Of a stretch of 32,000 nt of DNA, positions 1-32,000 are shown one piece after another. Position numbers and translations under genes: made by a program. The stretch spans positions 990,001 through 1,022,000 of the forward strand of contig NC_009483.1 of assembly GCF_000016745.1 (NCBI RefSeq), read 5' to 3'. Each line of letters opens with the position of its first letter. Positions within the stretch are counted from its first letter, which is position 1. The notes beneath the pieces are model-generated. The model was not told where the DNA came from and ran no database searches. It worked only from the letters and a program-made list of their open reading frames with translations. The stretch is from Geotalea uraniireducens Rf4 (GTDB lineage Bacteria > Desulfobacterota > Desulfuromonadia > Geobacterales > Geobacteraceae).

Positions 1-1
1 A

Positions 2-586
2 ATGCCTACCAAGAGCGCCATTGCCGGTATGTGCTGCGCCGCGCTCGGTTTTCTGCGTGGTTGTGACAAGGAACAGGAGTTCTTGGTTGCGTTCGGTGCT
101 GTGCGAATGACCGCCATTGCCATTCCTCGCAATGGTGCAAAAAAGGAACTGCCGGTTCGACGGTTGCAGGATTATCACACAGTTCAGAATACGAGACGGG
201 CGAGCGGTGCGATTAACAACGATTGCGTACTGACTCACAGGCAATACCTGACTGATGCTGCTTTCGGCGTGCTACTGGAAGGCGATTCAACACTGCTCAA
301 GCAGATTGCAGCTGCTTTGGAAAATCCGGTCTGGGGAGTCTGGCTCGGACGTAAGACCTGCATCCCCACTGCACCGGTTTTGGCCGGTTTACGGGAAAAT
401 CGAGATGAAGCGTTGAAGCTGCTTCTCAAAGATAAACCGCTTGAATCGTTTGCCAGGCAGGAAGATGTGGAGAGCTTTGCCGATGGCCGAGACAGCCTTC
501 CTGATATGCCAGTGTCGTTTGCAACAGAGCGACGGATATTTTCACCAAGAAGGGTTCGAACGCTACAAGGAACAGATCGACCCTGA
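2..586 (+). CDS. cas5e: Cas5e (CasD) Cascade subunit, 5' end cut by the window edge
   Basis: The translated ORF carries CasD-like motifs (PTKS..G....ALG, LQDYHTV, RQYLTDA, LGRKTC). It lies upstream of cas1e/cas2e and a I-E type array. Confidence 0.8.
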   Translation: MPTKSAIAGMCCAALGFLRGCDKEQEFLVAFGAVRMTAIAIPRNGAKKELPVRRLQDYHTVQNTRRASGAINNDCVLTHRQYLTDAAFGVLLEGDSTLLKQIAAALENPVWGVWLGRKTCIPTAPVLAGLRENRDEALKLLLKDKPLESFARQEDVESFADGRDSLPDMPVSFATERRIFSPRRVRTLQGTDRP

Positions 587-640
587 TGCGCCAAAGGCTT
601 CGGCTGCGGCCTCATGCTGGTGCGGCGGGTGTAAAATCAG

Positions 641-718
641 AAACGGGCGGGGAGACCCCGCCCCTACAATGGACGTGGAAAGCGGGCGGCCATTTGGGGC
701 CGCCCCTATGGAATCGGG
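641..718. repeat. Two tandem ~38-bp units, each with a GC-rich hairpin (GGGCGGGG-aga-CCCCGCCC and GGGCGGCC-n6-GGCCGCCC) followed by CTA(C)(A)ATGGA
   Basis: Direct reading. Stems at 645-663 and 684-705. Located between the convergent cas5e and mazF-like genes, so a likely bidirectional terminator or REP-like pair. Confidence 0.6.
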
Positions 719-751
719 CACGAAACAGAAGCGAACCTTGTTCGCCTCTGT

Positions 752-1096
752 TCACAACAACCCAAGTACCCCTTTGAGGCTGTGCTCCACCGCCGCCATC
801 TCTTCCGTGGTGAGGCTGGTCAGGGGGCCGTCCCCGAAGCGGTCTTTGTCGAGGGCGCGGGGTTGATCAACGACCACCTGGCATGGTTTGAGAAGCCGGT
901 CGCGTGGCTCGACCATGATGCGCCATCGTTTGAAGGAGGGATAGACCTGTGTGGTAAGTGGCAGGATAACGACCATCGGTGTGCCGCTTGCCGTGAGGGC
1001 GTTGTCCTGGATAACCAGAACCGGCCGGATCTTGCCAATTTCCCGCCCTCGGCCAGGATTGAGGTTGGCGGCCCAAATCTCGCCGCGGCGCATCAT
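752..1096 (-). CDS. MazF/PemK-family type II toxin (endoribonuclease)
   Basis: RGEIW..NLNP..G.E..K.RP.LVIQ motif pattern typical of PemK/MazF. The ATG at 1096 overlaps the upstream antitoxin stop as ATGA. An alternative GTG start lies at 1105. Confidence 0.8.
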   Translation of the reverse strand: MMRRGEIWAANLNPGRGREIGKIRPVLVIQDNALTASGTPMVVILPLTTQVYPSFKRWRIMVEPRDRLLKPCQVVVDQPRALDKDRFGDGPLTSLTTEEMAAVEHSLKGVLGLL

Positions 1097-1410
1097 TTCC
1101 ACCACTTTTCGGCTGGCTGGGTGGCGCGGGAGCCGCCCGGTTTGCGACCCTCGGTGATATCCAGCGCTTCGTTGCTGGTGACCATGCCTTCTTCGGCTAT
1201 TTCAAGAGCCGTACGGCGGATGGACTCGTCAGCATAGGCGGTGTGTGCCTCGGCCACCAGTTCGGCCATGAATCGCTCCCGCTCGCGACGTGCAAGATAA
1301 TCAACGATAGCGATTCGTACCACCTCGGAGCGTGGCAGCTGTTCAAGGCGGGCCTCGTCTTCCAAACGGTGATCCAGGTCTTCCGGCAGTCGCAGGCTTA
1401 GCGCGGGCAT
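1093..1410 (-). CDS. Ribbon-helix-helix (CopG-like) antitoxin
   Basis: The N-terminus MPALSLRLPEDLDHRLEDEA....RSEVVRIAI is RHH-like. GGAGG lies 6 nt upstream of the ATG at 1410. 4-nt overlap with the toxin gene. Confidence 0.75.
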   Translation of the reverse strand: MPALSLRLPEDLDHRLEDEARLEQLPRSEVVRIAIVDYLARRERERFMAELVAEAHTAYADESIRRTALEIAEEGMVTSNEALDITEGRKPGGSRATQPAEKWWK

Positions 1411-1479
1411 AATTGGCCTCCATGTATTGCATAATGTTATACGAAATGTATCGCAATCTGTCGGATTCGTCAATATTTT

Positions 1480-1551
1480 ATGAGTTTTATGAGTTTTATG
1501 AGTTTTATGGGTTACATGAGTTACATGAGTTACATGAGTTACATGAGTTTT
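1480..1551 (+). repeat. Tandem nonamer array, 8 units (ATGAGTTTT x3, ATGGGTTAC, ATGAGTTAC x3, ATGAGTTTT)
   Basis: Counted directly with strict 9-bp period. Ends 14 bp upstream of the ATG at 1566. Confidence 0.95.
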
Positions 1552-1565
1552 ATGGGGGGCGTAGA

Positions 1566-1934
1566 ATGTCTAAAATTGAGCGATTTGAGGAAATACAGGC
1601 TTGGCAGAAGGCGCGGTTGTTGGTCAAAGAGGTCTATTCCATCAGCAATACCGGCGGGTTTGTCAAGGATTTCGGTCTTCGTGATCAGATACGGCGAGCA
1701 GCGGTATCAATCATGCTCAATATCGCGGAAGGATTTGCCAGAAAGACGAACAAGGAATTCATTCAATACCTTGTCATTGCTCATGGATCAGCTGCTGAAG
1801 TGCAGGCAGCACTTTATGTTGCATTTGATCAGGAATATTTGAGCGAGGCGGAATTCGATAAGCTATACGGCTCGGCGGACAATACATCAAAAATGGTACT
1901 TGGATTCATCAACTACCTAAGAAAAGCGCAATAA
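1566..1934 (+). CDS. Four-helix-bundle protein (23S rRNA intervening-sequence protein family, Avd-like)
   Basis: 122-aa product with the family pattern F....AW.KA..L...VY........D..L..QI.RAA.SI..NIAEG......KEF..YL.IA.GS..E......A. The ATG at 1566 is chosen because upstream codons of the tracked ORF are just translated repeats. Confidence 0.8.
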   Translation: MSKIERFEEIQAWQKARLLVKEVYSISNTGGFVKDFGLRDQIRRAAVSIMLNIAEGFARKTNKEFIQYLVIAHGSAAEVQAALYVAFDQEYLSEAEFDKLYGSADNTSKMVLGFINYLRKAQ

Positions 1935-1936
1935 TT

Positions 1937-2062
1937 CATAGAACACAATGAACTCAACAAACTCATAGAACCTATAGAACCCATAGAACCCATAGAACCC
2001 ATAGAACCCATAGAACCCATAGAACCCATAGAACCCATAGAACCCATAGAACCCATAGAACC
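1937..2062 (+). repeat. Tandem nonamer array, 14 units (3 degenerate, then CATAGAACC, TATAGAACC, CATAGAACC x9)
   Basis: Counted directly. Starts 3 bp after the stop at 1934 and ends 12 bp before the cas1 ATG. The reverse complement reads ATGGGTTCT, the same family as 1480-1551 but inverted. Confidence 0.95.
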
Positions 2063-2074
2063 GGAGTCCAACCC

Positions 2075-2998
2075 ATGACCGAACCAATCCTCCCCCCATT
2101 GAAGCCGCTCCCCATCAAGGACCGCATCTCGGTCGTTTACGTGGAACGGGGCAACCTGGATGTCCTTGACGGCGCCTTTGTGGTCGTGGACAAGACCGGC
2201 GTCCGCACCCATATCCCCATCGGCGGGGTGGCCTGCCTGATGCTGGAGCCGGGGGCGCGGGTTTCCCACTCTGCCGTGGTGCTGGCGGCGCGGGTCGGGT
2301 GTCTGCTGGTCTGGATCGGCGAGGCCGGGGTGCGCATGTATGCCGCCGGTCAGCCGGGGGGTGCCCGGGCCGACCGGCTTTTGTACCAGGCAAAGCTGGC
2401 CCTGGACGATACATCGCGGCTGAAGGTGGTGCGCAAGATGTACGCGATCCGCTTCCAGGAGGAGCCGCCGGAGCGGCGCAGTGTGGACCAGTTGCGCGGT
2501 ATCGAGGGGGTGCGGGTACGGAAAATGTACGAGCTGCTGGCCCGGCAGCATGGGGTGGAGTGGCAGCGCCGCAATTATGATCACAGCGAATGGGGGAGCG
2601 GCGATGTGCCCAATCGCTGCCTTTCTTCGGCCACCGCCTGCCTGTACGGCATCTGTGAGGCGGCCATCCTGGCGGCAGGGTACGCCCCTGCGATCGGTTT
2701 CATCCACACCGGCAAGCCCCAGTCATTTGTCTACGACGTGGCCGATATTTTCAAATTCGAGACGGTGGTCCCGGTGGCGTTTCGTATCGCCGCCAGGCAG
2801 CCCCGCAACCCGGAACGCGAGGTGCGGCTGGCCTGCCGGGATGCCTTCCGTCAATCCAAGCTGCTGCAGCGGATCATTCCTACAATCGAGCAGGTGCTGG
2901 CGGCTGGCGGGCTGGAGGTGCCGAAGGCCCATGAAGAGGCGGTAGTGCCCGCCATTCCAAACAAGGAGGGCCTTGGTGATCCGGGGCAAAGAGTTTGA
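2075..2998 (+). CDS. cas1: Cas1e integrase
   Basis: 307-aa ORF with Cas1e-like N-terminus (PLKP.PIKDR.S..Y.E.G.L.V.DGAFV) and length. Context is cas5e upstream, cas2e and a I-E array downstream. Confidence 0.85.
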   Translation: MTEPILPPLKPLPIKDRISVVYVERGNLDVLDGAFVVVDKTGVRTHIPIGGVACLMLEPGARVSHSAVVLAARVGCLLVWIGEAGVRMYAAGQPGGARADRLLYQAKLALDDTSRLKVVRKMYAIRFQEEPPERRSVDQLRGIEGVRVRKMYELLARQHGVEWQRRNYDHSEWGSGDVPNRCLSSATACLYGICEAAILAAGYAPAIGFIHTGKPQSFVYDVADIFKFETVVPVAFRIAARQPRNPEREVRLACRDAFRQSKLLQRIIPTIEQVLAAGGLEVPKAHEEAVVPAIPNKEGLGDPGQRV

Positions 2999-3060
2999 GG
3001 GTTTGATGAGTTTGATGAGTTTGATGGGTTTGATGGGTTTGATGCAGTCAACTCATATAA
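2999..3060 (+). repeat. Left arm of a nonamer dyad (GGGTTTGAT / GAGTTTGAT x5, then GCAGTCAAC, TCATATAA)
   Basis: Counted directly. Read in phase, the units are ATGRGTTTG, the same family as 1480-1551. The arm is interrupted by the IS at 3061. Confidence 0.9.
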
Positions 3061-4616
3061 CTCAACTTTCGCAGCTGGTAAATATATGTAACATATTGTA
3101 ATTATTAATAGTATAGCGTCGCAATCTGGGTTAAAATGGCTTTGTTCCCCAACAAATCCACTAGCACAGAGAGACGACGCTATGCAGCAGATTGTAGCAG
3201 GATTTGCATCCGTAGAAAACCGGATTCATTCGTTCTTTCACAATCAGAACCTCGGCCAGTTACTTCGGCAAAGCAATGTCAGGAAGGAAAAGGGCGTTAG
3301 CCTCGACACCTTGTTCCAGCTTTTGCTTTCCCTTGCCTTTACCGGAAAAAATCTGTTCCGTCTCCTGGAGAGTCCAGATTCACCGGATGGTATCGGTAAA
3401 GACACTGCGTATCGGCTGTTGAACTCGGTCAATGCCAACTGGCGCCGTTTTCTGTTGCTGCTCAGCACGCGGGTCATTGTCCAAAGGCTTCTCCCGCTGA
3501 CCGATGAGACGACCACCAAGGTGCTGATCGCTGACGACACTCTGTATCGTCGCGACCGCAGCAAGCGGGTCGAACTGCTGGCACGGGTGCATGACCACAA
3601 CACCGGTCGTTACGTGCGTGGCTTCAGGATGCTCACCCTGGGGTGGTCCGATGGGAACAGCTTTGTACCCATGATGCTGTCGATGCTCAGCTCTGCCAAG
3701 GATAAGAACCGCCTTGCCCCAATGCGTGAGGGCATCGATAAGCGCACCAACGGATATCAGCGCCGCCGGGAGAGCATGAGGAAATCCACCGACGTACTGG
3801 TGGACATGGTTGCCTTGGCAATGAAGGCAGGAACCACTGCCCGGCACCTGCTCTTTGACAGCTGGTTTGCTTTCCCCGCCACCATCAGGCGGATCCGCGC
3901 CCTGGGGATGCATACCATCTGCATGCTCAAGGATACGGGTAAGGTCACCTACGAGGTGCAGGGGTGGCCGTTCACCCTGAAAGAACTATTCAAAGAGGTC
4001 CGCAAGCGACCCGGTCGAGCCAAAGTGTTGGCAGAGGTGCTGGTGACCATAGGTCAAGACATTCACGGTAAACCGGTGGCAGCAAAGATCGTGTTCGTCC
4101 GCGACCGCAGTTCGAAGAAATGGCTGGCGCTCCTTTCCACCGATACGACCTTGACCGCCGAGGAGATCATCACGCTCTACGGCCGTCGCTGGGACATCGA
4201 GGTGTTCTTCAAAATGGCCAAGTCGTTTCTGAATCTGGCAAAGGAGTTCCAGAGTCGTTCCTTCGATGCTCTGGTCGCCCACGCCACACTGGTCTGCTGC
4301 CGCTACATTCTGCTTGAGCTGGTGAAACGGGAAAATGCTGATCCTCGAACTCTTGGCAGCCTGTTTCACGCTCTATGCGATGAAATAAGACGAATTGGCT
4401 TCACAGAAGCAATGGCACTGTTGCTCACATTTCTGGAAGAATCACTCAACAGCATTATTGGATTGTGCAAAGAGCAGGTGCAACAACTGATACAACGCTT
4501 TATAGAAACACTACCAAGAGCTTTCAGGGAGCGAATGCTACTTTTGGCCCCGGTATGCAGCTAAACCATATATCTGTCAACTAGTTACGGCCAATCTCGC
4601 TAGTGCGAAAGTTGAG
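3061..4616 (+). mobile_element. IS4-family insertion sequence, 1556 bp
   Basis: 13-bp terminal inverted repeats: CTCAACTTTCGCA at 3061-3073 and TGCGAAAGTTGAG at 4604-4616. Flanked by the direct repeat TCATATAA at 3053-3060 and 4617-4624; boundaries are ambiguous by 1 bp (9-bp TSD TCATATAAC with 12-bp IR is also possible). Single transposase ORF inside. Confidence 0.85.
3182..4564 (+). CDS. IS4-family DDE transposase
   Basis: Candidate DDE residues (LIADDT, LLFDSWF) and the Y-(2)-R-(3)-E-(6)-K signature in YGRRWDIEVFFKMAK. Confidence 0.85.
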   Translation: MQQIVAGFASVENRIHSFFHNQNLGQLLRQSNVRKEKGVSLDTLFQLLLSLAFTGKNLFRLLESPDSPDGIGKDTAYRLLNSVNANWRRFLLLLSTRVIVQRLLPLTDETTTKVLIADDTLYRRDRSKRVELLARVHDHNTGRYVRGFRMLTLGWSDGNSFVPMMLSMLSSAKDKNRLAPMREGIDKRTNGYQRRRESMRKSTDVLVDMVALAMKAGTTARHLLFDSWFAFPATIRRIRALGMHTICMLKDTGKVTYEVQGWPFTLKELFKEVRKRPGRAKVLAEVLVTIGQDIHGKPVAAKIVFVRDRSSKKWLALLSTDTTLTAEEIITLYGRRWDIEVFFKMAKSFLNLAKEFQSRSFDALVAHATLVCCRYILLELVKRENADPRTLGSLFHALCDEIRRIGFTEAMALLLTFLEESLNSIIGLCKEQVQQLIQRFIETLPRAFRERMLLLAPVCS

Positions 4617-4978
<362 letters not shown>

Positions 4979-5046
4979 AGGGTGAAAAAATCGGTGGAAT
5001 TTATGCAGTTGAATTTGCTTAATGATTTTGAGGAAGTAGAGGAAGT
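4979..5046 (+). promoter_or_regulatory. CRISPR leader (short, AT-richer)
   Basis: 68-bp AT-rich segment between the cas2 stop and the first repeat. The degenerate repeat sits at the opposite end of the array, which places the leader here. Confidence 0.6.
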
Positions 5047-6844
5047 CTGTTCCCCGCACGAGCGGGGATGAACCGTTGTTTTAGCATGTGTAATCACCTT
5101 CTCGTCACTGTTCCCCGCACGAGCGGGGATGAACCGGTGCAAGTGGTGAAGAACATCTGGAAATGGAACTGTTCCCCGCACGAGCGGGGATGAACCGACC
5201 TGTGCGGGATGCAGTGGCCTGTGCCTTGTCTGTTCCCCGCACGAGCGGGGATGAACCGACGTTGGTCTTTGCAGTTCTTTCTGGCCAACACTGTTCCCCG
5301 CACGAGCGGGGATGAACCGGCCGGCCGTCTTCTGGGTGACGAGAAAATACTCTGTTCCCCGCACGAGCGGGGATGAACCGGCATGGAGTCGTTGCGGACA
5401 GCCGCCGACAGGCTGTTCCCCGCACGAGCGGGGATGAACCGGAATGCTATTTCTTTTTTTCCTTTCCGAGAAACTGTTCCCCGCACGAGCGGGGATGAAC
5501 CGATGATCTGTCTGATGCGGAAATCCCGCAGGAACTGTTCCCCGCACGAGCGGGGATGAACCGATTTAGTCTCTCCTGCAGCAAATGTCCCGGAGCTGTT
5601 CCCCGCACGAGCGGGGATGAACCGACGCGCCCGCCCGACATGACTGAGAAAAACGTCTGTTCCCCGCACGAGCGGGGATGAACCGAACGACCGCAATTTC
5701 CAAGTAGGGGATGAACTCTGTTCCCCGCACGAGCGGGGATGAACCGGTGGTTCGCCGGTTTAACAAGCGCTCGGACTCCTGTTCCCCGCACGAGCGGGGA
5801 TGAACCGCATGGAGCACAGCGAAGAAGCATTAATCGACACTGTTCCCCGCACGAGCGGGGATGAACCTCAGAATATGGAGATAGCCATGATGAGACAGAC
5901 CTGTTCCCCGCACGAGCGGGGATGAACCGCCACACATTGTTTTCGACATAGCGGGCATGAGCTGTTCCCCGCACGAGCGGGGATGAACCGAACCCGGTCG
6001 TCATGATAGGCATGGAGGACATCTGTTCCCCGCACGAGCGGGGATGAACCGGTTCCCCTGTGTCCCCAGGGTTTGCTTCATTGCTGTTCCCCGCACGAGC
6101 GGGGATGAACCGTTTGATTATATCTTGTTCTGCCATGCACTGATCTGTTCCCCGCACGAGCGGGGATGAACCAGGAGACAAACCATGAACGCAAAAAATC
6201 AAATCCTGTTCCCCGCACGAGCGGGGATGAACCGTGCGGTGTGTGGTGCCCGGTGGTCTGTCAATACTGTTCCCCGCACGAGCGGGGATGAACCGGGACC
6301 GCGGCGAGCCGATTACCCCGGATGAGCCTGTTCCCCGCACGAGCGGGGATGAACCGAGTCTGCGGCGGCGGATCGTGCTGTACGTGAACTGTTCCCCGCA
6401 CGAGCGGGGATGAACCGTCGGATCGCCGTACGCTCCGGTGCCGGTTAATCTGTTCCCCGCACGAGCGGGGATGAACCGGCTGACGGGCGGGGTTTCGTCC
6501 CCGTCCAGCCCTGTTCCCCGCACGAGCGGGGATGAACCGGGCGGGGTAATTGATTGGCAAGATGAAGAGCTCTGTTCCTCGCACGAGCGGGGATGAACCG
6601 AGTTCTCCTCCAGCGATTTGCTGGCGGAGGCACTGTTCCCCGCACGAGCGGGGATGAACCGTCTGCGGGGCTCTACCTTGGATATTTCCGTATCTGTTCC
6701 CCGCACGAGCGGGGATGAACCGCCGGGCGGGTGCGCTTTGTCGTTATAATGTTTCTGTTCCCCGCACGAGCGGGGATGAACCGCGCGCCCGCTGGCCGTG
6801 GAACGCGGATCGTTGCTGTTCCCCGCACGAGCGGGGATGAATCG
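5047..6844 (+). CRISPR. Type I-E CRISPR array, 30 repeats and 29 spacers
   Basis: 29-bp repeat CTGTTCCCCGCACGAGCGGGGATGAACCG, close to the E. coli I-E repeat and with the same CCCCGC/GCGGGG stem. Every repeat start checked by hand falls on an exact 61-bp period from 5047 to 6816. Variants: last base T (repeat at 5840), last base A (6145), C8T (6572), terminal repeat AATCG (6816). Confidence 0.97.
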
Positions 6845-7323
6845 GCGTTATCGGCTGGGGGGGCAACGTGCGCAGCGGCCTGCCGCAGATGCTCTCCCTC
6901 TATCCGCCGGCTGGCAGTGCGCCTCTACCCTCGGAAACTGCCACCATGTGGCAACTGCACGGGGTTGACTGCTCCGGCCTTTTATACGAGGTGACCGGCG
7001 GCTTCACCCCGCGCAACACCAGCGCCCTCATCGGTTACGGCAAGGGTGTCGAGATCGCCGGCTTGAGTCCGGAGCGGATCATCGAGCGGGTGGAGCCGCT
7101 CGACCTGATCGTCTGGCAGGGGCATGTGATCATCATCCTCGACCGGGAACGGACCATAGAGAGCCGTCTGGATTGCGGCGGTAAAAACGGCGGGGTGGTG
7201 GTCCGACCGCTTCAAGAGGCCCTGGCAGGGGTGATGACGGGGCGGATGGCGGTGGATGACTACGGGGATGCCGCGAAACTGGGAAAGAAGGGGTTCGTCA
7301 TCAGGCGCTGGTACGGCAGGTAA
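6841..7323 (+). pseudogene. NlpC/P60 (C40) peptidase remnant, N-terminally truncated at the array boundary
   Basis: Catalytic-looking GVDCSGLL and WQGHVIII motifs. The frame is open from the base after the last repeat (IGVIGWGGN...) with no credible N-terminus or signal peptide. Only a GTG at 6868 is available as a start. Confidence 0.55.
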
Positions 7324-7354
7324 GGGACGTTTTCACGGCGGTGCCTTTCGAGTA

Positions 7355-8152
7355 TCACCGCTGCCCGCGGCGTTTCAGCTCCTCTTCCACCGCAACCTTC
7401 TGTGTCTGGCTCAAGCGTTGTGAGGCGAGCAGGTTTCTGATTTCGGCTGTGTTGAGGGTGGGGAGGAAAAGGTTGTACCAGACGACCGGGGTCTTCTGAT
7501 TTCTGAGGAGGGCGGTGATGAGGTTCGGCCGCGTCTTCCAGCGCGGGTGACGGGCGATCAGGGAGATGGTTTCGGCGCTGGCCTTGGCGCTGCTTAGAAA
7601 CTGGAAGATGGCGGATTCCTTGATGCGAGGGTTGGTGAGGCAGGCATCGATGATCTGGGCGTCTCCTTCCCGAAGGAGCGCCTCGATTATGTTGGCGGTT
7701 CCCCGGCGTGCCAGGGTCAGCTTGTTGCCGAGGGGGGTGCCCGGGAGCCGCTGGATGACGGCCCGCTCGGCAGCCAGCTTCTGGTCCGGCGTCACGCCGG
7801 GAAGGTAGCAGATGGTTACCAGCTCGAACAGGTAGAGATGGGGGAGGAGCGCCAGGGTCACCTGGCCGGGGGTGTTGGGATTGCGAACCACCGCGACTTT
7901 GAGGTTGTGGCTCTCGCCGACTGCCGGCAGACTGAAGACGGCCTTGAGCAGCTCTTCGCTCAGATCGCGCCGCTCAAGAAGAGCGAGGAGGTGGGCCTCG
8001 TCGAGGGACGGGTTCTTCAGCGCGGCACGCAGCACCTCCATGGAAGGAGATTGCAGCACCTGGCGCAGTTCATTCTTGTCCGCTGTCAGAGCATGGTGCA
8101 GCTGATGTGACAAATTTGGGCCAAAAGTGGCAATTTTTGCGGAGTCTTCCAT
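7355..8152 (-). CDS. Conserved hypothetical alpha-helical repeat protein
   Basis: Long ORF with recurring L..NP....... helical repeat units. Start placed at the ATG 8152 (MEDSAKI), because upstream codons are translated heptamer repeats. Confidence 0.6.
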   Translation of the reverse strand: MEDSAKIATFGPNLSHQLHHALTADKNELRQVLQSPSMEVLRAALKNPSLDEAHLLALLERRDLSEELLKAVFSLPAVGESHNLKVAVVRNPNTPGQVTLALLPHLYLFELVTICYLPGVTPDQKLAAERAVIQRLPGTPLGNKLTLARRGTANIIEALLREGDAQIIDACLTNPRIKESAIFQFLSSAKASAETISLIARHPRWKTRPNLITALLRNQKTPVVWYNLFLPTLNTAEIRNLLASQRLSQTQKVAVEEELKRRGQR

Positions 8153-8171
8153 AACAACCTGTAATATTGAC

Positions 8172-8283
8172 CGCCGACCGCCGACTGCCGACTGCCGACC
8201 ATCGACTATCGACCATCGACTATCGACCATCGACTATCGACCATCGACTATCGACCATCGACTATCGACCATCGACTATCGAC
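8172..8283 (-). repeat. Tandem heptamer array, 16 units (CGCCGAC x2, TGCCGAC x2, then CATCGAC/TATCGAC alternating x6)
   Basis: Counted directly, 112 bp, strict 7-bp period. Lies between two co-directional minus-strand genes. In mRNA sense it reads GTCGATA/GTCGATG ... GTCGGCA, GTCGGCG. Confidence 0.95.
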
Positions 8284-8289
8284 CGGTTT

Positions 8290-9699
8290 TCACTCTGCGC
8301 AGCAGGAGAGTTTGCTGATGTCCCTGCTGAACCCCTGGGCACAGAGTCGCAAGCCTTCGCCGATTGATGGGTAGACATGCAAGGTATTTGCCAGATCCTC
8401 GACGGTGAGCTTGAAGCGGACGGCCATGGCTGCTTCGTTGATCAGATCCGCCCCGCGATGGCAGGAGAGATGGACGCCGAGCAGGCGGCCGGAGCCTGAA
8501 TCGGCAACCATCTTTATGGCGCCCCGGGTCTGGCCGGTGACGTGGGCTTTGGGGATGGCGGCGACCGGCATGGTGTTGACGACCACGGAAAAACCGGCTT
8601 TTTTTGCCCCTTCCTCGCTGTAGCCGACGGTGGCCACCTCCGGATCGGTAAAGATGGCCATGGGGATGGACGGGTAGTCCATGGTGCAGCCGCAGCCGGG
8701 GTTGAGCATGCTGTCTATGGCGACGATCCCTTCCCTGGCGCCGATGGTGGCGATCATCATCCCGCCGGCCACGTCGCCGGCCGCCCAGATGCCGGTGGCT
8801 GTGGTGCGCATCTGCTCGTCCACCCGGATGAAACCTTTGCCGTTCACCTCCACCCCGGCCTTTTCCAGGCCGATACCGGCGGAAGCAGGGGCAGTGCCGA
8901 CAGCCAGCAGCAGCTTCTCCGCGGCGAACTCTTCCCGCCGGCCGATCACCTCCGCTTCCACTACGGTTGTTTCCCCCCGCCTGGAAACGGAACAGATCGG
9001 GGCGTTGAGCACGATTTCCATCCCCTCGGCGACAAGTGCCTCTTGCAGTGCCAGGACGGGTTCCGCTTCCAGTGCCGGGAGGAGTCGCGGGCCATGTTCG
9101 AGCACGGTCACTCTGGTCCCGAGACGGAGGTACATCTGCCCCAGTTCCAGGGCGATCACCCCGCCGCCGATGATGACGAGCGATTCCGGCAGGGACTTCA
9201 TGAGCAGGGCGCTGCGGCTGGTCAGGTAGGGGGTTTCGTCCAAGCCGGGAATGGCAATGGTGCGCGGGAAACCGCCTGTGGCGATAAGAAACTTGTCTCC
9301 CCTGTAGACACGGTCTGAGACCTCCACCGCATCCGGGGCGACGAAACGGGCGGTCCCCTTCACCAGTTCCAGGCCCGGCGCGTTTTTGAGGACATCCAGG
9401 TACTTGGTTTGCCGCAGATGGTCGACTGCCGCATCTTTATGGGCAATGAGACGGGCAAAGTCAACGCCATGGTCTTCGATTTGCAAGCCGATGCTTGCCC
9501 CGAGGCGGGCCTCATGGCGGAACAGCGCGGCATGGATCAGTGTTTTGCTCGGTATGCATCCCCAGTTGATGCAGGTGCCTCCCAGGACGCTCTTTTCGAT
9601 CATCAGCACCCTGGCTCCCAGGGACTGGGCTCGCAGCGCGGCGGCAAAAGCGGTGGACCCGGAGCCGAGAATGACGATGTCGTGACGGTTATCATGCAT
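8290..9699 (-). CDS. MerA-like FAD-dependent pyridine nucleotide-disulfide oxidoreductase (core domain only)
   Basis: GSGS.A..AA dinucleotide fold, redox-active CINWGCIPSK pair, and a C-terminal vicinal cysteine pair (KLSCCAE) as in mercuric reductase. No N-terminal HMA domain. Confidence 0.75.
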   Translation of the reverse strand: MHDNRHDIVILGSGSTAFAAALRAQSLGARVLMIEKSVLGGTCINWGCIPSKTLIHAALFRHEARLGASIGLQIEDHGVDFARLIAHKDAAVDHLRQTKYLDVLKNAPGLELVKGTARFVAPDAVEVSDRVYRGDKFLIATGGFPRTIAIPGLDETPYLTSRSALLMKSLPESLVIIGGGVIALELGQMYLRLGTRVTVLEHGPRLLPALEAEPVLALQEALVAEGMEIVLNAPICSVSRRGETTVVEAEVIGRREEFAAEKLLLAVGTAPASAGIGLEKAGVEVNGKGFIRVDEQMRTTATGIWAAGDVAGGMMIATIGAREGIVAIDSMLNPGCGCTMDYPSIPMAIFTDPEVATVGYSEEGAKKAGFSVVVNTMPVAAIPKAHVTGQTRGAIKMVADSGSGRLLGVHLSCHRGADLINEAAMAVRFKLTVEDLANTLHVYPSIGEGLRLCAQGFSRDISKLSCCAE

Positions 9700-9797
9700 G
9701 GTTATTACCTCTGGGAATAGTTTACCCGCTAACGTCCCACAGGCAATATAAAAACAGCGTAACCGGGTGGAAAAACCAGTGTGTTATGAAGTAAGCC

Positions 9798-9996
9798 CAG
9801 TAGTGTCCGGTTATAAAATTGCACTGACTCTCCAAGCCGTAAAAACCAGCACGTTGCACCCTCCCCCAACCCCTCCCATCGAGGGAGGGGAGCTTTAAAG
9901 TCCCCTCGCCCCTTGTGGACCCAAATTGCGGGCCTAAAGGAGAGGGCTAGGGTGAGGGGGGAAGTGCGGACGCAGAAACTTAACCGGACAGTGCTG
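9798..9996. repeat. MITE/REP-like element with imperfect terminal inverted repeats and internal GC-rich hairpins
   Basis: CAGTAGTGTCCGGTTA (9798-9813) versus TAACCGGACAGTGCTG (9981-9996), 14/16 complementary. Internal CCCCTCCC-atcga-GGGAGGGG hairpin. Shares AACCCCTCCC and GGGYTAGGGKGAG with the element at 19285-19456. Confidence 0.5.
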
Positions 9997-10164
9997 AAGT
10001 AAACCAATTCGTGAAGTTTTTTATTTTACTAACCGCTGCTGGACGCCGATAAATACGGTTAAAAGCAAAAACCGATAATCGTGGGACAAAGACAAAACTG
10101 GATTTCCCGATACGTAGTGGTATTGTCTGTTCAATAATATCGGTGTAACGGGAGGGGGAGAGCT

Positions 10165-12204
10165 ATGGCAAAGGGGAGCCTGACGGAGCGCGAAGCGCGG
10201 TTGGGGGCGAATACTTTGCGGATGCTGGCGGTGGACGCGGTGGAACGGGCCAATTCCGGTCATCCCGGTCTGCCGATGGGGGGCGCCGATTATGCCTTTC
10301 TCCTCTGGCACAATTACCTGGTTTTCAATCCTGTTGATCCGCGTTGGCCGAACCGGGACCGCTTCATCCTCTCGGCGGGACACGGTTGCATGCTCCTTTA
10401 CGGCCTTCTCCACCTGTTCGGCTTCGCTCTTTCCCTCGACGATTTGAAAAACTTCCGCCAATGGGGGAGCCGCACGCCGGGGCACCCGGAGTACGGCCAC
10501 ACTCCTGGTGTTGAGGTGACCACAGGTCCGCTCGGGCAAGGATTTGCCGACGGGGTGGGGATGGCGCTGGCGGCACGGATGGCGGCTGAGCGTTTCAATG
10601 ACGCCATTTTCTCCCCCATTGACCACCATATCTACGCCATTGTCAGCGACGGCGACCTGATGGAAGGGATCAGCTCGGAGGCGGCATCGCTGGCCGGTCA
10701 CCTGAAGCTGGGGAACATCATTTATATCTACGACGACAACGGCATCACCATCGAGGGGAAAACGGAGCTGGCCTTTTCTGAGAATGCGGGGAAGCGTTTT
10801 GCTGCCTATGGCTGGCATGTGCAGCGGATCGACGGCCACGATTTCGACCAGATCGATACCGCCATCGGCGCGGCCCAGTCGGAGAAGGATCGGCCGTCGC
10901 TGATCATCGCCCGAACCCACATCGCCCAAGGGAGCCCGAACAAGCACGATTCGGCAGTGGCTCACGGCTCCCCCCTCGGCGCTGAAGAGGTTGCGGCGAC
11001 CCGCAGAAACCTTCACTGGCCTGAAGAGCTCTTTTACGTGCCCGCGGAGGTTCGGGCGCTTTGCGAGAAGCGCAAGGCGGATATGTTGAGCGTCCATAGA
11101 GAGTGGGAAAGAAACCTCGCCCTCTGGCGCAGGCGCAATCCCGACAAATCCCGCCTCTGGGATGAGATGTGGCAACGGAAGCTGCCGACGGACCTTGCCG
11201 ACAGCCTGCTTCAGGCGGTGGGCGGTGCGGAAGGGGCGACCCGTTCCCTGTCGGGAAGGATCATCCAGGAGGCCGCGGCTCTCGTGCCGGCGCTGGCAGG
11301 GGGCTCGGCCGATCTGGAGCCATCGACCAACACCGGCATCAAGGCGTCACAGTCGGTCTCGGCCGGTGCGTTTGGCGGCAGGAATATCCATTTCGGCGTC
11401 CGTGAACACGCCATGGCAGCCATGCTCAACGGCATGGCGCTCTACGGCTGTTTTGTCCCCTTCGGCGCAACCTTCCTCGTTTTCTCCGACTATTGCCGCC
11501 CGGCGATTCGTCTCTCCGCCCTGATGGGGGCCCAGGTGATCCATGTCTTTACACACGACTCCGTTTTACTGGGAGAGGACGGCCCCACCCATCAGCCGGT
11601 GGAGCATCTTTCCTCGCTGCGCCTGATTCCAAACCTCACCGTGATCCGCCCGGCCGACGGCGTCGAGACGGCCCTGGCCTGGACCGCCGCCCTGACCAGG
11701 AAAACCGGCCCAACCGCGCTGGTCTTGTCCCGGCAGAAGCTCCCGGTCCTGGCGAGAGAGGGGACGTTTGCTCCCACCCTTGTCCTCAGGGGGGGATATG
11801 TGCTGGTTTCCGGCGGTGACAAACCCGATGTGATAATCATGGCCAGCGGCTCCGAGGTGTCGCTGGCGGTTGCTGCCGGCAAACTCCTTGCCGAACAAGG
11901 CATCAATGCCAGGATTGTCTCCGTCCCTTGCCTGGAGGCATTCAGTGCCCAGCCGCAAACGTACCGGCGGTCGGTGCTCGGCGGCAGGGCGCCGCGAGTG
12001 GCCGTCGAAGCCGGGCCGGGCGCTCTCTGGTGGCGGCTGCTCGGTGCCGGCGGCCTGTTCATCGGTGTGGAAAGCTTCGGCGCCTCGGCCTCGGAGAAGG
12101 TGCTGGCGGAACAGTTCGGCCTGACGCCGCAGCAGGTTGCGGAGCGGATTGGCGAGTATGTGTCCCGGAAACAAAAAAGGAAAAACTTCTTGCGCACAAA
12201 GTGA
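10165..12204 (+). CDS. tkt: Transketolase
   Basis: 679 aa. N-terminal R.L..DAV..A.SGHPG.P.G motif, correct length, strong GGAGGGGGAG ribosome-binding region. Confidence 0.93.
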
Positions 12205-12265
12205 GTGGGTGAGAGATGGTATCCAGTTTTAAATCTTCTCAAAGCCAGAGAGCGGGAGCCCAGCC

Positions 12266-12673
12266 TCAGTGAGCGCACTTCTCCTTGTGCCCGATGCTTT
12301 CGGCGATAAGAGTGAGTACAAGGGTGTTGAGGCTGACCCCTTCCTGTCTGGCCATGGCAACGAGCCGGGCGTGAAGGGTTTTGGGCAGGCGGGCAACGAA
12401 TTTGCCGGATGCTTCTATCAGTTCTACAGGCTTTGCAGTCGGTTTGGGGATCGGATTCCCCATGTCGATCGCTGCGGAAATCCAGGAGATAAAGGCGTCC
12501 CTCCCGTTGGCGAACGCTTCCTCGATGGTTTCCCCGTCTGACATGCAACCGGGGAGATCCGGAAACGTTATGAGGAAGCCGCCACCATCCTCCTTGGGGA
12601 GGGGGGAGATTTCGTGCATGTATTCTTCAAAAGCATAGGGAGGGGCAACGGTTTTGATTTTCTTTACATTCAT
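12266..12673 (-). CDS. hicB: HicB-family antitoxin
   Basis: FPDLPGC.S.G.T.EEA motif plus a C-terminal RHH-like segment (LP..LH..L...A..EGVSLN). 4-nt overlap with the upstream hicA-like gene. Confidence 0.8.
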   Translation of the reverse strand: MNVKKIKTVAPPYAFEEYMHEISPLPKEDGGGFLITFPDLPGCMSDGETIEEAFANGRDAFISWISAAIDMGNPIPKPTAKPVELIEASGKFVARLPKTLHARLVAMARQEGVSLNTLVLTLIAESIGHKEKCAH

Positions 12674-12924
12674 GGATTGATTCTCCTTACCTGATCGATC
12701 AGGGCGATGAATTGCCTGATATAGACCGGCTTTATCGGCCTGTGGGCCGGAATACTGATGGCCAGCTCAATGCCGGGAAACGAGAAAATGTGATGGCTGC
12801 CGCCATGGTTGCGAATCTCGATACCGTATTTGACCCCCACGGCAATCAAGGTTTCTATCCGCCAGTCACGGGGGTTATTGCGCATATGCTCAAGTTGTTT
12901 TTCCGCCGTGCTCATATTGAACAT
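12670..12924 (-). CDS. hicA: HicA-family toxin (start uncertain, 12915-12951)
   Basis: GGSHHIF and IP.HRPIKP.Y motifs of the HicA/YcfA family. Located upstream of and overlapping hicB. Confidence 0.7.
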   Translation of the reverse strand: MFNMSTAEKQLEHMRNNPRDWRIETLIAVGVKYGIEIRNHGGSHHIFSFPGIELAISIPAHRPIKPVYIRQFIALIDQVRRINP

Positions 12925-13240
12925 GATACTGAATGTAGTACTATATGTCAAGAGCAGGTTGAAGGCTGAAGGTTGAAGTCGAGGCCGATGCAGCAGGAGT
13001 GGGTGCTGAATGTCATGAGTCAGTGCGAGGAGCGGTAGGTTTCTGCCGTTAAAGTTTTTTACTGATTTATACGAGGCTGTACAAATATACTATGATGGAG
13101 GTTAGGAAGTGGCTGTAAGGGTGAGAAGAATAGATTGTGCAGACAATGGTATTGGATACTGTCGGTGTTGGACAGTGTGACACGGTTGAAAAGTCTTGAC
13201 AGGTAATTGCGTATGGTGTCCCCGGAATTCTCCCCGGAAT

Positions 13241-13465
13241 TCTCAGTATCCGTCTCAACTCCCGGATCTCTTCCGAAAGCATGTGGCATTCAGGAAGAAG
13301 GTTCACCCGCAACAGGTCAGCGATCATCTCGGCATCGGCACGGTCATTCTTCTTTTTCGCGGCGGTTATCGCCTTCAACATCTCGGGATGCGCCACTTTC
13401 AGGTCAACTGCATACGGTGTAAGAAAATCGTAAATCCAGCCGGTAAAAATGGTTGCCTCCATTGC
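13241..13465 (-). pseudogene. IS110-family transposase fragment (internal piece of the N-terminal domain)
   Basis: AMEATIFTGWIYDFL....V.L.V.HP..LKAI..AKKKNDR.DAE.IADLLR....PE......EIRELRR is the typical IS110 N-domain pattern. Both ends are missing. Confidence 0.65.
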
Positions 13466-13479
13466 CCCGATCCAGAGGA

Positions 13480-14545
13480 GGCTAGGGGGACGTAGTTGAT
13501 TTGTTGATTTGCTCTTCAACGCCACCCCATTTACCTGAATTCTGAGCTAGCAATGCGGCACCTCGGGATGCTCCCCTGCAAACTCCGGAACGGGTGATGC
13601 CCAATGCTTTTGCCACGGTTTCACCGCTGTAACCTATCCTGCGTGCGGCCAGATAGCAGATAATACTTTTTGCGTCAGATATCAGTGCTCCTCTCCGACG
13701 TTGCCCTAACGCTTCCGGCTCAACATCGGCCACCTCCGCGACGAGTGTTACTAACTGGGCCAGAGGCATTCGCAAATCCAGTCTTTCGGAAACTTCTTTT
13801 TCCTGTTTCAACTGCTCTACGAATTCGGCGCGGCCGAGTATTCGGTCATCGTATGCTGTGATCAGCTCACCGCCGACTAATTTCAGCACCCGCTTGAGGC
13901 CGCCACCCACAAGTTCCTCTCTCCGCCCCAACGTAATCCCGTCTGCAACGAACGACTGATATTTTTCCTGCGCCAATTTTTTCCGCTGTCCGAAATACCG
14001 CAGCACTTCTTCCACATTTTGTCCCGGCATTTCCCGTCGGCCCATCAAAACTGCATGACCACTCCATGGATATTCATTCAGCTCAACGGTGTCCTTGACG
14101 ATGCCGGCACGCAAAGGATTAAGGTGAATGTACCGAACCAGTTCGAGAAGATAAGGGTCTTCCTCGCAGATGATCGACTTGTAACGGTTCTGGAACAGAT
14201 GGCCACTACGGTGGTGGCGCAAATTGAATGTGACGGCATAGCCTGTCAACAGTCGCCGCATGAGGTGTCCAAGCTTTCCTTGCGTTGGACGCAAAAGCAT
14301 ATGGGCGTGGTTGGTTAAAAACGACCAGGCAAGGCATTCTGTTCCAGTTTGTATCAGCAGGCTGGAAAAGCGATCCAAAAATGATTGCCGGTCATCATCG
14401 TCCAGAAAAATATCTCGTCGTTCAACTCCTCTGACGATCACGTGCTGGAGGACTCCGGGTATGTCAAGGCGTGCGGCTCGTGGCATGATGTCCAATATAC
14501 ACGATCTTGATGCTAAGTCAACAAATCAACTACGTCCCCCTAGCC
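13480..14545 (-). mobile_element. RAYT-like (HUH-Y1) element bounded by perfect 28-bp inverted repeats
   Basis: 13480-13507 (GGCTAGGGGGACGTAGTTGATTTGTTGA) is the exact reverse complement of 14518-14545. A single ORF fills the interior. Confidence 0.8.
13482..14495 (-). CDS. IS200-like/REP-associated Y1 tyrosine transposase with a C-terminal DnaA-domain-IV-like HTH
   Basis: HUH motif in TNHAHMLL, catalytic Tyr context GHLFQNRYKS, and a C-terminal segment (ISDAKSIICYLAARRIGYSGETVAKALGITRSGV) resembling the DnaA C-terminal HTH. The stop codon lies inside the left inverted repeat. Confidence 0.75.
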   Translation of the reverse strand: MDIMPRAARLDIPGVLQHVIVRGVERRDIFLDDDDRQSFLDRFSSLLIQTGTECLAWSFLTNHAHMLLRPTQGKLGHLMRRLLTGYAVTFNLRHHRSGHLFQNRYKSIICEEDPYLLELVRYIHLNPLRAGIVKDTVELNEYPWSGHAVLMGRREMPGQNVEEVLRYFGQRKKLAQEKYQSFVADGITLGRREELVGGGLKRVLKLVGGELITAYDDRILGRAEFVEQLKQEKEVSERLDLRMPLAQLVTLVAEVADVEPEALGQRRRGALISDAKSIICYLAARRIGYSGETVAKALGITRSGVCRGASRGAALLAQNSGKWGGVEEQINKSTTSP

Positions 14546-14562
14546 CGCGTCCCCCTAGCCCG

Positions 14563-15213
14563 TCCAAGCCACTTGCGAAGAATCTCACGATCCATGGGAA
14601 TGTTACTCATCAGCCAGTTCTGGCAGATATTGTCGTAACACCCCGTGATATCCGCTTCTAATACCCATGGTGCTGAGTTCGGTTTGCTCAGTGCGTTGAA
14701 AGCTGCGGCGGTGGCGTCGGCGCACCTGCGGCCTTCCCGGAATCCATAGGAATTGCCGTCAGCCGTGGTTTCCGCCACCGGAGCCAGCGCCTGCTTGTAC
14801 AGCGCCTGCATGGCCCGATCCAGCATGGTGGGTATTGATAACGGTCGTTTCTTCCCGTTCTTCTTCGGGATGTAGATTCTTCTCAGTGGTTGCGGCTTAT
14901 AGCCACGTCGGCGCAGGCTGCATGCAGCGCGCCATCTGGCTTTGGCGGTTTTCCAGAGAATTCCGTCAACGCCAGGGGTTTTCTTGCCTTTATTCGAAGT
15001 CACTCGTTTTACTGCCAACAGCTTGGCGTGGAACGAGCGGGTCAGCAGGTGTTGCAGGGCTCTCACCCTGTTCCACCGGTTTTCCAGCACAGCCTTTGCG
15101 ATACGGATTTGCAGCCTCCTGACTTCGCGGCGGGCGGTCTTCCAATCAACCTTGCCCCATGTTCCGCTCTTGCCTCTGGGCGCACCGGCCGGAGCCGTCT
15201 TTTGCTTTCCCAT
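14563..15213 (-). pseudogene. Group II intron reverse transcriptase, C-terminally truncated
   Basis: TPGVDG, RRIYIPKKNGKKRPLSIPTMLDRAMQ and SYGFREGR motifs (RT domains 0-4). No RT5 (YADD), maturase or En domain. Confidence 0.8.
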
Positions 15214-15747
15214 CTACAGAGGTTCTCCAAATGATCTCGCAACGGAACACCAGTCGGACGTGGGCGCGCCATTTCGCCGAGGGGATGGAAGGATGTTCCC
15301 CGGTTTTAACGCGAGCCATGTTTCATGCTCTATCCACCCTGTTACCGGGCGGCATTTGCTTTTTCCGACCTCTTACTTTCGCCCCTCCATCTGTCTGCCT
15401 TGCGGTCGGCTTGCCATGTATCGCGTTCATGGCGGAGTGACGACTTTTCCACGTTCCGCGTGATTATCTTAACGGACAACTTAGGTGCGGTCTGAACGCC
15501 GGTGGCTCAACAATCCCGTGCAGTGACGTTAATGCACTGCAACCTGGCCACGCATGTTTACGCTGGGAAACATGCATATCCCCTGATAACTCCCGTAGGG
15601 TAGAAGCCCATCTGACGGCGCGTCAACGACCATTCACTTAATTTCACCATATTGTCCTGCCCTAGCCCTTAACCGGATGGAGTTTCCGGAGGGGTTCTCC
15701 TGTCGCCATTCAAACCCGATTCGGTACATTGTCAGCGGGCTTCGCAC
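14563..15747 (-). mobile_element. Group II intron, 5' fragment (ribozyme domains I-IVa plus the N-terminal part of the RT ORF)
   Basis: The minus strand reads GTGCGAAGCCCGC from 15747, about 534 nt upstream of the RT start, the expected spacing. The RT ORF breaks off before the YADD motif at the junction with the RAYT-like element. Confidence 0.7.
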
Positions 15748-15973
15748 CAAGTACACAGCGCGTACCCAGCACGCCGCCTAGGGCGCTGAAGGGGATACTT
15801 CAGGTGCTTGATAGATAAAACAATAACAATATCAAGTACATATAATCACGCGACATCGTGTCGCGAATAACGGTTCGGGAGATCACCTGACAGCTTCTTG
15901 GTCAGGTGCATCTTCCTTGTTGGGTTGTTGACCCTCATCTTCCCTTCGCATGCTCTTCCTCCCGGGTCCGTTT

Positions 15974-16744
15974 TTATTTTTTTGTTACGGAATAAAAATC
16001 AATGCCCGCACTGGTAAGTACTACCAATTGGTTATTATGGAACTCAAGCCTCCTGTCCCATGAGGTAGTCGGAAGACCGATAGTGGTAATTTCATCAATT
16101 ATTGTTTTGTTTACGGCGTCGTAAACAACTATCTTCTTGTCAAACATATTGCTGACCCAGACCTCTCCGTTATGATATGCAATGCCGGTATCTCTGTCTC
16201 CTCTGCTTAAGAAGTGGGTTCTCTGGCCGTTGCTTGGGTTGATGGTATCTATTTCTCCTGTTCCTGACGAAATCCATAGATTGGTTCCATCCCAAGACAG
16301 ATCTGTTGGTCCAAGTATTGAAGTAGAAGACATATTTCTAATAATTTGCCCTGTCGAGGGATCAACTTGAACAAGTTTATTGTTGTTCCCTGCAACCGAA
16401 ATCCAGATCGACGCGCCATCCCAGGTAATGCCATAAACCCCTGTTCCTAAAACCTCAATCAGGTTTTGATAAACATAGTAAGCAAGGGATGCTCCCGTGT
16501 TGGGATTGAAGCAGGTAAGGCTGTGAGAAGAACCATTATGAACACCAGACATGATCCATATATTGTCATTGTTGTCGAATGCAAACCCAACTGGATTTCC
16601 CACCGGCACAGCAATACTTCGTTGGGCGGTAACTGCATAAACGGCATCGGTACTGCTTCCACCTGTTCCGCTGCCCCCACCACAAGATGCTAGCAATAAC
16701 GTCAGCAATGAAAAAAATAACGACTTGATAATCTTAGATGACAT
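15974..16744 (-). CDS. Lipoprotein, predicted beta-propeller (glutaminyl-cyclase/NHL-like repeats)
   Basis: Signal peptide with lipobox (LLLASCGGGSG). Recurring G.(T/S)WDG..(I/L)WIS blades. AAGGAG RBS. Composition is visibly AT-richer than all neighbours. Confidence 0.7.
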   Translation of the reverse strand: MSSKIIKSLFFSLLTLLLASCGGGSGTGGSSTDAVYAVTAQRSIAVPVGNPVGFAFDNNDNIWIMSGVHNGSSHSLTCFNPNTGASLAYYVYQNLIEVLGTGVYGITWDGASIWISVAGNNNKLVQVDPSTGQIIRNMSSTSILGPTDLSWDGTNLWISSGTGEIDTINPSNGQRTHFLSRGDRDTGIAYHNGEVWVSNMFDKKIVVYDAVNKTIIDEITTIGLPTTSWDRRLEFHNNQLVVLTSAGIDFYSVTKK

Positions 16745-16966
16745 ACTTCTTCCACTCCTTTTTATTTTATTCCGTCAATTTCATATTTTCATTCGTCCAA
16801 CGGTTCGCGCAGTTGACCCGTTCGGGCAGCCTTTCCGCCCGACCGGTGTCCAACTGCCTGGTTGTAACCTTTTGCTTTCTCTCGTTTTTACATTTGTCTT
16901 AAAGTACTTCCCTGTTTTTTTCTCTTCTCATAAAGCAATAAAGCAGGTACGTCCCCCTAGGTTTTC

Positions 16967-17452
16967 TCAACCGCGGCGCGCAGCCTCGATTGCGGCGATG
17001 TCGATCTTTCTCATCTGCATCATCGCATCGAACGCACGCTTGGCGGCAGCGGGATCGGGATCGGTTATCGCTTTCGTCAGCGCCACCGGCGTGATTTGCC
17101 AGGAGAGGCCCCATTTGTCCTTGCACCAGCCGCACGCACTTTCTTGGCCGCCGTTGCCGACGATTGCGTTCCAGTATCGATCGGTTTCGGCCTGGTCGGC
17201 GGTTGCGACCTGAAACGAGAATGCTTCGTTGTGCTTGAACGCTGGTCCGCCATTGAGCCCGAGGCAAGGAATTCCCATCACGGTAAACTCGACCGTCAAC
17301 ACATCACCTTTCTTCCCGGACGGATAGTCTCCCGGTGCGAGGTGCACCGCGTTGACGGATGAATCGGGAAAGGTCTTGGCGTAAAAGCGCGCCGCGTCCT
17401 CGGCGTCGCCATCGTACCAAAGGCAAATCGTGTTCTTTGCTGGCTTGGTCAT
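16967..17452 (-). CDS. VOC-superfamily protein, PhnB/3-demethylubiquinone-9 3-methyltransferase-like domain
   Basis: CLWYDG.AE.AA.FY...F..S and CGWCKDK.GLSWQI motifs typical of this family. AAGGAG RBS. Confidence 0.7.
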   Translation of the reverse strand: MTKPAKNTICLWYDGDAEDAARFYAKTFPDSSVNAVHLAPGDYPSGKKGDVLTVEFTVMGIPCLGLNGGPAFKHNEAFSFQVATADQAETDRYWNAIVGNGGQESACGWCKDKWGLSWQITPVALTKAITDPDPAAAKRAFDAMMQMRKIDIAAIEAARRG

Positions 17453-17827
17453 GTCATTTCTCCTTTGTGATTAGACACCCTACGCCGGAGTAAACGATGC
17501 GCTCGCAGTCGAAGGGCATTGGCTCGGCGGACAACGAATAAGACTTTATGCGGTGCGTAGCGAAGCGGAGCCGCCGCATAAAGTCGTGTTGGACTAAACC
17601 GTCTTCGGGCCTGTGCACGTGCTATCTGGATTTTTATACCGATTTTTGTCTTTGGGTGCGTGGATAATACGGGTTTTATGAGGGCAATTCAATAAAGAAT
17701 TGTTGTTGATTGTCTCATTTATCAGAATTTCTCTGATTCCCTGCCTTGTTTAACCATCGGACTTTACAATTTTTGCCAACTTCGGGCGCAGTTGTGGCGT
17801 TGCGCCGGTTTTGTCCCGCGCTGCTTT

Positions 17828-18919
17828 TCACTGTTTTGTCGTTATTGTCCGTGCCCTTCCTTGCGGCGGGCTTCTCGCTTTACGCGGCAGCCAGCTGATT
17901 ATCACCATTGTCCCCTCTTCACAGCAGGGACAGCGGCGCTCTGCCGGTGGCGGAGAAGTCTCTTCGTTCTTTTCTTCTTTTGTCTTTCTTCTCTCTGCAA
18001 GCAGGAGCTGCAACCGTTTCAGGGTTACTCTATTTCCTGGACTTAAAAGTCCGTAGTAGCGGACCTTGTGAAACCCCTGCGGCAGGACGTGCTGCAGGTA
18101 GCGACGCAGGAACTCCTTTACCGGTAGCCGCATATTCTTCCACTCTCTGGTGTCGGAATTCTGGTAGCGGAAGACGACCTGACCGTTATCCAGGGCAAGA
18201 ATACGGTTATTGGTAATGGCGATGCGGTGGACGTATCTGCCAAGGTAATGGAACACCTTTTTTGCCCGGTTGAAGGTCGGTTTGCAGAAGACCACCCACT
18301 CCTTGTCCCAGACTTGCCCAGGAAAGATCACCTCGGGAAGTGCTTTTCTGGCCATCTTCATGAACCGGTAGCGAAAGCCCTTTGACAGGGCTTTCACCGG
18401 CACGAGGTACTTCTTGCGGGACTCCCGCCATTGGCCGTCTTTATCAAGTCCGCCGGCGGGGACCAGCATATGCACGTGGGGATGGTGCTCCAGAGCTCTT
18501 GTCCAGGTATGCAGGACGGCGAGGATGCCGAGTTTGCCGCCGACGAACTTGGGATCGAGTCCGATTGCGGCGAGGGTTTCCACTGCTGCCTGCATGAGGA
18601 TGGCGTAGAGTACCTTCTGGTGTTTGCGTACCGGGTCTCTCAGTTCTGACGGAAGGGTGAAGACCAGATGAAAGTAGCGTACCGGCAGGAGTTCGCCTTC
18701 TCTCTTGGTCAGCCAGAGCTTTGTTTCATTACCGTGGCATTTGGGACAGCTTCTGTTTTTGCAGGAGTGGTAGAGGTATTGTTGATGGCCGCAATCTTCA
18801 CACTCATCGACATGTCCTCCCATGCTTTCGGAAATCAGGGACATAATACGGATTATGAACACCATGTCACCCATCTTCACTGGGATTTCAGCTTGTGGAG
18901 TGATAACGGTCCAAGTCAT
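17828..18919 (-). CDS. IS91-family (HUH-Y2, rolling-circle) transposase, N-terminus possibly shortened
   Basis: Zn-finger CEDCGH....YHSCKNRSCPKCH, HUH in HHPHVHMLVP, paired tyrosines in HYLGRYVHRIAI, C-terminal CPCCE. The usual ~40-aa N-terminal segment is not recognisable. Confidence 0.8.
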   Translation of the reverse strand: MTWTVITPQAEIPVKMGDMVFIIRIMSLISESMGGHVDECEDCGHQQYLYHSCKNRSCPKCHGNETKLWLTKREGELLPVRYFHLVFTLPSELRDPVRKHQKVLYAILMQAAVETLAAIGLDPKFVGGKLGILAVLHTWTRALEHHPHVHMLVPAGGLDKDGQWRESRKKYLVPVKALSKGFRYRFMKMARKALPEVIFPGQVWDKEWVVFCKPTFNRAKKVFHYLGRYVHRIAITNNRILALDNGQVVFRYQNSDTREWKNMRLPVKEFLRRYLQHVLPQGFHKVRYYGLLSPGNRVTLKRLQLLLAERRKTKEEKNEETSPPPAERRCPCCEEGTMVIISWLPRKARSPPQGRARTITTKQ

Positions 18920-19171
18920 GAAAAATCACTTTTGTGATTCTCTTAGCCCTCAATACATCTCCCTTCACGGCTTAATATACGCATTCAGCCCGATTGTCAC
19001 AGGCTTGCCGTCAACTTCGGCTGTGGTAACGGCATTCCCCCGTGTGCTTGCAACCACCAGGGTTTTCCCGGATGGAAACTAGTTCATCTGACAGGCAAAC
19101 TGCGGCCATCGTTGGGGGTGGTGTTTAACTGAGGTGAAGGCCGCGATGGCGGATTTGGTGGTAGCAGAAAG

Positions 19172-19199
19172 AAAAGGGAGCCCTGGGCGGCTCCCTTTT
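19172..19199. terminator. Bidirectional rho-independent terminator-like hairpin
   Basis: AAAAGGGAGCC-ctgggc-GGCTCCCTTTT, an 11-bp stem (7 bp excluding the A/T tracts) flanked by an A-tract and a T-tract. Confidence 0.6.
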
Positions 19200-19284
19200 C
19201 TGTGGTATCATATGGCAAAAGCAGGTAAAGTTGGCAAACGGTCTTGATCTGTGCCCACGGGGATAAATTAATGTAATTATTTTT

Positions 19285-19456
19285 GTATCCTATTCAGCCG
19301 CTTACTTTATCATGGTTTTTCAGTTACTTTGGCGTTCCTCATAACCCCTCCCGACCTCCCCTTAGCTTAAGGGGAGGGGTGTTATCAGTTCCCCCTCTTT
19401 GGTTAAGAGGGGGTTAGGGGGAGTTACGGCCTGACAGGAGCTGAATAGTTACTTAT
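19285..19456. repeat. REP/MITE-like element with two GC-rich hairpins
   Basis: Hairpins CCTCCCCTTA-gct-TAAGGGGAGG (19355-19377) and CCCCCTCTT-n5-AAGAGGGGG (19391-19413). Weak terminal inverted repeat CTATTCAGC / GCTGAATAG. Shares AACCCCTCCC and GGGTTAGGGGGAG with the 9798-9996 element. Confidence 0.45.
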
Positions 19457-19477
19457 TTTTCAACTATTGGAGTTCAA

Positions 19478-20167
19478 ATGGAAACAATCCAGATTCTGAA
19501 AAAATCCCTCCTCTTCTCCGGCCTGGACGACGAACACCTGGCTGAGGTGGCGGTTATTGCCATCAAACGCACCTTTGCCAAGGGGGAATCGCTTTTCAAC
19601 GATGGTGATGTGGCCAACGGTTTCTATCTGCTGGCGGAGGGATCCATGAAGCTCTGCAAGATGTCGCCGGACGGCAGGGAAAAGGTGCTCCATTTCGTCC
19701 ATGCCGGCGAGACCTTTGCCGAAGCGGCCTTTTTCGGCGACGGCAAATATCCGGCCGAGGCCAAGGCCATGGAGAAGGGGGAAGCGCTGTTCTTTCCCCG
19801 GGAGGCGTTCATGGGGCTTCTGGAGAGAAACCCGCGTTTTTCTCTCAACTTGATTGTTTCGCTCTCGCTTCTGTTGCGCCGATTTGCCCGGCAGATCGAA
19901 GAACTCTCCTTTGCCGATGTGCCGGCGCGTCTGGCCGCCTACCTGGTGGAGATGGCCGGGAAGAAATCCACCACCTTCCAGGGGAAGACCTATATCGATC
20001 TGGACATGAAAAAAGGGGAACTCGCCTCACGCCTCGGCACGGTCAGCGAGACCCTTTCCCGCACCTTCAGGAAACTGAAAGAGGAGGGGCTTATCGAGGT
20101 GGAGGGAGGACGGGTGGTTGTCAACGATATGGAGAGACTCAAGGGGCTGGTGGGGAAACAACAGTGA
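19478..20167 (+). CDS. Crp/Fnr-family transcriptional regulator
   Basis: N-terminal cNMP-binding-like fold (LF..L....L...A......F.KGE.LF..GD....FYLL..G), C-terminal HTH (ELASRLGTVSETLSRTFRKL). GGAG RBS. Confidence 0.85.
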   Translation: METIQILKKSLLFSGLDDEHLAEVAVIAIKRTFAKGESLFNDGDVANGFYLLAEGSMKLCKMSPDGREKVLHFVHAGETFAEAAFFGDGKYPAEAKAMEKGEALFFPREAFMGLLERNPRFSLNLIVSLSLLLRRFARQIEELSFADVPARLAAYLVEMAGKKSTTFQGKTYIDLDMKKGELASRLGTVSETLSRTFRKLKEEGLIEVEGGRVVVNDMERLKGLVGKQQ

Positions 20168-20699
20168 GGCGATCTATCCAGCGCCGGTAGGTGAGAACCC
20201 TTTCGATGAAGTCCTTGTGGATGGCCACGTCGCACAGGCGACCTTCTTCCTCCACCGGCAGCAGCGGGAAGTGTCTGACAATTGCATCGGCAAAAAGCCC
20301 CCGGCCGCTTTCCACCGGGACCCCCCGGTTGTAGACCTTGACGCGAAAGAGGCCGGAACTGGGCGAATTTTTCTTGAAGATAAAGCCGCACAGCTCTTCT
20401 TTCTCCAGCTCGCTGACTTTTTCCCGGCAAAAAGCAAGCATCTGTTCCGTCAGGTCCTGCCTGGTTTTGATGGTCATGAGGCGTGGGGCGGCCGGGTCGC
20501 CCTCCAGGCGCATTGCCTCCCGCGGCGTGGAAAGGCCGCAGCCGACTTCCGGGCAGACCCCGACAAAGGTGAAGAACTTTCCCAGGGTGTCGGTGATGAA
20601 GGGGGCGTGCTTGTGTCCTCCGTCAAAACGGACGTTTTCCCCCAGCAGGCACGAGCTTATCCCGATCTTGATCGATGCTGTTGCGATGTCTTTTCCCAT
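20139..20699 (-). CDS. DUF523-family protein (TudS/YbbK-like), probably lacking the usual C-terminal DUF1722 domain
   Basis: IGISSCLLGENVRFDGGHK motif. The sequence ends just after the EEEGRL......FIERV..YRRW linker that normally leads into DUF1722. The last 29 nt overlap the convergent crp-like gene. Confidence 0.6.
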   Translation of the reverse strand: MGKDIATASIKIGISSCLLGENVRFDGGHKHAPFITDTLGKFFTFVGVCPEVGCGLSTPREAMRLEGDPAAPRLMTIKTRQDLTEQMLAFCREKVSELEKEELCGFIFKKNSPSSGLFRVKVYNRGVPVESGRGLFADAIVRHFPLLPVEEEGRLCDVAIHKDFIERVLTYRRWIDRLTVVSPPAP

Positions 20700-20753
20700 G
20701 CGGATACTTTAGCACGGTTCATGACAGAGGTGTATTTGAATCTGTTATTGATT

Positions 20754-20852
20754 CGGTGGTTAAACATATCAATGGTAGGGGCGAGGCTTGCCTCGCCCAA
20801 TCGGGCAGGGGCTGCCCTGCCATACCTCAGTGTTTTACATGTTTAGCCACCG
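20754..20852. repeat. MITE-like ~99-bp element
   Basis: Terminal inverted repeat CGGTGGTTAAACAT (20754-20768) versus ATGTTTAGCCACCG (20839-20852), 13/14. Internal hairpins GGGGCGAGGC-ttg-CCTCGCCC and GGGCAGGG-gc-tGCCCTGCC. Confidence 0.5.
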
Positions 20853-20977
20853 GAGCAATAAATAAATGATTGTGGTGAAAAGTCGTGGAATAGCCTTGAA
20901 AAAACGGTTCATGCTGGTATACTTTGGCCGTTTCCGCCTTGTGACAAAGGGTTTGCAAAGACAGTACGGAGGTTTGC

Positions 20978-22609
20978 TTGGATTGGGAGTGCTGCTGGAC
21001 TAAAAACGAGATAACGCCTGAAGAATGTCCTTACATAACCGAAGGTGAAGAGGACCTCTATGGTTCGTTGCAGCGCAGGGTTGTCGATAAATGCATGGAG
21101 TGCCCCAGGTTCAAGAACGACCTCCAGCGCATGAAGGATCTTGCTTATCCGTTGTCCGAGGTATTGCCGCACATTATCTCCGGATACCGGGAACAGAAGG
21201 CCCGGATGGCCTCCATGGCCAGTTTCGTCAACCGGAAGACCCGGGAGATCAAGTTTCTCCACGAGTTGAACGTTGTATTGCAAACCTCCCTGGACCTGGA
21301 TGAAGTGTTGTCCGTGGCTATGACCGCCATTACTGCCGGCAAAGGCTTTGGCATGAATCGGGCGTTCCTGCTCATGGCCGACAAGGAGCGGCAGTATCTC
21401 AAGGGATACCTGGGAGTAGGCCCGAGAAATTACGAGGAGGCCTGGCAGATCTGGCAGGATATCGATCGGACCAACAACACCCTCAGGGCGATGGCCAGGA
21501 ATTTCCAGAGGACCAAACTCTCTTCCGAAAAAGTCAAATTCCAGGATATCCTGGAGAAGCTTTCGGTCCCCCTTGCCGATGAGAAGCATATCTTCAACCG
21601 GGCGCTCCGCGGTAAAAAACCGTTACTGGCTGAGAACGCTTTTCATAATCCTGATGTGGATCCCGGATTGGCGCGGATCCTTGGCGTAGACTGCTTTCTC
21701 GTCATGCCCCTCATTTCGAGAAAACGGCGTATCGGCATAATAATCGCCGACAACTGTGTGACCCACAAGCCGATTACCCCCCAGGACATGCAATCCATGG
21801 AGACCTTTGCCTTTCCCGTCGCCTTTGCCTTGGAACGGGCTTCCCTTTACGAACGGCTTCGGGAGGAGGTCACAAAACAGACCGCCGCCAACGTGAAGCT
21901 GAAGGAGCAGCAGGAACTGATCGTCAAGATGGAAAAGATGGCTTTGGTGGGAAAGATAACCTCCAGCATCGCCCATTCCATCAGGAATCCGTTGATGATT
22001 ATCGGCGGATTTGCCCGCTCCCTGCTGAAGAGCAGCGCCGAGAACGATCAGAAAAGATCGTATCTGGAAACGATCGTGCAGGAGGCGAAGCAGCTTGAAG
22101 ATGTCCTTGCCGAGGTGCTCAACTATTCGGACTCACTGTTCCCGGCCATGGACATGTGGGATGTAAACCAGCTTGTAACGGCCGTCTACAACGAATTGCG
22201 GGAGCGGCTGATGCAAAGGAGTATCCGCAGTTCTCTTGAGCCTGCGGCAGATTTGCCCATGGTCTGTATCGATTATAAGCAGATTGCCTACTGTGTCAGG
22301 GCGCTCATCATCAATGCCATGGAACTCATGACCGGCGGCGGTGAGATTTGGCTCAAAACGGCCCTGAATGGTGAATGCGTGACTGTCGAACTGAGCGATG
22401 ACGGCCCGGCGCTGAGCCCTGAGGTGCGGGAGGCGCTGACCACCCCCTTTGTCGCTACCCAGGAAATGGGAACTGGTTCAGGCTTGCCTCTCTGCAGGAC
22501 CATCCTTGAAAAACAGGGCAATGAGCTTTTAATCGGGGACCGCCGGGGGGGCGGGACTACCTATATTATCAAGCTTCCCATCACGAAAGGAGAAAGAGTA
22601 CATGGCTAA
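20978..22609 (+). CDS. Sensor histidine kinase: Cys-rich N-terminal segment, GAF-like domain, HisKA, HATPase
   Basis: H-box SSIAHSIRNPL and a C-terminal G-box region (GTGSGLPLC). TTG start 5 nt after GGAGG. 8-nt overlap with the receiver gene. Confidence 0.8.
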   Translation: MDWECCWTKNEITPEECPYITEGEEDLYGSLQRRVVDKCMECPRFKNDLQRMKDLAYPLSEVLPHIISGYREQKARMASMASFVNRKTREIKFLHELNVVLQTSLDLDEVLSVAMTAITAGKGFGMNRAFLLMADKERQYLKGYLGVGPRNYEEAWQIWQDIDRTNNTLRAMARNFQRTKLSSEKVKFQDILEKLSVPLADEKHIFNRALRGKKPLLAENAFHNPDVDPGLARILGVDCFLVMPLISRKRRIGIIIADNCVTHKPITPQDMQSMETFAFPVAFALERASLYERLREEVTKQTAANVKLKEQQELIVKMEKMALVGKITSSIAHSIRNPLMIIGGFARSLLKSSAENDQKRSYLETIVQEAKQLEDVLAEVLNYSDSLFPAMDMWDVNQLVTAVYNELRERLMQRSIRSSLEPAADLPMVCIDYKQIAYCVRALIINAMELMTGGGEIWLKTALNGECVTVELSDDGPALSPEVREALTTPFVATQEMGTGSGLPLCRTILEKQGNELLIGDRRGGGTTYIIKLPITKGERVHG

Positions 22610-22976
22610 ATTGCTGGTTGTGGACGACGAAGCCAACATCAGGCTTCTCTACGCGCAGGAACTGAGCGACGAAGGGTATGAAGTGGTCACTGCCGCTTCT
22701 ACAGCCGAGGCTGTGGAACAACTTGCCGGCAATAATTTCGACCTGGTTGTGCTCGACATAAAGCTGAAGAACGAAAGCGGCATAGAGCTCTTGCAGCAGA
22801 TCGTCAAGGAGCGTCACGAACTGCCGGTGATACTCTCCACGGCGTTTTCCTGCTACAAGGATGATTTTTCCGCTTGGCTCGCAGACGGTTATGTGGTTAA
22901 GTCCAGTGACCTACAGGAACTGAAGGCAGAAATAAAGCGGGTGTTGGACAAGAAAAGCAGGATAAAAGCCGGATGA
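22602..22976 (+). CDS. Single-domain response regulator (CheY-like receiver)
   Basis: KLLVVDDE..., phospho-acceptor context DLVVLDIKL, conserved T (STA) and K (VKS). 124 aa. Confidence 0.85.
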   Translation: MAKLLVVDDEANIRLLYAQELSDEGYEVVTAASTAEAVEQLAGNNFDLVVLDIKLKNESGIELLQQIVKERHELPVILSTAFSCYKDDFSAWLADGYVVKSSDLQELKAEIKRVLDKKSRIKAG

Positions 22977-23078
22977 GGCCGATGTGACGTAAAGAGGCCC
23001 GGCCGGGGTGTCTGAAAAGACGAGCCGCAAACCGTATCTGCATGATAAATTTCCATTCTGAAAAGGAGTAATGTGTCT

Positions 23079-25586
23079 ATGAAAGCAGTGATTATGGCGG
23101 GGGGATTCGGTACCCGCATGCAGCCCCTCACCTGTAATACGCCGAAACCGATGATCCCGCTCCTGAATCGTCCCATCATGCTCCATATAGTGGAACTCTT
23201 AAAGAAATACCAGATAACGGATCTGGTGATGCTCCTTTATCATCAGCCGAGTGTGATCAGGAACTTTTTTCGCGACGGCTCCGATTTCGGGGTGAAAATC
23301 ACCTATGTCACGCCGCTTGAGGACATGGGGACGGCTGGCGCCGTGAAGTGCGCAGAGAAATTTCTCGATGAACGCTTCCTTATCATCAGTGGTGATCTTC
23401 TCACCGATTTCAACCTGCAGAAGGTCCTGAATTTTCACGAAGACAATAAAGCCCTGGCGACGATTACCCTGACGTCAGTGAAAGACCCGCTCCAGTTCGG
23501 CGTTGTCATTACGGATAAGGATAAAAGGATCACCCAGTTCCTGGAAAAGCCGGGCTGGGGCGAAGTAATTTCCGACACCATCAATACCGGCATCTATGTG
23601 CTTGAGCCGGAAATTTTCAAATACATTCCCGACGGGGAAAATTTCGACTTTTCCCAGGACCTTTTCCCGCTGCTCCTGAAAAAAAAGGAACCGCTCTTCG
23701 GTTTCCCTCTCAAGGGTTACTGGCGGGATATCGGCAATACCGATTCCTATAGGGAGGCTCACTACGACATCCTGCGCGGCAAGGTTTACGCCCGGATTGA
23801 TGAGCAGAAGCAGGACCTGATCGGCAAAGATCTGCGCATCGGTGCAGACGTCAAGCTCGACCGGAACATAGGCCTGGACGGAACCGTGGTGATCGGCGAC
23901 AATTCCCAGGTACAGGACAGCGCCCAGCTCAAGGATACGGTAATCGGCCGCAACTGCACCATCGAACCGGGGGTGCGCCTTTCCCGCTGCGTGATCTGGG
24001 ACAACGTCTATATCAAGAAAGGGTCGAAACTCACCGACAGTGTCCTCTGCAACAATGTCAGCGTCGGTCAGGGTGTGGTCATGGAGGAAGGGACCATCGT
24101 TGCCGACGATACTTCCATCGGTGAAGAGGTGTATATCAAGCGCGATGTCAAGATCTGGCCGCGCAAGGTTATCGAGGGGGGCTCCACGGTGACCGGCAAC
24201 CTGATCTGGGGAGAGCGATGGAAAAAATCGCTCTTTGAAGGGAAAATGATCAAGGGGCTTACCAATATCGAGCTGACCCCGGAATTCGTGGCGAAGCTCG
24301 GCTGCGCCTACGGCACGTCGCTTCCCAAGGGGAGCTTTGTCCTGGTCGGCCGTGATGCTTCCCTTTCTTCGCGGATGTTGAAACGGAGTTTTCTCGGCGG
24401 CATTCTCTCTGCCGGGGTGAACGTCCGCGACCTCAGGATGGTGCCGCTGCCGGTCCTCCGTTACAAACTCCGGACCTTCGGCGAAATGGGAGGTGTTCAC
24501 TTCCGCCAGGCCATGGACGATCCGGCTTCAACTGAGATAGTGTTCCTCGATGGCGATGGCCTCGACTTCTCCAGTTCCATGGGTAAGAATATCGAGCGGA
24601 TCTTTTACAAGGAGAACTTTCGCCGCGCCCATCACATGGAGCCGGGGGGAATCACCGAGCTGCCGCAGGTGTTCGAGTTCTACCGGGAAGGTTTCGCCCG
24701 TGCCATCAACCTGGAACTGGTGAAGAAGGCGGATTTCAAACTGGTCATCGACTTCAACCATTCCCCCGCCGGTCAGACCCTCCCGGCAATCCTCAACGAC
24801 ATGGGGTGTGAAGTGATCGGGATCAATGCCTATATCGACGAGGAGCGCGGGGCGAAGAAGACGGAGAAAAAAACGGAAAGCCTGCAGCAACTGGCAAAGA
24901 TCGTTGCATCATTGGAGGCAAAGGCCGGTTTTTGGCTCGACCCTACCGCCGAAGAAGTTATCCTGGTGGACGAAACCGGCAAGATCTATGAGCCTTCGGA
25001 GCTACTGCCCCTGCTGGTGGCGTTGGCCCTCAAGAGCGGCGTGAGGGGCGCCTTTGCAGTGCCTGTATCCGCCCCGTCGGTCATTGAGCAGATAGCCAGT
25101 GAAAAGGGAAGCTCCGTACGTCGTACCAAGAGCGCCGAGCGGGCCATGATAGAGGCGGCACTTTCTTCGGAAGTAATTATGGCGGGCTCAATGGACGGCC
25201 GGTTCGCCTTCCCCAAATTCCAGGCAGCGTTTGACGGCATGTTCACCATCGCCAAGACCGTCGAGATGGCTGCGGCAGCAGGCATCCCCCTCTCGCGGAT
25301 GCTTGAGGACATTCCCCGCCGCACCTTCCTCCAGGGAAAGGTGCCCTGCGTCTGGGAGATGAAAGGCGGGATCATGCGCAAGATGAGCGAGGACAGCCTG
25401 GACAAGGAGGCTACCTTCATCGACGGCATCAAGGTGCATTTCGGCGAAGATTGGGTGCTCGTGCTTCCCGACCAGTACAACCCGTTCGTTCATATCGTCG
25501 CCGAGGCCAAGGAACAGAAGGTCGCCCAGAAGCTTCTCGACGAATACCGGAAAAAAGTGGAAAAATGGAAGAAGGAGCTGCAATAG
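23079..25586 (+). CDS. Fusion protein: sugar-1-phosphate nucleotidyltransferase (with LbH) plus phosphoglucomutase/phosphomannomutase-like domains
   Basis: MKAVIMAGGFGTRM.PLT...PKP motif, hexapeptide-repeat middle region, PGM/PMM-like C-terminal half. ATG 23079 preferred over GTG 23073 (AAGGAG 10 nt upstream). Confidence 0.8.
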   Translation: MKAVIMAGGFGTRMQPLTCNTPKPMIPLLNRPIMLHIVELLKKYQITDLVMLLYHQPSVIRNFFRDGSDFGVKITYVTPLEDMGTAGAVKCAEKFLDERFLIISGDLLTDFNLQKVLNFHEDNKALATITLTSVKDPLQFGVVITDKDKRITQFLEKPGWGEVISDTINTGIYVLEPEIFKYIPDGENFDFSQDLFPLLLKKKEPLFGFPLKGYWRDIGNTDSYREAHYDILRGKVYARIDEQKQDLIGKDLRIGADVKLDRNIGLDGTVVIGDNSQVQDSAQLKDTVIGRNCTIEPGVRLSRCVIWDNVYIKKGSKLTDSVLCNNVSVGQGVVMEEGTIVADDTSIGEEVYIKRDVKIWPRKVIEGGSTVTGNLIWGERWKKSLFEGKMIKGLTNIELTPEFVAKLGCAYGTSLPKGSFVLVGRDASLSSRMLKRSFLGGILSAGVNVRDLRMVPLPVLRYKLRTFGEMGGVHFRQAMDDPASTEIVFLDGDGLDFSSSMGKNIERIFYKENFRRAHHMEPGGITELPQVFEFYREGFARAINLELVKKADFKLVIDFNHSPAGQTLPAILNDMGCEVIGINAYIDEERGAKKTEKKTESLQQLAKIVASLEAKAGFWLDPTAEEVILVDETGKIYEPSELLPLLVALALKSGVRGAFAVPVSAPSVIEQIASEKGSSVRRTKSAERAMIEAALSSEVIMAGSMDGRFAFPKFQAAFDGMFTIAKTVEMAAAAGIPLSRMLEDIPRRTFLQGKVPCVWEMKGGIMRKMSEDSLDKEATFIDGIKVHFGEDWVLVLPDQYNPFVHIVAEAKEQKVAQKLLDEYRKKVEKWKKELQ

Positions 25587-25591
25587 AGGCG

Positions 25592-25675
25592 GTTCAATAG
25601 AGCCGTTCGATGTTCGAAGTTCGAAGTTCTATGTTGAAAACCTCGAACCTCGAACCTCGAACCTCGAACCTCGAA
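25592..25675 (+). repeat. Heptamer dyad: left arm GTTCAAT..GTTCGAT, GTTCGAA x2, GTTCTAT; right arm CCTCGAA x5
   Basis: Counted directly. The right arm reverse-complemented is GTTCGAG x5, the left-arm family inverted. Located between the stop at 25586 and the ATG at 25687. Confidence 0.9.
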
Positions 25676-25686
25676 CAGGTTTTAAC

Positions 25687-27885
25687 ATGCCCAATCCCTT
25701 ATACATAACCTTTCTCTGGCACATGCACCAGCCTTACTACAAGGACCCGCTCAGGGGGGAGTACACCCTTCCCTGGACGTATCTCCATGCCGTAAAGGAT
25801 TATTACGACATGGCGGCCATTGTGGACGAAACTCCCGGCGTCAGGGTGGTATTCAATCTGGTCCCGTCACTTCTGGAGCAGATCCGGGACTATGCATCGG
25901 GCAGTGCAGTCGATCAGTTCCTGATCCATGGTCAGATGGCGCCGTCGGCTATGGCGGAGGAAGAGAGAATCTTTATCCTGGAAAACTTCTTCTCCGCCAA
26001 CCGGCAGCGGATGATAGAGCCGTACAAACGGTATCTGGAACTCTACTGTCTTGCCGGTGACGGCGCGGGTGGGGGGATGCAGGAGCGGCTGCGCCATTTC
26101 CGCGACCAGGACATTCTCGATCTTCAGGTCTGGTTCTTCCTCGCCTGGACCGGCGAGGCTGCACGGCGCCGTTATCCCGAGTTTCGCGAACTGATCAGGA
26201 AGGGAAAGAACTTTACCCAGGCGGATAAGGCGCTCCTTTTCGCCCGGCATAAAGACCTTCTCAACGAGATCATTCCCCTTTACAGGAAACTCCACGACGA
26301 GGGAAAGGCAGAACTGTCGGTCACCCCGTACTTCCATCCCATCCTGCCGCTATTGTGCGATATGAAAAGCGCCAGGACCGCCATGCCGAAGGTGATACTG
26401 CCGACCGTCCCGTTCAAATGCCCTGAAGATGCCCGGAGCCAGGTGGCGCGGGGGATTGCGTGCTTTGAGGAGTTTTTCGGTTTTACGCCGCAGGGGATGT
26501 GGCCTTCGGAGGGTTCGGTGAGCGACGAAGCGCTCGGCATTCTGGCCGAATGCGGTCTGGTCTGGGCTGCCACTGACGAAGGGGTATTGTCGCACACGCT
26601 CCACGGGGGGATCGGGGCGAGCCGGGAGGCGCTCTATCACCCTTACTCTTTTCAGCAGGGAGGGAAGGAGCTGGCTCTCTTTTTCCGTGACCACGCACTT
26701 TCCGACCGGATCGGTTTCACCTATTCCCAATGGGAGCCGGAACGGGCCGCCGCCGACTTCACCGCCAGGTTGCTGGAGATCAGGGGGCGCGTTCACGGGG
26801 CACGGGTCGTTCCGGTAATTCTTGACGGAGAGAATGCATGGGAATACTATCCCGACAACGGCTACACGTTCTTGAGACGTCTCTACGGCATGATTGCCGA
26901 AACTCCGGGCCTTGAACCGGCAACTTTTTCCGAGGTCCTGGCCAGGGTCCCGGGAAGGCGGGTCATTACCCATATTCATCCCGGATCATGGATAAATGCC
27001 AACTATGGTGTGTGGGTAGGGCATCCCGAAGAAAACCTGGGGTGGGACTATCTGGCAAGGGCACGGGAGGCTGCTGTCGAGAACAACCCTACTGTTGCGG
27101 CACTTCTTGCCGGGAGGGGGCATGACGGGGCCGCCGCTGATGGAACTACGGCGCAACTGGTCTGCCAATCGCTCTATGCAGCTGAAGGGAGCGACTGGTT
27201 CTGGTGGTACGGCGATGACCACTTTTCTCCCCACAGTGACAGGTTCGATGCCCTTTTTCGCCGTCACCTGATGAATGTGTACCGCCTACTCGGCCTCGAC
27301 GCGCCGCGCGAACTTTTCGAACCGATCAAGAAAAAGAGTCCGGCCGGTCTTGTCCGCGAGCCCGCAGCCTTGATTTCGCCGGTTATCAGCGGCATCGTGA
27401 CCGATTATTTCGAGTGGCTGGCAGCGGGCCTCTATGATCTGACCAGGCAGTCGTCGGCCATGCACGCTGCTGAAAGCCTGATGCAATCCTTTTTCTACGG
27501 CTTTGACCGGAAATTCCTGTTTTTCAGGGTCGACGGCGTTCAATCCCTGGAAAAAACGATGCAGGCCGGAGATCGCTTGAATCTGCAGCTGATCCATGAT
27601 AATGAATTCCGGTTGACCATGAGCCTGGGCGCGGATGAAGGCTCTCTGCTGGTGAAAAGCGAGGGGGAGTGGAGGGAAACCGGCACCCTCTGCCGCTGGA
27701 AGATAATCAAGATAGCCGAAGCAAGGGTTCCGCTTGAGATATTCAACCTGATGCCGGGGGACAAGCTCTTTGCCTTTGTCACGCTGATGCGCGGCGATGA
27801 GGAGCTGGGACGCTGGCCCACCGATGCCCCGCTCCTCATTAACTATGCGGGGCCGGACCTGGAACTGGAAACGTGGTTGATTTAG
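25687..27885 (+). CDS. Glycoside hydrolase family 57 alpha-glucan-active enzyme
   Basis: N-terminal F.WHMHQPYY signature of GH57. 732 aa. Glycogen-gene neighbourhood. Confidence 0.8.
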   Translation: MPNPLYITFLWHMHQPYYKDPLRGEYTLPWTYLHAVKDYYDMAAIVDETPGVRVVFNLVPSLLEQIRDYASGSAVDQFLIHGQMAPSAMAEEERIFILENFFSANRQRMIEPYKRYLELYCLAGDGAGGGMQERLRHFRDQDILDLQVWFFLAWTGEAARRRYPEFRELIRKGKNFTQADKALLFARHKDLLNEIIPLYRKLHDEGKAELSVTPYFHPILPLLCDMKSARTAMPKVILPTVPFKCPEDARSQVARGIACFEEFFGFTPQGMWPSEGSVSDEALGILAECGLVWAATDEGVLSHTLHGGIGASREALYHPYSFQQGGKELALFFRDHALSDRIGFTYSQWEPERAAADFTARLLEIRGRVHGARVVPVILDGENAWEYYPDNGYTFLRRLYGMIAETPGLEPATFSEVLARVPGRRVITHIHPGSWINANYGVWVGHPEENLGWDYLARAREAAVENNPTVAALLAGRGHDGAAADGTTAQLVCQSLYAAEGSDWFWWYGDDHFSPHSDRFDALFRRHLMNVYRLLGLDAPRELFEPIKKKSPAGLVREPAALISPVISGIVTDYFEWLAAGLYDLTRQSSAMHAAESLMQSFFYGFDRKFLFFRVDGVQSLEKTMQAGDRLNLQLIHDNEFRLTMSLGADEGSLLVKSEGEWRETGTLCRWKIIKIAEARVPLEIFNLMPGDKLFAFVTLMRGDEELGRWPTDAPLLINYAGPDLELETWLI

Positions 27886-27890
27886 TAGCG

Positions 27891-28064
<174 letters not shown>

Positions 28065-28083
28065 CGATTTTAAAGGAGTTTAA

Positions 28084-29109
28084 ATGTCGGAATTACGCTG
28101 GGACCCTTTGAAGCTGCACTGGGTCATCATTGCTACGGAACGGGGGCGGCGGCCCCGTGATTTCCAGGTGGAGCAGCAAGAGGCGGAGATGACCAGCTGC
28201 CCTTTTTGTTACGGCAATGAGGACAAGACACCTGCCGAGATTTTTGCCATCCGTCCGTCCGGACCTGCCAACTCACCCAACTGGAAGGTCCGCGTCATTC
28301 CCAACAAGTATCCGGTGTTGCGCATCGAGGGCGAAATCAAGAGCAAGGGATACGGTCTTTACGATGTGATGACCGGTATCGGCGCCCATGAAGTAATCAT
28401 CGAAACGCCGCAACACGAAAAGGGGCTTGCGGATTTGTCGGTGGCGGAGGTCACCGATGTTCTCATCGCCTACCGCGCCAGGTTCCTGGACCTGCGTCGC
28501 GACAGCCGCTTCCGTTACATGGTTCTGTTCAAGAACCACGGTGTCCGGGCCGGCGCTACCCTTGCCCATTCACACAGCCAGTTGATTGCCGTGCCGCTTA
28601 CCCCTCCGGTGGCGGCAACGGAACTGAAGATCTGCCGTGATTTTTACGCCAACAAAGAGCGCTGCATATTCTGTGACTTGATAGATTTTGAGCTGACGTG
28701 CGGCGACAGGGTGGTGAAGGAATTTCCCAATTTCGTCAGCGTGACTCCCTACGCTTCCTGCTTTCCCTTTGAGTTGCGCCTTTATCCGAAAAAACACTCC
28801 CACGACTTCGCCATGATGGATGACGGCCAGTTGGCGGAACTGGCCGTAGCCATGAAGGACATGCTGTTACGACTGAAGACGGTGCTGAAGGACCCTCCCT
28901 ATAACTTCATTCTCCACTCCGCGCCGCCGCAGCAACAACGTCTCGGCAAGCCTGAATACTGGGGGTCGCTGGAATACGACTATCACTGGCATATCGAGCT
29001 GGTGCCGCGATTGACCCAAATAGCCGGATTTGAGTGGGGGACCGGCTTTTACATTAACCCGACTTCGCCGGAGGATGCCGCTCTCTTCCTCCGGGAGGCG
29101 GAGATTTAG
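28084..29109 (+). CDS. GalT-like HIT-family nucleotidyltransferase (galactose-1-phosphate uridylyltransferase family)
   Basis: LRWDPL...WV.I...R..RP, Zn-site CPFC, active-site HSHSQL. AAGGAG RBS. Confidence 0.8.
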   Translation: MSELRWDPLKLHWVIIATERGRRPRDFQVEQQEAEMTSCPFCYGNEDKTPAEIFAIRPSGPANSPNWKVRVIPNKYPVLRIEGEIKSKGYGLYDVMTGIGAHEVIIETPQHEKGLADLSVAEVTDVLIAYRARFLDLRRDSRFRYMVLFKNHGVRAGATLAHSHSQLIAVPLTPPVAATELKICRDFYANKERCIFCDLIDFELTCGDRVVKEFPNFVSVTPYASCFPFELRLYPKKHSHDFAMMDDGQLAELAVAMKDMLLRLKTVLKDPPYNFILHSAPPQQQRLGKPEYWGSLEYDYHWHIELVPRLTQIAGFEWGTGFYINPTSPEDAALFLREAEI

Positions 29110-29132
29110 ATGTCATATTTTTGCGAGGTTGT

Positions 29133-30587
29133 ATGAAGATCCTGTTTGTAGCTTCCGAGGTCACACCCTTTGCCAAGACCGGCGGTCTTGCCGATGTGAC
29201 GGCCGCTTTACCGAAAACCCTGAAAAAGCTCGGTCATGATGTGCGTATCATACTCCCGTTTTACAGTGAAGTGGAACGTGGCGGCCACGGCATCAGGAAA
29301 GGGCGGAAAAGCGTCGAGGCGGTCATTGACGGCGTAATGAAAAAGGGTCTCTTTCGCCATACTTCCCTTGGCGATATTCCCGTATATCTTATTGAAAACA
29401 AAGAATATTTTTCCCGCGACAACCTCTACGGCACGGCTGCGGGCGAGTATCCCGACAACCATCGCCGTTTTGCCTTTTTTTGTCGGGGCGTGCTCGACCT
29501 GCTGAAAAAGATGGATTTCCGACCTGACGTCATCCATTGCCACGACTGGCAGACGGCGCTGATTCCCCTCCTGCTCAGACGCGAGAAAGGTGAGGACCTG
29601 TTTTTCAGCAAAACAGGGGTCATGTTCACCATCCACAATCTTGCCTACCAGGGGCTGTTTGCCAAAGAGACCCTGGCTGAGATGGGGCTCGATTCTTCAT
29701 ATTTCACCATCGATTGCCTGGAGTATTACGGCAAGGTGAATCTGATGAAAGGGGCGATTCTTTCTGCCGACCTCATCACAACGGTTTCCGAGACCTATTG
29801 CCGGGAGATTCAGACCCCTGAATCGGGAAACGGTCTCGACGGGGTGCTTGGAGTGAGGAACGCCGATCTCCATGGCGTTCTCAACGGTCTTGACTATGAT
29901 CTGTGGGATCCGGCGACTGACCGGGGCTTATACAAAAACTATTCGGTAACCGCCCCGGCAGGCAAGGCCGTCAACAAAAAGGGATTGCAGAAGCTCCTTG
30001 GCCTGGAACCTGCGGCGGATGTTCCGGTCATCGGCATCGTATCCCGTCTGACTGCGCAAAAGGGATTTGACCTTTTGGCAGAACTGATGCCGAAGTTTGT
30101 CCGGAGCCGTTTGCAGTTGGTAATACTCGGAACTGGTGACGAGAAATATCTGAAACTTTTGCAGGATATAAAGGCGCGCGGGGCGGGCAACATTTCGGTA
30201 AATATCGGCTTTCATCCGGAGCTGGCGCCGAAGATTTATGCCGGCAGCGATATCTTCCTCATGCCATCACATTACGAGCCGTGCGGTCTCGGGCAGATGA
30301 TCGCACTGCGCTATGGCGCCGTTCCCCTGGTGCGAAAGACCGGTGGTCTGGCCGATACGGTCTTTGACGAGCAGGACGGGGCAACAGAACCTAATGGCTT
30401 TTCTTTTGAGGACTATACGCCGGAAGCCCTGTGGGAAACGGTGTCGCGGTCGTTGCAGGCCTTTGATGATAAGGGCGCATGGAAAAAGTTGATGAAGCGC
30501 GGGATGAGCTGTGATTATTCGTGGGATGCTTCTGCCCGGAGGTATGAGGAGCTGTACCGCCTCGCCCTCGCTAGAAAAGGGAGGTGA
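29133..30587 (+). CDS. glgA: Glycogen synthase (GT5)
   Basis: MKILFVASEV.PFAKTGGLADV N-terminus and a GlgA-like C-terminal region (PS.YEPCGL.QM.A.RYG). About 484 aa from the ATG at 29133. Confidence 0.9.
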   Translation: MKILFVASEVTPFAKTGGLADVTAALPKTLKKLGHDVRIILPFYSEVERGGHGIRKGRKSVEAVIDGVMKKGLFRHTSLGDIPVYLIENKEYFSRDNLYGTAAGEYPDNHRRFAFFCRGVLDLLKKMDFRPDVIHCHDWQTALIPLLLRREKGEDLFFSKTGVMFTIHNLAYQGLFAKETLAEMGLDSSYFTIDCLEYYGKVNLMKGAILSADLITTVSETYCREIQTPESGNGLDGVLGVRNADLHGVLNGLDYDLWDPATDRGLYKNYSVTAPAGKAVNKKGLQKLLGLEPAADVPVIGIVSRLTAQKGFDLLAELMPKFVRSRLQLVILGTGDEKYLKLLQDIKARGAGNISVNIGFHPELAPKIYAGSDIFLMPSHYEPCGLGQMIALRYGAVPLVRKTGGLADTVFDEQDGATEPNGFSFEDYTPEALWETVSRSLQAFDDKGAWKKLMKRGMSCDYSWDASARRYEELYRLALARKGR

Positions 30588-30590
30588 CGC

Positions 30591-30743
30591 ATGATGGACG
30601 AGAAAAACGACCTGGAACAGATTACCCAGGAAATCAGAAAGGTCATCGACAACAACAAAAAGTTTCTCGACCGTGTCTTTGATGAGGATTTCGAGTCGGA
30701 AGACGAGGGGGGCGTTGAGGCAGAGGCGTTCGAGGAGTTGTAA
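30591..30743 (+). CDS. Small (50 aa) acidic protein, unknown function
   Basis: Not in the supplied track (below its length cut-off). The ATG lies 3 nt after the glgA stop with AAAGGGAGG upstream. Product MMDEKNDLEQITQEIRKVIDNNKKFLDRVFDEDFESEDEGGVEAEAFEEL. A terminator follows. Confidence 0.5.
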   Translation: MMDEKNDLEQITQEIRKVIDNNKKFLDRVFDEDFESEDEGGVEAEAFEEL

Positions 30744-30755
30744 TACGAAAAAGGC

Positions 30756-30800
30756 AAAAAGCCGCTCGAATCAGTAAGGTGCTGATGGAGCGGCTTTTTT
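30756..30800 (+). terminator. Rho-independent terminator of the glgA operon
   Basis: AAAAAGCCGCTC ... GAGCGGCTTTTTT stem, with an inner TCAG/CTGA extension and a T-tract. Confidence 0.75.
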
Positions 30801-30861
30801 GTTGCAGGATTATAATGCGGCATTGCACGATAGCATGTCTTTTTTCTCAGAGGACTCAATA

Positions 30862-31053
30862 ATGGCGGATATGAAAGAGGCACTCGAAATGATGAAGGAT
30901 ATGGCATTGGAGCGTATTCGGATGCTGAAGGATGGAATCACGTTACATGACGATTTCAAAAGAGCTTATTATCTGCAGGAGTACGAGGCAAAGCTTTCAG
31001 AGATCAACAAGCTCATCAGGCGTCTCAAATTCAGGGTGATTCGCTTTCGATAG
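30862..31053 (+). CDS. Small hypothetical coiled-coil-like protein (63 aa)
   Basis: GAGGA 7 nt upstream of the ATG at 30862. Helical heptad-like sequence. No family recognised. Confidence 0.4.
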   Translation: MADMKEALEMMKDMALERIRMLKDGITLHDDFKRAYYLQEYEAKLSEINKLIRRLKFRVIRFR

Positions 31054-31106
31054 GCTTTTTGACGAAATTATTCTTGCCTCATCAAACTGTTTTGTGTCCA
31101 AGTGTA

Positions 31107-31141
31107 CAAAAAACCCCGGGAATTGCTTCCCGGGGTTTTTT
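31107..31141. terminator. Bidirectional rho-independent terminator
   Basis: AAAAAACCCCGGGAA-ttgc-TTCCCGGGGTTTTTT between convergent genes. Confidence 0.8.
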
Positions 31142-31152
31142 GTCATTAGTCG

Positions 31153-32000
31153 CTACTTTTCGTGTCTGCCGCTGCCGGGCACATCTTCGCCGCCGGCGCT
31201 ATGGCATTCGCTGCAGTTGGTCTTATATATTTCGTCGCCGATGTCGACCGGATGGACGAAATTTTTGACCTGGGGGGCTCCTGCAGGAATATTTTCCTGC
31301 TTCTGTCCCAGAACCGTGTGGCAGAGGTTGCAGTCCTTGGAAATCACTTTTCCCTGGGCTGATTTATGTTTGCCGTCGTGGCAGCGGAAGCAGCCCGGCG
31401 TATAGAAGTGGCCGATATGGTTAGGATACGTGTTCCAGGACACTTTCATCTGTGGGAAGAAATTCCTGCGGTAAATCGCCTGGACTTCTACAACGGCTTT
31501 CTTGATTGCAGCTGCCTTCTCGGCGGCAACTTTGGGGTAGTTCTTGTTGTAGTAATCCTGAATTCCGCCAGCAATGGATGTATTTGCCTCTTCCGTGGTT
31601 TTGTATGGTTTGGTGAGAAGTTCAACCGCTACTTTCTTGACGTAGGGGAGGGCGGAGTCAATGTGGCCGCTGACAAAGTTTTCATCCATCTCCTGGCTCG
31701 GCGAACGGTAGATGTGGGTCGGCCGGTTGTGGCAATCGGTGCAGTCCATGAGGCGCTTGTTCGCCTTGGCGATCTCGTCCCTGGTGAGGGGCTTTTCGGT
31801 GCTCATGTATTCGGTTATTTTGCCGTCCTTTTCTTTAACGGAAATATACGGGATGTTCAGGCGCTTTTTGTCGGTAGCGATATAGGTGACCTCGCTGCCG
31901 ATATGCCAGTGGATACCCTTTGCATGGGGCGACTTGGGCACACCGCCAATGTTGATCAGCATGTTTATTTCACGCGGGGTGTTGGCCTCATTGGGTGCAT
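31153..32000 (-). CDS. Multiheme c-type cytochrome, C-terminal part (frame stays open to the window edge)
   Basis: Four CXXCH motifs (CTDCH, CFRCH, CNLCH, CSECH). No stop between the tracked ATG at 31962 and position 32000. Confidence 0.8.
   Translation of the reverse strand, partial: APNEANTPREINMLINIGGVPKSPHAKGIHWHIGSEVTYIATDKKRLNIPYISVKEKDGKITEYMSTEKPLTRDEIAKANKRLMDCTDCHNRPTHIYRSPSQEMDENFVSGHIDSALPYVKKVAVELLTKPYKTTEEANTSIAGGIQDYYNKNYPKVAAEKAAAIKKAVVEVQAIYRRNFFPQMKVSWNTYPNHIGHFYTPGCFRCHDGKHKSAQGKVISKDCNLCHTVLGQKQENIPAGAPQVKNFVHPVDIGDEIYKTNCSECHSAGGEDVPGSGRHEK

Follow-up and report, generated by a model that had tools for sequence, protein, structure and literature searches.

A PF05635 four-helix-bundle gene between inverted tandem-repeat arrays in a Geotalea uraniireducens cas operon is one copy of a conserved operon-spacer module

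Genes of the four-helix-bundle family PF05635 have been described in several settings. The 23S rRNA intervening sequences of Leptospira, Coxiella and Brucella carry such an open reading frame (ORF), called 'S23p', within complementary, stem-forming termini inside a longer host transcript. In Coxiella, the ORF lies within a terminal stem of 28 bp, a substrate of RNase III in vitro, the S23p protein is probably not synthesised in vivo, the protein family is given as pentameric, and the ORF-bearing intervening sequence is treated as selfish DNA that was acquired horizontally and for which no mobility mechanism is known (PMC4990558). Avd of diversity-generating retroelements (DGRs), which belongs to the same Pfam family, forms a pentameric barrel that touches RNA stem-loops in the DGR ribonucleoprotein, termed 'Avd-binding stem-loops' (10.1101/2023.10.23.563531). 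PF05635 genes within cas loci have also been reported, in a paper whose discussion of the family leaves flanking arrays unmentioned (PMC3936711).

Short tandem repeats in operon spacers form a separate literature. Unexplained repeats of this type have been described in Nostoc, between hupS and hupL (PMC2670836), in Beggiatoaceae, Cyanobacteria and Bacteroidetes (PMC4679880), and in G. metallireducens, where insertion sequences lie near the paired repeat sites (PMC2700814). The passages of those papers that we draw on make no link between the STRR, heptamer, TAACTGA or paired-site repeats and PF05635 genes. As those passages describe them, the STRR/heptamer repeats, the Beggiatoaceae TAACTGA repeats and the 'paired global-regulator sites' of G. 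metallireducens consist, like the arrays analysed here, of 7-9-nt tandem units in operon spacers, often a few nucleotides from a start codon. They often form opposite-strand pairs capable of hairpin formation, are genome-specific with a patchy spread resembling horizontal transfer, and have insertion sequences nearby.

Two further precedents concern how short repeats can be used. Foldback transposons and MITEs have long inverted termini built of short tandem repeats in variable copy number; some copies of foldback elements, which are eukaryotic, have coding sequence at their centre, and these are outnumbered by copies without a gene. TRAP reads (G/U)AG repeats and the omega repressor reads 7-bp heptads. 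Both are small oligomers that place one subunit on each short repeat, tolerate variable spacers, act at sites over a ribosome-binding site or promoter, and autoregulate.

In the 32,000-nt stretch of Geotalea uraniireducens Rf4 DNA analysed here (the window), a PF05635 gene lies between cas5 and cas1, enclosed by two tandem arrays (Table 1). An initial annotation had described the arms as one nonamer family (ATGRGTTNN) arranged head to head, with left nonamers at 1480-1551 ending 14 bp before the ATG at 1566 and right nonamers at 1937-2062 starting 3 bp after the stop codon and ending 12 bp before cas1. These limits proved exact by Tandem Repeats Finder (TRF) and inspection of the sequence. TRF places the left array at 1476-1554 (period 9, 8.8 copies, 91% matches), 1480-1551 being its ATG-register portion; on the sense strand of the gene this arm is G/T-rich with a (G)AGTT core. 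The right array opens with degenerate units and continues as 11 near-perfect ATAGAACCC units (1960-2062, 96% matches). Its reverse complement reads ATGGGTTCT, inverted relative to the left arm, and the two arms show 75% complementarity over 81 nt. Allowing at most one mismatch, ATGRGTTNNATGRGTT occurs 23 times in the window, compared to 0.05 ± 0.22 times in shuffled sequence, and every match falls in the two cassette arms or in a gene-less dyad between cas1 and cas2, on the plus strand in left arms and on the minus strand in right arms.

Table 1. Coordinates of the cassette and of other features in the window
Feature	Position	Strand	Description	Basis
cas5	2-586			ORF and profile search
Left arm	1476..1556	+	8-9 tandem nonamers: ATGAGTTTT x3, ATGGGTTAC, ATGAGTTAC x4, ATGAGTTTT	TRF, motif count, sequence
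Array-gene junction	1552..1565	+	GGGGGG Shine-Dalgarno-like run right after the last unit, 8 nt before ATG	Sequence
Four-helix-bundle protein gene	1566..1934	+	122 aa plus stop; PF05635 / TIGR02436	Profile search, structure model
Right arm	1937..2062	+	14 nonamers: 3 degenerate, then 11 ATAGAACCC	TRF, motif count
Spacer	2063..2074	+	12 nt, GGAG ribosome-binding site of cas1	Sequence
cas1	2075..2998	+	Last codons and TGA stop within first unit of next array	
Gene-less dyad, first part	2985..3061	+	Left arm A[AT]G[AG]GTTTG x6, 5-nt turn, right-arm start CAACTCATATAA	
IS4-family insertion sequence	3062..4617	+	DDE transposase 3182-4564; inside right arm of dyad	
Gene-less dyad, right-arm remainder	4618..4650	+	ATATAACTC, AAAGAACTC x2, ATATAAC	
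Cas2, CT1978 family (PF09707)	4661-4978			Profile search
CRISPR array	5040-6784			
Single unpaired heptamer array	8169..8284	-	On + strand GACCGCC / GACTGCC / GACCATC-GACTATC	TRF
Heptamer dyad, other unit family	25598..25676	+	GTTCGAA x4, then AACCTCG x5	TRF
Heptamer dyad	27888..28073	+	(A/G)GTCGG(A/C) x15, then GACCATC-type units	TRF

The space between the left array and the gene is too short for a promoter to fit there, and a promoter scan of this junction in the window gave no signal above chance. The junction layout itself, GAGTT-GGGGG-N5-8-ATG, recurs in the related loci L002, L005, L007, L008, L030 and L074. The ATGs of the left array do open the out-of-frame 120-codon ORF that had been noted earlier (1480-1842). 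This run of AUGs is probably incidental, since it is specific to the window locus and units elsewhere mostly lack an ATG; for the same reason, an upstream-ORF role for the eight AUGs would not be general. The right arm is made up mostly of one unit expanded 11 times, and its counterpart in the sister locus L002 consists of about five degenerate units; the ATGAGTTTT unit is still common to both cassettes. The placement within a cas operon was also borne out, with cas5, cas1, a CT1978-family cas2 and a CRISPR array found around the cassette. Between cas5 and the cassette there is in addition a divergent MazF/RHH toxin-antitoxin pair (752-1410), absent from the initial annotation.

The family assignment made at the outset was upheld by profile and fold. 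The window protein matched PF05635 (E 1.4e-35, 122.2 bits against a cut-off of 33.8) and TIGR02436 (E 6.8e-33, 113.2 bits against a cut-off of 24), and its AlphaFold2 model shows four helices at a pLDDT of 91.8. Foldseek aligned the model with 2GSC (TM 0.87-0.92), 2RLD (TM 0.80-0.90) and Avd (4DWL, TM 0.74-0.84), and the fold also matches Avd inside the DGR ribonucleoprotein 8UB7. The PDB entries 2GSC and 2RLD each contain five chains. In a 34-sequence alignment of the window's clade, R43, R44, S48, N52 and E55 are invariant. These residues take in the helix-2 motif GxxRxxxSxxxNxxE, which Zhang et al. 2013 (PMC3936711) give as family-wide in their account of the family. The clade-invariant residues cannot set the specificity for a particular repeat unit, because they include the family-wide motif while the units differ between clades. 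Comparison with the L002 orthologue (dN 0.083, dS 1.29; dN/dS ~0.06, with synonymous sites near saturation) indicates that the four-helix-bundle protein is under strong purifying selection. Profile search found no nuclease or recombinase Pfam domain in the cassette's only ORF. We looked for other affiliations of the locus and obtained no PADLOC match, which rejects a known defence system, and no relatives among viral contigs, which rejects phage carriage. An exact-sequence look-up of the 122-aa protein plus stop codon returned no record; the window Cas1 was found by the same means only on contigs of ~1 kb, which break in the arrays.

The initial annotation had also reported a gene-less dyad between cas1 and cas2 and read it as an empty site. 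The dyad is there, and its units belong to the cassette's ATGRGTT family by motif count; the description as empty overlooks an IS4-family element of 1.56 kb, with 19-nt terminal inverted repeats and a duplicated TCATATAA (CTCAA), that splits the right arm. Past the right arm come a GGAG ribosome-binding site and then the ATG of cas2. When the dyad was reconstructed as it stood before the insertion, it folded into a hairpin with z = -5.2. Two more dyads fill spacers elsewhere in the window, each ahead of glycogen-operon genes. The one at 25598 separates a nucleotidyltransferase/phosphomutase gene from a GH57 gene and gave a hairpin at z = -4.7 on the plus strand and -5.7 on the minus strand. 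The other separates this GH57 gene from a GalT-like gene; tested at 27940-28086, it folded no better than shuffled sequence (z = -1.3), the only one of the three dyads tested to do so, and the foldable dyads span z = -4.7 to -5.7. The genes on either side of the single unpaired array are both on the minus strand, and the array precedes the likely start codon of the downstream one by ~17 nt. The window thus holds one PF05635 gene and four further arrays or dyads.

We next considered relatives of the window protein in a sample of 79 loci at 42-84% identity from many phyla; many of these come from metagenome bins, so taxonomic labels may be wrong. The initial annotation had proposed looking for array flanks on other family members, and such flanks are common: 43 of the 79 loci show two arms of canonical polarity, and a further 26 show a single arm. 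Oriented 7-9-nt arrays numbered 124 in the 46 kb lying within 300 nt of the gene and 47 in the 357 kb elsewhere in the same loci (2.7/kb vs. 0.13/kb), an approximately 20-fold enrichment. The nearest upstream array was GAGT-sense in 55 of 58 loci and the nearest downstream array inverted in 51 of 54; in the window's clade this takes the form of GAGTY upstream of the gene and RACTC downstream. Median gaps were 28 nt from array to start codon and 25 nt from stop codon to array. Arms had a median of 4.6 copies with unit periods of 9, 8 or 7. Repeat units differ from locus to locus, yet the two arms of the same locus agree at 85% of aligned positions (1382/1627, variable positions included), and two genomes each hold two cassettes with different units and periods (L033 vs. 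L079 and L059 vs. L073).

The same layout was found in two clades that are distant from the window's clade and that both have members with crystal structures. Orthologues of XCC0516 lie between accB and accC in Xanthomonas, Dokdonella, Lysobacter, Stenotrophomonas, Luteimonas and Pseudoxanthomonas, flanked by 4 + 4 GGGAATC / GATTCCC heptamers that are conserved across the Xanthomonadales genera; here the upstream array is partly coding, with the start codon in unit 2. In the Bacteroides (BT_0352) clade the heptamers are AATTGAC / AATTGTC, and cassettes occupy two kinds of site, one flanked by araD and araA, the other by genes for an aminotransferase and a DAHP synthase. The idea of one core motif for all members was rejected, since the window's clade has GAGTY, the Xanthomonadales GGGAATC and the Bacteroides clade AATTGAC. 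In the 79-locus sample, co-orientation with the gene held for the upstream neighbour at 65 of 71 loci and for the downstream one at 52 of 72. Contexts include two cas1 lineages (a 307-aa Cas1 with CT1978-type Cas2, and a 344-aa Cas1), type I restriction-modification, V-ATPase, purE and kynurenine-pathway operons. We conclude that the association between gene and arrays is not coincidental and that the locus is one copy of a conserved array-gene-inverted array module that occurs in operon spacers across the PF05635/TIGR02436 family. No paper describing arrays around PF05635 genes was found in full-text searches, which covered few subscription journals, and Rfam assigned the arrays in the window to no known RNA family.

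Comparison of related operons brought out the filled-versus-empty polymorphism that the initial annotation had suggested looking for. The cas1-cas2 junction occurs in three states: overlapping genes with no repeats (L002, L004 and L014), a dyad only (the window) and a full cassette (L005 and L030). Within the lineage of the 344-aa Cas1, the cas1-cas2 spacer of L007 measures 47 nt, and a cassette occupies this spacer in L008, L009, L010, L013 and L074. These states support the early reading of gene plus arrays as an insertion cassette or landing pad, and suggest that the cassette may be mobile. In a search for target-site duplications, the window cas1-cas2 junction had at most the 3-nt GAT in common and the L005, L030 and L074 junctions offered nothing consistent, the lineages compared being too diverged. 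Paralogues from the same metagenome bin are just 62-80% identical, with no near-identical copies among them, and the elements therefore show no sign of recent activity; recent transposition was rejected on this ground.

Pairing between the arms is predicted at the RNA level. In the minimum-free-energy fold of 1470-2075, 1476-1556 pairs with 1980-2062 across the ORF (z = -6.75). Against an RNA-level reading, complementarity of the window arms reaches just 75%, and an RNA-specific wobble signature was not found in the arms, where mismatches comprised 150 transversions, 39 changes that are G-U-compatible on the sense transcript and 56 that are so on the antisense only. In the Xanthomonadales arms one pair changes from A-U to G-C by way of G-U, but there are also uncompensated positions. 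Covariation between these arms is equivocal and is confounded, because the start codon sits in the upstream array.

The cassette can now be set against the described systems. Unlike a 23S rRNA intervening sequence, its host transcript would be that of an mRNA operon, and an Rfam search of the window and of 40 related loci (L002-L041) detected no rRNA, so an rRNA context was rejected. Its arms are 7-9-nt tandem units in variable copy number, whereas the rRNA intervening sequence has a unique 28-bp stem; its protein is under strong purifying selection, whereas the Coxiella S23p is probably not synthesised in vivo (PMC4990558). In contrast to STRR-type repeats, the cassette repeats bracket a specific gene with fixed polarity, and in the window they are nonamers. 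The window protein has the family and fold of Avd, with only ~10% sequence identity, and it is near neutral (proteins of the set have a pI of 5.6-8.5) whereas Avd is described as strongly basic. No DGR-type reverse transcriptase lies beside the gene, whose neighbours are the toxin-antitoxin pair and cas1; the window encodes just one reverse transcriptase, a truncated enzyme of a group II intron (14530-15213). Positions 1-5100 contain no direct repeats of at least 40 nt besides the arrays, and thus no template/variable repeat pair. A DGR was rejected on both counts. TRAP and omega offer an analogy in that the cassette has a median of 4.6 units per arm and relatives of its protein are pentameric, so that repeat binding by the protein is a putative parallel; their folds are unrelated to that of the four-helix-bundle protein.

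Because the gene's own flanks are the repeats, the four-helix-bundle protein is nominated as a candidate repeat-binding factor. We tentatively favor, at somewhat less than even confidence, a model in which the cassette is the mRNA counterpart of an ORF-bearing 23S rRNA intervening sequence, with a pentameric protein that reads its own repeats. The module is most likely part of a polycistronic RNA, since it lies inside operon spacers and is mostly co-oriented with its neighbors. In such a transcript, the G/U-rich 5' arm would pair with the A/C-rich 3' arm, or each flank would form its own repeat hairpin. Either structure would loop out the inserted ORF or insulate it from the neighboring cistrons, and the duplex could serve as a double-stranded processing site of the RNase III type, as in rRNA intervening sequences. 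The pentamer would bind the repeated units at about one unit per subunit, the expected ligand of the window protein being the AUGAGUUAC and ATGAGTTAC units. Since the last unit abuts the gene's own ribosome-binding site, binding would control the protein's own translation as well as the processing or translation of the downstream gene. In keeping with genome-specific repeat families, 29 of 45 gene-less arrays had the same 5-mer core as the cassette on their contig, compared to 11.7 ± 3.6 after loci were shuffled. Gene-less arrays and dyads with matching units may be decayed copies, binding sites in trans, or both. Spread would be rare and on an evolutionary timescale, and recombination between arrays may contribute to it.

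The arrays might instead act as DNA. They could be binding sites in duplex DNA, in the manner of iterons and heptad operators, or else form the composite inverted ends of a transposable element of the foldback type, with the protein as a DNA-binding or synapsis factor and gene-less dyads as non-autonomous, MITE-like copies. The arms do behave as plain inverted DNA repeats with no wobble bias, gene-less arrays far outnumber gene-adjacent ones as MITEs outnumber parent elements, and 1 kb downstream of the cassette the window lineage has gained a dyad built from the cassette's unit family, where the sister locus L002 has no repeats. Insertion sequences are found inside the window dyad and, in the account of the paired sites cited above (PMC2700814), near those of G. 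metallireducens. A transposon, however, would not require co-orientation with the operon, and cassettes keep one site across whole orders with their arrays retained, unlike relic transposon ends. Periods of 7, 8 and 9 bp would also confront a duplex-DNA binder with very different helical phasing. Compared with foldback elements and MITEs, the cassette yielded no transposase, target-site duplication or recent copies. A recognisable nuclease or recombinase is absent, neither target-site duplications nor sharp ends were found among lineages that are too diverged for the comparison, and the paralogues are old, with no identical copies seen. We consider this DNA-level account quite unlikely.

Alternatively, the arrays may be autonomous, genome-wide intercistronic repeats of the STRR/heptamer type, generated and maintained by the host for transcript stability or translational coupling, and a gene with no functional tie to them was brought into such spacers, or to a place between them, by recombination within the arrays. 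Numbers speak for this possibility: of ~60 assessable non-coding GAGTT nonamer arrays in metagenomes, only 2 adjoin such a gene, the others being 50 single arrays and 8 dyads, so that GAGTT repeats largely occur without a gene and the notion that arrays exist solely as gene flanks is refuted. The window likewise has its four gene-less arrays or dyads to one PF05635 gene, and comparable repeats are documented, in the papers introduced above, in Nostoc, hupS-hupL, Beggiatoaceae, Cyanobacteria, Bacteroidetes and G. metallireducens. Left unexplained are why PF05635 genes in particular are bracketed, clade after clade and with different units, why units and periods differ within one genome, why polarity is fixed, and why the last unit abuts the ribosome-binding site or holds the start codon. 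We judge the hitch-hiking account unlikely. That two slippage-prone microsatellites arose by chance around an unrelated gene is vanishingly improbable: slippage does expand tandem repeats locally, as the 11-fold expansion of one unit in the right arm against ~five degenerate units in L002 illustrates, but the motif count in the window, the 20-fold enrichment with fixed polarity over 79 loci, and the recurrence of the layout in the distant Xanthomonas and Bacteroides clades refute it.

The intervening-sequence model can be extended further, although this wider version is somewhat doubtful. PF05635 pentamers in general would be sequence-specific readers, each paralogue matched to its own 7-9-nt unit, and would supply the missing trans factor of the STRR, heptamer, TAACTGA and 'paired site' repeats in the operon spacers of Cyanobacteria, Beggiatoaceae, Bacteroidota, Geobacter and other groups. 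The cassette would then be the autonomous, self-regulated form, gene-less arrays its regulon or non-autonomous copies, and ORF-bearing rRNA intervening sequences the same element in rRNA. The layout joins three puzzles that are decades old, namely the conserved ORF of some intervening sequences, the role and binding partner of heptamer and nonamer spacer repeats, and the occurrence of 'four helix bundle' or 'S23' genes in many copies within unrelated operons, among them CRISPR-cas loci, and two relatives of the candidate repeat-binding factor already have crystal structures (2GSC and 2RLD). If pairing of protein and repeat were specific and paralogue-dependent, it would constitute a compact, programmable repeat-recognition module.

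In the window itself, cas1 has the cassette on one side and the gene-less dyad on the other. These two elements provide the ribosome-binding regions for cas1 and cas2 and could therefore set expression of the adaptation genes. The GACCATC/GACTATC heptamers found further along the window resemble the GAC(C/T)AAT repeat upstream of Nostoc recO, as that repeat is given in the passage describing it.

Repeat finding on the sequence reproduced exactly the coordinates, unit counts and distances that the initial annotation had given for the nonamer arrays and the four-helix-bundle gene they enclose in the cas locus, the only PF05635 gene in the window. The double unit ATGRGTTNNATGRGTT occurs there 23 times with ≤1 mismatch (0.05 expected). 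All matches are confined to the two arms of this cassette and to the gene-less dyad between cas1 and cas2, lying on the plus strand in left arms and on the minus strand in right arms. The left and right arms of the cassette are 75% complementary across 81 nt.

Features of the cas locus, repeat arrays and mobile-element remnants in the window
Feature	Position	Remarks
cas5	2-586	
GC-rich palindromic stretch	about 600-720	between cas5 and the toxin-antitoxin pair; REP-like palindromes, e.g. GGGCGGGGAGACCCCGCCCC
MazF/RHH toxin-antitoxin pair, divergent	752-1410	minus strand, in spacer 590-1410; MazF/PemK toxin 752-1105, RHH antitoxin 1093-1410
Left array, gene, right array	1476-2062	gene 1566-1934
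cas1	2075-2998	
Second dyad, gene-less	2985-4650	split by IS4-family element
IS4-family element	3062-4617	DDE transposase 3182-4564; within right arm of cas1-cas2 dyad, putting 1.6 kb between cas1 and cas2
Terminal inverted repeats of the element, 19 nt	3055-3073 and 4604-4622	duplicated TCATATAA(CTCAA)
cas2	4661-4978	
CRISPR array	5040-6784	
Single heptamer array	8169-8284	GACCATC-GACTATC; between two minus-strand genes
ORF adjoining intron remnant	13482-14495	minus strand; IS200-like Y1 transposase domain and DnaA C-terminal HTH
Group II intron remnant	14530-15213 and 15665-15804	minus strand; D1-D4 RNA domain 15665-15804 (Rfam RF02012), truncated RT 14530-15213
IS91-type Y2 transposase	17828-18919	
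Heptamer dyad	25598-25676	GTTCGAA/CGAGGTT; spacer in glycogen-metabolism operon
Heptamer dyad	27888-28073	AGTCGGA/GGTCGAT; spacer in glycogen-metabolism operon

One scan of a one-genome-per-species collection yielded 79 loci (L002 and so on) encoding relatives of the window's protein at 42-84% identity. These are labeled Geobacteraceae, Nitrospirota, Bacteroidota, Ignavibacteria, Chloroflexota, Planctomycetota, Acidobacteriota, Actinomycetota and two archaeal bins, labels that need caution because most are metagenome bins. When oriented arrays of period 6-10 were collected with Tandem Repeats Finder across all loci, 124 fell ≤300 nt from the gene (46 kb in all) vs. 47 in the other 357 kb, an approximately 20-fold higher density. 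Arms in canonical polarity were present on both sides of the gene in 43 loci, on one side in 26 and on neither in 10, several of which carry arrays of another core. Other family members are thus array-flanked, as the initial annotation had proposed to check, and none of the testable observations that it had named as counting against the association was made. The closest upstream array has GAGT in the sense direction in 55/58 loci, and the closest downstream array is inverted in 51/54. Periods are 9 (79 arrays), 8 (19 arrays) and 7 (19 arrays), with a median of 4.6 copies per side and median gaps to the gene of 28 nt at the start and 25 nt at the stop. The unit core of these arrays reads G-A-G-T and then T, C or G, never A. 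Units vary from locus to locus, and even between two cassettes of one bin (L033/L079 and L059/L073); inside a locus, the two arms agree at 85% of the positions aligned, with "variable" positions counted in.

Using the sequences of two solved relatives as queries extended the comparison to distant clades. Orthologues of Xanthomonas XCC0516 (2GSC) all lie between accB and accC in Xanthomonas, Dokdonella, Lysobacter, Stenotrophomonas, Luteimonas and Pseudoxanthomonas, with four GGGAAT(C/G) heptamers on the upstream side and four in inverted orientation on the downstream side, the latter ending at, or ≤12 nt from, the accC ATG. The start codon (ATG or GTG) falls within unit 2 of the upstream array (L081, L084, L087 and L210-L215), so that the first ~10 residues are array-encoded. 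The annotated start context is GGGA-ATG/GTG-GAG-AAT, and an A-to-G unit variant in Xanthomonas is itself the ATG-to-GTG change. In the clade of Bacteroides BT_0352 (2RLD), the sites are the araD-araA spacer and the spacer between aminotransferase and DAHP synthase genes; heptamers read AATTGAC forward and AATTGTC inverted, are laid out as [> <] gene [> <] or [>] gene [> <], and vary in copy number by strain. Since the layout is present in both clades, the architecture is family-wide and the unit clade-specific. We conclude that array, gene and inverted array form a conserved, family-wide module inserted in operon spacers.

The upstream neighbor is co-oriented with the cassette gene in 65/71 loci and the downstream neighbor in 52/72; most cassettes lie in within-operon spacers on the strand of their neighbors. 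In the window's lineage, with a 307-aa Cas1, cassettes follow cas5 or cas6e ahead of cas1, separate cas1 from cas2, or adjoin the CRISPR array; in a second lineage, with a 344-aa Cas1, they precede cas1 or separate it from cas2. Further contexts are the hsdS-hsdR spacer, a V-ATPase operon, upstream of purE, accB-accC, araD-araA, and the spacer between RidA and 3-hydroxyanthranilate dioxygenase genes (12 Bacteroidota/Ignavibacteria loci). Eighteen cases of PF05635 genes in cas loci have already been recorded (PMC3936711), and the passages of that paper on the family do not mention arrays. The arrays are flush with neighboring genes: the upstream gene's stop is often inside the first unit (e.g., cas1 in the window and L074), and the downstream start lies 2-13 nt past the last unit.

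Profile searches upheld the assignment of the window's protein to PF05635 (E = 1.4e-35) and TIGR02436 (E = 6.8e-33). It matches 2GSC and 2RLD in sequence, each entry holding five chains, and its four-helix AlphaFold2 model (pLDDT 91.8) superposes on 2GSC with TM 0.87-0.92, on 2RLD with TM 0.80-0.90, and more remotely on the diversity-generating retroelement (DGR) accessory protein Avd (4DWL), also within the DGR ribonucleoprotein 8UB7. A role as a DGR component was ruled out, as the window locus has no RT adjacent to the gene and no TR/VR pair. The protein is near neutral (pI 7.9). Substitution estimates (dN 0.083 and dS 1.29 for the window vs. L002; pN 0.08-0.28 and pS 0.6-0.88 for remaining pairs) show the protein to be strongly constrained. 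Paralogues inside one bin are 62-80% identical, and the sequences give no sign of recent bursts of copying. In L074 (3344-3492), L020 and L024, the reading frame meets no stop ahead of the right array and continues to its far side; as the 9-nt period equals three codons, the L074 protein has a C-terminal (N-S-K/M/T)n tail. The L020 and L024 ORFs are 148-149 aa long, and several database entries of 135-158 aa are probably read-through extensions or starts called within the upstream array.

The filled and empty sites that the initial annotation had suggested comparing were found at the cas1-cas2 junction, of which the window and related operons of its cas1 lineage show three states: a repeat-free overlap of the cas2 ATG with the end of cas1 (L002, L004 and L014), a gene-less dyad (the window) and a full cassette (L005 and L030). 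L002 and the window share the pre-cas1 cassette (84% protein identity); since L002 retains the overlap, we infer that the window's dyad was gained later. This dyad is of the ATGRGTT unit family, as is the cassette 1 kb upstream, and the L030 arm unit ATGAGTTAC equals the window's. In the 344-aa Cas1 lineage, a 47-nt cas1-cas2 spacer in L007 contrasts with a cassette in L008, L009, L010, L013 and L074. L008 and L010 also carry a lone inverted array just upstream of cas1 (some 1.1 kb ahead of the cassette in L008, likewise in L010), consisting of 5-6 copies of AAACTCCAT, the unit of the cassette's right arm, at the exact position of the cassette in L006, L007, L011 and L015. No convincing target duplication was seen at the compared junctions; the lineages are too diverged to define ends. 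The window and L002 have in common both the ATGAGTTTT unit and the GAGTT-GGGGG-ATG junction, even though their synonymous sites are near saturation, and the heptamers of Xanthomonadales have been kept from genus to genus; the arrays are thus maintained in place rather than being decaying relics.

We tentatively favor an intervening-sequence-like RNA cassette, in which a pentameric protein would read the repeats of its own cassette and so exert control over itself as well as over the junction to the gene downstream. Some 23S rRNA intervening sequences encode a PF05635-family protein inside an RNase III-cut terminal stem; these ORF-bearing forms have been termed selfish elements and are not known to have any mobility mechanism (PMC4990558). 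The predicted RNA fold of 1470-2075 pairs the left and right arrays with each other, enclosing the ORF (z = -6.75). For the reconstructed pre-IS dyad (z = -5.2) and the 25.6-kb dyad (z = -4.7/-5.7), the predicted hairpins consist of 6-7-bp helices with small internal loops between them; the 27.9-kb dyad folds no better than shuffles. Arm mismatches show no sense-strand bias toward G-U pairs and arm covariation in Xanthomonadales is equivocal, so arm pairing in the transcript is possible, and may or may not be under selection at the RNA level. A DNA-level model, in which the inverted arms would act as a foldback element or operator, is a serious competitor. In G. metallireducens, tandem 7-9-nt repeats come in paired sets of 3-5 on opposite strands, with ISs nearby, and have been proposed as sites of global regulators (PMC2700814); IS insertion beside such paired sites, as in the window's cas1-cas2 dyad, was reported in the same work.

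A second serious competitor is the landing-pad reading, with autonomous repeats and the gene as their passenger. The gene is nearly always accompanied by arrays; arrays mostly lack the gene. Of 127 GAGTT(N4)x4 arrays from 120 metagenome stretches, 39 lay within long ORFs, 28 at contig ends, 50 were single and non-coding, 8 formed gene-less dyads and 2 adjoined a PF05635 gene. Likewise, no cognate four-helix-bundle gene for the three heptamer arrays or dyads was found in the window. Distant gene-less arrays on cassette contigs share the cassette's 5-mer core in 29/45 cases (11.7 ± 3.6 upon locus shuffling) and both core and period in 23/45 (6.3 ± 2.6), so the repeat families are genome- or cassette-specific. 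Short repeats of this sort are on record elsewhere: cyanobacterial STRR heptamers fold into hairpins in operon spacers, hupS-hupL among them (PMC2670836), heptamers close to start codons in Nostoc influence expression via an unidentified partner (10.1101/2022.06.06.494920), and the TAACTGA repeats of Beggiatoaceae, Cyanobacteria and Bacteroidetes closely precede start codons, have no known binding protein and spread by a route for which "no mechanism is evident" (PMC4679880). In the window, the GAC(C/T)AT(C) unit is similar to GAC(C/T)AAT, which is repeated upstream of Nostoc recO. The passages of these papers drawn on here, including those on intervening sequences and G. metallireducens, make no link between such repeats and PF05635, and the literature searched gave no description of such arrays tied to PF05635 genes.

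The spacer around the cassette seems to collect accessory genes. A Bro-N/KilA-N-like ORF (AVFKGKEVRR..WWFSVVDV..) adjoins the cassette, separating it from cas1 in L004 (3125-3958) and L014 (3457-4293) and lying just upstream of it in L016 (2579-3148); the corresponding spacer of L002 has another ORF, of 410 aa, ahead of the cassette. The cas5-cas1 interval contains cas6e in L002 and lacks it in the window. In L030, a Geobacteraceae bin, six Acido-Lenti-1 RNA motifs (Rfam RF01687; 1219-2008 and 5050-5297, both strands) flank the cas region.
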